Shown here: in pieces, positions 1 to 64,000 of the stretch | Layout: each line of letters starts with the position of its first letter | How positions within the stretch are numbered: position 1 is the first letter of the stretch | From: a virus | Taxonomy: Duplodnaviria; Caudoviricetes | Length of the DNA stretch: 64,000 bases | Strand: one strand, 5' to 3' | Virus record (IMG/VR): IMGVR_UViG_3300029305_011823 | Program-made: the position numbers and the translations under genes | Notes under the pieces: generated by a model | Told to the model about the DNA's origin: nothing | Database searches by the model: none | The model's input: the letters and a program-made list of their open reading frames with translations, nothing else

Positions 1-735
1 GGAGAAAGAATCAATACTGCTCTTACTATAGAAAAAATAAGAGACTGGAAAGCTATGGCTAATATAGACATAACTCCAGAAATAGTTAATGATATAGCTA
101 CTACATTAACTCAATTCGAAGATTCAAATGCTATGGATTTCTTAGAAACAAGTTTAGATAGATGGATAGACAAAAAAGATCTTCCATATGGATATAATAA
201 AGGATTTGTTCAAACTGCTACTTTCGATTGCAACGTTACAAGTGGTATGTTAACTCAATCTGATTATATAGAAAAAGAATTAAAATTCAGATTTAATAAA
301 TTAGTTTCTCAATTAAAAGATATATTAAAAACTAACGAAATAATGTTCGTTGCTTACGGACATCCAGATAATATAGAATTATTTAACAGTGCTGTTAAAT
401 GGGTAGTAGACCAAAATACTAGAGTAGGTGGAGTACAATTAGACTATAAATTCGGTGTTATGACTGAATCTGGAAATAGAATCCACTTCTTATCTTCTTT
501 AAAATGTGCTAGAGAAATAGGTGTAAGAATAGTTGCTTATCCTACTACTGCTAACCATATAACTTTCAAACACTATAAATATTCTTTCAATATAGAAAAT
601 ACTTATAGACATCCACAAGTTGATAGAGTTCCTAACATCATGGGTACTCATAGATACTTATCAACTGAAATGTTACCAGTTCAAGCTCGTATGGAATTCG
701 TAAATAACGATTTCGGTATAGATGCTAGAGAATAA
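1..735 (+). CDS. probable major capsid protein, C-terminal part (5'-truncated by window edge)
   Basis: Frame is open from base 1 (GERINTALTIEKIRDWKAMAN...). Codon bias (TTC, AAC, GCT) resembles the sheath/tube genes. Followed by a strong terminator and lies upstream of terminase. Confidence 0.55.
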   Translation, partial: GERINTALTIEKIRDWKAMANIDITPEIVNDIATTLTQFEDSNAMDFLETSLDRWIDKKDLPYGYNKGFVQTATFDCNVTSGMLTQSDYIEKELKFRFNKLVSQLKDILKTNEIMFVAYGHPDNIELFNSAVKWVVDQNTRVGGVQLDYKFGVMTESGNRIHFLSSLKCAREIGVRIVAYPTTANHITFKHYKYSFNIENTYRHPQVDRVPNIMGTHRYLSTEMLPVQARMEFVNNDFGIDARE

Positions 736-785
736 TCTTGATGGATTTTAAATCCATGACTATTTGTAATAGATGGTGATAAATG

Positions 786-830
786 AATTTCTAGTACAAT
801 CTTATAACGAGATTGTACTAGAAATTTTTT
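786..830 (+). terminator. intrinsic terminator
   Basis: TTTCTAGTACAATCT...AGATTGTACTAGAAA stem followed by a T run. Confidence 0.85.
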
Positions 831-855
831 ATTCTAAATAGAAAGGAGTAAGTAG

Positions 856-2106
856 ATGAAGAGGATAGCAAAAAAAGAATCTATTATGTTCGTTGAAGAA
901 TGTATACGAAATATTCAACAACAAAAAGAAGTTTCTAAAAATATCAAATTAATAGAAAGTGCTATTAAGAGAGAATTTGATATAAAATTACAAATATCTA
1001 TTATAGATAATAAAAAACAATTCTTCGGAATGTGTGTTTATCCATCTCCTGAAGAAATAAATGAACTTACTAAAATGCTATTAGATACAAATGTTAGAAT
1101 GGCTGATGTAGAACGTGTTCATATTGAATTCATGACTAAAGGAGTACATGTTGTAGAAATAGATTCTATGCTTTTATACGATCATAATTTAAATGCTTCT
1201 GCTGGAGAAGTTACTGCTATATTATTACATGAAATAGGACATATAATAGCATCTAACAGTATCGTATGTAGATTTGAAAGAGCTAAAGAATATATAACTA
1301 TAAAATTTGACAATAGAACGAGAAAATTAGTTCCTATACTTCCATTTATAAAACAAGTGTTCAATATAGCAACATTACAAATATTCTCAAATCATTTTAA
1401 TAGTCAATTAGCTAAAGAAAGAAAAGCAGATGAGTTGGCATTTAAAGAAGGTTATGGAGAAGAATTAAGTAATATTTTAGGAAAACTTATCGCTAATGGT
1501 AAGGGAGAGCGTGTTAAAAGAACACAAAAAGACATGGATAAAGATATAGAGTTAACCATAGACTGGTTAATCGTTAATGTTAAAGAATTACAATATAGAA
1601 AAGATAGATTAAATAAATCTATCAAAATGTTAAAATTAAGCACTCCATCTATATTCTTAGCAGATCAATTAGATAAGATACATCATTCGGTATTTAAAGA
1701 TGATCATAAAGAATTAGTTGAAAAGGTTGCTGTAATAAATGAAGCATTTATTTTATCTAGTTTAAATGGTAAAAAATGTAAAGCACCTAAAGGAGCTATG
1801 GATAGTTCTGGAAGAGTTAGAAAACTTCATCCGAGAGATTTAGATATTTATAGAGCCGAATTAGAAAGAGTTGACACTGTAGATGATAAAATATTCTTAT
1901 TAGAAAGATTATATGATTTATTAGATATAGCTGAGTATGCTAGACAAATAGCTATAGATGAACCTAGGAGATCAACTCAATCAGTTCAAACTATTGACAT
2001 GTATATAAATCAAATACATGAAATAATAAATGAAGTTAATAAGAAAAGAATTACTAAAACTAAATATGGATTGTTTATCAAATATCCTGCAGATTATGAA
2101 GGGTAG
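856..2106 (+). CDS. zincin-type metalloprotease-like virion protein
   Basis: ILLHEIGH (HExxH) plus downstream ExxAD (ERKADE); lies in the head/packaging module. Confidence 0.6.
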   Translation: MKRIAKKESIMFVEECIRNIQQQKEVSKNIKLIESAIKREFDIKLQISIIDNKKQFFGMCVYPSPEEINELTKMLLDTNVRMADVERVHIEFMTKGVHVVEIDSMLLYDHNLNASAGEVTAILLHEIGHIIASNSIVCRFERAKEYITIKFDNRTRKLVPILPFIKQVFNIATLQIFSNHFNSQLAKERKADELAFKEGYGEELSNILGKLIANGKGERVKRTQKDMDKDIELTIDWLIVNVKELQYRKDRLNKSIKMLKLSTPSIFLADQLDKIHHSVFKDDHKELVEKVAVINEAFILSSLNGKKCKAPKGAMDSSGRVRKLHPRDLDIYRAELERVDTVDDKIFLLERLYDLLDIAEYARQIAIDEPRRSTQSVQTIDMYINQIHEIINEVNKKRITKTKYGLFIKYPADYEG

Positions 2107-2158
2107 TATATTGGAACTGTGGGATAACCACGGTTCCAAATTATTTTTTGGGTGGTGA

Positions 2159-4288
2159 ATGGAAATGTACATACATGAAACGAATAATGTATTTTATGAT
2201 ACAGAAACAAACAATCTATCTTTCCTTCAAGTAGCCTCGGACCTAAAGAAATTAGGTATTAAAAATAATATGTTCTTTTTAAGGTTATATGATAAAGGAT
2301 TACAAGGAATAGATCCACATGGTCCTATAACAGCAATGTCAAATGAATTATGTCAAAGAATAATGGCAGAATGTATTAGGAATCCATGGTATTACTTAAG
2401 AGAAGTTTGTAGAATACCTGACCAAGGGAATAGTAATGGTATTCCATATAAATTAAATAGAGCCAACTTAGCAGCTACTTGGTGTTTTGTTAATAATATA
2501 GACCACTATTTAACAATACCAAGACAGGTTGGTAAAACACAATCGATAATAGCAAATCTTACTTGGGCTTATTTATTCGGTACAACCAACTCTTCGTTTG
2601 CGTTCTTTGCTACATCACAAGAACTTGCATCAGAAAACTTAGAGAGATTAAAAATGCAAAGGGAATTGTTACCTCCATATTTAAGATTAAGACAGGATTG
2701 TGTTATAGATGCTATATTAGGAACTAAAGATAATGAAATAGACAATATTAGAAAAATTTATAATCCATTAAATAAAAATACAATAGTAACTAAACCTAAA
2801 GCTAGTAGTAAAGAAGCAGCTATAAAACTAGGAAGGGGTAATACATTACCTATCACATATTCAGACGAAACTGAGTTCACTGATTATATAGATGAAATAG
2901 TTAAGGCTTCAGGTCCAGCGTTCTCAACTGCAGCAGCCAATGCCGAACGTAACGGTGCTGCTTATTGCCGTATATTCTCAAGTACACCAGGTGACTTAGA
3001 CTCTCCTGCTGGTCAAGCTGCACAAGCTATATTAGATAAAACATGTAGATGGACTGAAACTTATTATGATTTAGGTCCTGAAAAAGCTAAAGAAATAATA
3101 GCTTCTAACTCTGAAAATGGTATTTGCTATATAGAATATTCTTATAAGCAATTAGGATTGGGTGAAGAATGGTTTAGAAAGCTATGTAAACTTGTCAATG
3201 GTGACCCTACAGCGATTAAAAGGGAATTATTATTACAAAGAATTAGAGGTAGTAAAGATTCTCCTTTTAGTGAAGAAGACTTAATGGCTATACAAGAAAT
3301 TAGACCTGTTATATTGGAAGAATATTTTATAATGGATATTTACCAATTAAACGTTTATAAGGAATTAAATCCTAAAGTTCCTTATTTAGTCGGTGTCGAC
3401 GTTGCTACAGGGGTTAATAACGACAGTACGGCTGTATCAGTAGTTAATCCTTATACTTTACAAATAGATGCAGAATTTAGAAGTCCTATTATGGGTTATC
3501 CAGATTTAAAAAGATTCTTATATCAAATGGTTAAAAAGTATATTCCAAACTGTGTTCTTTGTATAGAAAAGAACCATGGAGGAGATGCTGTAATACAAGA
3601 CTTAAGAGAATCGGTTCTTAATAGAAATATCTACCATAGTATGTCAAAAGAATTAGTTGATGATAATAATGCTAAAATGAATAAAGGGCATATAGAAAGA
3701 GAAGTTGAAAGAAGAAGAAACTACGGAGTATTTACAGGTACTAAATCAAGAGCATTAATGATAGATTTATTATTCTTAACAGTACAAGAAAATAAAGATA
3801 GATTAACTTCTCATTATGTTATAGATGATATACTTAAATTAGTAAGAAAGAATGGTAAAGTTCAAGCAGCAGCAGGGGAACACGATGATAGTATTATGTC
3901 ATACTTAATAGCTTTATACGTTTATACTTATGGTAAAAACCTTAATAGATGGGGAATTGTTCAAGGTATGAAGGAACCAGGTTATGATGGTGATAAAGCA
4001 CAAGAAGAAGATGCTATGCAATATGCTATGAATAACTTATCTGAAGAAGATATGATGTTCTTCCAAGCACAAATAATGGCATCTCAAGCTGCTAGTACAT
4101 ATGAAGCTCAAATGAGGAAAGAAGCAATGCAATGGAATAGACAATCGGAAATAATAGATAAACAAATAAATGCTACTACTAGAGTTGAAGATATAGAAAA
4201 AGAAGATTTGAACTATGACTTTGATAAAAGGGACAGAAATTCAAATCCATTCTTATTAAATGAGTTCGATGATTTAAATGACTGGTAA
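2159..4288 (+). CDS. terL: terminase large subunit
   Basis: Walker A PRQVGKT, Walker B YSDE, motif III SSTP, RNase H-fold nuclease VGVDVATG...DST...IEKN...HDD. Confidence 0.92.
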   Translation: MEMYIHETNNVFYDTETNNLSFLQVASDLKKLGIKNNMFFLRLYDKGLQGIDPHGPITAMSNELCQRIMAECIRNPWYYLREVCRIPDQGNSNGIPYKLNRANLAATWCFVNNIDHYLTIPRQVGKTQSIIANLTWAYLFGTTNSSFAFFATSQELASENLERLKMQRELLPPYLRLRQDCVIDAILGTKDNEIDNIRKIYNPLNKNTIVTKPKASSKEAAIKLGRGNTLPITYSDETEFTDYIDEIVKASGPAFSTAAANAERNGAAYCRIFSSTPGDLDSPAGQAAQAILDKTCRWTETYYDLGPEKAKEIIASNSENGICYIEYSYKQLGLGEEWFRKLCKLVNGDPTAIKRELLLQRIRGSKDSPFSEEDLMAIQEIRPVILEEYFIMDIYQLNVYKELNPKVPYLVGVDVATGVNNDSTAVSVVNPYTLQIDAEFRSPIMGYPDLKRFLYQMVKKYIPNCVLCIEKNHGGDAVIQDLRESVLNRNIYHSMSKELVDDNNAKMNKGHIEREVERRRNYGVFTGTKSRALMIDLLFLTVQENKDRLTSHYVIDDILKLVRKNGKVQAAAGEHDDSIMSYLIALYVYTYGKNLNRWGIVQGMKEPGYDGDKAQEEDAMQYAMNNLSEEDMMFFQAQIMASQAASTYEAQMRKEAMQWNRQSEIIDKQINATTRVEDIEKEDLNYDFDKRDRNSNPFLLNEFDDLNDW

Positions 4289-4324
4289 TAATAGATATGG
4301 CTTCGGTCATATCTATTATTTTTT
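4287..4324 (+). terminator. intrinsic terminator
   Basis: AATAATAGATATGG-CTTCGG-TCATATCTATTATT followed by a T run; cUUCGg loop. Confidence 0.85.
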
Positions 4325-4335
4325 ATTCTAAACTT

Positions 4336-4347
4336 AACAGTTATTTA
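4336..4347 (+). promoter_or_regulatory. AR9-type late promoter AACA-N6-TA
   Basis: AACAGTTATTTA directly after a terminator and before an RBS; same motif occurs at 15 other intergenic sites. Confidence 0.7.
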
Positions 4348-4389
4348 GATAATAAATGAGAATATAAAGTATAAAGGAGAGGTAGAATT

Positions 4390-5151
4390 ATGATAAGAGA
4401 TAATGATTTTATTAACGGTTTTGATATAGAAAGAATATTAGGGGATTTACCTATAGACATAATAAAAGAAAACATCAAATCGCAAATAGACGATCCTTTA
4501 ACATTTATGACAAATCATTGTGATCAAGTTTACGAAACTCTTGATGAAGCAATGGATGAAGTAGGACATATAGATGAATATAGAGAAGAACTTAATGAAA
4601 TGAGAGATGATTTTAATTCATTCCTTATATTAGAATTAGATAAAGGGTTTGGATTAGGAATAGATATAGAGAATTTACAATCATATGAAATGGAAGAAAT
4701 AGGTAGAAATGCATATGAATTCTTTGTAGTTAATCTAAGAGAAAATATAACTAATTTTCTTAAAAACTATATTTGTATTAACAAATCATCATTGGCTGAA
4801 TTATTTACAGATGAATATAAACGTAAAGATGTAACAACTACAAATATGAAAAGATTAACTAAGAATAAAGATGATGTCGTTATATTATCAAATATAATAT
4901 CGGTAATATATCACATTTTAGATCTTGATTTAGATCCTGAGGATTTTATGGAAATGTCTATAGAACCAGGAGAGTATTCAGGGGAAGCTGTAAAAGAATA
5001 TGTGTACAGTTTTAAAATAGCTAATAACTTCGTAAGTAGATTATTCAACGAAGTTAAATATACACATAATGACGCAATAGATGAATTTGCATCGGAGATA
5101 TGTTTAGAACTTCAAAATAATTTAATATTTGGTGAAAGTGAAGAAGAATAA
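4390..5151 (+). CDS. hypothetical protein (virion module)
   Basis: 253-aa acidic ORF with GGAGG RBS. Confidence 0.8.
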   Translation: MIRDNDFINGFDIERILGDLPIDIIKENIKSQIDDPLTFMTNHCDQVYETLDEAMDEVGHIDEYREELNEMRDDFNSFLILELDKGFGLGIDIENLQSYEMEEIGRNAYEFFVVNLRENITNFLKNYICINKSSLAELFTDEYKRKDVTTTNMKRLTKNKDDVVILSNIISVIYHILDLDLDPEDFMEMSIEPGEYSGEAVKEYVYSFKIANNFVSRLFNEVKYTHNDAIDEFASEICLELQNNLIFGESEEE

Positions 5152-5173
5152 AAATATTTAGGAGGTAATAATT

Positions 5174-6064
5174 ATGTCAAATATTACAAGATTGGATGAA
5201 TCTAAGGAAAAATTAAATAAATTAAGAGAATCACAAAAGGAATTATTACAAGAGGATGAAGATGCTTTTGCTGCAGTAGTTCCTACATTATCAGTAAAAC
5301 AAATAGAAGAAATGTCTGATGATGAATTATTAGCTTTTAATAATTATGAAGAAGGTAAATATTATATAGGTGAACCAGATTTTGAAACTAAAGAAGATCT
5401 AGTTGAGTATATAAGATCAGTTATGGTTTATTTAGTTCAATCTTATGAGTTCTCTATAGAAATGGATAATTCAATTAAAGAAATAAATGATTTAACAAAG
5501 GAAACTAATGACGCTATAAAAGAATTTTATGGTTTTGATAAATTAGATCCAAATGTTAGTTCAATTGATATAATAGAAAAAGCTATAAGTGATGGATTAT
5601 CAAAAGCTGAAGAGGCTGGAGATATAACAAAATATGCACAAATTTTACAATCACAAGAAACTTTTAATGAAACATTTACATTAGATAGAATTAAAAATCT
5701 TTATAAAACATTAGATCCTGAGAATTTAAAGAAAGATGCACAATCGGATAGATCAGTAACAATATATAAAAATTATGTGAAAGTACAACAAAAATTAGGT
5801 TCTCAATATGACCTAGTGCAAGTAAATGATTTAGAACAAAGATTTTTACCAGAAGAATATCATAGTTTGAATAATTTATTTATAATAGCAGTTATTAAAT
5901 ATATAAGTAAATCTATGAAAGATGGTAGATATTCTAGTGATACAGCTTTCTTCGTGTCACAATTAACAACTAATTTATTCTTATTACATTTAGGTAAAAT
6001 GCCTAAAGACAAAGAAGAAATATTATTAACAAATATTAAAGAATTTTTAGACATGGTAAGATAA
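5174..6064 (+). CDS. hypothetical protein (virion module)
   Basis: 296-aa ORF with GGAGG RBS; terminator at 6066-6096. Confidence 0.8.
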   Translation: MSNITRLDESKEKLNKLRESQKELLQEDEDAFAAVVPTLSVKQIEEMSDDELLAFNNYEEGKYYIGEPDFETKEDLVEYIRSVMVYLVQSYEFSIEMDNSIKEINDLTKETNDAIKEFYGFDKLDPNVSSIDIIEKAISDGLSKAEEAGDITKYAQILQSQETFNETFTLDRIKNLYKTLDPENLKKDAQSDRSVTIYKNYVKVQQKLGSQYDLVQVNDLEQRFLPEEYHSLNNLFIIAVIKYISKSMKDGRYSSDTAFFVSQLTTNLFLLHLGKMPKDKEEILLTNIKEFLDMVR

Positions 6065-6106
6065 TAGATGATAGCCAATGGCTATCATCTTTTTTTCATC
6101 GTTAAA

Positions 6107-6118
6107 AACAATTACCTA
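6107..6118 (+). promoter_or_regulatory. AR9-type late promoter
   Basis: AACAATTACCTA. Confidence 0.7.
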
Positions 6119-6146
6119 ATAAGATAAAAATAAAGGAGGAATGTAA

Positions 6147-6881
6147 GTGTTAAAAGCAAATGTTATTAAGAAAGATGGCATGATAGTGTTAAACTGTCCA
6201 TATGCTGAATTCTATGTTCCTAGACAGTATACTGAAAAAGAACTTGCCGTTGACTGTGGTGAATCTTTCCAAGCATTCGGCGTAATGTATCTTAGAACTT
6301 TTTCCACTATGGATAAACCAAATGAGTTAGAGATACTTAAAATACCTAATATGCTTAGTTTCTTCCCAGCAGAAAAAGAAAATAGAAAGATGACAATAGG
6401 GAATGATACTGAAGCTGACTATATAGTATTAAAGTTTTTTAAAGGAAATAATCTATTTCCTTCAGCTATAAGATGTGACAATGCTGCTCCTGAGAATTTT
6501 CTTAATATGGTTTTAGGTGGACAAATACCTAAGAACATTCCATATGATAAGACACTTGATTTATTCTTAAAAGTATTTGAGCAAAATAAAGTTGGTTTAC
6601 CAGCTCCTGCTATCATGCTTGAAATGATAATAAGTGAAGTTTATAGATACGCTGGAGATAACTCACTTAAGTATGGTCAATTCTTAGCTAAAAACTTCGA
6701 TCCAAAGAAAAAGCAATTAGACTATTCATTAGCTAATGTTAGAACTATTTGTAAAAATAATAGTTCATTCGCAGGTATTTCTTTCGAAAATATGGATGAG
6801 ATGATTACATCAGCTATTAATAATAAGAAATACAATAGAACTGAAACTAAAACACCTCTTGAGGACGTTATTAAGTATTAA
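6147..6881 (+). CDS. RNA polymerase beta' C-terminal fragment (probable virion RNAP subunit)
   Basis: MLEMIISEVYR ... SSFAGISFENMDEMITSAI...PLEDVI parallels bacterial beta' HIEVIVRQM ... SFISAASFQETTRVLTEAA...LKENVI. Confidence 0.65.
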   Translation: MLKANVIKKDGMIVLNCPYAEFYVPRQYTEKELAVDCGESFQAFGVMYLRTFSTMDKPNELEILKIPNMLSFFPAEKENRKMTIGNDTEADYIVLKFFKGNNLFPSAIRCDNAAPENFLNMVLGGQIPKNIPYDKTLDLFLKVFEQNKVGLPAPAIMLEMIISEVYRYAGDNSLKYGQFLAKNFDPKKKQLDYSLANVRTICKNNSSFAGISFENMDEMITSAINNKKYNRTETKTPLEDVIKY

Positions 6882-6929
6882 TACAATAATATAACGTAAC
6901 AGGTTGTTAAATCAGTAAAGTGCTGCTTG

Positions 6930-6941
6930 AACAATTATTTA
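6930..6941 (+). promoter_or_regulatory. AR9-type late promoter for sheath/tube
   Basis: AACAATTATTTA. Confidence 0.7.
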
Positions 6942-6979
6942 AATTTAATAAATTAAAAAATAAAGGAGGAATTCAAATC

Positions 6980-8809
6980 ATGTATGTTAATAATAAGAAA
7001 AACATTCCTGATTACGATCATCCGTTTAACGTTACGATCATAAATGATAACACAATTCGTGAAAAAAGACCTGCAGCTGTGCCTGACAGAGTTAATTATT
7101 TATGCGTATTCGTTGGAGGAAAAGGTAGAGATAATAAATTAGTAAAAATTACAAGTCAATCAGAATTTTTAAAGGAATATGGTAAACCTAACATATTTAA
7201 ATATGGGCAACCTATATTAAATGCTTACGCTTCAATAGCAGATGCTTATTCACATGCATATTGTATGAGAGTTATGCCTCTTGATGCAATGTACAGTAAT
7301 ATGATAGTTTCTGCTAAATATAAAGTAGTTGACGGAAGCCTTGAAGTTAAATTAGTTAGAGATACTGAGTTAGCATTAAATAATGCTGCTCATTTAGAAG
7401 GTCTATTATTACAAAAAAGAAATGATGAAGAAGACGAAGCTGGATATAAAACTTTACCTTTATTAGCTATAAGATCTTTAGGTAGAGGGGTATATGGAGA
7501 TTCATTCAGAGTCAGATTAACTGGTGTAGTTAGAAAGAAAACTAACATAGATTATAGACCATACAGATTAGAAGTATTAGACGTTGAGGAAGGAAACGTT
7601 GTTGTTGAAACATTCGATGGATGCTTATACGACCACGCTGCAAACTCTCGTTCAATGTTATTATCTGATATAGTTGATGGAGAAACTGCTTATTCTACTA
7701 GAATAGGTGTACATGTTTTCGAAGATGCATTCGAAATATTATATGATGAATATGCTAAAATGTTCGTAGACAATGGATTAGAATGTCCTGTTGAAAATCA
7801 TAAATTATTCGATCCAATATACGGTGTAACTAATAAACAAGTTAAAATACCTAACTTAGTAATAAATAACGAAGAATTAGCATTAGATAGATTAGATGGT
7901 GTACCTCTAATGGGAGGACATGATGGTGCATTCGCTAACGGAATAGATTTAGAAGGAGAATTATTAGAAGATCTATACATAAAAGCATTTAATGGAGACT
8001 TAGATAGAACTATACTATCTCCAAGAAGAACTCCAGTTAAATACATGTTAGATGCTAACTATCCATTACCTGTTAAGAGAGCAATGGTTAATTTAGCTAT
8101 TCAACGTTATGATGCATTTGTTTATTTAGATGCAGGTATAATAACTACTCATGATGAAGGATTAATATTTGGTGAAGATACTACTGACTTAAACTATAGA
8201 ATAGTTTCTAAAGGATATCAACATTTCCAAATAAGAGATCCATTCAACGGAAAAAAAGTTGCAGTTACTTATACTTATCATTTAGCTAGTCAATTAGCTA
8301 AACATATAGAATTAGTTGGATCACACGTACCATTTACAGGGGAAGCACATGCATTATTAACAGGAGCTGTTAAAAACTCTGTATTACCAGTTCTTGATGA
8401 ATATGATGAAGATATGAAAGAACAACTTTACGACTTAAGATTAAATTACTATGAAGCTCTAGGAGAAAATATATATGCTAGAGGAACTCAAGTAACTGCT
8501 CAAGATGCAGATTCTGACTTAAGTGAAGAACATAATATGGTTATGACTCTTGAAATAAAAGATATAGCTGAAAAAGAAACTATAGCTAGAAGATATAACT
8601 TTGCAGAACCTGAAGATAGACAATTATTCGGTGAAATACTTACTGAAAAAACAAAACAATACAGGGATGTTGTTAGATCAATATCTGTATTATATAGTAT
8701 GACACCAGAAGAAGAACTTTGGTCTGTACTACATTGCTATGTAGAAATCACATTTAAAACTATTGCTAAATCTTCAATTGTTGAAATTAATATCAATAGT
8801 AGAGTATAA
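6980..8809 (+). CDS. contractile tail sheath protein
   Basis: N-terminal ITSQSEFLKEYGKP, LGRGVYG, LMGGHDG and sheath-type C-terminal domain. Start moved to the ATG after AAGGAGGA. Confidence 0.85.
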   Translation: MYVNNKKNIPDYDHPFNVTIINDNTIREKRPAAVPDRVNYLCVFVGGKGRDNKLVKITSQSEFLKEYGKPNIFKYGQPILNAYASIADAYSHAYCMRVMPLDAMYSNMIVSAKYKVVDGSLEVKLVRDTELALNNAAHLEGLLLQKRNDEEDEAGYKTLPLLAIRSLGRGVYGDSFRVRLTGVVRKKTNIDYRPYRLEVLDVEEGNVVVETFDGCLYDHAANSRSMLLSDIVDGETAYSTRIGVHVFEDAFEILYDEYAKMFVDNGLECPVENHKLFDPIYGVTNKQVKIPNLVINNEELALDRLDGVPLMGGHDGAFANGIDLEGELLEDLYIKAFNGDLDRTILSPRRTPVKYMLDANYPLPVKRAMVNLAIQRYDAFVYLDAGIITTHDEGLIFGEDTTDLNYRIVSKGYQHFQIRDPFNGKKVAVTYTYHLASQLAKHIELVGSHVPFTGEAHALLTGAVKNSVLPVLDEYDEDMKEQLYDLRLNYYEALGENIYARGTQVTAQDADSDLSEEHNMVMTLEIKDIAEKETIARRYNFAEPEDRQLFGEILTEKTKQYRDVVRSISVLYSMTPEEELWSVLHCYVEITFKTIAKSSIVEININSRV

Positions 8810-8831
8810 TTAAAAGGGTAGGTGAATATAA

Positions 8832-9695
8832 ATGGCTTTAGATGAACAAAGAACGTTACAAAGTAACATTAAGAATAATAAAACTGATATGACAGGATAT
8901 TCGCTATTCCTTGGAGGATTAAACGTTAAACGTGCTGCATTAGAACAATATAACGTATTAAAAACTGGTAAAGGTAGAATATTCTTAACTAAAATGCCTT
9001 TCTTCATGAAAGCTTTAATGCCAGAAGCAACTAAAAACTTTAAACATGTTGTTGAATATGGTTTCATGGATATACAAGGTATACAAGATTTAACTATGGA
9101 ATTCGATAGTATCACTGGAGGATATGCTGGAAGATCATTCGAAATACCAACTATCTTAAAAGATGAAACTAACGAAATAACTATAAAAATATTAGAATTT
9201 GCTGGTTCTCCTATGAGAGAATATTTAGAAATGTGGATGACAGGTGTTTCTGACCCTAATAGTGGATTTACTCACTATCATGGATTAGCTATACCTCAAC
9301 CAAATGCAAATGGTAACGGATTTAAAGAACCTGAAGTAGAAGTTTCTCAAGCTAACCATACTATGGAAGCATTCTACGTAATGACTGACCAAACTGGATT
9401 CAATATAGAATTCGCTTGTATGTTATGTAATATGTTCCCTAAAACTTCTGCTAGAAACCACTTCAACCATACTTCTGGAGAAATGGCACACGTTGAATTA
9501 GAAATAGCATTCACTTGTACTATGTATACTTCTCCTGATATAAATGCTGTGGCTCAATTATTATTAAATAAATATAGAGTTCTTTACAACTTCTTAGACT
9601 TCAAATCTGAAACAGGATCTGAAACTAACGAAGTTAAATCATTATCTGAAGAAGAATTCCCATCTAAAAATATTAAAGACTGGACATTCAATTAG
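8832..9695 (+). CDS. tail tube protein
   Basis: Directly after sheath; highly expressed codon bias; beta-rich with W..GV.DP..G and N.FP motifs typical of myovirus tubes. Confidence 0.75.
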   Translation: MALDEQRTLQSNIKNNKTDMTGYSLFLGGLNVKRAALEQYNVLKTGKGRIFLTKMPFFMKALMPEATKNFKHVVEYGFMDIQGIQDLTMEFDSITGGYAGRSFEIPTILKDETNEITIKILEFAGSPMREYLEMWMTGVSDPNSGFTHYHGLAIPQPNANGNGFKEPEVEVSQANHTMEAFYVMTDQTGFNIEFACMLCNMFPKTSARNHFNHTSGEMAHVELEIAFTCTMYTSPDINAVAQLLLNKYRVLYNFLDFKSETGSETNEVKSLSEEEFPSKNIKDWTFN

Positions 9696-9702
9696 GATTA
9701 AA

Positions 9703-9746
9703 TATATAGAATACATCCCTAGGGATGTATTCTATATTCTTTTTTT
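9703..9746. terminator. bidirectional terminator between convergent genes
   Basis: ATATAGAATACATCCC-TA-GGGATGTATTCTATAT palindrome with T run. Confidence 0.85.
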
Positions 9747-12063
9747 AATTCCAACCACTATCATCTCCACCTGAACTCATATCATCTCCACCAGCATCTT
9801 TATTTGCTTTCTTAGCCGTATCTTTAACAACTTCTAATTTAACATTTTCCATTATTTCATCTATTAATTCCCAAGGAAGCATAGGTAATACTTTTCTAGA
9901 GAATTCTTTTCTAAACATATCTTTTGTAGTATTTAATTCAGGTGTTTCTTCTGCATATTGACCAAATTCAGATTTTTCTACGAAATCTAATATTTGATCT
10001 CCATAACCTAACATATCTACTAAGTTATTATTAGGTAATGTTTTTGGTCTTTGTAATGTATATTTAAAGTTTGCTATATCTTCCATTTCCATATCAGTAC
10101 AATAACAAAGTATCTTTTGATACATTTCTGTTATATCTTCATTAAAGTTATCTTGATACATCATAACTCTACGTAAATGTTTAGCATTTGCCATTACTAA
10201 TGTTTTAGCAAAATCTGCTTCATTTATATAGTTCATTATAACTGAAGGAACACCAGTACCATTTATATAGTCCTGTTTTAATTGTTCCATGAATTCATTT
10301 TGCATATTAACGTCTTGACCTTGTATTATATCCCAAGATAATCCTCTTTCTCCAGATTCACCTTCAGGTATAAATAAGTCCCTTCCAGTACCTATCTTAC
10401 TATATATAGAAGAATAATCCATTAAATCTCCTATTCCTATTTGTTTAGACTTCCATTGTCTAGCAACATCCATTGTTTTATTTATAACATTTTTATCTAT
10501 TCCAGATGTTTTAACATATGTTACTACAGTATCTTGTGATTTAGTTAGATATGTTATCATATTGAATACAAGTATTGATAAATAAAGCTTAGCATAGAAT
10601 AATGACTTATATATCATTGATTGTCCATTACCATTTTCATCTTCATTTACAGAGAATCTACATATATGGTCACCAGGAATAAATTGATAATGTAATTTTC
10701 TTTTATACATATCATCATATAGTAAAGAGTTTATTATTAATTCTTTAAACTCTATATTATCATTTAGATATTTTTTATCAAACGATTTAACTATAGCATC
10801 TGCTATATTACTTATTAAGTTTTGTTGGTCTGTAGATTTATTAGCCATGTTATCCATTATATTTGTAAATCTATGCCCATGGTTACAGTGATGTTTATTT
10901 GTAACATCCATTTCAGCATCATGAACGTAATAGTAACCGATAGTATAGTTCATAAGCTTAACTGGTATAACTTTTTTAGGGTCTAATAGTTTTATATAAC
11001 AACCTTTAATATCAGACCAATCCTCAACTTTATAACTTTTAACACCATCACTAAATCCTAATGATGAATATTTATCTTCACCATTTGATTTACCATTTTT
11101 CTTTTTACCTTTGTGTTGTTTTAATAAATTTGTTAAATTATTAAATTGTGCTAAATCTTTCATAGCACCCACCATATTATTATTTTCTAATATAGGTATT
11201 GGTATATCTGTATTATTTATTTTTATATTTTCTGATATATATGAAACCATTTCATCTGGTTTAACATCTTTAAGCGATTTATCTAATTTAAGACTTTCTA
11301 AGAATGCTTTTGCATCTGCAGATTCCATTGCTGCACCACTAGTACGTTCTAATTTTTTCTTTTGAGTGTTTTCATATAGTTTACTTTCAGGTATTACATA
11401 AACATAATATTCACCATATTTTAATGTTTTAGGGACTATATGTTCTCTTACCATATAATTTAAACCGTGTATTTGTTCTTGTCGTTTAACTTCTTCAACA
11501 AGTTCATCGTATTTCTTTTCATCATCTTCTACTCCATCCATAGAGAAAGTTAATGATTTAGATATATCTGCACCAACGTCATCTGATGAAACTATATCAT
11601 CCCTTGTAGTATTTATAGCTTCACTTAATTCAACCAACTGTTCACTTATTATTTCTAAGTCGTTGAATAATAATGCTTTATTTTTAAATCTATCTTGGAA
11701 AGTTGCGAATATAGAACCTTCACCAGAAGAAAATAAGTTCTCTAAAGCATTTTCGTTTCTAGGATCCATTATACTGGTATTAAATTTATTAGACCCTGAA
11801 TTTTGTATAGTGTTTATTAAGAATCTACTTAGATCATTTTCACCACCATACGATTTCATTTCTTCCATATCATCGGCTATAACTCTTCTTATCTTTTCAG
11901 ACATTGTATCCATAGTTGTTTTATTTACATCTTCATCTACATCATGTGTATTCATGGATATCTTTTTATATAAATCTTGGAAAAGGTCATTTAATTTTAT
12001 CTCTTCCTTACTAGTCTGAATTTCTTTATCTTCTCTTTTTTCTTTTTCAGATTTGTTCGCCAT
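9745..12063 (-). CDS. portal protein
   Basis: 772 aa; LKYGEYYV, LLDPKKV, GQSMI and TGVPS motifs follow portal-family order; adjacent to the tail genes. Confidence 0.75.
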   Translation of the reverse strand: MANKSEKEKREDKEIQTSKEEIKLNDLFQDLYKKISMNTHDVDEDVNKTTMDTMSEKIRRVIADDMEEMKSYGGENDLSRFLINTIQNSGSNKFNTSIMDPRNENALENLFSSGEGSIFATFQDRFKNKALLFNDLEIISEQLVELSEAINTTRDDIVSSDDVGADISKSLTFSMDGVEDDEKKYDELVEEVKRQEQIHGLNYMVREHIVPKTLKYGEYYVYVIPESKLYENTQKKKLERTSGAAMESADAKAFLESLKLDKSLKDVKPDEMVSYISENIKINNTDIPIPILENNNMVGAMKDLAQFNNLTNLLKQHKGKKKNGKSNGEDKYSSLGFSDGVKSYKVEDWSDIKGCYIKLLDPKKVIPVKLMNYTIGYYYVHDAEMDVTNKHHCNHGHRFTNIMDNMANKSTDQQNLISNIADAIVKSFDKKYLNDNIEFKELIINSLLYDDMYKRKLHYQFIPGDHICRFSVNEDENGNGQSMIYKSLFYAKLYLSILVFNMITYLTKSQDTVVTYVKTSGIDKNVINKTMDVARQWKSKQIGIGDLMDYSSIYSKIGTGRDLFIPEGESGERGLSWDIIQGQDVNMQNEFMEQLKQDYINGTGVPSVIMNYINEADFAKTLVMANAKHLRRVMMYQDNFNEDITEMYQKILCYCTDMEMEDIANFKYTLQRPKTLPNNNLVDMLGYGDQILDFVEKSEFGQYAEETPELNTTKDMFRKEFSRKVLPMLPWELIDEIMENVKLEVVKDTAKKANKDAGGDDMSSGGDDSGWN

Positions 12064-12105
12064 ATTTTTTCAACTCCTTATAATTAGATTATTTCATCCG
12101 TATCA

Positions 12106-12117
12106 TATGTAATTGTT
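12106..12117 (-). promoter_or_regulatory. AR9-type late promoter
   Basis: AACAATTACATA on the minus strand. Confidence 0.7.
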
Positions 12118-12157
12118 TAAATGGGTAAAAAAATAACCTTAACCATAAGGTTAAGGT

Positions 12158-12820
12158 TTAGTTTAAATCTAAAAATCTGTAAATATAAGTTATTTCTATT
12201 TCGAAAGTTACTTCATCTTTTTTATTTCTTTCTTCTATTTTATTTTTAAATATACCATAAAATGTTCCGTTATCATTTTCTTTAATTTCTAAATTAAATT
12301 CACTTGACTTACCTATCATTGGAAATAATTTATGTGTTAATAATAAATCATACTTATCTTTTCTTACATTTATAAATTCTTTATTTACAAATCTTTCGAT
12401 TAGTTCATTTATATTACATTTATATTTAACATTTTTAGTTATCTCATTTATATAATCTATATTAAGTTTTTTATTATCTTGAAACTCTCCTACTTCATAA
12501 TCCATTTCTGTTGTACGGAATACTAATCCACAATCAACAAAAAATCCGATTATTTTAGATTTCCCTGCTTTAAGACAATCACTAATCGCTTTTAAATTTA
12601 ATTTTAATAATTGATTTTCTCCAATCTCAAATAACTTGTGTAACGTGCTATTACAAAATACTCTTCCTGAATCTAATTTACTTTCTAAAGAATAACATAA
12701 ACCTTCATTATTTATATAAACTTCATCGTATATATTTTTCAACACTTTAACGTTATTTTCCAATTCTTTAAGAAAAGAAGTTTTAAACTTCTTTTCTTTT
12801 TCTTCAAATATTACATTCAT
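12158..12820 (-). CDS. hypothetical protein
   Basis: 220-aa ORF immediately downstream of the DNA polymerase subunit. Confidence 0.8.
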   Translation of the reverse strand: MNVIFEEKEKKFKTSFLKELENNVKVLKNIYDEVYINNEGLCYSLESKLDSGRVFCNSTLHKLFEIGENQLLKLNLKAISDCLKAGKSKIIGFFVDCGLVFRTTEMDYEVGEFQDNKKLNIDYINEITKNVKYKCNINELIERFVNKEFINVRKDKYDLLLTHKLFPMIGKSSEFNLEIKENDNGTFYGIFKNKIEERNKKDEVTFEIEITYIYRFLDLN

Positions 12821-12824
12821 ATAA

Positions 12825-13227
12825 TTACTCCCTTCTGTATTTATTTTCCTCAGGAATTATTTTACTTGTATCTTTACCAAATTCTTTTCCGACCATTTCT
12901 AATATTTCCATCATATTCGGTAAATTCATCCATCTAACTCCTGTCATAACAGGATTCTGACATAACATATTTTCCACAAAATCTTTTCCTGAATCATACA
13001 TATTACCTTTGTCATTGTTCATTTCAAAAGCTGTATATCTATCATAAACTTTTTCATCTAAAGATATTTTACCTACTAATGTATGTGGTCCAACATTATG
13101 TGCTATTTTAATACTTGGATATAGACTTGAGAAGTCAAAATCTATAACATACTTACGTACATATCTGTTCTTAACTCCATTAACTTCCATACCATTAACT
13201 GTACTATTTAATGTCGGGTCTCCAACT
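12825..13227 (-). CDS. family B DNA polymerase N-terminal subunit, exon 2 (motif A)
   Basis: VGDPTLN...YVIDFDFSSLYPS; joins exon 1 in frame after intron removal. Confidence 0.9.
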
Positions 13228-14125
13228 CATTCATGTTCACGTGGGATCGTTACTCCCACGCCGTTTCTCTAAGAACCGCTCATACTTTCATATGAGATCA
13301 GACTATATCATCATTCTTTTCAGAATGGCTCCCGTTTCCACTCACTTGAGTGTACTCTACTCCCTTTCACTTTACAGTGTGGTTTCGATAGTCGTTGAAC
13401 GTTATATTTATTTTAAAAAATTATATTGGTTTGAAACGTGTACCCACGATTTTCCTCTATTTATTTTCTTAACACAATCGTATCCCACATTAAGATATTG
13501 AGCTATCTCTTTTAAACTCATTTTACCTTCATCAATCAACTTACATATTTTATGTGCTGTTTCTTCATTTATAGTTGCAAAATGAGATTTTTCGCCGACT
13601 GTGTATATAAGTCCAGTTTCTATCGCATGTTTTGTATTTTCTTTAGCTGTAACCCATTCTAAATTATCTGGACTATTATTATCTTTATTCCCGTCTATAT
13701 GGTTAACAAAAGGTTTATTTTCATTATTTTCACAAAAACTTTCTGCTACTATTCTATGTTTAGGTTTTATATGTTGTTTACCTTCACTATCCCTTAATTT
13801 TATTCTAACATAACCATTATGATTATGTGTTCCTTCCATAAAAGTTAATGTTTTTAAACTAAAAATTCTACCTTTATTGCTAACCAAATAATCATAATAA
13901 TACTCACCATCTATAAAAACTGTTATGAATATTTCATTTTCATCTTCAGCTATATCTTTGTAGTACATTATTATCAACACCTTTATAATTTTATTTCCAA
14001 TATAATTTTTATAATAAATATCTTCGCTGCTGATTGCCCAATCCTAAAGATTTTTACACTTTGGTACTTTAGGCTCTAAGGGTGTTCCAGCAATTAGAGA
14101 GCTTTTATAGCGTCCATTGGTATTA
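13228..14125 (-). mobile_element. group I self-splicing intron (898 nt) in DNA polymerase
   Basis: P (AATTGCTGGAA), Q (GGCAATCAGCAG), R (GTTCAACGACTA), S (GATATAGTC); P1 GCGUU/GACGC with U.G at the 5' splice site; terminal G; P10 CCAAU/GUUGG. Confidence 0.92.
13408..13968 (-). CDS. intron-encoded NUMOD4/HNH homing endonuclease
   Basis: YLVSNKGRI; HRIVAESF...VNHIDGNKDNN...NLEWVT..EN..HA; C-terminal HTH-like segment; lies between Q and R. Confidence 0.9.
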   Translation of the reverse strand: MYYKDIAEDENEIFITVFIDGEYYYDYLVSNKGRIFSLKTLTFMEGTHNHNGYVRIKLRDSEGKQHIKPKHRIVAESFCENNENKPFVNHIDGNKDNNSPDNLEWVTAKENTKHAIETGLIYTVGEKSHFATINEETAHKICKLIDEGKMSLKEIAQYLNVGYDCVKKINRGKSWVHVSNQYNFLK

Positions 14126-15522
14126 AACGCTCCTGCGAATTTTTCTTTTTCTTCTTCATCCTCATCTGAATCCCAATCTTTATTATAATCTAAGTTTATA
14201 TTATTACCGATAACATAACCTTGTTTTAAATATTCAACATAACATCTATTTCTTAATAATGCTGTTTGTGAGAAAACTTTCTTATAAGGAACACTATTTA
14301 ATATACTTCTTGTATATAAGTTATCTAAATCTGAAGTTTTTCTTTCTATACCATATTGTAAAAGAACGTCTTTTATGTTGTACAATAAGAACTTTTTATA
14401 ATTCACATATGGTAATGTTTTGATGTTTGCTTCTTCACTATAATCAAGTTTTTCATCACCTAATTCTTTTTGTCCTATAATGTTTAATTTAACAGAACCT
14501 AATTCTGATTGACCTTTTCTTATTTGTGCATATAAAATCATTTGGTCTACCCATACTGTATAATCTGAAATTGTAAACCAATCCTTTTTCATCTTAACTG
14601 CAAAGTTTTTTCTATCTGCATAATAATAACATTTCTTTATAGGAAATTCTGGATGACACATTATATCTGCAGGATTTTCACCTAATTCGGTTATTCTATC
14701 CATTAAATAATTTGCGTCGAAGTTCATATTCCAAAACATTATAAAATCTCTTTTTAATAAATGAATTAATTTAAAATAATCTTTCAACATTGCTAATTCA
14801 TCTTTTTCATCATAGAATACTATATTATATTCAAACTCTCCATATGATTCATCAAACATCTTATGACATTCATGTTTAAATAAATCTAAATTATCTTCAA
14901 GTTCTTGTATTTGAGGATTCTTTTCATTTCTTAATGCGAATGTAAAACATTTTCTAGTTTTTTCATCTATTAATGTTATTGCATTTATTGGTGCAACACC
15001 ATCTGTAACGAAACCTTCTACATTTATACCATCAACCTCTATATCTGAATATAGTTTAGTTATTGGTTTAGGTTTTTCATTTAAATAATTACATGAAAAT
15101 TGTATTCTATAATATGACTCTGGATCATAATCACTTGCTAATACATATGGATACTTATGAAGATTTTTCATTGCTTTTCTATTCTTTGATTCTGCACAAC
15201 TTCTATAATAAGCTTCATATTTTCCACCTGCTTGTTTAGCTATATCTCTAGTTGCATATTTACAACTTATATTTTTAATCTCACATTGATCTACTGGTAA
15301 AACATATTTAGGATGTTCATAATTTCTATATTCAGGTTTTGTAAAATATACATCCATTGTAGGATTTAATATAGTTTCTAAATATTTTTCATCAGTTGCT
15401 AAATCTTTATATATAACATCTATAGAATCCACCCAATTAGTTTGTGGACTTGGTTGATTATAAATAACATTCAATAACATAATATCGTCTCTTCTAGTTT
15501 CTTTTAATTGTAAGAATTCCAT
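14126..15522 (-). CDS. family B DNA polymerase N-terminal subunit, exon 1 (3'-5' exonuclease)
   Basis: ExoI SDIEV, ExoII WNMNFD, ExoIII YNIKDV; ends KFAGA at the splice junction. Confidence 0.9.
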
Positions 15523-15563
15523 ATATAATTACCTCCTTATTATACGAATAATATTTCATATCA

Positions 15564-15575
15564 TATATTTTTGTT
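15564..15575 (-). promoter_or_regulatory. AR9-type promoter
   Basis: AACAAAAATATA upstream of the polymerase RBS. Confidence 0.65.
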
Positions 15576-15591
15576 AAGTTAGAAATAAGAA

Positions 15592-15632
15592 TTAATAAGA
15601 TATGAGAAACTCACATTCTCATATCTTATTAA
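15592..15632. repeat. perfect 17-bp hairpin between divergent genes
   Basis: TTAATAAGATATGAGAA-ACTCACA-TTCTCATATCTTATTAA. Confidence 0.85.
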
Positions 15633-15765
15633 CCTAAGGCATATATTTTATATGGATGAAATATATTCTAATTATTAATTATATGTATTACTGGTAAGAT
15701 TTTATTTTAACCTCCCGACAATATATTAAGATTAGACATGAATATTAGTAATGGAGGTTTGTAGT

Positions 15766-16308
15766 ATGAGTGTGTATTTTATTGCTGATACTCATTTCGG
15801 GCAGAAAAGAACTTTAGAAAAGAGTAAAAGACCATTCAGTAGTGTAAAAGAAATGGACTTGATAATGTATATGAATTGGAACATGACGGTTAAACCAGAA
15901 GATACGGTATATGTTTTAGGGGATTTCGGTATAATGGATATTTTACCTTTGCTTAATGGTAAAAAAATATTGATTAAAGGAAATTATGAAAGACAAAAAC
16001 CTGAATTACTGGAAGGTCATGAAGACCAATTTGAAGAAATACATGAATTCATACACGAGACAAAAATAGTTCATGAAGGTAAAGAATACAATCTAACTAT
16101 GACGCATGAACCATCGAGAGTAAGAGATAAGATATTGGATGATAAAACACTTGTGTGTTATGGTCATATACATAAATTATGTATGGTTAAAAAATATGGA
16201 CTTTGTGTAAGTGCTGATGCACATAATTTTACACCATTATCTTTAGAAGATGTTATTTATTATCATAATGCAATTTTAAATTATTACGATGATGATGTGT
16301 TTTATTAA
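15766..16308 (+). CDS. calcineurin-like metallophosphoesterase
   Basis: DTHFG, LGDFG, KGNYE, THEP, GHIH motifs. Confidence 0.9.
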   Translation: MSVYFIADTHFGQKRTLEKSKRPFSSVKEMDLIMYMNWNMTVKPEDTVYVLGDFGIMDILPLLNGKKILIKGNYERQKPELLEGHEDQFEEIHEFIHETKIVHEGKEYNLTMTHEPSRVRDKILDDKTLVCYGHIHKLCMVKKYGLCVSADAHNFTPLSLEDVIYYHNAILNYYDDDVFY

Positions 16309-16332
16309 AACTAAATAAAGGAGGAAATAAAT

Positions 16333-17343
16333 ATGGATGATATGTTCAATGACTTAAACAATGAGGAGATTCAAGATAATACTAGCTTTAATATGCCTGA
16401 AGATTATGATTTTATTGCCGATTATGAGCAATTAATGGCAGATTTAGATAATCAAGATCCTATGGATATATTACCAGAGTTTGATGAATCAGATGATTTC
16501 TATCAAGCTATTGATAATTGGGATAATGGTGAATATATTGAAGAACCTCTTGATAAATACTCAAGAAGAGGAAAGCAGTCCTATAGTAAATATAAAGAAG
16601 ATGAAAATGAGTTTAAGAAAGAGTTTGCTGAGGAGTTGGCAATGCTTTACGATTTACTTGATGAAGCTAATAAATTTAATAAGAAGTTAACTAAAAAATA
16701 CGATGCTATGGATGGTAATAAAGCTAAAGGTTCTTCTAAATACTTAAATGATTTAATAGAATCAGTATTATCATCTACAACAAATAGATTACAAATTATA
16801 AAAGAAATAAACTCACTTAAAAAGAATATACAAGAGCTTAAAATTAAAGCTGATGGTAAATATGCTAAAATGGGTGGAGACGGTTCATTAGAAGACGATG
16901 CTAATAGCTTCTTCCAAAACATAATGGGTGTTGGAAGAAATAATTTTGTTTCAGCATTAAATGGTGATCCAGATTTCCATTTCTCAAATCCAGATTATTC
17001 TAATGATGATGATATAGAATATGCAAATGCTTTACCAGATGCTCAAGAAGCTATTCATGATATAATAAACGAAAGATTGGAAAATGAATCAGGTTTAAAT
17101 GCTAGAAGTATAGAAGCTGAGAAATATATAATATACGAACATTTAAAACCAGAATTAAAAATAATGAGAAGTGCTGTAGATAATACTTGGGAAATTATAG
17201 CTATTGATAAAGATGGTCAAAGAATTCCTGATTATCCAGTACCAAGTCGTAAAGATTTAGGTAAAGTAAAATTCTCTGCCGATGGAGCTTGGGCAACCGA
17301 TGCTTATGGTAGATCTTATAAAGTAATAGAGAAATTCTGTTAG
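16333..17343 (+). CDS. hypothetical protein (acidic N-terminus, coiled coil)
   Basis: 336-aa ORF with GGAGG RBS. Confidence 0.8.
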   Translation: MDDMFNDLNNEEIQDNTSFNMPEDYDFIADYEQLMADLDNQDPMDILPEFDESDDFYQAIDNWDNGEYIEEPLDKYSRRGKQSYSKYKEDENEFKKEFAEELAMLYDLLDEANKFNKKLTKKYDAMDGNKAKGSSKYLNDLIESVLSSTTNRLQIIKEINSLKKNIQELKIKADGKYAKMGGDGSLEDDANSFFQNIMGVGRNNFVSALNGDPDFHFSNPDYSNDDDIEYANALPDAQEAIHDIINERLENESGLNARSIEAEKYIIYEHLKPELKIMRSAVDNTWEIIAIDKDGQRIPDYPVPSRKDLGKVKFSADGAWATDAYGRSYKVIEKFC

Positions 17344-17353
17344 GAGGTATAAT

Positions 17354-17890
17354 ATGGACAAAAATAAAATAGATGTGTTAGATAAATATTTTTTAATACA
17401 TCAAATAGAAAATATAATATTAGAATTAGACGGTAAGAAAAGAGGATATCTTACAAACGATAAGATAGAAATACAGATAGGTATGTGGTTAAAACTTTTA
17501 CAATTGCTTAAAGATTATGATGAGATTGATAAAAATCATAAGTTTGTTTTTGACGTTGAAACCGTTGGTGAAATATCGGATGGTTCACACACATTTAATG
17601 AACTATATGCTCATAGAGCTTCATTATTTGCTGTTATATGTAACACATATCCAGAAAATGCATGGAAGAGTTGGAAACACCATCATGAAGAAAATTTTCC
17701 AATGTATGAAGATTATTTTATAGTTGGAGTAAATACACCTGAAGGACAATATTCTTATCATTATCATAAAGATTGGTGGGATAAATTTAAAGTCCAAGAG
17801 TTAGAAGAAGCACCTAAATTTGATGGTCATCAACCAGATGATATAGATAGATTATTTTCTTTAGTTGGAGAAAAAAATAAAGATGAATAG
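17354..17890 (+). CDS. conserved phage protein (WDGH-like domain)
   Basis: SDGSHTFNELY.HR...WKS..H...G..TP.GQ.SYHY...AP.FDGH pattern. Confidence 0.65.
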   Translation: MDKNKIDVLDKYFLIHQIENIILELDGKKRGYLTNDKIEIQIGMWLKLLQLLKDYDEIDKNHKFVFDVETVGEISDGSHTFNELYAHRASLFAVICNTYPENAWKSWKHHHEENFPMYEDYFIVGVNTPEGQYSYHYHKDWWDKFKVQELEEAPKFDGHQPDDIDRLFSLVGEKNKDE

Positions 17891-17913
17891 GGTTATCCCT
17901 ATTCATCTTTTTT
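17881..17913. terminator. bidirectional terminator
   Basis: AGATGAATAGGG-TTAT-CCCTATTCATCT between convergent ORFs. Confidence 0.8.
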
Positions 17914-18364
17914 ATGATATAAATTCTATCGTATCTTCTATATCCTCATAATATAATAACATTTCATTCTCGCCATTATATGCTTCGTATAAATATTTAC
18001 ATAATTCATTATCTGGACAGTTTCTATAACATGTTTCTATCAATTGCTGAACATCTAAACAGAATACACCACTGATGTCAGCTTTAAATACTGAACCTTG
18101 TTCATCTTTTGTATCACTGAAATATGATTGAGCAAAACTTTCTGCAATTTCTTTATCGTATGAACATGATATTAATCCATAATAAGATTTTCTCACATCT
18201 TCTTCTGTATGACAACTTGCTCCATGATATACTGTACCTTTGTCATAATATCTACCATATTCAATCATTAATTCTTGGCATATATCTTCAGGTCTACCAT
18301 AACAACAATCATATTCTAATATCTCAGATAACTTTTCAGATAACTTTTCGTAATTTATACTCAT
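17912..18364 (-). CDS. ADP-ribosyltransferase-like protein
   Basis: VYHG ... ISCSYDKEIAESFA ... ENEMLL matches the ART strand-1 / S-x-S / ExE layout. Confidence 0.55.
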   Translation of the reverse strand: MSINYEKLSEKLSEILEYDCCYGRPEDICQELMIEYGRYYDKGTVYHGASCHTEEDVRKSYYGLISCSYDKEIAESFAQSYFSDTKDEQGSVFKADISGVFCLDVQQLIETCYRNCPDNELCKYLYEAYNGENEMLLYYEDIEDTIEFIS

Positions 18365-18390
18365 AGCAAAACCCCTCCATATTATATTAA

Positions 18391-18585
18391 TTATTCGTTA
18401 TCTTCTTCATCTTCCCCTTCAAATAATCCTAATTTTACTAATAGACCATTAGCAACTTCATTATTTATAACGAATAATATAAATGAAGACCAAACCCATA
18501 TTTGATTAAAGTTTGCTTCATTACCAAATAAACCTGCTATTACTAAACCATATAATAAGCATGTAATTAATAACATTATTCTCAT
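18391..18585 (-). CDS. small membrane protein
   Basis: 64 aa, hydrophobic, GGAGG RBS. Confidence 0.7.
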   Translation of the reverse strand: MRIMLLITCLLYGLVIAGLFGNEANFNQIWVWSSFILFVINNEVANGLLVKLGLFEGEDEEDNE

Positions 18586-18620
18586 AACATTTACCTCCTA
18601 ATTTATCTTTTATTCACTTA

Positions 18621-18654
18621 TATAATATAGCATTAAATTCAGACCTTATTACAC
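18621..18654 (-). promoter_or_regulatory. early-type promoter motif (TGTAA...ATATTATA)
   Basis: One of 10 copies of a conserved ~34-bp upstream motif. Confidence 0.65.
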
Positions 18655-21269
18655 TAAGGTCTGAATAACATATTCCCAAATTTAAAGTTCTCTATATCTA
18701 TATCTCCAGTTAATATTAAATCAACAGCTTCATTATCAAATACGTTATTATGACTAATTAAGAATATTTGCTCACTTCCTGTTTGTCTTATGAATTCATA
18801 TAATACTTTTATAAACTGTTCTCTATTCTTTGTATCCAACGGTCCATCTAATTCATCTAAACATATTATATCATATTTTGTCATACTTTGTATTATTAAA
18901 GATAAGCTTAATACTATGGAAATGAAACTAGATTCTCCTTGACTTGCAAATGCTATATCAGGAACTCTTATACCTGCTTTATTAAATGGTATTCTAAATT
19001 CATTCTCATCTATTAAGAATCCTTCTATTTGAAGTTCTCCGTTATAAATTGTATCTAATAAGTTATTCATCATTATTGGACAGTTTTTAAGATATACTTG
19101 TAAGAATATTAATGGAATACCTTTAGAAGCATTTAATGAATCTCTGATAATGTCTGCATCTTCAAATAATAATTTTAAAGCATTATGTTCAGTTACTAGA
19201 TTATTATATGTTTCTTTACTAAATACTAATTGGTTAGCCTTAGCAGTTAGTTTAGTTATAAATTCATTTACTTTCATCAATTCGTTTCTATTAGAATTCA
19301 TTGTGTTGAGACAACGATTCTTTTCAATTTTTAAATTGTTTATTTCTTCTATTCTTGCTTTAAGTTCTTCATAACGTTTATTCATTTCTTCCATTGATTC
19401 TCTCAAAGCTAAAGCTTTTAATAATTCAGCAGTTTGCTTTTCATTATTAGCTATTTCTTCTTCAACTTCGTCTCTCAATATTGTATTATCTCGTATTATA
19501 GCATCTCTTTCATTTATCTTATCATTTATATCTAATATTTTATTTTCTATTTCTATCATATCTAAACCTGATGATTTGATTAAATCATATTCAGTTTCAA
19601 ATTTTTCTAAATCTTTTTTATATTTCTCTAACAACTCAAATTTTTCAGAATCGTCTATTGCTAAATTTAATAAATTGCTATTAACGACAGGTTTGTTCAT
19701 TATATAATTCTCAAAGCAACTTGCATAGTTATATTCTATAGGTATTTGGAATTCATGTTCATAAGATTCAATATGATTCTTTATGAATACTAAATTATTA
19801 TAAAGATTATATAGTTCTTCATATCTAAGAATCTCTTTATTGATAGCATTTCTTTCTTCTATATATTTATTAAGATTATTTTTCTTACCTATAGTTTGTA
19901 AATAAAATTGTTTATAAGGACAATCTTCTGTACAACTATCATCACCTAAATCTATGTCAAATTCTAAATTCATATTCTCTATATTAATAATATCAGCATT
20001 AAGTTTATCATAAATAGATTTATTTTTATTATTTATATCTTCCATTCTTTTTAATATATCATCATTATCTAACAAGCTTTCCATTAATCGTTTTATATCA
20101 GAATCTTTATATATTTCTAAATCTCTTACATAATCCATCGTCTTTTGACAATGGTCTTTTAATAATAAGAGAACTGTTTTGTCATATCTATTTCTATTCT
20201 CTAATTCTTTTTCTAATCTAACTATATTAACTTTATATTCGTTTATAGTTGATTTAAGATTACTTATTCTTTCAGCCGAAGCTGCTCTTTTCATAGTTTC
20301 TTCTAAATCTTGTTTTTGGTTATAATATATATCTCTTTCAGATATTGCTTTATCTATATTACTCTTATATCCTAATAAAGCTAATTCTAATTGTTGTTTA
20401 TTAGTTTCACACAACAATTCATATTCTGCTTTAGACATATTGATATCTGCTACTAATGCTAGAAGGGTGTTAGCCGAATTTAATTCTGATTCTAAAGATT
20501 TAAATGTTTCATAGACTAACTCCTCATCATCTATCTTTATATCATGTATTTTATTTTCCATAGTTGTAATTTCTCTTTGCAATCTTTCTTTTTCTATTGT
20601 ATATAATTCAACTTCATGTTGTGTTACTTCTATCTGCTTATCAAATTCAGCCTCATCTTGAATATTAAATTTACTTATTTTATCTGCTGTGCTTTTCATA
20701 ACTGCTCTAATATTTCTATATTCTTCTGAAACTTTCTTATAGAACCCATTATATACTTCTATATCAGAAAATAGTTTAGTTGCAAAATTCTTTCTATTAG
20801 TTGATTTCATGTTAATAAGACTTGTTACATTACTTCCTAATCTCATCAGTTTTAATAATTCATGGTCTATTCCTAACTGTTCGTTTATAGCTTCTTTAAA
20901 TGATTTAACGTTACCATTAGGATTTAATTCTACTCCATTTTTAGTTACAAAAGATTTAACAGATTTAGTTTTCTTAGAAAATAGATAGTGATGTTTAATA
21001 ACGTATTTATCTTCTCCATCTTCTATATGAACTTCTTTATATCCGTCTTTACCCTCTATAATAAGATTGGTTTCTCCTCTAACATCCATATTACCACTAT
21101 TGGCAAATGGATGTAATTCTGATAATAAACTTGTTTTACCTGTCCCATTAGGTCCACATAATAATATTAGATTATTTTTACTATTGCTTAAATCTATCTC
21201 AACTTTTGTCTTTTTCATTCCAGCTTTAATATTAACAAAGTTTTCTAATTTTAAATATGTTATTTTCAT
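18654..21269 (-). CDS. sbcC: SbcC/Rad50-like SMC ATPase
   Basis: Walker A GPNGTGKT, long coiled coil with central C..C (CTEDCP), signature SQGE, Walker B LDELDG, ISH. Confidence 0.9.
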   Translation of the reverse strand: MKITYLKLENFVNIKAGMKKTKVEIDLSNSKNNLILLCGPNGTGKTSLLSELHPFANSGNMDVRGETNLIIEGKDGYKEVHIEDGEDKYVIKHHYLFSKKTKSVKSFVTKNGVELNPNGNVKSFKEAINEQLGIDHELLKLMRLGSNVTSLINMKSTNRKNFATKLFSDIEVYNGFYKKVSEEYRNIRAVMKSTADKISKFNIQDEAEFDKQIEVTQHEVELYTIEKERLQREITTMENKIHDIKIDDEELVYETFKSLESELNSANTLLALVADINMSKAEYELLCETNKQQLELALLGYKSNIDKAISERDIYYNQKQDLEETMKRAASAERISNLKSTINEYKVNIVRLEKELENRNRYDKTVLLLLKDHCQKTMDYVRDLEIYKDSDIKRLMESLLDNDDILKRMEDINNKNKSIYDKLNADIINIENMNLEFDIDLGDDSCTEDCPYKQFYLQTIGKKNNLNKYIEERNAINKEILRYEELYNLYNNLVFIKNHIESYEHEFQIPIEYNYASCFENYIMNKPVVNSNLLNLAIDDSEKFELLEKYKKDLEKFETEYDLIKSSGLDMIEIENKILDINDKINERDAIIRDNTILRDEVEEEIANNEKQTAELLKALALRESMEEMNKRYEELKARIEEINNLKIEKNRCLNTMNSNRNELMKVNEFITKLTAKANQLVFSKETYNNLVTEHNALKLLFEDADIIRDSLNASKGIPLIFLQVYLKNCPIMMNNLLDTIYNGELQIEGFLIDENEFRIPFNKAGIRVPDIAFASQGESSFISIVLSLSLIIQSMTKYDIICLDELDGPLDTKNREQFIKVLYEFIRQTGSEQIFLISHNNVFDNEAVDLILTGDIDIENFKFGNMLFRP

Positions 21270-21333
21270 ATATCAAACCTCCTAAAAATAAAAGATATAC
21301 TCCAACCATATAATGGTTGGAGTATTGTTTGTT

Positions 21334-22263
21334 TTATATTGAAATAACAAATACTGTATTTCCTCTTTCTTTAACTTCGTTATAGCATTCACTTAATTTT
21401 ATTTCTACTGTTTTATAATGAACTCTATATTTTTCATCTGCTTTACCGTCACGTTTTTCATATTCTATAGATGATGATTTTAATGATTTTACAACATCAC
21501 TATCCATGATTATAGTTTGACCGTTAGCACAATCTATTATAACATTATTTTCATATTGATAAATTCTTGTAGCTTCTATTTTTAATGTAGCATCACAAGA
21601 ATCTAATATATCTTCTTCCATTTCATCAATTTGTCTAGTTATCATTTCAACTGAAGCGAAATCTGATTCATTTACATATTTTTCTCTTCTTGCTTCAAGT
21701 TCTTTTAATTTTTCATTAAAACCAGACATACATCGTAGTTCAGTTACATCTGAAACTTCAGATATAAATGCATGTTCTAATACGACAGTTAATGTTTTAA
21801 CTTGTGCAGATTCTACATCTTCTAAATCTATTATGTTACATTCAGCATCCATATATGGTGGCATATATGGTATTATTGACCTTCCATCATTACGTTTCAT
21901 TTCATTTTCAATATCTCTTTTTAATAAATCATCTAATAATTTTGTATATTCGTCAACTAAATCTATATCTTCGTTAGCCTTATTATCTTCATCCATTTTC
22001 TGAAGCATTTCACGTACAGTTTCAGCATCTTCTTGAGCTAGGATCACAGAAACCACCAATCCTATAATTTGAGGATCGTTACTTTCTATATCATAAGTTT
22101 CTCTAAGACTAGTTGCTGTTTCCATCATAACTACATTACGTTTATCTCCTTTTTTATGGATTACAATAACTTCATCTCTTAAGAAATCTAATCTACTATT
22201 CAATAATACATTTGCAGATAACCCCATAACTGTATCTTGTTTATTCCATATAAAGAAATCCAT
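21334..22263 (-). CDS. hypothetical protein
   Basis: ~309-aa ORF with RBS. Confidence 0.8.
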   Translation of the reverse strand: MDFFIWNKQDTVMGLSANVLLNSRLDFLRDEVIVIHKKGDKRNVVMMETATSLRETYDIESNDPQIIGLVVSVILAQEDAETVREMLQKMDEDNKANEDIDLVDEYTKLLDDLLKRDIENEMKRNDGRSIIPYMPPYMDAECNIIDLEDVESAQVKTLTVVLEHAFISEVSDVTELRCMSGFNEKLKELEARREKYVNESDFASVEMITRQIDEMEEDILDSCDATLKIEATRIYQYENNVIIDCANGQTIIMDSDVVKSLKSSSIEYEKRDGKADEKYRVHYKTVEIKLSECYNEVKERGNTVFVISI

Positions 22264-22318
22264 AACCAATTACCTCCAATTTTTTATTTATTTTTCTATC
22301 ATATTGTATATCTATTTA

Positions 22319-22594
22319 TTATTTTTCAATTAACGGGTAGAATTCATCTTCTTGGTCTTTACTAAATGCAAGATGAACAATGAACTCAATATTCTCATAA
22401 ATATGATTTGAAAAATCTGCCATTTTTGATGGATTTGCTACAAGAAAAGATCCGAATCCCTTGGAGGAATTCAGACTTAATATAACTCCTTCAAGGTTTT
22501 CGTATCCTTCTTCTTTAAACACTTCATATGCAATTAACAGGTCTTCTGTTAAGTTTTTCTTTATTCCTTCATATAAGCACTCATTTATCTTCAT
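22319..22594 (-). CDS. hypothetical protein
   Basis: 91 aa; TAATG translational coupling to the upstream gene. Confidence 0.7.
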   Translation of the reverse strand: MKINECLYEGIKKNLTEDLLIAYEVFKEEGYENLEGVILSLNSSKGFGSFLVANPSKMADFSNHIYENIEFIVHLAFSKDQEDEFYPLIEK

Positions 22595-23340
22595 TATTCA
22601 TCGTCTCCTTCATTATCTTCTTCATTTTCGAAATCGTCATTTTCTATATATTCGTAATCTTCATTCCATTCAACATTAAAGCCATCTTTACTGTTATATG
22701 AAAATATCTTTCCACAAGGTTCTTCTGATTCTTCTGCATCTTTACATACTATCTCAATATCCATTCCTAAAACACTTAACCACTTAAATAAATTACTTGT
22801 TGTTAAAGAACCTCTTTTACCATCTGCTGAAGATTTAACTTCTAACGCAGCTTTTAAGTTTGTTAAGAAATGTGCTTTTGTAAATAGATGCTTGTATTGT
22901 TTTAAATCTATCTTCTTCTCATGTAACATAAGTTTTACAAGATGTTTGAAACAATCATCGTTAGTTGGATCCAATTCTGGTAAATATATATCTGATGATT
23001 GTGTTATCTGTTTCATTATCTTACGTTTAAGATTTGGGTCTACCTGTTCTGCTTGTTTAATTATTGATTGAATTGAATCGTCTTTAATTCTTTCAAATGC
23101 AAACTTTTCACTTTCTTCAGGATCTAATGAGAAATATACATTTCCTTTCTTATCTGTAAATATACCATTTTTAAATTTCTTTTGTCTTGATATATCTCCT
23201 CTATAGATATATACAAACCCATCTCTTAAATATCCTGTATTCTTTTCTAAACTAATACCTTTATAATAAGGTACTACTGAATAAATGTTTTCATCACCTT
23301 CTATTGCTATTATACAATTTCCATATCCATAATTTATCAT
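22594..23340 (-). CDS. hypothetical protein, possible C-terminal HTH
   Basis: LTNLKAAL...SLTTSNLFKWLSVLGMDIEI resembles XRE-type helices. Confidence 0.6.
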   Translation of the reverse strand: MINYGYGNCIIAIEGDENIYSVVPYYKGISLEKNTGYLRDGFVYIYRGDISRQKKFKNGIFTDKKGNVYFSLDPEESEKFAFERIKDDSIQSIIKQAEQVDPNLKRKIMKQITQSSDIYLPELDPTNDDCFKHLVKLMLHEKKIDLKQYKHLFTKAHFLTNLKAALEVKSSADGKRGSLTTSNLFKWLSVLGMDIEIVCKDAEESEEPCGKIFSYNSKDGFNVEWNEDYEYIENDDFENEEDNEGDDE

Positions 23341-23372
23341 ATAATCTTACCTCCTATAATTATATTCATTTA

Positions 23373-23406
23373 CATAATATATAATTAAAAGTTATTGTTT
23401 TTACAC
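23373..23406 (-). promoter_or_regulatory. early-type promoter motif
   Basis: GTGTAAAAAC...TTTTAATTATATATTATG. Confidence 0.65.
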
Positions 23407-23449
23407 TAAAAATAAAAAGCCTATGAGAATAATCCCATAGGCTATTAAA

Positions 23450-25225
23450 TTATTCAGCATCTGCTGTTTCAGGATATAATATTTCTTCTATTTCAGCTCC
23501 TGTCATTTCTTCTTTTTCTTTTAACACATCTGCAAATTCTCTCATTTTTTCTTTGTTTTCTACAACCATTTTTATAACATCTTCATAACACTTGTCTAAT
23601 ATTTTATTTTTGTATTCTTGTATTAGACCTATAACCATTGGGTTATTTAAATTGAATGTTGATAATCCTAATTCAGCTACAAGACCGTAATTACATATCA
23701 TAGCTTCAACTACACTATTTGCTTTTTCTAGGTCGTTTGCAGCTCCTGTTGTTACATCTCCAAAGAATACTTCTTCAGCAGCTCTACCTGCTAAGCTAAC
23801 TCTTATTCTATTCATTAATTCTTCTTTACTTTGTAAGAATTTATCATCTTCTTCTTCGTTTGCATGCATTACAAATCCTAAAGTTGTACCTCTAGGTAAT
23901 ATTGATATCTTTTTAGTTTTGTTAACTTTATATATTTCATTAGCAAATAGGTGACCTGTTTCATGTATTGAAACTATGTCTTTTTCTTTTTCACCTAATC
24001 TCTTAGTTTCTGATTTAGCACCACATACCATTTCTTCAAATGCTTTATCAAAATCTTCTGCTTCTATTACATCTTTTCCAGCTTTTAAAGCTTTACGTGC
24101 AGCTTCATTTGCAACAACTGCCATATCTGCACAGTTCATACCACTCATGTTTCTTGCTATCTTTTCAAAATCTACATCTTCTGCTAATGGTCTACCTTTA
24201 GAGTTTATCTCTAATATACCTTTTCTGCAATCAAAATCTGGTAATGAAACTTCTATTTTAAAATCACAACGTCCAGATCTTAAGAATGCTGGGTCTAATA
24301 GATCAAGCATGTTTGTAGCAAATATCATTATAACATTATCATTTTCTGGTGATGCCATTTGAACTAGAAGTTCATTTAATGTTGCATTTCTTTCTTTATT
24401 GTTTTCTGAACCATCTCTTTTAGCAGCTATTGAATCAACCTCATCTATATATATTATTGATAAAGGATGTTTTCTAGCTTCTTCGAATTTGGTTCTTATT
24501 GTCTTACCTGATTCACCTAGGTACTTACTTATTATATCTGCAGAAGATAATGGGAAGAATTTTGCATCTATCTCATTAGCAAATGCTTCAGATATATAAG
24601 ATTTTCCTGTACCTGATGGACCGTATAATAATATACCTTTTATAGGTTTTATATTCCATGCTTTATATTTTTCAGCATTTTTAAATTGATCTATAACATC
24701 TCTTAATTTATCTTTTACTTCATGCATACCTACAACATCATCAAATGTTAATGTTGTTCTCTTAGCTTCTTCTTTCTTAGGTTCTTCTTTCTTTTTAGAA
24801 CCTAACATAAAATTATCCATTCCTAACATATCTGGAACATCTCCTTTCATACCTAATATCGGTGGGAATATTTGTTCGAATTGCATACCAAATATATCAT
24901 TTGGTTTTTTGTTGAATGTTAATTTTTCTGAAACTGTATCCTCTAAATATTCTAGGTAAAACATGAATGGTGGAGTTTCTAACATAGCCATAGACACTCT
25001 AACCAATTCTACATCGTTTTCTATATTTCCAGCTTTAAATACATCATCTAAAGACTTGAGAACCTTGTCTAAATTTTCTGCAGTTGTTTTATGAGTTTTG
25101 GCAAATTCATCATATGCTTCTGTGTAAGATATTATCGCTCCTACTTGCTCAACACAATTTACTTTAGCTAATCTTGTGTCCGCATCAACATATACATTAA
25201 AAGATAATTTGTTATTTTTACTCAT
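23450..25225 (-). CDS. ftsH: FtsH-like AAA+ zinc metalloprotease (no visible TM anchor)
   Basis: GPSGTGKS, IYIDEVD, SRH LDPAFLRSGRCD, M41 HETGH, LAGRAAEE, TTGAANDL. Confidence 0.9.
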   Translation of the reverse strand: MSKNNKLSFNVYVDADTRLAKVNCVEQVGAIISYTEAYDEFAKTHKTTAENLDKVLKSLDDVFKAGNIENDVELVRVSMAMLETPPFMFYLEYLEDTVSEKLTFNKKPNDIFGMQFEQIFPPILGMKGDVPDMLGMDNFMLGSKKKEEPKKEEAKRTTLTFDDVVGMHEVKDKLRDVIDQFKNAEKYKAWNIKPIKGILLYGPSGTGKSYISEAFANEIDAKFFPLSSADIISKYLGESGKTIRTKFEEARKHPLSIIYIDEVDSIAAKRDGSENNKERNATLNELLVQMASPENDNVIMIFATNMLDLLDPAFLRSGRCDFKIEVSLPDFDCRKGILEINSKGRPLAEDVDFEKIARNMSGMNCADMAVVANEAARKALKAGKDVIEAEDFDKAFEEMVCGAKSETKRLGEKEKDIVSIHETGHLFANEIYKVNKTKKISILPRGTTLGFVMHANEEEDDKFLQSKEELMNRIRVSLAGRAAEEVFFGDVTTGAANDLEKANSVVEAMICNYGLVAELGLSTFNLNNPMVIGLIQEYKNKILDKCYEDVIKMVVENKEKMREFADVLKEKEEMTGAEIEEILYPETADAE

Positions 25226-25291
25226 ATAACTACCTCCTAAAAATTTTAATATTTTTTATTTTCTGTTAATATTTTGTTATACTGTTTATTA

Positions 25292-25723
25292 TTATTCAAT
25301 TGAAACTTTAATACACATTTGATCGCATATGTCATTAAATGTATTGAATAATATAACAGGGTTGACTCTTAATAAACTTATCACGTCCTCTATATTATTA
25401 TAATTGTCCTCTTCATTATATAATTCTATTTCGTTTATAATTTTATACAATACTGAATGTAATGTATGTTCATTGAACTGTAAGATATCTATAAAACTTG
25501 TAGAATACTTACTTTCAATTCTAAGATTTGCTTTTGTCTTATGGTGCTTACATAATAGAGCGAATTCTTCAAATGTTAAATTGTTTATGTTATTTTCTTT
25601 TTTCAATCTTTTAGACAATAGGATCAAATATAATTTATCAGCTAATGTAAGTTTTACAAATTTATTAGATTTTTTATTGTTTAATATAACCTTTTTACAT
25701 TGTATTAATTGTTCATGATTCAT
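25292..25723 (-). CDS. hypothetical protein
   Basis: ORF with GGAGG RBS; start adjusted. Confidence 0.7.
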   Translation of the reverse strand: MNHEQLIQCKKVILNNKKSNKFVKLTLADKLYLILLSKRLKKENNINNLTFEEFALLCKHHKTKANLRIESKYSTSFIDILQFNEHTLHSVLYKIINEIELYNEEDNYNNIEDVISLLRVNPVILFNTFNDICDQMCIKVSIE

Positions 25724-25772
25724 ATACATTACCTCCAATATATAAATGATAATAAAAAGGAAACTTATATTG

Positions 25773-26540
25773 TTAATCACATATTTCAACTATATAATCA
25801 TATAATGCTTTATAAACTTTTTCTGGAATTCTATTTTTGTATTGGTCTGCTATTATTTTTATATAACCTTCTTTATACTTTTTGTATGCATTGAAAGCTT
25901 CTATTGGCGTTTTAAATTCACCTAAATGCACTCTTTTTTCTGCACCATTTTCACTGACATTACATCTAGCAATATATTTACCAATATCTTTTCTATAATG
26001 TACTCCTATAGGTAAATCGTTTCGTTGTCTATAATTTCTTATAAATAACTTATTTATTCTTTCAGGTACAAACAAACATGCTTCAGGACTATAAATTTTA
26101 TTACCTTTATATAAAATATCTTTATCTAAACACATCAATTCGTTATTTACTTCATAAAATTCTTTTTCATACCATATACCAAAATTTTGTAAATTATGAA
26201 ATCTTTTATCCACAAAACAATCTACATATGTTAGGTCGTTATTTATTGTATATGGATCATAACATCTTCTAAGCATGTGTTGCCATGTATTATATAATTT
26301 TAAATAATCAATCCTGTTATATTTACCTTCTCCAAACATTCCTACATTATATACGGTTTTGTCATATACGTTTCGTACTTGTCCGATTTTAAAGTTTCTA
26401 TATTCTGTATGAACTTTGTATTTATATTCATCTTGAAATTCTACAATTATATCGTGTGCATTATTATAATAGATAATTTTCATTATTGTACCATATTTAT
26501 TTACATTTAATTCACCAGTTCTATCGTTATACATATCCAT
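25773..26540 (-). CDS. free-standing homing endonuclease (HNH-like with AP2-like C-terminus)
   Basis: W..ML.RCY, LDKDIL..GNKIYSP..C.FVP..IN, LPIGV, HLG.F.T..EAF.AY. Confidence 0.8.
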   Translation of the reverse strand: MDMYNDRTGELNVNKYGTIMKIIYYNNAHDIIVEFQDEYKYKVHTEYRNFKIGQVRNVYDKTVYNVGMFGEGKYNRIDYLKLYNTWQHMLRRCYDPYTINNDLTYVDCFVDKRFHNLQNFGIWYEKEFYEVNNELMCLDKDILYKGNKIYSPEACLFVPERINKLFIRNYRQRNDLPIGVHYRKDIGKYIARCNVSENGAEKRVHLGEFKTPIEAFNAYKKYKEGYIKIIADQYKNRIPEKVYKALYDYIVEICD

Positions 26541-26583
26541 AATAATTTTCTCCTTTATATTATATAGAAAGATAGGTATATAC

Positions 26584-28254
26584 CTATCTTTCTATATCTT
26601 TACTAACTGTTACAGAACAACCTTCAGTTGTACTATAAATGTTATTCATAAGTTCGTAATAATCATCATATGTTTCTATACCAAATTTTTCTATATAATC
26701 ATATTCATTTTTGACGGCTTCTTCTATTATTTTTAATAATTCATATTGTTTACTTTCAGGTTCTTTTTTATCGGAAATATTTAACCCATGTGTTTCTATA
26801 AATGGAGTTAGCACCCCTGTAGCACCAGGATCACTATTACCAACCGTGTTTAAATCTATTCTACCTACAAATGATGGATCTATCCCTCTTTGACATGTTG
26901 CTATTGTTTTTCCTGATGATCCACCTTGTGAATTAGGTCCTTTTATCGTGTAACGTAGTTTACTGAAGAAATCTAAATCGTTTACAGAATCATCAAACTT
27001 GAATAATCCAGAGTTATATAAATTATTAATTAATATATCACCTCTGAATGAGAATAACTCTTCTAACGTATTCAAGTTTCTTGATTGTGGTTTTCTAACT
27101 TTACTCATTATTCTGTATAATGAGTTACTTAATTCTCTTGTCATTAATGATGCTATATATTCATTATCTCTTAATCTCTTGTTAGTTATATCCATTATTC
27201 TTTTACTCTTTAATTCATTATAATTCATAAACATCCATCTTAATGCACTATACATACTATCTTTATGATCTGCTGCTATATTAAGAACTCTTCTTGTTGT
27301 CATATCCATCATACGGTCAACGGATAATAGAAGATTTCTTGCTTTAGCTCTTTTGAAATTTGGTTGTTGAATATTAGGTTGATGACCTAATTTCTCTAAC
27401 CAGAAGTTTGTATCTAACATATCTTTTACTGTCGATCTATTATTGACTGCATCTAATATCATTCCTGTTACAGATTTAACTTCTGTAGATTCATCAAATG
27501 CAAATCTATTAACTTTTACAAATGCTTCTTGACTAATTTTAAAATATATATACTTATCTAAATCATCATCCAATGACGTAGTTAATGATATTACTTTATC
27601 CATGCTAAGATACATTAATCCCTCTTTAAATCCCATCTTAGCAAAGAACAATAACATCATGTTTATCTCATTTTTAAATATCGCTGTAGAATATACAGGA
27701 ATTGTAAATGGATTTCTATCTACATCATGAATTACTTTTGATTTTCTTTTTAATACTATAGGCATTATTGATTTTAATACAACACTATTAGACGTACTAT
27801 ATGTTGTAGAATCAACTAATTGATACATAAGGATATATCTTTTTCCTTTTAACATATAATACCCATCATCATCTGCAACTGGAATAAGAATATTCTTTGA
27901 ATACTTCTTACTAACTACCTTTGTTGTCCCATCTTCTGCTTTTGTATCTATTGATAACTCATAATGAATCGTTAATTCGTTTACTCTAGATTCTGTCATA
28001 TGCATTACTTCAACAGACTCTTCTTGAACTTTCTTTCCATTTTGAGATCTTGTTCTTTGATATTCATTCATCTTGATATCATTAGGCATTTCTTTATATT
28101 CATATGATAAAATACGGACGCTATCAAAAACCTCCAAGGATTTAATTGTTTCATACACATATAAATATAAAGGTTTGTCTAACTCTCTTCTGATTAAAGG
28201 TAAGTTTAATTTATCATCAAAACTTCTACAATAATCCGCAAGCATGGCTTTCAT
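26584..28254 (-). CDS. multisubunit RNA polymerase beta N-terminal subunit (non-virion RNAP)
   Basis: DGYYMLKGKRY..MYQLV; RGIDPSFVGRIDLNTVGNSDPGATGVL parallels RpoB [24 protein letters not shown]. Confidence 0.85.
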   Translation of the reverse strand: MKAMLADYCRSFDDKLNLPLIRRELDKPLYLYVYETIKSLEVFDSVRILSYEYKEMPNDIKMNEYQRTRSQNGKKVQEESVEVMHMTESRVNELTIHYELSIDTKAEDGTTKVVSKKYSKNILIPVADDDGYYMLKGKRYILMYQLVDSTTYSTSNSVVLKSIMPIVLKRKSKVIHDVDRNPFTIPVYSTAIFKNEINMMLLFFAKMGFKEGLMYLSMDKVISLTTSLDDDLDKYIYFKISQEAFVKVNRFAFDESTEVKSVTGMILDAVNNRSTVKDMLDTNFWLEKLGHQPNIQQPNFKRAKARNLLLSVDRMMDMTTRRVLNIAADHKDSMYSALRWMFMNYNELKSKRIMDITNKRLRDNEYIASLMTRELSNSLYRIMSKVRKPQSRNLNTLEELFSFRGDILINNLYNSGLFKFDDSVNDLDFFSKLRYTIKGPNSQGGSSGKTIATCQRGIDPSFVGRIDLNTVGNSDPGATGVLTPFIETHGLNISDKKEPESKQYELLKIIEEAVKNEYDYIEKFGIETYDDYYELMNNIYSTTEGCSVTVSKDIER

Positions 28255-28266
28255 ATTATTACCTCC

Positions 28267-29028
28267 TTATTGATATCTTAATGGTTTATACTCATCATCT
28301 TTACTGTTATCTTTCTCATACTCATCAATCGCTTTATTAATTCTGTCTTCTTGGAACACATCATCCTTTGCAATTAATTTATATTCTGGCATTACATCAG
28401 TTCCCCACATTTTGTCTTCATCTTTATAATTGAAATATAATAGATCGAATAATTTATATGCGTAGTTCTTCTTACCAAAATTTAATCCTAAATCATAAAA
28501 TACTTCTTCTAAGAATATCTCTATGAATATTGACATCATACGTTTATCGTTTAATATTAATCCTATATTACCATATGATATATCACATATTGTATTCAAT
28601 AAATCTGACCATGTCTCATTATACTCTCCAGATTTTACATTTAATATTCTTCCACCATATTCTTCTATAGGAACTTGATGTTTAGAATATTCTTTAAAAT
28701 CCATTTTACTTAATTCACATCCTTTAGGTCCTATTCTGAAATCTGGTAATATATTAGTTGCCTTTTCTGTTTCTTCAAAGTTTAGTTCAACAACTCCAAA
28801 TGTTACTAAATCAAATAAATTTATATAAGCAGCCATATCATTTCCTTCTCTTAATGAGTTTAAATTACCTATTAAACTTTTAAGACATAGAGATGCTAAA
28901 GCAGGTATAACATCTCTACGGATCATACATATTCCATATTCATAACTTAATCTTATAAACGTTTTAGAAGCTATTCTATCTAATGCTTCAGCACATGGAG
29001 CTGTATTAAGGAAATTAATTTTACTCAT
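28267..29028 (-). CDS. hypothetical protein, paralog of 29565-30275; possible tandem HU/IHF-like fold
   Basis: Helix-helix then INLFDLVTF...ILPDFRIGPKG; internally duplicated. Confidence 0.5.
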   Translation of the reverse strand: MSKINFLNTAPCAEALDRIASKTFIRLSYEYGICMIRRDVIPALASLCLKSLIGNLNSLREGNDMAAYINLFDLVTFGVVELNFEETEKATNILPDFRIGPKGCELSKMDFKEYSKHQVPIEEYGGRILNVKSGEYNETWSDLLNTICDISYGNIGLILNDKRMMSIFIEIFLEEVFYDLGLNFGKKNYAYKLFDLLYFNYKDEDKMWGTDVMPEYKLIAKDDVFQEDRINKAIDEYEKDNSKDDEYKPLRYQ

Positions 29029-29047
29029 ATTATCCCTCCAATTCTAA

Positions 29048-29518
29048 TTATTGCATTTCATATACAACATTATTATTACCGTTATTAGATATCATACAAA
29101 TTCCAAATACATCCATTGTTGTTATAAAATCATCTTTAAATATAAAATATGCTATAGTTTCTATAAATGATATTAAAGACGTACCACATAAATCCTTTGG
29201 ATAATCTTCAAATTTTTCTTTAACTTCTTTAATATATTCAACATCTACAAATTCTTTTATATTATATATATCGACATCTTTAGTTTCTTTATTATTAATT
29301 TCTCCATTCTCTACTATTCTCCAAACTATTTTTTCATTTTCAAATAATAGTTCTATTCCACTTACAACTATTCTACAATCATTTTCTTTTAAATAAGGAT
29401 AAATCTTTTTATCTAAAAACAACTGAACTTCTTCAATTGTATCTTTTAGATTATTAACTAACACTCTTGAATTATCATATAATCTAAATCTAAAATATTC
29501 TTTTATATCATTTATCAT
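29048..29518 (-). CDS. hypothetical protein
   Basis: 156-aa ORF with GGAGG RBS. Confidence 0.75.
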   Translation of the reverse strand: MINDIKEYFRFRLYDNSRVLVNNLKDTIEEVQLFLDKKIYPYLKENDCRIVVSGIELLFENEKIVWRIVENGEINNKETKDVDIYNIKEFVDVEYIKEVKEKFEDYPKDLCGTSLISFIETIAYFIFKDDFITTMDVFGICMISNNGNNNVVYEMQ

Positions 29519-29564
29519 AATCTTACCTCCTTAAAATTTAAAATCAAAATAAGAGATTTCTCTC

Positions 29565-30275
29565 TTATTTTGATTTAACATTGTTCATTGCAAACTCGTC
29601 ATCTTCATCTTTTAATCTTTGTGCTTCAACTTGTAAATCATTATATAAAGCTTCTATTGTCTTTTGTGTAAACTCTGATATCTCTATAGATTCAAATCTT
29701 CCTGTATCATCTAATAATATTGAGAATTGATCAAATACTACTAAGGTATCATCTGATACTGAATTAACTTTAATGAATGATATCATTTCATTAAAGAATA
29801 CTTCTGCTATCTTAAATATGATTTGATAATTTTCTGTTACTAGATTATGTCTATCTGCTAAATAATGAGTTGCTCTCATTGATATAGCTTCCAATAATTT
29901 TATGTTAACATCTTCTATAGAGTTCATTGCTTCTTCTACATCTTCTTCTGGCATTTCTAATTCTAATCTTCTTATCGCCATTCTACCTAAACTCATTATT
30001 GTTAATAATTCTGGTTTCTCTTCACCTGGAATTACTTCATTTATGATTCTAACCATTTCAAATAGATTAAGCTCACTTCTTACATTATTAATACCTAACA
30101 TTTGTAATGATTCATATATTGCTGCGTCTATAAAACAGTTTACCATTGCTGGAACTACTACTTCTTGACTTATTATGATTTTATATTCTCTTTCTAATGT
30201 TTTGATTGTAGCGTCTACAATTTTGCTTATCTCCTTTTCAGATCCTAAAAATTGTAAAGATATAAATTTACTCAT
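29565..30275 (-). CDS. hypothetical protein, paralog of 28267-29028
   Basis: KTLEREYKI...VVPAMV...LNLFEMV aligns with IRLSYEYGI...VIPALA...INLFDLV. Confidence 0.65.
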   Translation of the reverse strand: MSKFISLQFLGSEKEISKIVDATIKTLEREYKIIISQEVVVPAMVNCFIDAAIYESLQMLGINNVRSELNLFEMVRIINEVIPGEEKPELLTIMSLGRMAIRRLELEMPEEDVEEAMNSIEDVNIKLLEAISMRATHYLADRHNLVTENYQIIFKIAEVFFNEMISFIKVNSVSDDTLVVFDQFSILLDDTGRFESIEISEFTQKTIEALYNDLQVEAQRLKDEDDEFAMNNVKSK

Positions 30276-30317
30276 ATATAATTACCTCCAATTATTTTAT
30301 TATTTTTACTTCACAAT

Positions 30318-30351
30318 TATAATATATAATTGAAATGTTACCTTTTTACAG
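30318..30351 (-). promoter_or_regulatory. early-type promoter motif
   Basis: CTGTAAAAAGGTAACATTTCAATTATATATTATA, upstream of the gene run ending in RNAP beta-N. Confidence 0.7.
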
Positions 30352-30402
30352 TCTGTTAAAAATAGACATCTATTGCTAGATGTCTATTCATTTTTTTATT
30401 AT

Positions 30403-30759
30403 TTATTTTCCTAATCTGAATAATTCATAATCGTATTTCACTACAACTTCATTTAGTTTCATAAATCCAACAAATTTTTTATTTTTATCTTTATATGGTT
30501 TTACTAATGGAACTTCTTTACATCTTTTCTTCATGTTTCTTAATAACAATGGTGAAGATTGAGAAGTTAACACCATATCATATTTCTCAACATTTTCAGG
30601 TACTGCAAATGCTAATGGTTTATTAACCAAATTAATTATTGTATGTTCAAATTCTTCTTCTGGAACTCCCATAATTTTCTTTAATATATTCCATTGAAAA
30701 TCTTTAATTTCTACTTTACCTATCACTAAAACAGTTTTTGTTATTTTTTGTCCATTCAT
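30403..30759 (-). CDS. hypothetical protein
   Basis: 118 aa with RBS; late promoter at 30785-30796. Confidence 0.75.
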
Positions 30760-30814
30760 AACATTACCTCCTATAATTTTAATCTACATATTTGTTATAC
30801 CGTAATTAAAATTT

Positions 30815-31422
30815 AATAAATTTGACGAATGAAGGGTATTACTCACCCTTTACATATTCTAAGGTAAGAATATGCTGACCACTTATAATGATAAACCTTG
30901 ATGTCAATACTAAGTAGTCTCAGGTAAGTAATACCAGTTCAAATTTATGTACTGCTCCGACAAGGGAGCTAAAAAATCTAATTAATCACGGTTGGATTCA
31001 CATCAAGCAAAAACCTGACTACCCTTCCGTCCATCTAAAATCTTAATTGTATAGTCTTTATTTGTTTATCATTAAGTCACATACAGCCGCTACTTCGTAT
31101 TGTCGGTCGACTTCCAAAATCATGTTCCTGCAAATGCGTACTTATGATTCGTACTTACGACCAGACATAACTTTTCGTCAGTCACTTATATGAAGAACCG
31201 ATAAAAAAATAAAAGACAAATTAAGACTGAAGAATATGTTTCACCCCAAGATTTATAAAAAATAAATCTATTGACCTCCGTTCACATGCAAAACCGATGC
31301 GTACTAATCCGTATCACTGGAATTAACAGTTTACGTCGTTCTGGTTACGGTTAAGTAATTCTCATGTTACTAAGAGCCCCAATAATTTATTTATTGGGGC
31401 TAAAATTCTTCAAACATTTATT
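30815..31422 (-). ncRNA. large structured non-coding RNA (~610 nt), ROOL-like candidate
   Basis: ORF-free and GC-richer than its flanks. Starts at the +1 of an AACA-N6-TA promoter, 5' and 3' ends pair, and it has many local and long-range helices. Confidence 0.7.
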
Positions 31423-31433
31423 ACATTATTGTT
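31422..31433 (-). promoter_or_regulatory. AR9-type late promoter for the ncRNA
   Basis: AACAATAATGTA. Confidence 0.7.
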
Positions 31434-31436
31434 GTT

Positions 31437-33521
31437 CTATTTTAAATTTAATTTAGCTTGTTCTAAACTCATTACGCATATTCCATATTTTTTGGCTTTT
31501 GTTATTTTACTTGATGTTACATCTAAATTTGGTACTATAAGATAATTTGTAGTTTTAGTTAATGAATCAACTACTTCATATCCATTAGCTATTAATTCTG
31601 ATTCAAATTTAGGATCTCTTATTTGTGAGAAACATACTTTTCCTTTTAGTTTTCCTGGTGCTACTTTTTCTTTTAATTGTATTTGGTCTAATAGGAAATA
31701 TATTGTACTTAATTTATTCACTACACCATATTGAACTCTACTTGCTGTTTTCTCACCAAATCCTGATAATCCCATTAAGTTTACAACCAACATTTGATCT
31801 TTTGCTAATCTTAATAATGTTTCTAAATCCATTACTGATAGAATTTTCTTAAACATTCTAACACCTATTGATTGAATTCCTAATGAACCTAATAACTCAT
31901 AATCAAATACCACTTTACGTTTATTGATTCCATCAATCATATTTTCATATGATTTTTCTCCAAATCCTGGTAATGATACTATTTTAGATTTATGTTCTTC
32001 TAATTTATATAATGATTCTATACCTGTTATTATTCCTTGATCGAATAATGTTGAAACTGTTTCTATATTAAGATTTTCTATTCTCATTTTATTTATATAA
32101 TTTACAACATTACCTATTATTCTAGAAGGACATTCTTCATTAACACATTTTAATAAAGGATCTTCTATTAACAAACTACCACAATGTTTACAATGAGTTG
32201 GGACATAGAAACGTTTTCCTGTTTCATTTATTTTACATGTATGGTCTAAATCCATATACGGAATTATTTCATATCTTACTATTATTTCACTTCCTGATGT
32301 AAGATGGTCCATACTTCTAAATCTATCTATAGAACCCATTGATATTGAACTTATAGTTTTACCTAACATTACTACTGGTTCTATTTTAGCTACTGGAGTT
32401 ACATTACCTCCTAATCCGTATGAGAAATCTATATCTAATAAGATTGCTTTAGTTGCTTCTGCTGGGAATTTATATGCAACCTCATATCTATTTATTGCTC
32501 CATCTCTACCTAACTTTTCTTGAAGTTTCTTGTTTGTTAAATGTAACACAACTCCATCAGTTACTTTACCATCAGCTTTTGCATGTTCGTTTATTTCCTT
32601 AATACATTCTCTTATATTTCTTAAATCAAATAGATTTGAAATCATATCATAATTTTCATTAGGAATTATCTCAGGTTGTTTACCAACATATTGAATTCTT
32701 AATGGTTCTACTGTAAGATATTTTGTTAACTTTGGTTGTAACACTTTTTCATTTAATATTGAAGATGTCGCAGATCTTGGTGATTTAAAATCTTTATATT
32801 CTACAATAATTTTCTCATAATCTGCTTGGTTCATAAGAACTTCTGTTTGAACTGCAAACTTATCTTTACCATTTGCAAATATTTGGAAATCTACAAAATC
32901 TTCAAATAATTTAACTATATCAACTGCTAGATTCTTTTCTGTATCCCCTCTCATTAATACATGTTCAACATTACCATTTTCATCACATTCAAATACTGCT
33001 GAACAACCATCCCATTTAGCTTGTAATCTTACTTCAAATTCTTCTGTGTTATTTATTCCTCTTCCTAATATATTTTCTATAGTTGTTATCCAATCTTCTA
33101 TACTTCTTCTTTTGTCTCCTTCTTTATCAACATTGAATACAAAATGAACTTTATTTAAAGTTCCTCTTAAATCTGGATAACGATGTTCTCTTACAGGTTT
33201 ACCTTGACTATTCACGGAACCTACAATATCTCCTAATCCTGCATCTAACATTATTTGATATAATTTATCATAAGTTGAATCTGATACTGGTGGAACAATG
33301 TCTGTGTTATTATAGATAAATTGTAATATCTCTACCAGTTTTCTACATGTGAATAAATCCATATCATCCATTTCTTTTGTACTATTAAAATATTCTACAA
33401 TTCCTTCAAAGTTTATCCCTTTTAACATTTCAACTATTTCATTTATAACATCACTATCCATTTTTAATAATTCTTTATGGATTGTATCTAATTGATGATA
33501 TATAGATATTTTCTTACTCAT
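31437..33521 (-). CDS. ligA: NAD-dependent DNA ligase
   Basis: AKWDG adenylation motif, RGD, DGVV, VAYKF, OB fold, C4 zinc finger, HhH repeats, BRCT. Confidence 0.92.
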   Translation of the reverse strand: MSKKISIYHQLDTIHKELLKMDSDVINEIVEMLKGINFEGIVEYFNSTKEMDDMDLFTCRKLVEILQFIYNNTDIVPPVSDSTYDKLYQIMLDAGLGDIVGSVNSQGKPVREHRYPDLRGTLNKVHFVFNVDKEGDKRRSIEDWITTIENILGRGINNTEEFEVRLQAKWDGCSAVFECDENGNVEHVLMRGDTEKNLAVDIVKLFEDFVDFQIFANGKDKFAVQTEVLMNQADYEKIIVEYKDFKSPRSATSSILNEKVLQPKLTKYLTVEPLRIQYVGKQPEIIPNENYDMISNLFDLRNIRECIKEINEHAKADGKVTDGVVLHLTNKKLQEKLGRDGAINRYEVAYKFPAEATKAILLDIDFSYGLGGNVTPVAKIEPVVMLGKTISSISMGSIDRFRSMDHLTSGSEIIVRYEIIPYMDLDHTCKINETGKRFYVPTHCKHCGSLLIEDPLLKCVNEECPSRIIGNVVNYINKMRIENLNIETVSTLFDQGIITGIESLYKLEEHKSKIVSLPGFGEKSYENMIDGINKRKVVFDYELLGSLGIQSIGVRMFKKILSVMDLETLLRLAKDQMLVVNLMGLSGFGEKTASRVQYGVVNKLSTIYFLLDQIQLKEKVAPGKLKGKVCFSQIRDPKFESELIANGYEVVDSLTKTTNYLIVPNLDVTSSKITKAKKYGICVMSLEQAKLNLK

Positions 33522-33591
33522 AATGTTACCTCCTAATTTTTAATTTATAATTAATTGTCACAGCCAAAATAAAAAGATAAGAGCTAAGCTC

Positions 33592-34293
33592 TTATCTTAA
33601 TCCTGCAAATAATGCTTTTAAATTTAAAGTTCCATTTTCATTTACACTTGTTCTAACAACATTCCAAGTTTTAAATGCATCAAATTCTTCTTCTTTAACT
33701 TCTGGTTGTTTTTCTTCTATAACTTCTTCTTGTTTAGGTTCTTCTGTTACTTTTGGTTCTTCTTGTTTAGGTTCTTCTTCATGATTAAATTCATTATTAT
33801 TAAGATTTAAATGTTCTGTTACATCATACTTACTTCCATTAACTTCTAAATCTTTTATTGTTTTACTTACAGCTTTAACACCTTCTTCTGGTAATGGAGC
33901 TTTTGCAAATGCTAATGCTTGTTCTACTGTATGAGGTATTAATAATCTTCTTACTATATAAGGTCTAACTGATTTTTCTTTAACGTTCATTACAGCTACT
34001 GTCATAGTTTCTGGATTTAAATTTAATAAATCATATTCTTTATGACCTCTGAATGTTAATTCTATAACTGCAGCAAATTTACTAAATCTATAAACTTTAT
34101 TAACTTCTAATCCATCTATTATGTCATAGTTTAATAATTTGTAAACTTTTATCCAGTTTTCAAATTTTCTAGCTTCTTTAAGAGTTAATCCTTTTATAGA
34201 TTCATGAAATTTAACTAATTCTTGTTCCATTAAATCATCACAATCAACTATTAATTCCTCATTATCTTTTAATACTAATTCAAATTTTTTCAT
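33592..34293 (-). CDS. hypothetical protein with EEPKQEE low-complexity linker
   Basis: ORF downstream of an early motif at 34335-34367. Confidence 0.75.
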   Translation of the reverse strand: MKKFELVLKDNEELIVDCDDLMEQELVKFHESIKGLTLKEARKFENWIKVYKLLNYDIIDGLEVNKVYRFSKFAAVIELTFRGHKEYDLLNLNPETMTVAVMNVKEKSVRPYIVRRLLIPHTVEQALAFAKAPLPEEGVKAVSKTIKDLEVNGSKYDVTEHLNLNNNEFNHEEEPKQEEPKVTEEPKQEEVIEEKQPEVKEEEFDAFKTWNVVRTSVNENGTLNLKALFAGLR

Positions 34294-34399
34294 AATTACT
34301 ACCTCCAAATATAATTTTTATTGTACTTCACTATTATAATATGGTATTGAAATTTCACGTTTTACACATCTGGAACATATAAATTAGAGCTATGAGGAT

Positions 34400-34957
34400 T
34401 TATTCCTCATAGCTCATCATGTTCAAACAGTTTAAAACTCTATCTAATATACTATCATAGTTATTTGTATTTACCACACCGTATGATTGTCTAGACATTA
34501 CTAATTCTTTTAAAGTTAAGTTATCTATTTCTTTAGATTGTTCTAAATCTTGTAATCTTCCTTCAGTTTTGTATTCGATTCCTTCTCTATTTAACATTAT
34601 GTTTAAATTATTAAATTTATTAAATGCTGTTCTAACTAATCTTTTTAAATCACTTCTAAATTCATCATCAGGTAAATATAATGAGGCATAAATATTAGTT
34701 AATAATATCGGTCTATCTGTAATAACTATATCAACTTTATCAATAACTCTAAATAATCTATGATGCTGTTTTGCGAAGATATATAATTCATCTTTCATGG
34801 TTTCTTGTCTTTGTTCATAAACTAAATCCTTAGCAAATTCAGAAACCATTTCAACATTATATCCTCTTGTTTTTAAATCAGCGAATAATCTAGCCATTGT
34901 AGTTGATTTACCACATCCTGGACCACCGAATAAATTTATAACTAATGCTTCTTTCAT
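34400..34957 (-). CDS. P-loop NTPase/kinase (NadR/AAA_28-like)
   Basis: INLFGGPGCGKST, VSEFAK, ITDRP, GRLQ. Confidence 0.8.
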   Translation of the reverse strand: MKEALVINLFGGPGCGKSTTMARLFADLKTRGYNVEMVSEFAKDLVYEQRQETMKDELYIFAKQHHRLFRVIDKVDIVITDRPILLTNIYASLYLPDDEFRSDLKRLVRTAFNKFNNLNIMLNREGIEYKTEGRLQDLEQSKEIDNLTLKELVMSRQSYGVVNTNNYDSILDRVLNCLNMMSYEE

Positions 34958-35031
34958 AATTATTTACCTCCTTTAATTTTATGATACATTATTGTTATAC
35001 CGTCTATAAAAAATGAACTATAGGATTTCTC

Positions 35032-37317
35032 CTATAGTTCAAAAGTTGTTTCTGATGCTTCTTTCATAAACTTGTCAAACAATTCTTTTTTCTTTTCTTC
35101 AAATTCTTCCATTGTTCCTATGAATATCTCTTCTTCAAAATGTTTCTCAACTTTATAATTGATTAGAAGTTCTTTATACTTCTCATCTGTAACTAAAACT
35201 TTCTCACCATCAGGTAATGTTCTTTCGTGTAAATCGTTGTCTATACAATCAAAGATAATTTCTTTAATTGTTTCAGATTGTTGTAATTTATATCCCATTG
35301 TTTTAAGATATGCATTAAATACTTCAATGTTTCTATTGATAACTTTATCATCATCTCTTAATTTATCAATCATACCTTGTTTTAATAATTGAACAGGTAG
35401 ATCATGAGTTCCTTCAATTGAGTTTCTATAACTCATACTCATCTTAGCTAGGTCATATGGATCCATTCCTATTAATAAGTTTAGAACCTCATCAAGACCT
35501 AATCTACAAGGAGTTTTACTATATAAGATTTTATTCTCTTTAGCTTGTGCATCTTTAACAGGAACCCCTATTAAATTCACTCCACCAACAGATCTTGTAC
35601 TTAAACCTTTAGATGCTGTTTGTTTTAATCTTATGATATACATTTCTCCTACTACTAAGTTATTCATAATTGGTCTATATCTTCCATTCTTTTTAATGAA
35701 TGCTTTATATGGAGTTAACCAATCATACTTTTGATAAATTTCTGTGATAACATCAAACAATGGTCTTTCATGCCAGAATGGTGGAATGTGTACATATATT
35801 CCATTCTTATAAACATCTTGAATGAAATCTTGTCTTCCATCCTTATCTAATTTAGCATACATCTCTCCCATTTCTTTTGCTTGTCTTGTATTAAAATGAC
35901 TTATCATTGTAAATATTACACTTGCTCTTTGATCATCAGTTTCTAATGTTTTAATTCTATCTATAGTTCTATTCATTATAAAGTTTATTGACTGTTCAAA
36001 TAATTGGAATGAATTAAGACGGTTGATAACACCTAAGCAGTTAAATAATACATCTACAACTTTTCCATTTTCTAATACTGGCATTTCATCATCTGGAACT
36101 ATCTTAGATATAACACCTTTATTACCAAATAACCCTGTTATCTTACTTCCTTCTTTTAATGGAACTTCTCTTTCAACTGTGAATTCTATTATGATATTAC
36201 TAAATGGTTTCTTTCCTTGTTGCTCACTCCATTTAACATTTTCATTTAGAATATCTTTACTTTTCTTATACATATAGTTGAAGTTTCTACTATGCTCTTT
36301 ATTATCCATTACTATATCTTGAGTTGCTTCAATCATTTCTTGATAATATCTTTGTTCATTTTTGAAATACTTATTAACTTGCTCATGATATTCATTTAAT
36401 CCCATTTCTTCTAACGTTTTATTAGAATATACTCTAATGTCTATTATCTTACCTCCATATCCATGTTCTATACATAGAACATCTTCTCCAAAGTTTATCT
36501 TTCTTAAATTTGTTTCTTTAAAATCGTAAAAGATTTGTTCATTGTTTATCCTTCTAGTTGCACATATTATTGCGTCATTTATATATTCTCCAACATCTGG
36601 AAAACATTTATAATTATTCTCATCACCATAAAGATTTAATAACACGTCGTTGTCATTTATTGACACTTTGATATTCTCAACTTCAACACATCTGAAACTA
36701 TCTGCAAATGATTCACTTACTAGAATAGCATCTTCTGTAGTTCTTACATCAGATGTATAACAGAATGTTGCATTAACTCCAAATCTATAATTGTTATATT
36801 CATCATATGAAGTTGATTTATATAATACTGAATCTTTTGGAATCAAATCTCCAACTTGATACTTATCTAATTCGTCTGTGTTATATCTGAATCCAAATTT
36901 TTCTGTTAAATCTTCTACTAATTTCTTTTGTATAACATCATAATATCCTGTAGCCTCATCTTTAACTACTAACGTATAAAGATGATTTCCTTCTTCAAAT
37001 TTATATATCTTATCAACTATTCTCCATTCTCTTTTAGCTTTTTGAATCCCTGTTGAATTCTTCCCTACCATGTTTTCATATTCTGTAAACACTTTAGGGA
37101 ATTGAGGATTGATTGGTGTCATAGCTTGTTTAAGATGTCCTGTTGTCATGATACCCCTGTTCCCAGAGATATAACCTATTCTTGTTAAAGCTGTCATACC
37201 AAAGATATCATCTTTACCGTAATACTTCTCTTCAAGTTCTTGAAGTTGTTCTTTTAAGAACGCATTATCACTATTAAATTTAACATTTACTTGTTCATTT
37301 TTCTTTTCTCTAGCCAT
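35032..37317 (-). CDS. multisubunit RNA polymerase beta C-terminal subunit (non-virion RNAP)
   Basis: EDAILVS, GSKITGLFGNKGVIS, VDVLFNCLGVINRLN, VGEMYIIRLKQ, RLGLDE; start set after GGAGG. Confidence 0.92.
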   Translation of the reverse strand: MAREKKNEQVNVKFNSDNAFLKEQLQELEEKYYGKDDIFGMTALTRIGYISGNRGIMTTGHLKQAMTPINPQFPKVFTEYENMVGKNSTGIQKAKREWRIVDKIYKFEEGNHLYTLVVKDEATGYYDVIQKKLVEDLTEKFGFRYNTDELDKYQVGDLIPKDSVLYKSTSYDEYNNYRFGVNATFCYTSDVRTTEDAILVSESFADSFRCVEVENIKVSINDNDVLLNLYGDENNYKCFPDVGEYINDAIICATRRINNEQIFYDFKETNLRKINFGEDVLCIEHGYGGKIIDIRVYSNKTLEEMGLNEYHEQVNKYFKNEQRYYQEMIEATQDIVMDNKEHSRNFNYMYKKSKDILNENVKWSEQQGKKPFSNIIIEFTVEREVPLKEGSKITGLFGNKGVISKIVPDDEMPVLENGKVVDVLFNCLGVINRLNSFQLFEQSINFIMNRTIDRIKTLETDDQRASVIFTMISHFNTRQAKEMGEMYAKLDKDGRQDFIQDVYKNGIYVHIPPFWHERPLFDVITEIYQKYDWLTPYKAFIKKNGRYRPIMNNLVVGEMYIIRLKQTASKGLSTRSVGGVNLIGVPVKDAQAKENKILYSKTPCRLGLDEVLNLLIGMDPYDLAKMSMSYRNSIEGTHDLPVQLLKQGMIDKLRDDDKVINRNIEVFNAYLKTMGYKLQQSETIKEIIFDCIDNDLHERTLPDGEKVLVTDEKYKELLINYKVEKHFEEEIFIGTMEEFEEKKKELFDKFMKEASETTFEL

Positions 37318-37330
37318 ATACATTACCTCC

Positions 37331-37480
37331 CTAATAATTATAAATTTTTCCACAATTTTCACATTTGTAATATGATATGAATCTACATCTACCTTCTTCA
37401 TTAGAAATTTCTTCAATTTCTTCTAATTGACTTTCACATTCTTCACAACAAAGATAAACTGATTGATCCATATCTATCAT
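37331..37480 (-). CDS. small C4 zinc-ribbon protein (not in ORF track)
   Basis: MIDMDQSVYLCCEECESQLEEIEEISNEEGRCRFISYYKCENCGKIYNY, 49 aa, GAGGAGG RBS, fills the intergenic gap exactly. Confidence 0.8.
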   Translation of the reverse strand: MIDMDQSVYLCCEECESQLEEIEEISNEEGRCRFISYYKCENCGKIYNY

Positions 37481-37481
37481 A

Positions 37482-37829
37482 TTAAGCCTCCTCGATTTCT
37501 AATTCAAATACTGTAAATATATAATCATCTGGATCTGGATAAGTTATTGCTCCTAACGCTTCCCAATCTTTTGGATCTCCACAATAGCATCCTACTGGTC
37601 CTGCTAAACCTGTTAATTTCTTTCCTGGGAACATAGATTTTAATATATTAACAGCTCCTTCAAAAAGTTTGAAATCTCTAAGATGATAAGCAATTGATAA
37701 TACTCTAACATATACTTCATCGCCTTCTTCTATATAATCAACTGCACCAATTTCTTCACCATCTAATAATATGCTATATACTTCCCCAAGCCATTCATCG
37801 TAATATCTTTCTCCAAATTTTATATTCAT
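37482..37829 (-). CDS. GNAT-family acetyltransferase (divergent paralog 3)
   Basis: IGAVDY..EGDEVYVRVLSI...; WEALGA; aligns with its two neighbours. Confidence 0.6.
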   Translation of the reverse strand: MNIKFGERYYDEWLGEVYSILLDGEEIGAVDYIEEGDEVYVRVLSIAYHLRDFKLFEGAVNILKSMFPGKKLTGLAGPVGCYCGDPKDWEALGAITYPDPDDYIFTVFELEIEEA

Positions 37830-37841
37830 ACACACAACCTC

Positions 37842-38156
37842 CTAATAATTTTTTAATATAAATGGTGTTAATATTACATCATCATTATCAAATGCGTCAT
37901 AGAATTGTACATTCATTGATTTCCAAAACTCAATTGCTTCTGGTAATGCGTCACCAGTTATTGGTACATTTTCTTTCTTTAATTCATTAATAACTCTTGT
38001 AGCTATACCCATACGCCTATATTCTTTATGAATCTTTATATACTTTATCTCTATCTCATCTCCATAATCTATATATTCTAATACACCAACTACGTCGTCA
38101 TTCAAATAAATATAATACCTATCTTTAACTGTATTGGTTAATATTAGTTTAATCAT
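37842..38156 (-). CDS. GNAT-family acetyltransferase (paralog 2)
   Basis: IKIHKEYRRMGIAT (motif A), AIEFWKSM. Confidence 0.85.
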   Translation of the reverse strand: MIKLILTNTVKDRYYIYLNDDVVGVLEYIDYGDEIEIKYIKIHKEYRRMGIATRVINELKKENVPITGDALPEAIEFWKSMNVQFYDAFDNDDVILTPFILKNY

Positions 38157-38166
38157 ATACAACCTC

Positions 38167-38502
38167 CTAGAATTCTATTATAAATGGTGTACAATAATCA
38201 TCATCTGGATCTTCATAAAATTCTGCTCCCATGCTTTCCCAAAACTTAATAGCACCTGGTAATGAATCACCAGTTATATACTTACCTTTATGATTTTCTT
38301 TAAATCTGTTTATAACTTTAGAAGCTAAACCTTTTCTTCTATATTCATCACCTATCTTAATATAACAAATATGAATTTTCTCACCTCTTATATAATAATC
38401 TATTATACCTACAGGTGTATCGTTATAAGTTATAACTCTAGTTCCTGGAGTTGCTACTCCAAATAATTTTATAGCATTATCATCATATATTATATCTATC
38501 AT
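38167..38502 (-). CDS. GNAT-family acetyltransferase (paralog 1)
   Basis: IKIGDEYRRKGLAS, AIKFWESMGA. Confidence 0.85.
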   Translation of the reverse strand: MIDIIYDDNAIKLFGVATPGTRVITYNDTPVGIIDYYIRGEKIHICYIKIGDEYRRKGLASKVINRFKENHKGKYITGDSLPGAIKFWESMGAEFYEDPDDDYCTPFIIEF

Positions 38503-38534
38503 AACTCAACCTCCAAATTTATTTTATTCACAAA

Positions 38535-38568
38535 TATAATATATAATTGAAATAATACCTTTTTACAC
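38535..38568 (-). promoter_or_regulatory. early-type promoter motif
   Basis: GTGTAAAAAGGTATTATTTCAATTATATATTATA, upstream of the GNAT/Zn-ribbon/RNAP beta-C operon. Confidence 0.7.
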
Positions 38569-38599
38569 TATAAAAAGACGGATGAAATTAATCATCCGT

Positions 38600-39895
38600 C
38601 TAGTCTTCATTCACAAGTTTCATTAATGCGTCATTATTTATCCCCTCGTTATTTTCCATCATTTCTTTTTCTTCATCTTTATTAACTCTTGATAATAAAG
38701 CTTCTAAATGTGGATATACCCATTTATCAAATGCCGCTCTAACTTCTTCTCTATTCCGATATTCATTTACTATATCCTTTTCATTAAATTTAACACTATC
38801 ATCATCCCCAAGATATCTAGCTGCTACCCTAGCTCCATTTATTAATCCTAAATCTCTTGCATACTCTAATAATGATCTTTCCATACTAAATCCATGATCT
38901 TGATCATATATCATTGGAACTTTTGCTCCAGATATATTTGTTCTAGATTTTATTATCTCTGCATTTATTCTAAATCCTGAATATCCATCTTCTTCTACCG
39001 TACATTTAGAACTTCCCACTGCAACATGTTTTATTAATGTGTTAGCAAAATATATTGGAGCATTTCCTCCAGGCAAACTTTCATCTTGCTTTAGATATAA
39101 AACTTGTGCTTGTGATTTTGCAAATGGATTTATTTCTATCTTTTGATTTATATGGTTAATACTTATTATAGTTATATTAAACTCTTTTATTATAGGTATT
39201 AATCTACTAAAGAATTGCTTTAATGCTCTTGCAACCCTCATTGCATATGTTTGACCTTCTATTTCTTGGTCTTCAACATAATAATCTTCTTGACCTGAAC
39301 CTTTCTTAGCTTTAACTTTCTTTTGATCTGGTCTTGTAGCCAATACCGGTATCGAATCTATTATAAAGACAGTTGGTTCATATAATGTTATTGGTTGACC
39401 AAACTCATCTTTAAAATCAGTTGTATACTGATAAAGTTTTTTATTCTTTTGCTTTTCATTTGCTATATCCATAATCGTATCAAATATATCTTCAATATAT
39501 GAACGTGAAGATTTTAATACATAATGGTCCATATATTCTGCATTTGTTAATCCTGTTACATTCATAACCCTTGTTGGGTTTAATGCTTGTTCTAAATCAT
39601 AATGTAAAACGAAACTTGATTTATGATTTTTAACTATTTCAGCTCCCATTTTACATGCTATCGCTGTTTTAGCAGTTCCTGATTTTCCTATGATAGTTAT
39701 AAAACTACCACCAACTAAACCAAGACAATCATGTGTCCCAGTTACTGCTCCATTACTATCTTTAGATACTAATGTATATCCTAATTGATAATCTAATGTT
39801 GGTATCCCTGTTGGATAACATACCATTGCTGGTGATGCATTAAATAAACCTTCTTTATCATTCTCTCTTAACGCACTTAATAAAGGATTTGCCAT
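38600..39895 (-). CDS. uvsX: RecA/UvsX-like recombinase
   Basis: PTGIPTLD, GKSGTAKT, YDLE, IIDSI, INH, PGGNA, IKSR. Confidence 0.88.
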   Translation of the reverse strand: MANPLLSALRENDKEGLFNASPAMVCYPTGIPTLDYQLGYTLVSKDSNGAVTGTHDCLGLVGGSFITIIGKSGTAKTAIACKMGAEIVKNHKSSFVLHYDLEQALNPTRVMNVTGLTNAEYMDHYVLKSSRSYIEDIFDTIMDIANEKQKNKKLYQYTTDFKDEFGQPITLYEPTVFIIDSIPVLATRPDQKKVKAKKGSGQEDYYVEDQEIEGQTYAMRVARALKQFFSRLIPIIKEFNITIISINHINQKIEINPFAKSQAQVLYLKQDESLPGGNAPIYFANTLIKHVAVGSSKCTVEEDGYSGFRINAEIIKSRTNISGAKVPMIYDQDHGFSMERSLLEYARDLGLINGARVAARYLGDDDSVKFNEKDIVNEYRNREEVRAAFDKWVYPHLEALLSRVNKDEEKEMMENNEGINNDALMKLVNED

Positions 39896-39987
39896 AATTA
39901 ATTACCTCCTTATATTTTTTATTATAAATATAATTAGTTGTTATTAAACAAATAAAAAGTTAATAAGGATTATATCCTTATTAACAA

Positions 39988-40164
39988 TTATACTAATAAT
40001 AAATAAAATACAACGTAAAATGTTATTATTATAAATGAAATTATAGTTGTTGCTATTTTTTTATCTTGAATACTTTTAATGAATGCATAAACTGTTAATC
40101 CAGCACCTATAATATATAATATTACAAATATAATTAATAATATTAAAATATTTACAGGAATCAT
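39988..40164 (-). CDS. small two-TM membrane protein (not in ORF track)
   Basis: MIPVNILILLIIFVILYIIGAGLTVYAFIKSIQDKKIATTIISF..., 58 aa; ATGA overlap with upstream stop; AGGAGG RBS. Confidence 0.75.
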   Translation of the reverse strand: MIPVNILILLIIFVILYIIGAGLTVYAFIKSIQDKKIATTIISFIIITFYVVFYLLLV

Positions 40165-40898
40165 TTAGATACCTCCTTTGTAGTTATAATAGGTTCATAT
40201 TTACTATTTACTCTTCCAACAACCCAATGTTGAAATATAGTTACTATAATATAACCTAATACAACTGCTAAATAACAAAACTGAATTGGAATATTTATAC
40301 CTAAATTTATTAAATGTAATGGCATTCTAGTTGTCGATGTATAATTTGTGCCGAATATAAAATTAATTATTGTATTAATCGTTAACAAAATAGTTGTTAT
40401 TATACAACACATTTTTACATCCTCTCTAGTTGAACCAATCTTTTTGACAAACAGATAGTTGCCTGATATTAACATAATATATACGTGTAATAATACAGTT
40501 GTTATTTGTAATATATGCGGGAAAGGATATTTAAATATTGTAGGGAATATTAACCCTGCTATACCCCCATAAAATCCCCAATAACTACCTAATTTTAGAC
40601 AAAACTTATTATTACAAAATATGCCTATTGTAAATAAATACAACACTATTCTACATGTATACAGAGGTAATCCTTTTAGAAACAAACTCTCAGGTCCTAT
40701 TATATACCAACCATATAATATAATTTGTAATCCTAATATAAATAAAGTTGATATTTTTTCAATAAAAATATTTTGTTTTTGATATTTAACCATCCAATTT
40801 AAAAAGGTAAAACTTCCGACCAATAAACATATGTGCCATAATCCTAATAAATGTAGACCGCTTTCGGATTGAATTGTAGCAAACATAACTCTCATCAT
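40161..40898 (-). CDS. YwaF/TMEM164-like integral membrane protein
   Basis: Multiple TM segments; LPLYTC motif, conserved H, N..FGTNY. Confidence 0.7.
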   Translation of the reverse strand: MMRVMFATIQSESGLHLLGLWHICLLVGSFTFLNWMVKYQKQNIFIEKISTLFILGLQIILYGWYIIGPESLFLKGLPLYTCRIVLYLFTIGIFCNNKFCLKLGSYWGFYGGIAGLIFPTIFKYPFPHILQITTVLLHVYIMLISGNYLFVKKIGSTREDVKMCCIITTILLTINTIINFIFGTNYTSTTRMPLHLINLGINIPIQFCYLAVVLGYIIVTIFQHWVVGRVNSKYEPIITTKEVSK

Positions 40899-40951
40899 AA
40901 ATATTACCTCCCTTATTTTTTATATTTATTTGTTATATTATTTATTATTTT

Positions 40952-41371
40952 CTATCTATCTCTTACTGTGCAGAATATATAAACTCTCATAACTTCTAAT
41001 AAAGCTAATTTATCATTTATATATCTTATCAATTCATAATCATCATTATCATCACACATTTTAGTTGCATCGTGTATCATTATAACTACAGGATCATAAT
41101 AAATACCTTTAGAATAGAAATCGTGATATATAACATAAAGTTGTTCCTCTAATTCTTCTAGTGTATAATCATTATATTCTGAATAAGATGTATAATTTAT
41201 AGGATAAGTTAAATCATCTATTGTTATTTTACTATAACTACCTGTAAGGTTAATATAGGTTAATATTATACCATCTTCATTCTCAAGTCCTATATCGTAG
41301 GCTTTATTGAATAATTCTACTAAAACAGTACCTTCATCATCTTCGCAAAAGTATGAAATTGTAGCATTCAT
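40952..41371 (-). CDS. hypothetical protein
   Basis: 139-aa ORF with RBS. Confidence 0.7.
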   Translation of the reverse strand: MNATISYFCEDDEGTVLVELFNKAYDIGLENEDGIILTYINLTGSYSKITIDDLTYPINYTSYSEYNDYTLEELEEQLYVIYHDFYSKGIYYDPVVIMIHDATKMCDDNDDYELIRYINDKLALLEVMRVYIFCTVRDR

Positions 41372-41431
41372 TAGTAAATTAATACCTCCTATGAATTAAA
41401 AATGTATAAGGAAGTTTCCTTCCTTATACAA

Positions 41432-41653
41432 TTAATATCTCCAAACTATTCTTCCTGTTGTTAAATCATAAACAGAAATTTCAAAATCTACCTTATCATT
41501 TTCAACTATAGCTATTTTATTTTGTCTTAGTTTACCTGATAAAGAACAAGTTGCTGTAACTTCAACTTCATCAGCTTTCACTATAAATTTTGCTCCTGGT
41601 AAGCATTTTATAACCGTACCTTTTAATTTCATTATATCTTTACTTTTTGCCAT
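41432..41653 (-). CDS. infA: translation initiation factor IF-1
   Basis: MAK.KD...KG.V...LPGAKF.V.......C.LSGKLR.N.I.I...DKV..E.S.YDLT.GRIVWR. Confidence 0.93.
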   Translation of the reverse strand: MAKSKDIMKLKGTVIKCLPGAKFIVKADEVEVTATCSLSGKLRQNKIAIVENDKVDFEISVYDLTTGRIVWRY

Positions 41654-41669
41654 TCTCTAACTCCTTTTT

Positions 41670-44066
41670 TTATTTAAACCATATTTCGTCCCCATACTGC
41701 TTGATAGTCCTATCAGTTGTAAATGGGAAACTGTTTGCTATATTTATTAAACATTTTTTGTTCCATTCTCTTCTGTTATTTTTGTATAAACTATTCATTT
41801 CATATGTTTTATCAAGATATTCTTGTAAATCTGTTAATGTGAAGAAATGGTCATTTGACATTAATTCCCAATATAATTCTTCACCAGCTCTATCAATTTG
41901 TTTTAACATTTCCATTGCTTTTTCTATCTTGTTGTTTGTTTTAACTATATGTCTTCCACTTAAATCTGTCCATGTAGCATATCTATTTAAAACTTCATCT
42001 TTACGTAAACCGAATAAGAATATATTTTCTTCTCCTACATATTCAGTTATCTCAACATTAGCACCATCTAATGTACCTAATGTTAAAGCACCATTCATCA
42101 TGAATTTCATATTTGATGTTCCAGATGCTTCTTTAGATGCAGTTGGTATTTGTTCAGATATATCTGTAGCAGGTATTATTAATTCTGCTTTAGAAACATT
42201 GTAATCTTCTATAAATACAAGTTTCATTTTTCCATTTACTCGTTCGTCATTATTTATAACTTTTGCTAATTTATTAAATACTTTTATAACATTCTTAGCT
42301 GATCTATAACTAGCTGCCGCTTTACCAGCCATTATAAATGTCATAGGATAAAATTCTTTTTCTGGATTTTCTAATAAATCGTTGTATATCATCATTATTC
42401 TTAATACGTTCATTATTTGTCTTTTATACATATGAATACGTTTTATCTGAACGTCGAATATACTATTAGGATCTAAATCCAATCCTGTCTCTCTTATAAA
42501 TCTTTGTTTATTAAGCATTTTAATATCATTTATTGTCCATAATATTGCACCTGTATCATGGAATTGTTCTAATTCTTTCATTTGTTTAAGATCCTGTTTC
42601 CAACCTTCTCCTAATATTGTAGTTATGAATCTAGTTAAATCAGGATTTGCTAATAATAACCATCTTCTATGTGCTATACCATTTGTTTTGTTATTAAATG
42701 CTTGTGGTTTATCCATATAGAAATCTTTAAGAGTTTCTTCTTCTAATATTTCTGTGTGTAATGCAGCAACTCCGTTTATACTATAGCTACACATACAATC
42801 CATATTAGCCATACGTACGTTTCCGTAGTTATCTATTATTTTCATTCTATCTATTTTAGATGTATTATATCCTTTTACTTTTCTTAAATACTCTACATAT
42901 CTTCTGTCTATTTCTTGTATTATCATATATATTCTTGGAATTAAAGATTGTAACATATACCCACTCCATACTTCAAGAGCTTCTTGCATTATTGTGTGGT
43001 TTGTATAACTACAAACTTTAGTTGTTACATTCCAAGCTTCATCCCATCCTAATCCTTCTTCATCCATTAACACCCTCATTAATTCAGGTATAACTAAAGA
43101 TGGATGTGTATCATTTATATGAACTGCAAGATGTTTATCTAGTTCTCTTAAATTCACTCCACGTTTTTTGAATTTATTAACTAAAGATTGTATACCTGCA
43201 GAACATAGGAAATATTCTTGTTTTAATCTTAATTCTTTACCTTCATGTGTAGAATCATCTGGATAAAGATTCTCACATATTTGATTTATTAATGTCCTTC
43301 TTCTTTGCATGTTATTATCATGACAATAGTTTATTCCACATTCATCAAGAATATTATAAGAAGGCATATCAGCTTCCCAAGTTCTTAAATAGTTCACTGT
43401 ATTATTTTCATAACCAGGAACTGGTATATCATATGCTCTTGCTACTATTGGTTCATAGTTTTCAAGAATTGGAACTAAATCATTTCCATTAGTTTCAAAT
43501 CTAACCGAACCTCTAAGTTTGATTATATATTCTTCACCTGATTTTGAATCCCAAGCATAATAACCATTCTTAAGCCATCTATCAGGTAACTCAACTTGCT
43601 CATCATTAAATATTTCTTGTTTGAACAACCCATGTCTATATCTTATAGTTTGACCATAACCTGCATATTCTAAACACGCCATTGAATCTATGAAACAAGC
43701 AGCTAATCTACCTAATCCTCCGTTTGCTATAGCTGGTTCTGGTTCTACTTCAACTAATTCATTTAAATCCCAATCAAGGTCATCCATAACTTCATTCACT
43801 ACATCTTCTAATCCTCTATTTAAAATTATTGATTTAAGTTGTTTTCCTAATAAGAACTCTATTGAAAAATAATGTACCTCTTTCTTCCCTTCAAGATTTT
43901 GATTACATCTTTTCCAATCTTCTGACATTGTATCTTTTAAAGAATTTGCTAAAACGTCAAATCTTTCAAATACATTTAATTGATCTACATTCTTTTGAAA
44001 TATTTTAGTTGCGTTTTTTTCAATTAACTTTTTAAAATTATCAACTCTATCAAATTCTTTTATCAT
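41670..44066 (-). CDS. glgP: glycogen/maltodextrin phosphorylase
   Basis: YFSIEFLLG, NGGLGRLAACF, RLKQEY, INDTHP, YTNHT, NGVAALH, QIKRIHMYKRQ, PLP site EASGTSNMKFMMNG. Confidence 0.95.
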   Translation of the reverse strand: MIKEFDRVDNFKKLIEKNATKIFQKNVDQLNVFERFDVLANSLKDTMSEDWKRCNQNLEGKKEVHYFSIEFLLGKQLKSIILNRGLEDVVNEVMDDLDWDLNELVEVEPEPAIANGGLGRLAACFIDSMACLEYAGYGQTIRYRHGLFKQEIFNDEQVELPDRWLKNGYYAWDSKSGEEYIIKLRGSVRFETNGNDLVPILENYEPIVARAYDIPVPGYENNTVNYLRTWEADMPSYNILDECGINYCHDNNMQRRRTLINQICENLYPDDSTHEGKELRLKQEYFLCSAGIQSLVNKFKKRGVNLRELDKHLAVHINDTHPSLVIPELMRVLMDEEGLGWDEAWNVTTKVCSYTNHTIMQEALEVWSGYMLQSLIPRIYMIIQEIDRRYVEYLRKVKGYNTSKIDRMKIIDNYGNVRMANMDCMCSYSINGVAALHTEILEEETLKDFYMDKPQAFNNKTNGIAHRRWLLLANPDLTRFITTILGEGWKQDLKQMKELEQFHDTGAILWTINDIKMLNKQRFIRETGLDLDPNSIFDVQIKRIHMYKRQIMNVLRIMMIYNDLLENPEKEFYPMTFIMAGKAAASYRSAKNVIKVFNKLAKVINNDERVNGKMKLVFIEDYNVSKAELIIPATDISEQIPTASKEASGTSNMKFMMNGALTLGTLDGANVEITEYVGEENIFLFGLRKDEVLNRYATWTDLSGRHIVKTNNKIEKAMEMLKQIDRAGEELYWELMSNDHFFTLTDLQEYLDKTYEMNSLYKNNRREWNKKCLINIANSFPFTTDRTIKQYGDEIWFK

Positions 44067-44130
44067 ATTAATTATTCTCCTTTTCCTATTCCATAATTTT
44101 ATTAATTCATTGTATATACCCATATAAATT

Positions 44131-44244
44131 TTAACAAAAAAGGAAGCTTCGAAACTTCCTTTTTATTCTCATTATTAATGTTTCCTTACGGTTCATTGAT
44201 GTAACTGAACCATTTGCTATTAAATATTTTGTAAGTTTTGTCAT
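44131..44244 (-). CDS. possible 37-aa peptide
   Basis: GAGGAG RBS; MTKLTKYLIANGSVTSMNRKETLIMRIKRKFRSFLFC; 3' end runs through a terminator hairpin. Confidence 0.35.
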   Translation of the reverse strand: MTKLTKYLIANGSVTSMNRKETLIMRIKRKFRSFLFC

Positions 44245-44265
44245 CTGTTTTTTCTCCTCACATGA

Positions 44266-44796
44266 TTATTTTAATACATCTTTTATCCAACTAGGACATG
44301 TTGTTTTAGCACCTGATCTTCTCCAAGCTTTCCACAACTCTTCACGTTTCTTTGTTTCCTCATCTACAACTGTATATGTTATTTTAACATTAGTTGTATT
44401 CGGGTCTCTCCAAATTTCTAAGAATTCATTAACAGCTTCAGCTTCAGATACTTCTCCTTCTAATGGTGTATTCTTTTCTAAATCGTAAACCATAGTTCTA
44501 GCATTATTACTTAATTCATCATTTCGTCTTGCTAAATCTAATATCACTGATATATGAATGAAATCTTGTTCATCTGGATAAACGTCACCATATTGATCCG
44601 TGAAACTAACAGTTATTGTATCTTTATATTCATCTTTTATATCATTCCATATTATTGAATACGTATGCATTCGGTACCCAAAATAATTTCCAATATCTTT
44701 ATATTTCACCCATATACCGTCATTATAAGCAACATAACCAATTTCAACTTCTTTACCATACTTCATTAATTTGTAAAATTTTAATTCACTATTCAT
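44266..44796 (-). CDS. BRO-N-like domain protein
   Basis: IWVKYKDIGNYFGY...DEYK...FIHIS.I..L pattern of Bro-N. Confidence 0.5.
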   Translation of the reverse strand: MNSELKFYKLMKYGKEVEIGYVAYNDGIWVKYKDIGNYFGYRMHTYSIIWNDIKDEYKDTITVSFTDQYGDVYPDEQDFIHISVILDLARRNDELSNNARTMVYDLEKNTPLEGEVSEAEAVNEFLEIWRDPNTTNVKITYTVVDEETKKREELWKAWRRSGAKTTCPSWIKDVLK

Positions 44797-44826
44797 AATA
44801 TCATTCTCCTTTATTTTTATAATTTT

Positions 44827-45180
44827 TATTGTTAACATGATTAAGTCTAATAATGTTGTATATACTTATTATATCCTAATTACTCGAGCTTGGCTGGTAC
44901 TCATACCATTCACACCTTTTCAGGTTAACCCCTCTCTTTCTCTCAGGATTAATGTCTTCAGCATAGATTTTAAAATCCTTAGCTTACTATAACATTAGAA
45001 TATCCATTCACCTAATTACTCGAGCTTGGCTGGTACTCATACCATTCACACCTTTTCAGGTTAACCCCTCTCTTTCTCTCAGGTTCATACTTTTGGCATA
45101 GTCTTAGACCTTAGCCTACGGTATTAGAATATTCAGTTTTGTATTTTTAATTATTATTAAACTTAATCATGTTAACAATA
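44827..45180 (-). ncRNA. candidate ~350-nt structured RNA with two tandem domains enclosed by a 28-bp terminal stem
   Basis: Exact 73-nt direct repeats (44875-44947, 45011-45083); 28-nt inverted repeats (44827-44854, 45153-45180); covarying receptor hairpins; promoter +1 at 45179. Confidence 0.7.
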
Positions 45181-45190
45181 ATTACTTGTT
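45179..45190 (-). promoter_or_regulatory. AR9-type late promoter
   Basis: AACAAGTAATTA; predicted +1 falls at the start of the terminal stem. Confidence 0.7.
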
Positions 45191-45250
45191 ATATTAAATA
45201 TAGTTAATCAATAAGGATAAATTTATCCTTATTGATTATTTGATTCATCA

Positions 45251-46165
45251 TTAGAATAAATGTTTAAATTTTTCGTTATTGATTTTAAATTTGTTCATTT
45301 TAGCATATGCTAATTTTATATTTTCAGGAACTTTCATATCTTTATTATTTACAACTGCTTCTAATAATTTATAATTAAGATATTTATCTATTAACGTTTC
45401 TTTTCTTCCTGTTCTTTCATTAAATCTTACTATTGAATTACAAGCTGCGTGTAATGCTTTTTCAAATTTTTCTTCAGATAATGCACCACAAGTTTTATAT
45501 AAGAATGATTGTATTCTTGTTGCATATGGTTTATGTTTTTCATCTATATTCTTATCTATTCCTGCTTTACAACATGCTGTTACAAATTCTTCTGGTTGTA
45601 AATCTGGAATTGCTTGTGTTAATATTGCTCCTAAAACATTTTCACTTATAGCACTTATTGAATATTTACCATTATATGCTTTAAATAATATCTCTGGTAA
45701 ATTTTCTAAAATGTTTTCAACTTCTTTAGATCTAAAGAATGGAGTTACTTCATATCCCCTAACTGTTTTAACTGAAGACATTAATATTACTATATCAGTT
45801 TCTTTATGTCCTGTTATATTCATTCCTAATTCTATTTCTCTTAATTGATATCCTAACATATAAGCTTCATTTGCTAATTCTTTATCTTCTATATGATGTG
45901 TTGCTGTATATAATACAAATGCCATATTAAAGTTAATTCTTGAATCTCCTGAATTTATTAAATATGAAATTGTATTCATAAATCTTTTTCCTCTAATGAT
46001 TTCACACACTTCATTAAATTCTTTCTTAGCTTTATAATTATACATGTTATTTACAAAATAATCTATTATCACTTCTTGATAATCTATTACAGCTGCTTCT
46101 AATTCTTGCATTGTTAAATCATAACTCATTTCATTTACAAATCCTTTTATATTTAGTTCTCTCAT
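45251..46165 (-). CDS. hypothetical protein
   Basis: 304-aa helical ORF with RBS. Confidence 0.8.
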   Translation of the reverse strand: MRELNIKGFVNEMSYDLTMQELEAAVIDYQEVIIDYFVNNMYNYKAKKEFNEVCEIIRGKRFMNTISYLINSGDSRINFNMAFVLYTATHHIEDKELANEAYMLGYQLREIELGMNITGHKETDIVILMSSVKTVRGYEVTPFFRSKEVENILENLPEILFKAYNGKYSISAISENVLGAILTQAIPDLQPEEFVTACCKAGIDKNIDEKHKPYATRIQSFLYKTCGALSEEKFEKALHAACNSIVRFNERTGRKETLIDKYLNYKLLEAVVNNKDMKVPENIKLAYAKMNKFKINNEKFKHLF

Positions 46166-46216
46166 ATACTTACCTCCTAAAATTTTTATAATTTATTTTT
46201 TGGAACATATAAATTA

Positions 46217-46567
46217 CTAATCTAAGTTATCCCATTCTTTAAATTGTGCTTTTAAGCTCTCAACATGTGTTTGCTTCCATTCATCTCTAACTTCTGGTAT
46301 CCTTTTAACAAATTCATCTTTTATTACAGACTCTTCTGCCCAAGATATAATTTTCTTACAAAAATCATTCACATATAATTCTCCTAATTCATCTAAGGCT
46401 TCTTCTTTTTCTTTATCACTCATTGAATTATGAGTTAAGCAATACATTGTTATTGCTCTACTATATTCATTTCCTTTCATTGCTTCAACAGCTGCTAAAT
46501 CTATCGCTTCACTAAGACTAAACTCTTTATTTCTTTTTTTCATTATATCTTCTCTTTTTATAGCCAT
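46217..46567 (-). CDS. hypothetical protein
   Basis: ORF downstream of an early motif at 46606-46639. Confidence 0.75.
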   Translation of the reverse strand: MAIKREDIMKKRNKEFSLSEAIDLAAVEAMKGNEYSRAITMYCLTHNSMSDKEKEEALDELGELYVNDFCKKIISWAEESVIKDEFVKRIPEVRDEWKQTHVESLKAQFKEWDNLD

Positions 46568-46676
46568 GGTATCTACCTCCAAATATTTTTATTTTACTTC
46601 ATCTATATAATATAGCATTGAAATAGCACCTTTTTACAGTAATAAAATAAGTTATGGTGACTTAAATCACCATAAC

Positions 46677-46865
46677 TTATTCTTTATTTTTATCATGATT
46701 TTTCTTTATTACTAAATATAGTTCTTTCAATTTAAGGAATATTGCTGCACAAGCTACAGCAGATAATAAACCTTTCATAACCACGTCTTGTATAACGATT
46801 AATCCTGTGACTAATAACATACCTATTATAAGCACATCGCAAACTAAATTGAAAGTTCCTTTCAT
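46677..46865 (-). CDS. small two-TM membrane protein
   Basis: 62 aa, hydrophobic with basic tail. Confidence 0.7.
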   Translation of the reverse strand: MKGTFNLVCDVLIIGMLLVTGLIVIQDVVMKGLLSAVACAAIFLKLKELYLVIKKNHDKNKE

Positions 46866-46867
46866 CT

Positions 46868-47074
46868 CTACTCACCCTTATGTCTTATTTTGTAATGCCC
46901 ATATATTCCTAATCCAGCTAATCCTATTAAACCTAATAGGAATCCGATTGCTGCCCAAATTCTAGCGTCAAAATTCATTCCATGTTCAACATTTAATTTC
47001 TCTGCCCATCTAAATCCTATGAATCCAAATAATATCCAAGCTATTAATTGTATTAACATTTCCATTTTTTTCAC
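46868..47074 (-). CDS. small two-TM membrane protein
   Basis: 68 aa; W...GFLLG.IGL pattern. Confidence 0.7.
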   Translation of the reverse strand: MKKMEMLIQLIAWILFGFIGFRWAEKLNVEHGMNFDARIWAAIGFLLGLIGLAGLGIYGHYKIRHKGE

Positions 47075-47113
47075 GCTCCTTTTCTAAATAATTGTATATC
47101 GTATTATAAAAAA

Positions 47114-47782
47114 TTATTCTGATATATAAAATACAATCAATCTACCATTCTTAACACTATAATCACATGTATATAATCCAACTATATGACTATTCTCATC
47201 ATATTCAACACCATTAATAAAATAATCACTATTTTGTTTTATCAATGCCACAGCATCAGATGTTTCCATATTGTCAATTTGTTTATAAAAGAAATTGTTA
47301 TTTGTAACATAATAAGCAAACGGCTTGAATGTTTTTGTATTTTCTGCCGTTTCTATAGTCAATACAGACTCTTTAAATCTTTGATGGTCTTTTTGAAAAT
47401 AATGTAAGTTATTAAACATTGTTCCATTTTTCATACTATGTCCGTACAACATTGTATACTTACCATCAAAAGGTTCATCACTAGAGCAATAGAATATAGC
47501 TCCACTATTGCTTTCATTCCCTTGATAATCGTGATTGATATAAAAAATATTATCTGTATATGTCATAACAGGATAGTCTATAGCAGTTCCTTCTACTGTT
47601 ATCCAATCATATCCATGCTCTTTTAAATACTTACTAGTATCATTTGATCGTGTTTTTTCGTTTTGTACTTCTTCATAAGTTTTCTTAGCTTTATAATATT
47701 CCCATTGCTTTTGACCAATTTCCCATGAACTTATAGATAATACTGCAATTAATATTACATTTATAACATTCTTTAATTTCAT
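47114..47782 (-). CDS. srtB: class B sortase
   Basis: N-terminal TM; WI.V.GT.IDYPV, FYINHD, SGAIF, YGHSM..GTMF..L (His), LYTC (Cys), GR (Arg). Confidence 0.9.
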   Translation of the reverse strand: MKLKNVINVILIAVLSISSWEIGQKQWEYYKAKKTYEEVQNEKTRSNDTSKYLKEHGYDWITVEGTAIDYPVMTYTDNIFYINHDYQGNESNSGAIFYCSSDEPFDGKYTMLYGHSMKNGTMFNNLHYFQKDHQRFKESVLTIETAENTKTFKPFAYYVTNNNFFYKQIDNMETSDAVALIKQNSDYFINGVEYDENSHIVGLYTCDYSVKNGRLIVFYISE

Positions 47783-47845
47783 AAATTATACCTCCTATAC
47801 TAAAATAAAAAATAGAGTGGAGAATCTTTCTCCACTCTATTTTAC

Positions 47846-48439
47846 TTATTCTTCATCTTTCTTTTTATTAACTACAAATAATCCTATACTTGCTGCTGCT
47901 ACTGTTATTGCTCCAACCATCATACCAGCATCTCCTGTATTTGGATCATGTATTTCTGGTTCTTCTTCTACTGGTGGATCGACTGGTTCGTCATCTTTAA
48001 AATCAGGCACACCGTTTCCATCTTCATCTTGTGGATATTTATAATCTATTCCTATTTTTACAGTTTTTACATCTGATGCTCCAAGAGGATCGTCAAGATC
48101 GTCAAGATCTACACTATTACGTATCAATCCAGACCCATTATTTTCTACATTTATTTTTTCCATTGGTACATTAACTTCAGATCCATCTTTTAATATTAAT
48201 TTAACGTATGTTATATTATAATTTTCAACCCATGCTGCTTTTATATCTGCTAATAAAATATTAGATGGTCCATCTAGTTCTAAAAAAACATTGTTATCTT
48301 GGAATATGAACACTTCATCTAATTTTATATTTTCAACAATTAACGCATCATTAACATGTACATCGTCTGCAAATACATTTCCGCTCATTCCAAATACTAA
48401 TAAACCTGCTACTAATAAACTTTTAACTTTTTTGTTCAT
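47846..48439 (-). CDS. cell-wall-anchored protein (sortase substrate)
   Basis: Signal peptide ending VFA; Pro/acidic linker; sorting signal DPNTGD, hydrophobic TM, KKK tail. Confidence 0.85.
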   Translation of the reverse strand: MNKKVKSLLVAGLLVFGMSGNVFADDVHVNDALIVENIKLDEVFIFQDNNVFLELDGPSNILLADIKAAWVENYNITYVKLILKDGSEVNVPMEKINVENNGSGLIRNSVDLDDLDDPLGASDVKTVKIGIDYKYPQDEDGNGVPDFKDDEPVDPPVEEEPEIHDPNTGDAGMMVGAITVAAASIGLFVVNKKKDEE

Positions 48440-48524
48440 ATAAAATCTCTCCTTTTTAATTTATATTTTTTATTTAGTTTTCTCGATGCTTTTCTATTAA
48501 TATTTTGTTATTTGTTATATAAAA

Positions 48525-49004
48525 TTATATAAACTCGTAATTATTATTTATTATTTCTTCTATTTCAATCATTAGTTCATTCATTCTATCTAATACTAAA
48601 GTTATTTCTTCTTCTATTTCAGCTTTTTCTTGTTCGTTTGCAGCTATTGTATATTTTAATCCTAATTCCATTAATTCGTCTAAGCAATTATCTAATTCTA
48701 TAGTTAGTTTTTGTGTTGGTTTGATTCTATTTTTTGTCATATAATCAAATAAATTAATCGCATCGTTCATTGTTAAATCTTCGTCTTCTGTTATTGTAAA
48801 TAACACATTATCTATCAATCTCATTATTGCAAAATATTCTTGTTCTAAAACAACAACATCAATTTCTTGTTGAATATTTTCTTTTGTTGGTTCAGGTTCA
48901 TTATTTTGACATCCTGTCAACCCTAAACAACATAAAGTTAAGATAAGGGCTAAACCTATAATTGCTATATTTTTTATCAATTTTCCAATTATAATCTTTT
49001 TCAT
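48525..49004 (-). CDS. lipoprotein
   Basis: Basic N-terminus, hydrophobic stretch, lipobox LTGC. Confidence 0.75.
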   Translation of the reverse strand: MKKIIIGKLIKNIAIIGLALILTLCCLGLTGCQNNEPEPTKENIQQEIDVVVLEQEYFAIMRLIDNVLFTITEDEDLTMNDAINLFDYMTKNRIKPTQKLTIELDNCLDELMELGLKYTIAANEQEKAEIEEEITLVLDRMNELMIEIEEIINNNYEFI

Positions 49005-49076
49005 TTATATCATTCCCCTTTCTATTCTAAATATTTGTTATATATGTTATAAAAAAATAAGATACCTTGAGGTATC

Positions 49077-49703
49077 TTATTTCCATTCCATTCCATACAT
49101 GTCTTCGTATATTTTGTTGAATTCTTCTTCATTCATTATTATTTTTCTTGACTCATTTAACATGTCTTCTGCATATTTTGTATTGAATCTAGCATATCCT
49201 TTTTCTCCATATTTGTCTTGTAAATGACTTATTACTTCTTCATATATTTCTTTGTTGTTTTTATCTGGATAATGTTTTCTGTTCCATTTATATGTTCTTT
49301 CTATCATTGTGTATATATCATTCATTCTGTCTGCGTCTGAAACTATCTTGCTATATATACTTGTGTATTCTCCTTTGTAACTTGCTCTATGCTCTTCTAC
49401 TGCTTTTGCTATTATTTCAATTTGCTCTTCGTTAAAGTATTCTTTTAACTCTTCTTCTCTTCTTACGATTTCACCTGATTTTAGGTGATGTGTTTCTCTG
49501 TCATATTTTAATCCTAGGTCGTGCATTGCTGCTATTGTTTTTACCATGTTTATGTTTAACTCAACATGTTCATCTTTCATCATGTTTTTTGCAATGTATT
49601 CTGAATTTTGTATTACCATTCTTGCATGATCTTTGTTGTGTGCTGGATCGAAACTTTCATATCTTTCTATTATACTTTCTAAATATTGATTTAATTTTTT
49701 CAT
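49077..49703 (-). CDS. HD-domain phosphohydrolase
   Basis: AH..DH, AAMHDLG, HH, EEHR, SDADR. Confidence 0.9.
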   Translation of the reverse strand: MKKLNQYLESIIERYESFDPAHNKDHARMVIQNSEYIAKNMMKDEHVELNINMVKTIAAMHDLGLKYDRETHHLKSGEIVRREEELKEYFNEEQIEIIAKAVEEHRASYKGEYTSIYSKIVSDADRMNDIYTMIERTYKWNRKHYPDKNNKEIYEEVISHLQDKYGEKGYARFNTKYAEDMLNESRKIIMNEEEFNKIYEDMYGMEWK

Positions 49704-49802
49704 AATATCATTTCTCCTTCTAATTTTTATTTTACCTCACTATTATAATATGGTATCGTTTTTCTACAAATTACAGAAAAAAATAAGATACCTTAAGGTA
49801 TC

Positions 49803-50522
49803 TTATTCATCTAAAGTTTTTGGTAAGAAATAGTCGTTCATTACTAAGTCTGTCATTAATCCTGCACCTATAAAGAATACTGCTGCAGAATTTAATGTTG
49901 TTTTATTTGATAATTTATCTGTTAATTCATTCATTGCAACATAACCATCTCTTGCTATCTTTTTATTCATTTCAGCTTTCATAACCATATCATCAGCTCT
50001 CATAGACATAAGTTCTTTTAATGAAACATTTGCACCTACTGTAAGTAACGCTATAGTTTCTTGGTCAGAGTTTCTTGAGTTTTTATCATGACCTGCAACC
50101 TGACCAGTTATCATATTTCTTTCACTTATATCCGTAGATATACCTATCTTCTTGAAGTTAAGTTGTTGTAAACGTTTTATATTTAAATATCCAACTAGAC
50201 ATTCATGTTTAGTTATTATTGGATTATTTGGATCTTGACTTGCATAAGGTAAAACAACTTTTTCAAATAATGGTACATCTAAAAATTTTGCAGCCTTTTC
50301 TATATTTTCTATTTTTAATGGATTTTCGTAATCAACCATAGTTGCTGTTAAATATGGGTCATCTTGTTCAAATAGCAATTTAAAGTATTGATCGAATTCA
50401 GCATCTGACATACTTTTAAACTTATTTCTATAATATTCAGTGTTTCTTCCAGATGGGTCAAATAAATCAAAGAATCCATATATTAAATCTTCCATCTCTT
50501 TTCTTTTAGCTTTATTCATCAT
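49803..50522 (-). CDS. RNA polymerase beta extreme C-terminal fragment (probable virion RNAP subunit)
   Basis: VGYLNIKRLQQ...ITGQV...SRNSDQETIAL...LKELMSMRADD parallels RpoB VGYMYMLKL...TQQP...QRFGEMEVWAL...LQEMLTVKSDD. Confidence 0.8.
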   Translation of the reverse strand: MMNKAKRKEMEDLIYGFFDLFDPSGRNTEYYRNKFKSMSDAEFDQYFKLLFEQDDPYLTATMVDYENPLKIENIEKAAKFLDVPLFEKVVLPYASQDPNNPIITKHECLVGYLNIKRLQQLNFKKIGISTDISERNMITGQVAGHDKNSRNSDQETIALLTVGANVSLKELMSMRADDMVMKAEMNKKIARDGYVAMNELTDKLSNKTTLNSAAVFFIGAGLMTDLVMNDYFLPKTLDE

Positions 50523-50537
50523 AATTATATATCACTC

Positions 50538-51719
50538 CTATCCTATTATTGAATATCTAATATAAACTACAGTATATAAATAAAATGCTCTCTTACATGC
50601 ATTTATAGTTGCACTTCTTGTTGTTTTTATATTAGAATTTTTAAATATTTTATCAACTATAGCTTTAAGTTCCTGTAAGTTTTTATCATTTATTTTTTGT
50701 GTTTTATAATAATCTTTCATTTCTATTTCAAAATCGTACGTTTTTAAGTCTTCTACTTTTTTCTTTTTATCGAATAAATAAACTTGTATTATAACTCTAA
50801 CTAATTTCTCGAAATCACGCTCATGATCATTATATACATAATGTAACATGTTTCTGAGATTATTCATAGAACAATCTTTTTCACGTTCACAAACTTGTTC
50901 CATTATCTTCCCGTTAGGATATGTTGATAGTATAAATTTATTCATTACTTTTTGTGTATTTTTTTCAACCATAAATGATACATTATCTGATTCTATGTAT
51001 TCATCTTCAGTATCTATATCTTTATCAACGTTGGAATAATTACCAGCGTCAAAGTCTTTTCTAAATTCAGCATAAAAATTATTCAATAATTTAGCATAAT
51101 CTCTATGATTTCTATTTACCATATCACAAATTGTCTTATCTGTAACTTCAACCCCAACAGTTTCTTTTTTACGTTCAACTAACCAGTTATTTAAAAAAGA
51201 ATCGCCTTTTTTCATTAAAGTTTTTAATATAGAACCACATTTTTTAAAGTCGTTTTTATAAGACAATCTATCAATTGTTGCCTTCATACAATTTATAGTT
51301 TTCTCACTTGTTTGTCTAAAATATTTAGATCTGACATTCTTATAAGCATAAATTGAACAAATTAACATAGATAAGTTAACCATATCTGTTTTTTTCTTAT
51401 TATTGAAATATATAATTAATAGTATCAATAATACATACATTGGATTTTGGACAGTGTGCCAATTATCACCCACATAATCAGAAGCTTTAAGTGCTTGCAT
51501 AACTTCTTCAGGTTGTATATCTATCGCCTGATAAAATTTTGCTTCAACTCTTCTATCAACAAAAACAGTTTTACTAGGTATAGTATCAGATAAAGCTTCA
51601 TTATTTCTTGATATAACTTCATTATAAAACTCTTTTAATTTAGCTACGTTATTAGATTGTGATAAAGCTTTTTCTAATCTTGGATATAAACGTGTATAAA
51701 TAACAGTACTATCAGCCAT
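50538..51719 (-). CDS. hypothetical protein (late, co-transcribed with the vRNAP fragment)
   Basis: 393-aa ORF; late promoter at 51756-51767. Confidence 0.8.
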   Translation of the reverse strand: MADSTVIYTRLYPRLEKALSQSNNVAKLKEFYNEVISRNNEALSDTIPSKTVFVDRRVEAKFYQAIDIQPEEVMQALKASDYVGDNWHTVQNPMYVLLILLIIYFNNKKKTDMVNLSMLICSIYAYKNVRSKYFRQTSEKTINCMKATIDRLSYKNDFKKCGSILKTLMKKGDSFLNNWLVERKKETVGVEVTDKTICDMVNRNHRDYAKLLNNFYAEFRKDFDAGNYSNVDKDIDTEDEYIESDNVSFMVEKNTQKVMNKFILSTYPNGKIMEQVCEREKDCSMNNLRNMLHYVYNDHERDFEKLVRVIIQVYLFDKKKKVEDLKTYDFEIEMKDYYKTQKINDKNLQELKAIVDKIFKNSNIKTTRSATINACKRAFYLYTVVYIRYSIIG

Positions 51720-51804
51720 TTAAATCACTCCTCTCATTAAATTCAAAACAGTTCTTAGTCAATTGTTTCGGGACATAGAAAAAAAGATAGCTTATAAGCT
51801 ATCT

Positions 51805-52443
51805 TTAATTATTATTAAAGAAAGGTAATAATTTATCAAAATCTATATCACTTTCTTCATCTTTTTTATCTTTGACTGATTTGTTTACACTATAAGCGGC
51901 TGTGCTAATTGTAACATCTATTAGTTCTGGAACATAAATAGCTGGGTATGTCTTAAGCAATTCTTTTGTAGCAAATATCTTATTTTTATTTGGAAATTGA
52001 TTTTCCCATGAAATTGCTGTACTCACATTATTCCCACATTTATAAACATTTGTTATTGTATGTGTTATTAAAACATTATTGACCGCATTAAACTTAGAAT
52101 TTTTATTATTTAGTTTATTATTATAATCGTTTAATTTTTCTGCTGCATAGTTAACACCAAAAACGCTAACATATTTTTTAACTACAGTTTTAGCAGATTC
52201 TGCAGTTTCATTGTTTAATGAACATAACATTCTACAATTTGGTAAAGTTGTTGCTTGTGCTGTAGCATATACTTTTAATGCAGTTGTTGCAACATTCACT
52301 GTCGCTTTAACAGGATGTTCTTTAGCATATGCTATTTCTTTTTTAATTTTATTTTTAACTGGATGTGTTACTCTAGACATTTCAGCCTCTATTCTACTAT
52401 ATAATATACTACTTTCAACTTTTCCTTTTAATTTTTTAAACAT
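51805..52443 (-). CDS. hypothetical protein
   Basis: ORF after an early motif at 52485-52517. Confidence 0.75.
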   Translation of the reverse strand: MFKKLKGKVESSILYSRIEAEMSRVTHPVKNKIKKEIAYAKEHPVKATVNVATTALKVYATAQATTLPNCRMLCSLNNETAESAKTVVKKYVSVFGVNYAAEKLNDYNNKLNNKNSKFNAVNNVLITHTITNVYKCGNNVSTAISWENQFPNKNKIFATKELLKTYPAIYVPELIDVTISTAAYSVNKSVKDKKDEESDIDFDKLLPFFNNN

Positions 52444-52546
52444 AAACATTACCTCCAAATTATATTAATATTGTATTTCACTATTATAATATGGTATCGA
52501 AATTCTATAAATTGCAATAAAAGAATAGATACCTTAGGTATCTATT

Positions 52547-53230
52547 CTACATAACTTTACAAAATGCAAATTTTACTATCTTTCCAGATTCTGAATCATA
52601 CCATACCCAACCACCATCGCTTATTAGATAAACCTTTTCCCTGTGAAACAATTTAAATCTTCTAGCAGATTCTAAAATTTTATTTCTCTGCTCAATATCC
52701 CAAGGATTGTAATGTGGTAAGATTACAAAATCTTTTATAAATCTTATTCCCCTAAAGCACTTATATCCAGCATAATCATTATCAGGATATACGAAAAATC
52801 TTCTACTCCAAAACATAGATCCAGCCGATTCCCCTACAACTATTTTACATTGTTTTATCATGTTGGTTAATTTAAGTTCTTTTAATATTTTTACTATATT
52901 TTCTGGAAATCCTCCTGGTAGATAAACTATCGTATTATCTGCAAGAAGTTTATGTTTTATTAATCCTATAGAATCTGTAAATCTATTAATAACTACAACC
53001 CTATCAGGATTTATACCTATATTAACAAAAGGTTCTATAGTTTTCCAAAATATAGATTCCTTATTAAATGGATTTCTGTCAAAACGTTTATAAATATCTT
53101 CAGCACACCTTAAATACTCAAAATGATTTGCAAATGGAAGAACCACTAATTGAGTTTGACTATTTATATTCTCCTTTAAATAATCTATGGATTCAACTCC
53201 ACTTGAAACGCTTGTTAAAAATAATTGCAT
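52547..53230 (-). CDS. peptidase E/S51-like (class I GATase fold)
   Basis: YLPGG, VGESAGS nucleophile elbow, ILPHY. Confidence 0.8.
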   Translation of the reverse strand: MQLFLTSVSSGVESIDYLKENINSQTQLVVLPFANHFEYLRCAEDIYKRFDRNPFNKESIFWKTIEPFVNIGINPDRVVVINRFTDSIGLIKHKLLADNTIVYLPGGFPENIVKILKELKLTNMIKQCKIVVGESAGSMFWSRRFFVYPDNDYAGYKCFRGIRFIKDFVILPHYNPWDIEQRNKILESARRFKLFHREKVYLISDGGWVWYDSESGKIVKFAFCKVM

Positions 53231-53242
53231 GATTTCAGCCCC

Positions 53243-53698
53243 CTATTTTTTATTTTTTTCTTTAAGATATTTTTCCTCCCTAGCATTGTCTCTAGCTTTA
53301 TAATCATTATGGAATGTTTTGAAAAGTGCACCCCAACATAATAATCCTATCAGATTGGCTGCTCCAGCACTCATGATACCAGCTGCATTTAAGCCACAAG
53401 AAGCAGCATCAACAGCAAGTATTTTCATTACACCACTTTGACGCTTTCTCCATTCTTCGAAATCTTTGGCATATTTTTTAGCTAAGGCTTCTCTTTCTTT
53501 ATCAGTTTTAGCATTTCTAAATTCATATTTTATATTTTTGTCTTCATATTTATATACAAGATAATTTATAAATGCAAACTTAAATTTCGATTTATTCATT
53601 TTATCAGATTCACTTTTATGTGCTTCTAATATAGTGCTATTATAAGCACCGTATATATTTTCCATTCTTTCTTCTACATATTCTTTAAAATTATCCAT
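53243..53698 (-). CDS. hypothetical protein, paralog of 53716-54099 (possible internal head protein)
   Basis: Shared IY.AY.STILE and EF.NAK....A.A.KY..DF motifs. Confidence 0.7.
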   Translation of the reverse strand: MDNFKEYVEERMENIYGAYNSTILEAHKSESDKMNKSKFKFAFINYLVYKYEDKNIKYEFRNAKTDKEREALAKKYAKDFEEWRKRQSGVMKILAVDAASCGLNAAGIMSAGAANLIGLLCWGALFKTFHNDYKARDNAREEKYLKEKNKK

Positions 53699-53715
53699 GT
53701 TAACACTTCCCTTCT

Positions 53716-54099
53716 TTAAAATCCTTTACTTAATTCTCTACCGTAATATTGAATATCATCTGCTAACATTATTTTATACATTTTGTTAGTAACATCTTTA
53801 GGTATAAGTCCTGTAAAGTCAGCCGCTATTAATCCCCAACGTATTGCGGATGGTATAAATTTCTTAGGCTGTTGTTTTATAAACCTTTGAAAGTCATCTT
53901 GATATTTATCAGCAACTGCTTTGGCGTCTTCTTTGTTTTTAGCATTTGTGAACTCTTTTTTATCAAAATCAGGATATTGTTGTTTTAAATATCTATAGAA
54001 ATCATTTCGCATCATGTCAGCTTTTATATATTCTTTTTGTTTTCTAAATTCTTCTAATATAGTACTGTCATACGCTTCATATATTCTTTCAATATCCAT
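53716..54099 (-). CDS. hypothetical protein, paralog of 53243-53698
   Basis: Same shared motifs; late promoter at 54136-54147. Confidence 0.7.
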   Translation of the reverse strand: MDIERIYEAYDSTILEEFRKQKEYIKADMMRNDFYRYLKQQYPDFDKKEFTNAKNKEDAKAVADKYQDDFQRFIKQQPKKFIPSAIRWGLIAADFTGLIPKDVTNKMYKIMLADDIQYYGRELSKGF

Positions 54100-54182
54100 G
54101 TTATCACCTTCTTTTTTGTTATATATTTCAATCATTAATGATTTGTTTCAGTTGAGGTAAAAAAGAATAGATACCGAAGTAT

Positions 54183-56582
54183 CTATTCTACAACTAATTC
54201 CAGAACAATATCCTTATTCTTTAATGTTACCATTTTCTTACAAGGATGATTTCTTGTTAATTCTGGAATATCTTTTACTTTAAATTCGTTTTCTGTAAAT
54301 TGCGTATAAACCATTACTCTATTTGTCATCTTAACTGATTTAACACAAACTACAACTTCATTTTTCTCCAATCTAGTTAATTGTAATGTTGGAGATTTTC
54401 TTTTCATTGTTTTAAATTGATTTAAGTTGCATAATTTCATTTTACCTTTTGAAGTTAATACTACTATATATTTATGATTCTTATTTATTATAGCAGTTCC
54501 TGCAACTTCATCATTACCTGCTAAATCTATTGTAACTATACCATAAGCAGCTCTACCACATTCTCTTATATCATCTGTACTTATTCTTATAGCTCCACCT
54601 TCTTTTGTATATATAACTATATCTTTCTTTCCAAATAATACGTCAACTGAAACTAATTCATCATCGTCTGCTAATTTAATAGCTGTTACTGTTCCTCTTA
54701 TCTTTTGGAAATTCTTATAACTTAATTTCTTACTTAAACCTTTCTTAGTTGTTAATACTAAGAATACCTCTTCATCTTTAATAGTTTCTGGTGGTTTAGG
54801 GAATGATGTTACTATATTCCCTGCTACTGTAACCATTGTGGATATATCAATTCCACCACTATCTATTGGAGTTGAACTTATATCATTTACATCTATATTA
54901 CTCATATTACCTCTTTTGTCAAACACTAATATACTGCCTCTATTATTTACTGGGAATAAATCTTTACCTTTATCACCATCTTCTAACTGACCTATTCCAT
55001 TTACATTCGCATCTAATTTCTTTATTCTACCATTTTTAGTTATCACTATCTTATGATCTGAATCAGGTATAAACTTACTATCACCAAATGTTACTATATC
55101 ACTGCTTCTTGGTCTACTAAATAATTCTATACCTTCTTTTAATTCATCTTTGATTATATTATCTATCAATTTAGATGATTTTGTTATAACTAATAATTCA
55201 TCCAATTCTTTATTGATTTCTTCTAATTCTTCTCTATATTTTCTATGGGCTTCTTTGTTAAATGCTGTTACTCGCATCTTAGCAATATTGTTTGCTTGTA
55301 ATGTTGATATACCAAACGTTGAAACTAATTTACTTTGGAATTCTTCTGTATTTTCAGATTTAGTTGCTAATGATATCGTAGTTTTACCATTCTTTTCATT
55401 TGTTATAAATATTAGAACTTCTAAGATATGTTTTCTTTCCATCTTCTTAGTTATCTTTTTATTTATCTGTCTTCTTTTAATATCTCTTCTAAATGCTATC
55501 CAATCCAATAATAAAGTTCTAACTGTATAATGCTTAGAACAATATTCATCTATTAATGTAAGGTCATAACTAGCTGTAGATAACATTGTTGTTTTCTTAT
55601 ATAACAAATCTAAATTTTTATCTAAATCACTACCTGGTTTAAATAATATTTCTATACTTAATTTACCTTCTTCACCTTTTTTCTTTTTACTTTTATTATG
55701 TCTCTGATCGTTTATGTTATGAACATCAATAAATCCGACTAACTCTCCTGATTTACCCATTTCTACAACTTTTTCTGTTATAGCAGCTAGGTTAGTTCCT
55801 TGAGGTACTGATAAAACTTCTATCTTGCATTCCTCATAATTTATATTAACTTTAGATTTCATTCTAAAGCTTCCCTTACCAGTTCTTCTTATTTCATCAA
55901 ATTGTCCGTCATCTACTATCTCACAATTATTAGGAATGTCAGGATATAATAATTTGTCATATGATGGATTATCCATTAGTTTTAATGTAAACTCAACCAA
56001 CTCTTTAAAGTTGTAATTTGGATATTGTGAATAAGCCCCATAGCCTATACTTTTATTTGATTTTGTAAGAGCTATTGGATATCTTGATGGTAGATATTCT
56101 GGCTCATATATACCTTCTATAAAACCAGGTTTCATTTCTACTAAATCTTCATCAAAATCTTCAAAATAACATTTATAAGCAAACTTGCTCAATCTAAGTT
56201 CAAGATAACGACTAGCGGCTGCTTCATCCCCAACTATATTACCATAAGAACCAGATCCATCTATAAACTCACATGCATTCTCCCAAGGTCTAGCTAATTT
56301 AACTGCTGTGTTGTAAATATTTACATCACCGTGCGGATGTCTTGTCATTGTAGCCCCTATTGCTAAAGCCATCTTTTTATAATTCGCCCAAGGATAAGCT
56401 TTAACATCATGGAACATACTATAAAGCAATCTTCTTTCACCTGGCAACAATCCGTCATTCATTGATGGTATATGTCTATATAAATTTTTATTAGGGGCGT
56501 AGATGCTAATAGCATCATACGCCTTATCCTTTAATTCCATTTCTGTAACATTTTCTTTAAATTTAAATTCATCTTTTCTCAT
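54183..56582 (-). CDS. gyrA: type IIA topoisomerase subunit A (GyrA/ParC-like)
   Basis: DGLLPGERR, HPHGD, GSYG, catalytic ASRY, beta-pinwheel CTD repeats (ITKNG, TTKKG, YTKEG, LTSKG). Confidence 0.9.
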   Translation of the reverse strand: MRKDEFKFKENVTEMELKDKAYDAISIYAPNKNLYRHIPSMNDGLLPGERRLLYSMFHDVKAYPWANYKKMALAIGATMTRHPHGDVNIYNTAVKLARPWENACEFIDGSGSYGNIVGDEAAASRYLELRLSKFAYKCYFEDFDEDLVEMKPGFIEGIYEPEYLPSRYPIALTKSNKSIGYGAYSQYPNYNFKELVEFTLKLMDNPSYDKLLYPDIPNNCEIVDDGQFDEIRRTGKGSFRMKSKVNINYEECKIEVLSVPQGTNLAAITEKVVEMGKSGELVGFIDVHNINDQRHNKSKKKKGEEGKLSIEILFKPGSDLDKNLDLLYKKTTMLSTASYDLTLIDEYCSKHYTVRTLLLDWIAFRRDIKRRQINKKITKKMERKHILEVLIFITNEKNGKTTISLATKSENTEEFQSKLVSTFGISTLQANNIAKMRVTAFNKEAHRKYREELEEINKELDELLVITKSSKLIDNIIKDELKEGIELFSRPRSSDIVTFGDSKFIPDSDHKIVITKNGRIKKLDANVNGIGQLEDGDKGKDLFPVNNRGSILVFDKRGNMSNIDVNDISSTPIDSGGIDISTMVTVAGNIVTSFPKPPETIKDEEVFLVLTTKKGLSKKLSYKNFQKIRGTVTAIKLADDDELVSVDVLFGKKDIVIYTKEGGAIRISTDDIRECGRAAYGIVTIDLAGNDEVAGTAIINKNHKYIVVLTSKGKMKLCNLNQFKTMKRKSPTLQLTRLEKNEVVVCVKSVKMTNRVMVYTQFTENEFKVKDIPELTRNHPCKKMVTLKNKDIVLELVVE

Positions 56583-56596
56583 ATATTTACCTCCTT

Positions 56597-59023
56597 TTAG
56601 TTATCAAAGATATCCCTTGAAGGTTTTAATTCTTCAACTAATTTTCTTCTACTCTCCATATTAGATTTACCTTTTCCTAATAGTTTGTCGTACATTTTAT
56701 ACGTTTCCATTAAATCACTTACTGTTAATTGAATTAATGTTCTTTTCTCCGGGTTCATTACTGTTTCCCACATATCTACGCTCGAAAGTTCCCCCAACCC
56801 TTTATATCTTAAATCTATTCCTGGTTGTAACTTAACTGTTAATTGTAAGAATTCACCAATACTAAGTTTCCCTCTAAATTCTCTTCCATCTTTATATTTT
56901 TCAACCACTTTATAATATTGACTATTATTTTTATCCATAAGATCTTTAAGTTTTTCCGTTTTCTTATCAAATAATCTATCAACTGTAAATATTTGATATG
57001 CCCCCTCATATATTCCTTCAACTATCATGTCAGTTTTATTATCTTTATCAAATTCAATTTTTATCTCTGGGAATTTCTTAGCCATATTTTTCTTAAAGTT
57101 TTTATCATTTTTATATTTTATAACATATTCTATTAATGTCGAATTTGCACTATAATGATCTTTACATCTATTTAATTCATCAAGATAATATTGATTTAAT
57201 TGTAAAAATTCTAACATTTCTCTCTTAGTTAATTCTTTTCCTCCATCTTCTTGTAATGTATATTTATCTAAGATATTTCTAAAATATACATTTTGATATT
57301 GTTCTTTATCTGTTACGAATGGAGTTTTCTTATCTTTTATTTTATATAATGGGGGAACTGATAAATATAATCTCCCATCATATATTAAATCAGGCATATG
57401 TTTTAAGAAGAATCCACCTAATAATGAGAAGATATAGAATCCATCTACATCTCCATCACTACACATTATCACTTTATCAAATCTACATTTACTTACGTCA
57501 AAATTATCTCCAATACCTGCATTAATTGCTCTTGTTAAATTCTTAAATGTTTCATTCTTTGTATATACATCATTACTACTCATTGTATATGCTTCTCCTG
57601 GAACACCTCTCATTGTATACATTGCTTGATAATCTGCATCTCTTGCTTGTGTACCATTTGATTTAACTGATAACCCCTCAAATATAAATAACTCTCTATA
57701 ATCCTTTTTACCTTTCTTATTTGCAGGGAAATAATTTGGTATTGAATGTTCTGCAACTGCTCCAACTTCTCTTTTAATTACTGCTTGTTTTGCTTTTGTA
57801 GATTCATATCTTGCTTTAGCATTTGCTTTAATTAAATTTGTGTATGTTTTAAGTTCCTTAGGATTATTCTCAAAGAATACTGTTAACTGAGATCTTACTA
57901 TTTCTTTTAATGGTTTAACCATCTTAGCATTTTCTATTTTTGTTTTTGTTTGCGATGTGAATCTAACTTCCATAGATGTACTTATATTTAATGCAACCAC
58001 CAAACAAGATGTGATATCGTTATATATGATACTATATTTTTCTTTTTCTTTATCTGTTAATATATCTCTAGTTTTTCTACTTAGATATTCACATATTGCT
58101 GTAACTACTGCATTTAAATGGTCCCCACCATCTTCTGTATATACAAAGTTACAGAAAGATTTGGCTTGAGTTTCTAATAAATTCACGTTTAAAGCAAATG
58201 CGAATTCTAACTCTAATTCTCTAGGCATCATTTTTTCTTCAACTTTACCACCAGGTTTAATTATTCTAACCTCTTCTTCAACTTTTGCTAAACCTGAAGC
58301 TCTGGTTATATTTGTATTATTTTTAGGAGACATTTCAACTAATAAATCTCCAACACCATTCTTACTACGTTCAAAGGTATATCTTTTAATTTTACCTTTC
58401 TTTTCAATTTCAAGTTCTATTATAATACCGTCATTTAAGAAATGTTTTATATTTTCAAGCCATTCTATTAAATACTCACCCCTCATTTGACACGGTCCCA
58501 TATATTTTTCATCAGGTGTAAATGTTACTATCGTACCATGTCTTTCTTTATCTTTACATTTTACTACAGTTCCATCTTGAACTTGAACACCATTTTTAAA
58601 TTCAACTACACCATATTCTCCTAATTTATATACTTCTAATTTAAAATATTTAGAGAAAGCATTTGTAGCTTTTATACCACAACCATTAACTCCTGCTGAG
58701 CGTTGTCCATATAACTTATTAAATTTTGTACTTGACTGTAATTTTGTACACGCATCTAACATTTTATCAAATGGTAAACCTCTACCATCATCTTCAGACG
58801 TAAACGTATTTGTATCTTCATTTAAATATAAATATATATTTTCTCCTGGTGAATTGACATTTATACATTCATCTATGTTATTATTAATACATTCTTTTGC
58901 TAGATGTATTGCTCCTAATTCTCCAAGACGAGATATATACATATATGGTGCACTACGTAACTTATCCAAATCATTTTCAACAACTTGCATTGTTTCTTCA
59001 ATAAATTTTTTATTTTTAGCCAT
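56597..59023 (-). CDS. gyrB: type IIA topoisomerase subunit B (GyrB/ParE-like)
   Basis: GHKL E..NN.IDE, DDGRGLP, GVNGCG; Toprim EGLS, DGDVDG; RYKGLGE. Confidence 0.92.
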   Translation of the reverse strand: MAKNKKFIEETMQVVENDLDKLRSAPYMYISRLGELGAIHLAKECINNNIDECINVNSPGENIYLYLNEDTNTFTSEDDGRGLPFDKMLDACTKLQSSTKFNKLYGQRSAGVNGCGIKATNAFSKYFKLEVYKLGEYGVVEFKNGVQVQDGTVVKCKDKERHGTIVTFTPDEKYMGPCQMRGEYLIEWLENIKHFLNDGIIIELEIEKKGKIKRYTFERSKNGVGDLLVEMSPKNNTNITRASGLAKVEEEVRIIKPGGKVEEKMMPRELELEFAFALNVNLLETQAKSFCNFVYTEDGGDHLNAVVTAICEYLSRKTRDILTDKEKEKYSIIYNDITSCLVVALNISTSMEVRFTSQTKTKIENAKMVKPLKEIVRSQLTVFFENNPKELKTYTNLIKANAKARYESTKAKQAVIKREVGAVAEHSIPNYFPANKKGKKDYRELFIFEGLSVKSNGTQARDADYQAMYTMRGVPGEAYTMSSNDVYTKNETFKNLTRAINAGIGDNFDVSKCRFDKVIMCSDGDVDGFYIFSLLGGFFLKHMPDLIYDGRLYLSVPPLYKIKDKKTPFVTDKEQYQNVYFRNILDKYTLQEDGGKELTKREMLEFLQLNQYYLDELNRCKDHYSANSTLIEYVIKYKNDKNFKKNMAKKFPEIKIEFDKDNKTDMIVEGIYEGAYQIFTVDRLFDKKTEKLKDLMDKNNSQYYKVVEKYKDGREFRGKLSIGEFLQLTVKLQPGIDLRYKGLGELSSVDMWETVMNPEKRTLIQLTVSDLMETYKMYDKLLGKGKSNMESRRKLVEELKPSRDIFDN

Positions 59024-59036
59024 TTTACATACCTCC

Positions 59037-59856
59037 TTAATTATATAAATCAAACTTATAATTTTTCATAGCAACATAAATATCTTCGGGAATTTTTCCT
59101 TTATAAAATTCAGCACAATCTTGTATATATTTTTCTTTATATTTTTTGTATATATTAAATGCCTCATCTAATGTTTCGGTTGAAACTTGTGTTAAATGAA
59201 CCTCTCCATCTTTATTAACATATCTTAATTTACATGTTCTATAAGGTTTACTTTTATTATTACTATCAAAATATACACCTATAGGTAATTCATTCTCTTT
59301 TTTAGGTTGTTGCTTAAATAATTGATTTATACTATCAGGAACTAATCTACATGTTTCTGGTGAATAAATCTTATTTTTAGGAAATAATATATCTTTATCT
59401 AAGCATAATTTTTCTTTACATGTATATTTATTTTCGTTATACCATTTAGCAAAATTTTGGAAACACCACCATTCTTTACAAATTGTAACATCTGCATAAG
59501 ATGGTTTATTCCCAATATAATTTTCAGCACGTCTATGCATAGCTAACCATACATTGAATTCGGGTGTCATATACTTTTTTCCGTTTTCACGATAACCTGT
59601 AATATATGGACCTTTACCGACATAACCATTAAACCCGTATTCTACTCTGTTATAATTTTTTTGCAATACCATCTCTAAAGTTACTATATTTTATGTTTAT
59701 TATACATTCATTTCCGTCTAAAAACTTTACATCAACTCTATAATCTGGATAACATTTTATTATTTCCATACGTTCACCTAATTTATTTACACCTATCTGT
59801 CCTACCCGTTCTTCTATAGGTTTATATTCATTTAAAAATTCTTTATTTTTACTCAT
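59037..59856 (-). pseudogene. homing endonuclease paralog of 25773-26540, frameshifted at an A7 run
   Basis: ORFs 59650-59856 and 59037-59672 join as ...NFRDGIAK-NYNRVEYG... if one A of the run at 59656-59662 is removed. Confidence 0.75.
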
Positions 59857-59932
59857 ATAATACCTCCTATTAATGGTATTTACACTTATTTGTTGGTAAA
59901 AATATAATAATTAATACAGAGTAACCCCTGTA

Positions 59933-60613
59933 TTAATTATTATAATCATCTTCTTCTTCATAATACCAACCTCCTTCAGGTTCCTCCCAATCACTAAGAT
60001 TGAAATGTAAGAATGTTGAATCTATTTCGTCTGAAACATTCTTTAGACAATCACTAAATCCTTCTCTATAAGGAACCCAAAGTTTTCTATTTTCTAATAT
60101 ATCCATTGCTAATACCGTCATACATCCATTTTCTATGTCATGTCTAAAATCTCTATTTATATATTCAATATAATCTATAAAATCATGCGTTTCATAAATA
60201 TCAAAATCGTGTGTATAACCAATAGATTCTAATGCTTTTCTTGCATTCTCTATAAATAATTCAACTTCTTTTTCATCTGTAGCATGTATAGAATCCTGTA
60301 CATGCTTATTAGTTTCATGATCTGTCATCCAATCTCTATAGAAATGTCTTTCATCCTCCCACGTAACAAATCCATAAAATTCTACACTCCATTCTAACGC
60401 TATATCGAACAAATTATATTTAGCTTTCCATTCATCATATTCTTCTCGAAGTTTTTCTATTTTCTCTTCTACTTTCCTAGCTCGTTCATTTTCCATTTCT
60501 TCTTCTAATGCACTCATACCTTCTCTAAAATGTCTAACTCTTTCATAACCTAATTCTCTAAATGTTTCATGCCATTCCATATATTCTTTCTTTAATTCTT
60601 CTAAATTTTTCAT
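59933..60613 (-). CDS. hypothetical protein (early)
   Basis: 226-aa acidic ORF after an early motif at 60652-60685. Confidence 0.8.
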   Translation of the reverse strand: MKNLEELKKEYMEWHETFRELGYERVRHFREGMSALEEEMENERARKVEEKIEKLREEYDEWKAKYNLFDIALEWSVEFYGFVTWEDERHFYRDWMTDHETNKHVQDSIHATDEKEVELFIENARKALESIGYTHDFDIYETHDFIDYIEYINRDFRHDIENGCMTVLAMDILENRKLWVPYREGFSDCLKNVSDEIDSTFLHFNLSDWEEPEGGWYYEEEDDYNN

Positions 60614-60712
60614 ACCAATACCTCCAATATTTTTTATTTTTATTTCATTGTTATAATATATAATTGAAATAACACCTTTTTACGATAGCAAAAAAAAGAT
60701 AAGGAAGCACCC

Positions 60713-60895
60713 TTATCTTTTCTTTCCTTGTTTTAATTTATATTCATCAGACACAACCTGATAAAATACCATTCGATCTTCATTAATTTCATTATAATGT
60801 TTACACCAATGCTTAGCATCCCATTCAAGAATTAAATCATCTCTTACTAATTCATCCTCATATATCATATAAGCACATCTTTTAACTATTTTCAT
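60713..60895 (-). CDS. hypothetical protein
   Basis: 60 aa, GGAGG RBS. Confidence 0.7.
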   Translation of the reverse strand: MKIVKRCAYMIYEDELVRDDLILEWDAKHWCKHYNEINEDRMVFYQVVSDEYKLKQGKKR

Positions 60896-60976
60896 AATTA
60901 ATTACCTCCTAATTATTTTATTATATTAATGTTGAGGAACATATAAAAAATAACAGGATAAATCCTGTTATTATAA

Positions 60977-61129
60977 TTACCAAAATCTTTTACAATGTGC
61001 TTCTTGCATTGCTTTTACAACTACATCAAGTTCTTCATCGTTTAAATTTTTAAACAGTTTTCCTAAAGCCCATACTGCTACAGCTTCTACTACTATAACT
61101 ACTCCAAATATTACCATTACATTCATCAT
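60977..61129 (-). CDS. small single-TM protein (not in ORF track)
   Basis: MMNVMVIFGVVIVVEAVAVWALGKLFKNL..., 50 aa, GGAGG RBS. Confidence 0.7.
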   Translation of the reverse strand: MMNVMVIFGVVIVVEAVAVWALGKLFKNLNDEELDVVVKAMQEAHCKRFW

Positions 61130-61142
61130 ATATAACTACCTC

Positions 61143-61292
61143 CTAATTAAATTCATTATATTTATCTATTGCTTCTACTTCATTATCAAACAGGTAGAAA
61201 TATAATATTCTACCTGCATATATAACATTAACTTTCCAATCATCATGAATTACTTCTACTTCATATCCAATTCTATTTAATTTCTTTTTCAT
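61143..61292 (-). CDS. small hypothetical protein (not in ORF track)
   Basis: MKKKLNRIGYEVEVIHDDWKVNV..., 49 aa. Confidence 0.6.
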   Translation of the reverse strand: MKKKLNRIGYEVEVIHDDWKVNVIYAGRILYFYLFDNEVEAIDKYNEFN

Positions 61293-61307
61293 AATATCAC
61301 TTCCTAA

Positions 61308-61478
61308 TTAAAATAAATAACCAAAAGCTGCCCATAATAATAAAGGTATCATTAATATCGGACAGAATGTAAATATTAAGAATATACCAAAACATGCAGC
61401 AACCATATATAATATATATTTTATAAAATTTCTAAAACCAAGCATTAATAATAACACTAAAAACGCAACTATCCACAT
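61308..61478 (-). CDS. small hydrophobic membrane protein (not in ORF track)
   Basis: MWIVAFLVLLLMLGFRNFIKY..., 56 aa, GGAGG RBS. Confidence 0.7.
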   Translation of the reverse strand: MWIVAFLVLLLMLGFRNFIKYILYMVAACFGIFLIFTFCPILMIPLLLWAAFGYLF

Positions 61479-61571
61479 AATAATACCTCCACCTAATTAT
61501 ATTATTTTAAGGATCATATAAATCCTATTGGAAGGAGGCTTTTAGAGATGCCTCCTAGAACTCTTTATTAT

Positions 61572-62195
61572 CTATCTTCTACGTCTTCTTCTAACTCTTA
61601 CATATCCTCTTGGTTTGTATACGTGTTCCCATTTAACTAAATCCCACCAGAAGCTTAAGAATCCACCTATTATAAATATAGCTGCTATGAATCCTAATAC
61701 GTAAAATAATATGTCAAATAAGAATGCTATTACAGCACCTAATACGTTAAATAATAATACTATTAAAGCTATACCCCCTACTACCATTCCTATACATATA
61801 AGAACACCAATTACTTTACCTGCAAATGCTGCTCTCTTTTCTGTTTTTTCACTTATATGATATTCTCCATTTTCATCAGTTCCTTCTGCAATCTTTTTAT
61901 CAAGTTTTTTGTCCCATTCATCAAATTTAGCATTGATTCTATCTGTTATTGTAACTCTTTCTTTAACAGGTTTTTCTTTTTTAACTTTAACTTTTTCTTT
62001 AGGTGCTTCAGCTTTTATTACTTTAACTTTTGCTACTAGTTTTCTATTAGCGAATATAAATATTGCTGCAAATATTCCATAGAATACAATTAAAGTTGGA
62101 TCTAAACATAATACACCTATTACTGTAGCGAATACATTTATACCAGCTAATATACCACATATCATCATTAATACTTGTAAACTTAATTTTTTCAT
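61572..62195 (-). CDS. membrane protein with Arg-rich tail
   Basis: About 4 TM segments, Lys-rich loop, C-terminal RRRRRR. Confidence 0.8.
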   Translation of the reverse strand: MKKLSLQVLMMICGILAGINVFATVIGVLCLDPTLIVFYGIFAAIFIFANRKLVAKVKVIKAEAPKEKVKVKKEKPVKERVTITDRINAKFDEWDKKLDKKIAEGTDENGEYHISEKTEKRAAFAGKVIGVLICIGMVVGGIALIVLLFNVLGAVIAFLFDILFYVLGFIAAIFIIGGFLSFWWDLVKWEHVYKPRGYVRVRRRRRR

Positions 62196-62246
62196 AACTT
62201 ATTACCTCCATTTATTTTTTATTTTTTTAATTGGAACATATAAATC

Positions 62247-62444
62247 TTAACATTCTATTGTATAGCTTTTTAGTTCTTCTATTATCATATCACATTTAAC
62301 TAATGCTTCTTCATATCTTTCTATATACATATCCATTTCATTTGTATTGTATTCTTTATTATATTTATGATATTCATTTAAATACTCAACTATCATAGCT
62401 CTTCTTGTTTCCATTTCCATTAATTTAGCTTCTATTTTCATCAT
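62247..62444 (-). CDS. hypothetical protein (early)
   Basis: ORF after an early motif at 62490-62522. Confidence 0.7.
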   Translation of the reverse strand: MMKIEAKLMEMETRRAMIVEYLNEYHKYNKEYNTNEMDMYIERYEEALVKCDMIIEELKSYTIEC

Positions 62445-62574
62445 ATAAAATACCTCCAAAATTAAATTATTTTTATTGTACTTCACTATTATAATATGGT
62501 ATCGAAATTCTACGAATTACACTTCTTGGAACATAAAAAAGAATAGATACCTCATAGTATCTATTCTTATGCTA

Positions 62575-62892
62575 TTAATCTAGTTTGTCTTTTAATTCTT
62601 TAAGCTTAGCTTTTGCTTTTTCTTTAAGAATGCCAAATTTTTCTTTAACTTTTTCCCATTCTTCTGTAATTATCTTATCTAATTCTATATATCCTGCCAA
62701 TCTTTTTGCTTCTTCTATTTCAGGTTGTGTGGCTAATCTAGCACCAACTATAGCATCACCTTTCTTAGTTACTTTATACGTGAATCTAATCCATTCACCT
62801 TGAACTGCATAATCTACATCATCTATTCTTATATATATTTTATCCTCCATGAATTTAACTTTATGATACGTACTTCCTATTTCTCTAATCAT
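62575..62892 (-). CDS. hypothetical protein
   Basis: 105 aa, GGAGG RBS. Confidence 0.75.
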   Translation of the reverse strand: MIREIGSTYHKVKFMEDKIYIRIDDVDYAVQGEWIRFTYKVTKKGDAIVGARLATQPEIEEAKRLAGYIELDKIITEEWEKVKEKFGILKEKAKAKLKELKDKLD

Positions 62893-62914
62893 ATCCCGTT
62901 ACCTCCAATTGATT

Positions 62915-63718
62915 TTAATTATATATTTTTCCATTTAGATATCTTATCATCATTGATATAAAATCAACTTGTTCTTTTAAACTATCTTTTGTTTCAATTT
63001 CTTCTAATATCATATTGTATATCTCTTTAAAATCTGAATCTGTTTTTTCAGGATTAACAGTTATTATCATTTTAGCTATTTCACTTGAATAATCTTCTAT
63101 AGTTCTAATATCTTCTTCTAGGGTATAATTAACATATGCTGTAACATTATGATCTTTAACATAATGCTCAAGAATATATTCATTATTAACCTGATGAATG
63201 TTACCGACATATCTATCTTCCATATCTATATAATCTAATCTAAACTTTAGTGATGTATATTTATATCTATTAACCCAATTAGTTATAAGTTTAGTTGGTG
63301 GTGTCATCGTTGTAGTAAATAATGAATTTATTTCATTATCTTCTTTGTGAATATTCTCACCATAAAACATTTCTGAATATTCTAATATTTTTCTTATTGT
63401 ATAAGCATTAAATTTATCTATATCATATGGTGTATAATCATAATCATGTTTATACAGTATAGTTATTTCATTACTAAAATCTTCATTATCTATTAAAAAT
63501 GGAGTTCCCCAATTATTCATTCTCCATCGGTACACATTATCTTTGTTATCTTCAATATCTTTAGGTGTTGGGTATAATTTACCAAAAAATAAAATAAGAT
63601 TAGAAGGATATACACCATCACTAGGATGGTATATATCTTCTACATAATTATCATTTATAAACATCACAAGGTCTTTAATACTACCTGTAACTTTCAGTTT
63701 ATTTTTCACCTTGCTCAT
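62915..63718 (-). CDS. DUF1281-like (ferredoxin-like) protein
   Basis: NKLKVTG...F.KL.P.P....Y.WR..NWGT...F.T..TPP pattern. Confidence 0.6.
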   Translation of the reverse strand: MSKVKNKLKVTGSIKDLVMFINDNYVEDIYHPSDGVYPSNLILFFGKLYPTPKDIEDNKDNVYRWRMNNWGTPFLIDNEDFSNEITILYKHDYDYTPYDIDKFNAYTIRKILEYSEMFYGENIHKEDNEINSLFTTTMTPPTKLITNWVNRYKYTSLKFRLDYIDMEDRYVGNIHQVNNEYILEHYVKDHNVTAYVNYTLEEDIRTIEDYSSEIAKMIITVNPEKTDSDFKEIYNMILEEIETKDSLKEQVDFISMMIRYLNGKIYN

Positions 63719-64000
63719 CTTTCTTTTCATCCCCTTCTTGTAACCATTTGTAATACTTATCAAAGATATCTGCTATTAATGTAGCAGCATCTTCTGTCTT
63801 ACAATTGTTAAGCACTTCAGCAACTTTAGCTGATATTAATTCAGCTTCTTCAGCACTATGCATTTCTTGTATCATATCAGCACATTCATCAATATACCAT
63901 TCTCTACATTCCCAACCTTCTGTTAATAGATATTCTATATAAGCTTTTCTATCATTATCATCTATAACTTTATCACAATATTCATCACCACTAAACCATA
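63699..64000 (-). CDS. partial CDS (5' end beyond window), likely paralog of the downstream gene
   Basis: Open frame ...KAYIEYLLTEGWECREWYIDECADMI... resembles TAYVNYTLEEDIRTIEDYSSEIAKMI in 62915-63718. Confidence 0.65.
   Translation of the reverse strand, partial: WFSGDEYCDKVIDDNDRKAYIEYLLTEGWECREWYIDECADMIQEMHSAEEAELISAKVAEVLNNCKTEDAATLIADIFDKYYKWLQEGDEKKDEQGEK

Follow-up and report, generated by a model that had tools for sequence, protein, structure and literature searches.

Several families of structured RNA share parts of their design with the locus reported here. Riboswitch aptamers such as glycine (RF00504), GEMM-I (RF01051) and ydaO (RF00379) likewise carry tandem or tetraloop-receptor aptamer-like domains in a 5′ leader, and in GEMM-I (c-di-GMP-I) a GAAA/receptor contact also occurs, between two neighboring hairpins. 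ROOL (RF03087) and GOLLD (RF01998) are also phage-borne, tertiary-structured RNAs of Gram-positive-type phage genomes, and their function is not known. The P1/P4-type antisense immunity leaders, including C4 (RF01695) and isrK (RF01394), are structured, processed leaders upstream of antirepressor-type genes of the Bro/KilA/Rha class. Tandem RNA repeats of variable copy number upstream of a gene of ~170 aa are known from the ToxI type III antitoxin arrays and from the expandable pseudo-ToxI of phage phiTE, which are a precedent for phage repeat RNAs as protein decoys. RNase III processing stems, such as the T7 R sites and those of the 16S/23S rRNA precursors, are duplexes of at least 20 bp that flank a structured RNA within a longer transcript and, as in the present element, adjoin a coding region. 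At the level of single motifs, the canonical 11-nt receptor, reportedly described by Cate and colleagues in 1996, has the strands CCUAAG/UAUGG. The group I intron P4-P6, RNase P and tectoRNA share this receptor and its GAAA loop, which together form a recognized motif class (PMC11571812).

Here we analyzed a window of 64,000 nucleotides from an IMG/VR virus record (28% G+C, 128 kb, estimated to be 58% complete). A 454-nt gap without ORFs between a 304-aa gene and a 176-aa gene on the minus strand of this window holds an element whose best reading places it in a new family of non-coding RNAs, modular and tertiary-folded, that occurs in a clade of uncultivated giant phages of the AR9/PBS1-like type. 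Neither this RNA family nor its architecture is represented in Rfam 15; the motifs from which it is built are known ones. The parts of the locus, in the direction of the minus strand, are listed below.

45205-45238, minus strand: terminator-like hairpin, perfect 17 bp, which ends the upstream 304-aa gene (45251-46165) and separates this gene from the element
45179-45190, minus strand: AACA-N6-TA motif, a candidate AR9-type late (non-virion RNA polymerase) promoter with a predicted +1 at 45179, the third base of the stem 5′ arm
45153-45181, minus strand: 5′ arm of the terminal stem (~30 bp), from the repeat search and from pairing across six relatives
45135-45152, minus strand: A-rich 5′ spacer from the terminal stem to module A
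45123-45134, minus strand: 12-nt linker GAAUAUUCUAAU ahead of module A, its first 8 nt self-complementary
45087-45124, minus strand: receptor arm of module A (type A), a hairpin that contains a GUA/AA internal loop and a GAAA receptor of the 11-nt type
45109-45114 and 45096-45101, minus strand: receptor strands of module A, CUAAGG and CUAUGC, respectively
45010-45084, minus strand: 3′ domain of module A, with the CCUGA/UUAGG helix, a 6x6 purine-rich internal loop, an irregular helix and a three-way junction
45054-45057, minus strand: GAAA loop of module A; the three-way junction bears the GAAA hairpin and a variable hairpin
44994-45005, minus strand: 12-nt linker GGAUAUUCUAAU ahead of module B
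44950-44997, minus strand: receptor arm of module B (type B), longer in its basal helix, with an internal loop of the AGUA/GAA type and a receptor of the 11-nt type
44977-44982 and 44961-44966, minus strand: receptor strands of module B, CUAAGG and CUAUGC, respectively
44874-44948, minus strand: 3′ domain of module B, its 73-nt core identical to that of module A; GAAA loop at 44918-44921
44855-44873, minus strand: 3′ spacer, AUAUAAUAAGUAUAU-type, kept among relatives
44826-44854, minus strand: 3′ arm of the terminal stem
44806-44811, minus strand: Shine-Dalgarno (SD) sequence AAGGAG of the downstream gene, 14 nt past the stem and predicted to be unpaired
44266-44796, minus strand: 176-aa gene, downstream of the RNA in every case, whose product has a predicted Bro-N/KilA-N/APSES-like N-terminal fold

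The two core units that the original prediction had placed 136 nt apart were recovered by repeat search as direct repeats of 73 nt each (44875-44947 and 45011-45083), 100% identical and with the same spacing. They lie within a 29-nt inverted repeat (44826-44854 / 45153-45181) that is 97% complementary and is the longest and best of the 64-kb window; its sole mismatch is a U-G on the minus strand, in agreement with the long terminal stem (44827-44854 with 45153-45180) and the minus-strand G·U proposed before. The minus-strand RNA of the element folds with a predicted free energy of -98 kcal/mol, compared with -64.6 ± 5.0 kcal/mol for dinucleotide shuffles (z = -6.7), and none of 100 shuffles was as stable. 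The element is present as a single copy in the 128-kb record (58% complete by estimate), the terminal arms occur nowhere else in it, and a covariance model of the module found only the two known modules in the genome of the phage.

Twenty homologs of the 176-aa protein were identified (46-84% identity), and relatives of the locus were reached exclusively through exact-protein look-ups in ENA, Logan and JGI assemblies, in which 12 of 12 contig look-ups gave DNA. The element was present upstream of every fetched homolog of the 176-aa gene whose contig extends there, on 13 metagenome contigs, and the most distant clade (L151 and L143; protein 46% identical) carries it as well. One module was found in L135/L136, two in the window, L129, L131/L132, L138, L142 and L144, and four in L133, with the modules ordered A-B or, in L133, A-B-A-B. 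Seven contigs (L130, L134, L139, L140, L141, L143 and L151) start inside the RNA array, presumably since assembly breaks down at the repeats, and module copy number in relatives is therefore probably under-sampled. The upstream neighbor varies among relatives between a gene of 304-308 aa and an IF1-like gene, indicating that the conserved linkage is that of the RNA with the 176-aa gene. Outside these contigs, a BLAST search of the element against 50,697 phage records gave no match, exact and degenerate core patterns gave none or chance and coding matches only in IMG/VR, JGI metagenomes and GTDB genomes, and protein-guided locus searches of IMG/VR and JGI metagenomes, with single proteins and with an alignment, returned nothing. 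The module covariance model likewise had no match in Bacillus phage Goe21, Staphylococcus phages SA1 and DC4 or Listeria phage LPJP1.

An alignment of 20 modules was used for the fold, and its RNAalifold consensus comprises 33 pairs in seven helices. Pairing is kept in 98.5% of 654 module helix cells, compared with 90.4 ± 0.6% in column shuffles (0 of 500 reached the observed value), and falls to 28-43% when pair partners are slid by one to three columns. Changes on both sides were found at 15 of the 33 pairs, and double-change cells number 60 against 16.7 ± 4.0 in shuffles. The covariation among homologs that the original prediction had named as a check is thus present, with compensatory changes at these 15 pairs and an invariant tetraloop and receptor in all 20 modules; its variable arm, in which sequence changes and pairing is kept, was also borne out by compensatory changes.

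Each module is ~125-135 nt in size and consists of a 5′ receptor hairpin and a 3′ domain. The basal helix of the 5′ hairpin occurs in two orthologous types, A and B, and is followed by an internal loop with an invariant GUA opposite AA, which in type B is AGUA/GAA and, at the level of sequence, is consistent with a bulged-G/loop-E motif. Beyond this loop the hairpin continues with a helix of 3 bp and then the receptor, and ends in a variable helix with a cap. The 3′ domain opens with the CCUGA/UUAGG helix. After it come a purine-rich 6x6 internal loop and an irregular helix of 8-9 bp, which leads to a three-way junction with two arms, the GAAA hairpin and a second hairpin whose length varies. 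Interpretation of the 6x6 loop as a k-turn was discarded on sequence grounds. The CCUGA/UUAGG helix is 100% paired, and four of its five pairs show compensatory changes: it reads CUUCU/GGGAAG in three modules, and the distant clade has a third variant, CUCUU/GAGAG. The module-closing helix UUCUAAU/AUUAGG of the original prediction did not hold as the main fold, since it is 92.5% paired against 100% for the competing CCUGA/UUAGG helix and is broken in exactly the three of 20 modules in which the latter covaried.

The distribution of G-U pairs in the modules indicates which strand carries the structure. The module helix cells comprise 526 Watson-Crick pairs, 118 G-U, 1 A-C and 9 others, and pairing in the same helices reaches 98.5% for the minus strand of the window, compared with 80.6% for the opposite strand. 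The excess of G-U over A-C points to an RNA read from the minus strand, as opposed to a DNA palindrome, and the earlier proposal of a structured minus-strand RNA with tandem domains is upheld by these counts. A coding reading was rejected because the element contains no conserved ORF, the longest ORFs being 14-51 aa in varying frames and on varying strands.

All 20 modules share, without a single change, the GAAA loop, closed by a U-A pair, and the receptor core CUAAG...UAUG, around which the outer closing pair varies (G or A before, C or U after). Both motifs had been predicted from the window, and both are confirmed across the family. The modules match the canonical 11-nt receptor at 10 of 11 positions (the C-G pair, U·A, AA platform, G·U and bulged U) and differ at the outer pair, which is C-G in the canonical form and G-C, A-U or G-U in the modules; the RNA around the motif is unrelated to introns or RNase P. 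These features strongly suggest that the GAAA loop docks into the receptor. A single-module version (L135) exists, so one loop and one receptor suffice, which favors an intramodular or an intermolecular contact.

Each of the 20 modules follows a copy of the 12-nt linker GAAUAUUCUAAU, and the sole difference is at position 2 in module B of the window. The first 8 nt of the linker are self-complementary. It could pair with its second copy, with a further molecule, or with the 3′ side of the helix that opens the 3′ domain, and a register-shifted alternative pairing with the purine-rich 3′ strand is conceivable.

Module cores within one genome are 0.78-0.99 identical (0.99 in the window), compared with ~0.76 between genomes, which indicates that cores have been homogenized by recombination or conversion. 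Between genomes, receptor arms are 0.85 identical in A-A and B-B comparisons and 0.65 in A-B comparisons; because the arm types have been kept distinct while the cores were homogenized, the difference between A and B may matter. Varying copy number and homogenized cores would fit a dosage-type, recombination-prone array. Nucleotide identity of the RNA (0.75-0.89) is similar to that of the neighboring gene (0.78-0.83), so that it is covariation and the invariant loops, instead of raw identity, that argue for function.

The terminal stem, compared among six two-module elements, has 30 pairs, of which 9 are changed on both sides; it is 97.2% paired, against 31-51% in slid controls, and its predicted duplex energies range from -34 to -54 kcal/mol. 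Taken alone it contains 4 G-U cells and 5 non-pairs, with little strand asymmetry, so the strand is not readable from the stem by itself, and this part, though not the modules, could conceivably be a palindrome at the DNA level. A duplex of 29-30 bp is long enough for an RNase III-type enzyme (about 20 bp or more), which might cleave it. Different from the element, the T7 R sites are short irregular hairpins that do not enclose a structured array of 300-700 nt, and cleavage of the element is putative.

Known families did not account for the RNA, as the original prediction had anticipated. Rfam 15 gave no match at gathering score in the whole 64-kb window, three chance-level matches at E <= 10 on 44700-45300, all of them outside the element, and no match at E <= 1 on four homologous loci. 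Recognizable membership of ydaO, GEMM-I, glycine, ROOL, GOLLD, C4/isrK and the small ribozymes is thus excluded, and literature searches yielded nothing similar to this modular RNA. The loose likeness to the ydaO (c-di-AMP) aptamer that had been proposed was abandoned because no Rfam match appeared even at E <= 10. A likeness to the hairpin ribozyme, noted by eye, was also dismissed, the similar stretch being a self-contained covarying hairpin with no Rfam match.

The element differs from riboswitch aptamers in having no covariance-model match, no expression platform and a copy number of 1-4, and in lying upstream of a Bro-N-like gene instead of a metabolic, transport or signaling gene. Compared with ROOL and GOLLD, which it does not match, it is far smaller per unit and holds a variable number of repeated modules in one long stem. 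C4 and isrK differ from it by the lack of an Rfam match, by the lack of visible complementarity to the ribosome-binding site and by their setting, because the element belongs to a lytic-type giant phage and not to a temperate phage. A type III toxin-antitoxin system (ToxIN-like) was considered and rejected: the units of ~130 nt have a tertiary fold and alternate in two types, whereas ToxI units measure 34-45 nt; no terminator separates repeats and gene; and the downstream fold is Bro-N/APSES-like and not that of a ToxN-type endoribonuclease, with no ToxN/AbiQ-type match for the protein in Pfam.

The array lies 20-30 nt upstream of the ribosome-binding site of the Bro-N-like gene, on the same strand. 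In the AlphaFold model of the 176-aa protein (pLDDT 73.6, with residues 1-110 at 80-90), VIA-align superposed the N-terminal domain (residues 1-111) on the baculovirus Orf22 N-domain 4ye7 (Z 9.1, 95 aligned residues, rmsd 3.6) and on the APSES DNA-binding domains of Mbp1 (Z 6.8) and Bqt4 (Z 6.6-6.8 for the two). Foldseek with the same model gave E values of at least 0.08, which are not significant alone, and Pfam Bro-N matches two of 21 family members, with a best E of 7e-4, below cut-off. The C-terminus bears a conserved TCPxW motif. The family is tiny, with 14 clusters at E <= 1e-3 among 1.8 billion representatives, and PHROGs gave no match for the genes flanking the element. "Bro-N-like" is a fair, if not proven, label for this protein, and the predicted position of the element upstream of a BRO-N gene agrees with the fold of the model and the weak Pfam match.

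The record encodes split RNA-polymerase beta fragments (PHROG match) whose nearest cultured relatives, ~38% identical, are those of Bacillus phage Goe21 (a Takahashivirus of the PBS1/AR9 group), the Staphylococcus jumbo phages and Listeria phage LPJP1. The late promoters of AR9 have the non-template-strand consensus A(-11)ACA-N6-U-A/G(+1) (PMC5449584), and the motif at 45179-45190 on the minus strand matches it, with a predicted +1 at 45179. Among the AACA-N6-TA sites of the genome, 60 of 164 are intergenic, whereas intergenic DNA makes up 11% of the genome, and an extended form, TATAACAA-N5-TA, is common at the intergenic sites, including the promoter motif of the element. The promoter of the original prediction therefore stands in its fit to the consensus and its intergenic enrichment, and falls short in conservation: among eight complete loci the motif keeps the same register to the stem in four (the window, L129, L142 and L144, the subclade of the window) and is absent ahead of the stem in L131, L133, L135 and L138. 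In the last three of these, an IF1-like gene and a hairpin directly adjoin the stem. A late promoter is plausible for the subclade of the window and is not general; the RNA of loci without the motif must come from read-through within an operon.

Taken as a whole, we see about an even chance that the array is excised at the long stem and acts in trans as a protein- or ligand-binding RNA. Docking of the GAAA loop into its receptor would lock each module into a compact fold, which would present conserved unpaired nucleotides as a binding surface. The array would be transcribed as part of the transcript of the Bro-N-like gene, starting in the subclade of the window at the late promoter, with +1 inside the stem, and being made in other relatives by read-through of the upstream gene. 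The long duplex would insulate the fold and serve as a double-strand-specific (RNase III-type) processing site, at which cleavage would release a stable, closed-ended RNA. As a decoy, sponge or scaffold, the released RNA might then bind either a protein or a small ligand, with a dose that scales with module number. A more specific form of this idea, which we consider speculative and rather unlikely, is that the array is an RNA sponge whose modules are aptamers for a host or phage factor (a defense protein or a signaling nucleotide), or a scaffold that self-assembles into a higher-order particle through the self-complementary linker and loop-receptor contacts, the module number setting the dose; if true, this would establish a new class of viral RNA effectors that act in trans.

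A cis-acting regulatory leader would account equally well for the strict linkage with a single gene and the lack of a terminator. In such a leader the modules would be operators or aptamers that bind a ligand or a protein and thereby control translation or stability of the Bro-N-like mRNA, comparable to tandem riboswitches or to the structured leaders of ant/kilA/rha genes; the reading includes autoregulation by the Bro-N-like protein and a pure 5′ stabilizer. This reading is possible though on balance doubtful. It draws on the invariant placement of the element immediately ahead of the same gene and in the same orientation, with no terminator-like site seen between the stem and the 176-aa gene, and on the promoter +1 at the stem base in four loci, which would make the RNA the 5′ end of the mRNA, a 5′-paired end being a known design of mRNA stabilizers in Gram-positive hosts. 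A covarying, conserved aptamer-like domain of the kind that defines riboswitches is present, but an expression platform, whether terminator/antiterminator or SD sequestering, was not seen. The SD sequence is predicted to be unpaired with a probability of 0.78-0.99 in all eight complete leaders, so SD sequestration was rejected, and the open SD together with the missing terminator argues against a classical riboswitch platform. No complementarity of the element to the ribosome-binding site was seen, there is no C4, isrK or riboswitch family match, a perfect 30-bp stem of -34 to -54 kcal/mol is too stable to switch, and a copy number of 1 to 4 would be unusual for the regulator of a single gene.

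A self-cleaving ribozyme array, or another self-processing RNA in which cleavage at or near the conserved linker frees unit-length RNAs, seems quite unlikely to us: no Rfam 15 ribozyme (hammerhead, hairpin, twister, twister-sister, pistol, hatchet or HDV-like) matches at E <= 10, the single-module version in L135 exists, and no cleavage-site signature was found, against which stand the tandem unit-repeat layout with its nearly invariant, single-stranded 12-nt linker, the conserved cores stabilized by a putative tertiary contact, and the fact that small ribozymes are common in phage genomes. An element acting as DNA would be either a transposon of the miniature inverted-repeat kind or else a site made of iterons and a palindrome, serving as an origin or for protein binding and recognized by the Bro-N-like protein. 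The 29-bp terminal inverted repeats around direct repeats, the predicted DNA-binding fold of the neighboring gene product and the low G-U asymmetry of the terminal stem are in line with this idea, yet it is very improbable, given 118 G-U against 1 A-C in the modules, pairing on one strand only and compensatory changes in hairpins that have no rationale at the DNA level. The transposon in particular was rejected on its single copy in the 128-kb record (58% complete), its arms occurring nowhere else, and its syntenic position in all relatives. The remaining probability goes to explanations other than these.

Few conserved RNAs combine clear tertiary motifs with strong covariation, and the majority of them have proved to be riboswitches, ribozymes or ribonucleoprotein cores. 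The modular phage RNA is unusual in combining ~130 nt per module, a textbook GAAA/11-nt receptor pair and natural versions with one, two and four modules; the giant phages that encode it use RNA polymerases of their own to transcribe their genes. Its compactness and natural module variants make it tractable for structure determination and partner finding. If it serves as a decoy or an aptamer, phage-host biology would gain an RNA-based effector, and as a leader control element it would be a regulator without a recognizable expression platform.

Other genes of these phages were also recorded. The phage of the window encodes a full-length glycogen phosphorylase (PF00343, E 7e-264; listed with window 41670-44123, minus strand), a protein with a sortase domain and another that carries an LPXTG-type anchor signal (window 47114-47782 and 47846-48439, both minus strand), which together indicate a Gram-positive host. 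A small ORF (35-45 aa) and the IF1-like gene (PF01176) lie downstream of the Bro-N-like gene in L129, L139, L141, L142 and L144 and directly upstream of the RNA in L133, L135 and L138, so the gene order is permuted around the pair of RNA and Bro-N-like gene. Genes of the NUMOD4/HNH_3 homing-endonuclease type occur a few genes downstream in some relatives only (L133 5485-6064, L134 2980-3558 and L135 5915-6493). Elsewhere in the window, a near-identical pair of 27-nt palindromic hairpins (49056-49082 and 49781-49807) flanks the gene at 49077-49703, and these look like a duplicated terminator-type hairpin.

Follow-up and report, generated by a model that had tools for sequence, protein, structure and literature searches.

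Sortases have hitherto been regarded as cellular enzymes, and several phage-encoded proteins on the envelope of infected or lysogenic cells depend on host machinery. SasX of S. aureus is a prophage-borne LPXTG protein, and Llp of phage T5 and Ltp of phage TP-J34 are exclusion lipoproteins that prevent the entry of phages and shield progeny from debris; each of these needs a host sortase or Lgt, and no phage enzyme links them to the wall. A closer precedent was described recently in 24 gut huge phages, which carry a class B sortase (SrtB) together with an upstream PXTG substrate, for which surface display, perhaps with receptor masking, was offered as a speculative role (Yuan & Chen, bioRxiv 10.64898/2026.10.24.761521, Oct 2026). 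Two cellular systems are also relevant. The SrtB of Clostridioides difficile acts on substrates with (S/P)PxTG motifs (PMC4155245, PMC4591827; PDB 4ux7, 5gyj), and some of its true substrates are reported to be released or to be bound to the membrane instead of being linked to the wall (PMC5569036). Spy0129 of S. pyogenes (PDB 3psq) is a dedicated class B sortase that adjoins the gene of its own substrate, FctA.

The locus analysed here lies in a window of 64,000 nucleotides from a 128-kb virus record (IMGVR_UViG_3300029305_011823). It shares with the huge-phage modules the SrtB H/C/R triad, a substrate gene directly upstream, an origin in large phages of the animal gut, and a substrate that consists of a signal peptide, a variable region, a PXTG motif, a transmembrane (TM) segment and a basic tail. 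The preprint makes no mention of a DPxTGD motif, a near-invariant signal peptide or cassette exchange between near-identical phages, nor of a conserved inter-gene hairpin or AR9-type promoters, and its smallest substrate has 175 aa, compared with forms of 155-174 aa among the homologues found here. The original prediction knew of no characterised example of such a locus, a statement that is now out of date, given that the preprint of 24 Oct 2026 describes these modules and offers the same speculative roles. The kind of module is thus already known, and the additions made here are the distance of the phage clade from cellular SrtB, the DPxTGD motif and cassette swapping. We estimate a probability of about 0.75 that, as the sequences suggest, the two genes form a self-contained, phage-borne cell-wall anchoring pair.

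Genomic context of the locus

All five open reading frames of the originally predicted locus are present on the minus strand:

46677-46865, minus strand: protein of 62 aa; two hydrophobic segments, charged C-terminal tail (open reading frame)
46868-47065, minus strand: protein of 65 aa, or 68 aa with GTG 47074 as the start codon; two TM segments (open reading frame)
47114-47782, minus strand: class B sortase, 222 aa (profiles, triad, predicted fold)
47846-48439, minus strand: predicted sortase substrate, 197 aa (signal peptide and PxTG sorting signal)
48525-49004, minus strand: predicted lipoprotein, 159 aa, with an acidic helical body (lipobox LTGC, Cys32)

The locus sits at 55-57 kb of the 128-kb record, flanked by phage RNA polymerase, gyrase and other phage genes; the phage genes around the locus comprise split RNA polymerase subunits (beta-like, phrog_3233 and phrog_3295), gyrase, terminase and sheath. 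The same synteny was present on 24 contigs read, which come from several JGI and ENA samples and reach 323.6 kb in length; contigs of 204.6 and 323.6 kb carry an identical substrate and lipoprotein, and the substrate protein is indexed in 33 blocks of the collection.

These observations bear on the possibility that the locus is a product of faulty assembly or binning, or a moron without a phage-specific role that was captured from a host not long ago. Such an origin would fit the label 'provirus' that IMG/VR gives to the record, its completeness of 58% (CheckV), and the fact that sortases are typical cellular genes. The locus, however, lies mid-record between phage genes, has the same GC content (27-28%) as the remainder of the record and carries a phage promoter motif; no PF00589 integrase was found in the 128-kb record, which is incomplete, and the nearest cellular SrtB found is only 33-39% identical. 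Because the same synteny recurs on contigs up to 324 kb, the locus is phage DNA and not a host chimera, and an artefact or a recent capture is extremely improbable. The chimera that had been named as a refutation of the original prediction is disposed of in this way, the pair being deep within phage DNA that recurs on many contigs across samples. The phage itself had been called a lytic-type jumbo phage, and both terms find no more than indirect support: the record measures 128 kb at 58% completeness and carries the provirus label, no PF00589 integrase was found in it, and an identical substrate occurs on contigs up to 323.6 kb.

The locus DNA gave no match in 50,697 phage records, and a protein search returned sortases at 26-40% identity only, mostly from unannotated 'phage', Listeria and Streptococcus records. 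Pattern scans of GTDB genomes from 185,579 species, based on the sortase and substrate alignments, retrieved no relative, which is weak evidence of absence given that the patterns are very specific.

A divergent class B sortase

The sortase has the following features:

aa 6-22, minus strand: N-terminal TM segment, membrane anchor (hydrophobic segment)
47438-47440, minus strand: H115, in YGHSM
47165-47167, minus strand: C206, in TCDYS
47141-47143, minus strand: R214, in GRL

Its score against the Pfam family Sortase (PF04203) is 38 bits, above the gathering cut-off of 26.6. The best-scoring family is TIGR03064 (class B, MEROPS C60B; E = 9 × 10−38, 129.8 bits), yet this score is below the equivalog cut-off of 153.75, as are those of the relatives L010 (113.5) and L014 (89.9). 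Since all three sortases miss the cut-off, the phage SrtB clade is, as judged from these profile scores, a divergent branch and not a TIGR03064 equivalog. Members of the clade score 166-209 bits against one another, compared with about 110 bits or less, at no more than 39% identity, for other full-length proteins.

H115, C206 and R214 are invariant across 14 sortase homologues (alignment A1) and in register with the YGH, TC and R of the solved SrtB structures 5jcv and 1rz2. The predicted structure (pLDDT 84, pTM 0.82) was compared with the PDB, where ranks 1-18 are all class B sortases (E = 3 × 10−18 to 7 × 10−13, TMt 0.58-0.81), among them 5b23 (E = 3 × 10−18, TMt 0.81) and the C. difficile enzyme 4ux7 (E = 5 × 10−16, TMq 0.72), whereas the best sortase structure of another class reached E = 5.5 × 10−8. 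What sets the class B fold apart from classes A, C, D and E is a beta-barrel that bears extra helices particular to the class. By sequence, triad and predicted fold, the enzyme is a class B sortase, with predicted activity, and the proposed intact His-Cys-Arg enzyme is confirmed by profiles, invariant triad and fold matches.

The similarity to C. difficile SrtB extends beyond the fold to a motif of the xPxTG rather than the NPQTN type, a low-GC anaerobe setting and predicted action as a general anchoring sortase. Unlike the C. difficile enzyme, to which it is about 30% identical, the phage sortase is virus-encoded with a single dedicated substrate, is paired with a DPxTGD motif that has an invariant Asp at each end, and has TCDYS in its active-site strand.

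The substrate and its sorting signal

The protein encoded upstream of the sortase contains the following features:

48368-48439, minus strand: signal peptide, aa 1-24 (KK, hydrophobic aa 8-24, then VFA followed by DD)
aa ~25-135, minus strand: passenger, variable and all-beta (model, alignment)
48002-48028, minus strand: DxDxNG loop DEDGNGVPD, aa 138-146 (sequence)
47933-47947, minus strand: DPNTG, aa 165-169, downstream of a Pro/Glu stalk
aa 174-190, minus strand: C-terminal TM segment, then KKKDEE (sequence)

The signal peptide, DEDGNGVPD loop, stalk, and DPNTGD, TM and KKK sorting signal that had been proposed are all confirmed, and the match to the Pfam family Gram_pos_anchor (PF00746) scores 20.7, above the cut-off of 20. 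The protein has the sole C-terminal sorting signal among the 391 open reading frames of the 128-kb record. A C-terminus with DPxTGD, EPETGD or TPGTGQ, followed by a TM segment and a K/R tail, is present in 72 of 79 substrate homologues, and the mean identity of the signal peptide across the family is 76%. The upstream protein bears every sequence hallmark of a sortase substrate, and its linkage to the wall is predicted.

The substrate gene lies directly upstream of the sortase gene at every intact locus examined, with one substrate locus per record. A different arrangement would be that the sortase mainly serves host proteins, or that a host sortase handles the neighbouring protein, so that host display is rewired and the neighbour is an optional client. 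One locus (G002/L009) points in this direction, in that an intact sortase adjoins a broken substrate gene; the pair is therefore dispensable there, or the sortase has other clients. Housekeeping SrtB enzymes in Clostridia do use xPxTG motifs (PMC4155245, PMC4591827), but in every other lineage the two genes are strictly adjacent and each sortase has one substrate, and the motif shifts along with the sortase type, from DPxTGD to the TPGTGQ that partners a sortase of only 42% identity. The distance of the phage clade from cellular enzymes, and the retrieval of no DPxTGD proteins by the pattern scans of GTDB species genomes, also argue against host clients, which we consider unlikely. The reading as a self-contained pair of enzyme and substrate is preferred.

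Promoter motifs, hairpins and the extent of the conserved unit

Four putative transcription signals were located around these genes:

49028-49039, minus strand: AACA-N6-TA AR9-type promoter-like motif upstream of the lipoprotein gene (exact motif)
48498-48509, minus strand: AACA-N6-TA AR9-type promoter-like motif upstream of the substrate gene (exact motif)
47809-47843, minus strand: 16-bp hairpin, followed by a T run, in the substrate-sortase intergenic gap (terminator-like scan)
46646-46681, strand not assigned: terminator-like hairpin at the end of the sortase and small-protein unit (scan)

The non-virion RNA polymerase of phage AR9 recognises the consensus AACA(-11..-8)-N6-TA(+1) on the non-template strand (PMC9209446), and both motifs match this late promoter consensus, which is that of AR9. 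Promoters of the AR9 type further involve uracil-containing DNA and a gp226-like specificity subunit; the RNA polymerase subunits identified here are the split beta-like ones only. They place the predicted +1 at 49028 for the lipoprotein gene, with a leader of 24 nt, and at 48498 for the substrate gene, with a leader of 59 nt; TATATAACAAATA is common to the lipoprotein promoter motif and the substrate promoter region. L008 and L012 have an equivalent motif 60-73 nt ahead of the start codon (ATG) of the substrate gene, and L010, L011, L013 and L014 do not. AACA-N6-TA is not enriched over the whole window (81 found vs. 92 expected). Non-coding DNA, which makes up 8.2% of the window, contains 20 of these 81 motifs, a 3-fold enrichment (binomial p = 6 × 10−6), and 16 motifs sit 12-90 nt upstream of open reading frames in sense orientation, with (T)ATAACAA-N5-TA as a shared extended form. 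The proposal that the locus is wired into phage transcription is upheld by these exact matches and their concentration upstream of genes, though not by any window-wide excess.

Terminator-like sites in the scanned region number 6, compared with 0.5 expected. As judged from its sequence, the hairpin that separates the two genes of the pair resembles an intrinsic terminator or attenuator; hairpins of differing sequence occupy the same position in L008, L010/L004, L011 and L013, and L014 keeps the substrate-sortase pair with no clear hairpin. The distal hairpin (46646-46681) was scored on the plus strand, and on the minus strand it follows the stop codon of the 62-aa gene and precedes a T-rich run.

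The original prediction had joined five genes into one module, but only the unit of substrate, hairpin and sortase is kept in the four further lineages L008, L010, L011 and L013, at 47-76% sortase identity. The predicted lipoprotein has a hydrophobic region at aa 13-29, and its lipobox, which fits the pattern [LVI][ASTVI][GAS]C and confirms the lipobox protein proposed to flank the pair, has a counterpart in 86 of 87 homologues. The protein matches no family in Pfam or NCBIfam, and PHROGs gave only a sub-threshold match (phrog_6360, E = 7 × 10−4). Its gene is present in L008 and L012, and not beside the sortase in L010, L011 and L013; it is a lineage-specific neighbour outside the conserved core. 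The two small proteins each have two hydrophobic segments, as had been described, and neither matches a family in PHROGs, Pfam or NCBIfam. For the gene previously given as encoding 68 aa, a start at ATG 47065, yielding 65 aa, is most likely on sequence grounds because gene callers choose this codon and the Shine-Dalgarno spacing fits. This gene is an indel, absent from the 76%-related L008, where the alignment has a gap at ~47090-46920, and is accessory. L008 is the only locus to keep, downstream of its sortase gene, the 62-aa gene, whose start overlaps the stop region of the gene upstream; within the set of loci examined, both the lipoprotein and the 62-aa protein are confined to close relatives (L008, L012). 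A holin-like reading of the 62-aa protein, based on its two TM segments and charged tail, was rejected, as nothing supports it.

Exchange of the passenger domain

The variable part of the substrate gene can be delimited at the DNA level:

48017-48360, minus strand: swappable passenger cassette in the substrate gene (DNA identity profiles)

Sliding identity to L008 and L012 falls to ~40% over this cassette, between flanks of 70-100%. The near-invariant signal peptide and the anchor are kept and the passenger is exchanged between them, even where two phages share a neighbouring gene at 93-100% identity, and at least 18 passenger types were found. Sortase and passenger identities are uncorrelated across 12 pairs, in which some sortase/substrate pairings rest on equal lengths of contigs and not on their DNA. 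Such cassette exchange suggests an arms-race surface. In our reading of the sequences, the cargo would face a variable partner outside the cell, because the two ends of the protein, for export and for anchoring, hardly vary and the displayed domain is exchanged among near-identical phages.

In the predicted structure of the substrate, residues 32-134 form 8 strands, and pLDDT is 55 overall and 60-77 within the core. Structure prediction, which had been proposed as a check, thus delivered a small all-beta domain and no recognisable fold, hence no functional clue: searches of the PDB and the ESM Atlas gave no significant match for this low-confidence model (mean pLDDT 55).

The beta-sandwich matches below significance nonetheless raise the possibility of a nutrient or adhesion cargo, in which the domain would be a NEAT-like binder of haem, a CBM-like binder of carbohydrate or a means of attachment to a gut surface, so that infected or carrier-state cells would survive or be retained for longer. 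NEAT and CBM/Big_2 domains are the top matches (Foldseek E = 0.04-0.09, TM 0.2-0.3), and the substrate has a Ca-type DxDxNG loop, which is common in carbohydrate-binding and wall proteins. Haem-uptake proteins are moreover the classical SrtB cargo (bioRxiv 10.64898/2026.10.24.761521). The fold matches are, however, not significant and the model is poor; Pfam has no NEAT or CBM match to the passenger, and we rejected both identities. For NEAT specifically, the match has E = 0.04 and TM 0.22-0.30, and the YxxxY of this substrate (YNITY) is not conserved in the family alignment A2. Fast cassette turnover also suits antagonistic co-evolution better than a fixed ligand, and a cargo of this kind appears unlikely.

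Pilus-like polymerisation is a further alternative, according to which a Spy0129-like enzyme would join T168 to a lysine of the next subunit and build a fibre instead of, or before, wall anchoring. Spy0129 is among the close fold matches (3psq, E = 1.8 × 10−15, TMt 0.80) and is likewise a dedicated class B sortase beside its own substrate gene, and longer phage SrtB substrates have FctA-like pilin domains (bioRxiv 10.64898/2026.10.24.761521). A candidate lysine also exists: K148, at the junction of domain and stalk (FKDDEP / TKGDEP), is invariant in a 32-sequence alignment of this otherwise hypervariable protein. The K-motif is, however, absent from several passenger types (e.g., P0143, P0155, P0163 and P0165), and since the stalk lysine is not universal in the family, we rejected it as the nucleophile of a pilin. 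Only 20 residues, moreover, separate K148 from the cleavage site, and with this geometry a stacked fibre is unlikely. Unlike FctA, the 197-aa protein showed no pilin fold or motif, with no pilin, CnaB or FctA match for the passenger, and the record contains neither an accessory pilin gene, whether for tip or base, nor a further sortase. Polymerisation is accordingly rated as quite improbable, slightly more so than a host clientele or a nutrient cargo, and wall anchoring of single substrate molecules remains the preferred reading.

Proposed mechanism and function

Under the preferred reading of a wall-anchoring pair, an AR9-type phage RNA polymerase would transcribe the substrate gene during infection from AACA-N6-TA, with +1 at 48498. 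The hairpin at 47843-47809 would end most transcripts, and read-through would yield smaller amounts of the sortase and the two small membrane proteins. The 197-aa precursor would be exported by Sec, with the signal peptide cut after VFA24, and its C-terminal TM segment and KKK tail would hold it in the membrane. There, the sortase, a type-II membrane protein with the nucleophile Cys206 assisted by His115 and Arg214, would cleave DPNT/G between T168 and G169 and transfer the protein onto lipid II or the peptidoglycan cross-bridge. A ~14-kDa beta-sandwich with a Ca-binding-type loop would then be held out by a short Pro/Glu stalk, first on the infected cell and afterwards on the debris of its wall.

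The most likely purpose of this display, as far as the sequences indicate, would be to alter the adsorption of competing or progeny phages by exclusion or receptor masking; adhesion of the infected cell is less likely. Like SasX, Llp and Ltp, the anchored protein would be a phage-encoded protein on the cell envelope, and the role of Llp and Ltp is the one favoured for it and perhaps for the neighbouring lipoprotein. No sequence similarity to these proteins was found, the substrate having no PHROG match and the lipoprotein only the sub-threshold phrog_6360. More tentatively, the locus might act as a 'surface allele', in which a fixed signal peptide, anchor and private sortase carry any of at least 18 unrelated-looking domains that are recombined into the frame; the domain would decide which competing phages, or which debris receptors that trap progeny, are blocked, giving a superinfection exclusion that is covalently wall-linked and under frequency-dependent selection. 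This extension is possible, though we would sooner doubt than assume it.

A virus that brings both enzyme and cargo can remodel what a Gram-positive gut bacterium presents at its surface, with no need of the host sorting system. The turnover of cassettes suggests where the function may lie, namely in an outward-facing, fast-evolving interaction, and one frame with many natural display domains is a tractable test system. If its specificity holds, the pair of DPxTGD and phage SrtB is also a candidate orthogonal sortase-tag for protein ligation.

Organization and phage origin of the sortase locus

The genes of the sortase locus are all genuine open reading frames on the minus strand, in the following 5'-to-3' order.

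Features of the sortase locus in the window
49077-49703, minus: HD-domain gene
48525-49004, minus: predicted lipoprotein of 159 aa (signal sequence, LTGC lipobox)
47846-48439, minus: 197-aa secreted protein (substrate)
47843-47809, minus: strong hairpin plus T run, between substrate and sortase
47114-47782, minus: 222-aa sortase
46868-47074, minus: 65/68-aa protein with two hydrophobic segments
46677-46865, minus: 62-aa protein with two hydrophobic segments
46681-46646: second terminator-like hairpin, 3' of the 62-aa gene

Genes of the window include those for a large terminase, a tail sheath, a structural protein of the virion, gyrase/topoisomerase subunits, an NAD ligase and an SbcC-like protein. 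RNA-polymerase beta-like proteins are encoded as two split subunits, phrog_3295 and, adjoining the HD gene on its upstream side, phrog_3233. GC content is 26-31% all along. An identical copy of the substrate protein is encoded on 24 contigs read (33 blocks in the index), which come from several JGI and ENA samples and reach 323.6 kb; between gyrase and glycogen phosphorylase their genes stand in an unchanged order. Phage neighbours, even GC and recurrent synteny make the locus an integral part of a large AR9/PBS1-like phage, with a genome very probably above 200 kb; a host-DNA chimera is contradicted by the phage genes, the GC content and the same order on 24 contigs. The IMG/VR virus record (128,249 bp, CheckV 58% complete) is labelled a provirus, and no tyrosine integrase was found in it; despite the label, the same order occurs on 200-324-kb contigs. 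A huge-phage fragment mislabelled through trimming is the probable explanation. The host would be a low-GC gut bacterium.

The HD-domain gene, between the gene for an RNA-polymerase-like 239-aa protein and the lipoprotein gene, is missing from the related contig L012 (56-1327 compared), which is elsewhere 93-100% identical to the window, so that this boundary is also an indel hot spot. A full-length glycogen phosphorylase (41670-44123) is followed downstream (minus strand, below 41670, including 40161-40898) by genes for an eIF-1a/IF1-like 73-aa protein and a TMEM164-family membrane protein, all three being kept in related contigs, and a Peptidase_S51 gene lies at 52547-53230.

The sortase belongs to class B

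The 222-aa sortase passed the Pfam Sortase threshold, and its best NCBIfam match was TIGR03064 (class B sortase, E = 9e-38), at 129.8 bits, short of the equivalog cut-off of 153.75 bits. H115, C206 and R214 are unchanged across 14 homologues and, in alignment, match the catalytic positions of SrtB enzymes with solved structures. The AlphaFold model (pLDDT 84, pTM 0.82) has a long N-terminal helix, as a membrane anchor, followed by the sortase barrel, and in a fold search of the PDB its best 18 matches were class B sortases without exception (E = 3e-18 and TMt 0.81 for C. perfringens 5b23, E = 5e-16 for C. difficile 4ux7), compared to E = 5.5e-8 for the top non-B sortase. The predicted intact class B sortase is thus upheld. 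Among characterised systems, C. difficile SrtB, which has (S/P)PxTG substrates (PMC4155245, PMC4591827), comes closest in mechanism; the class B pilin polymerase Spy0129 matches the model as well as C. difficile SrtB does, which motivates an improbable alternative, that the phage enzyme forms pili.

When 1.84 billion representatives were searched exhaustively with HMMER, five clusters reached 166-209 bits (42-50% identity), the next full-length proteins scoring about 110 bits or less (33-39% identity); one of the latter, P0264, adjoins a VWA surface protein in a bacterial assembly. This gap indicates, at the level of sequence similarity, that the phage enzymes form a separate branch of class B and were not recently captured. 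In the genomes of 185,579 species, pattern scans of limited sensitivity detected no member of the sortase clade and none of the substrate family.

Substrate and sorting motif

The predicted substrate described in the original prediction is present directly upstream of the sortase. It begins with KK and a hydrophobic signal peptide ending in VFA, carries a calcium-binding-type (DxDxDG) loop, DEDGNGVPD, and ends in a Pro/Glu stalk, DPNTG, a hydrophobic segment of at least 17 residues and KKKDEE. Pfam Gram_pos_anchor was barely passed (20.7 vs. 20), and among 391 open reading frames of the 128-kb record the substrate is the sole carrier of a PxTG-like motif, TM segment and basic tail. The proposed structure prediction gave, at low confidence (mean pLDDT 55), an all-beta region of 8 strands at residues 32-134, with no significant match in Foldseek against the PDB or in an Atlas shape search; the highest-ranked hits, beta-sandwiches of the NEAT and CBM/Big_2 kinds, were rejected (E at least 0.04, TM 0.2-0.3). 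Alignment of the family suggests one small beta-rich domain with few positions in common, the DxDxDG loop occurring in some passenger types only (the passenger being the variable part between signal peptide and stalk).

Sorting motifs among 79 substrates
DPETGD: 50
DPNTGD: 12
DPQTGD: 4
TPGTGQ: 4
DPGTGD: 2
EPETGD: 2
DPATGD: 1

Behind each of these motifs come a TM segment and then a tail that is rich in K/R before turning acidic. TPGTGQ substrates are longer than the others, and in L014, the sole TPGTGQ locus fetched, such a substrate (P0164) adjoins the most divergent sortase (42% identity) in another phage backbone. Motif and enzyme thus vary together, which supports cognate recognition. The substrate at this locus (L014 5001-6534) has 283 aa, ends in TPGTGQ, TM segment and basic tail, and shares the signal peptide of the DPxTGD family; its phage backbone encodes RecA, an ATP-dependent ligase, ThyA and DHFR, and the sortase gene call (193 aa) may leave out the membrane anchor.

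The conserved unit is the substrate-sortase pair

Word-indexed searches returned 86 sortase and 78 substrate homologues, metagenomic almost throughout. The proposed search for SrtB and PxTG-substrate pairs found the pair again at L008, L010, L011, L013 and L014, with one sortase-substrate locus per record examined; in all loci examined, a gene with signal peptide and sorting signal (broken in L009) lies directly upstream of the sortase.

Sortases of related loci (identity to the window's sortase)
L008: 76%
L009: 53%
L010 and L004-L007: 52%; contigs of 216-331 kb, seen repeatedly
L011: 48%
L014: 42%
L013: 222 aa

The original prediction had grouped five genes into one display module. The core pair is kept across loci, but among the loci examined the lipoprotein and 62-aa protein are confined to the close relatives L008 and L012, the 65/68-aa gene is lacking even in L008, and L010 has a 6-TM protein upstream and different small open reading frames downstream. 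Since the flanking genes are not conserved like the pair, the functional unit is substrate, hairpin and sortase. The protein in the lipoprotein's place (L010 3640-4305, equal to L004 8649-9314) has 221 aa and six hydrophobic segments, comes from a phage of ~330 kb and is without family assignment.

At L009 4293-4990 (G002:C1:52409-52979; loci L022 and L024), the substrate gene is broken upstream of an intact sortase, profile matches falling in two overlapping frames with several stop codons; the G002 record spans 135 kb with direct terminal repeats. Either the pair is decaying in this lineage or the sortase has other clients. A related, less likely alternative to a private pair is that the phage sortase acts on host clients and so rewires host surface display.

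The passenger is exchanged within a near-constant frame

Little changes in the signal peptide (MNKK[IV]KSLLVAGLLV.GMSGNVFA) or in the anchor; the region between them varies. Mean identities over 12 sortase/substrate pairs, 8 of them paired through equal-sized contigs and not through fetched DNA, were 76% for the signal peptide, 57% for the sortase, 58% for the anchor and 36% for the passenger, with no correlation between sortase and passenger identity across the 12 pairs (Spearman 0.15, P = 0.23). The window and L008 have sortases 76% and passengers 25% identical; for L008 and L011 the values are 47% and 83%. Comparison of the window to L012 DNA shows 93-100% identity in the lipoprotein gene and 88-93% in the signal peptide, a drop to ~40% (random at such composition) that begins near 48360 and lasts until about 48017, and a return to 70-80% in stalk and anchor; the profile against L008 has the same pattern. 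Single-linkage clustering at 50% identity divided 76 sequences into 18 passenger types. What is new here is this exchange of the passenger as a cassette.

The lipoprotein (48525-49004) varies differently: in the protein collection it falls into 65 clusters of 87-100% identity, an unusually abundant microdiversity that contrasts with whole-cassette replacement in the adjacent substrate. One homologue is named 'dimeric dUTPase' in one source, which looks like an annotation slip.

Promoters and transcription

The AR9 non-virion RNA polymerase recognizes template-strand 3'-UUGU-N6-AU-5', in coding-strand form AACA(-11 to -8)-N6-TA(+1) (PMC9209446). Both AACA-N6-TA motifs predicted as phage promoters, at 48498-48509 (substrate) and 49028-49039 (lipoprotein), are present. 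The motif is not over-represented across the whole window (81 found vs. 92 expected), but non-coding DNA, 8.2% of the window, holds 20 of the 81 copies (P = 6e-6), and 16 lie 12-90 nt upstream of an open reading frame in sense orientation, sharing the longer form (T)ATAACAA-N5-TA. The two motifs are probable phage promoters, which the phage's own polymerase would use. The sortase gene, with no such motif of its own and behind the hairpin, is probably expressed by read-through, less than the substrate. The hairpin recurs in L008, L010/L004, L011 and L013; its position is kept while stem sequences differ, which argues, as judged from sequence, for a selected arrangement.

Implications for a proposed phage-directed surface display

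A bioRxiv preprint of 24 Oct 2026 (10.64898/2026.10.24.761521) describes 24 huge animal-gut phages and their 24 SrtB genes, each with an upstream substrate of 175-1,047 aa that has a signal peptide, a variable region and a PXTG signal, and proposes surface display, possibly for receptor masking. The central idea had thus been published, as a computational prediction, and the original remark that no characterised example was known has been overtaken. Of the overall interpretation, the core pair and phage origin stand, and the extended module and the novelty do not.

Taken together, we put at roughly three in four the probability that a private phage sortase covalently attaches to the infected cell's wall a display domain that is phage-chosen and frequently exchanged. 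Interference with phage adsorption would be its most likely purpose, a tentative suggestion; adhesion or nutrient binding is a less probable rival.
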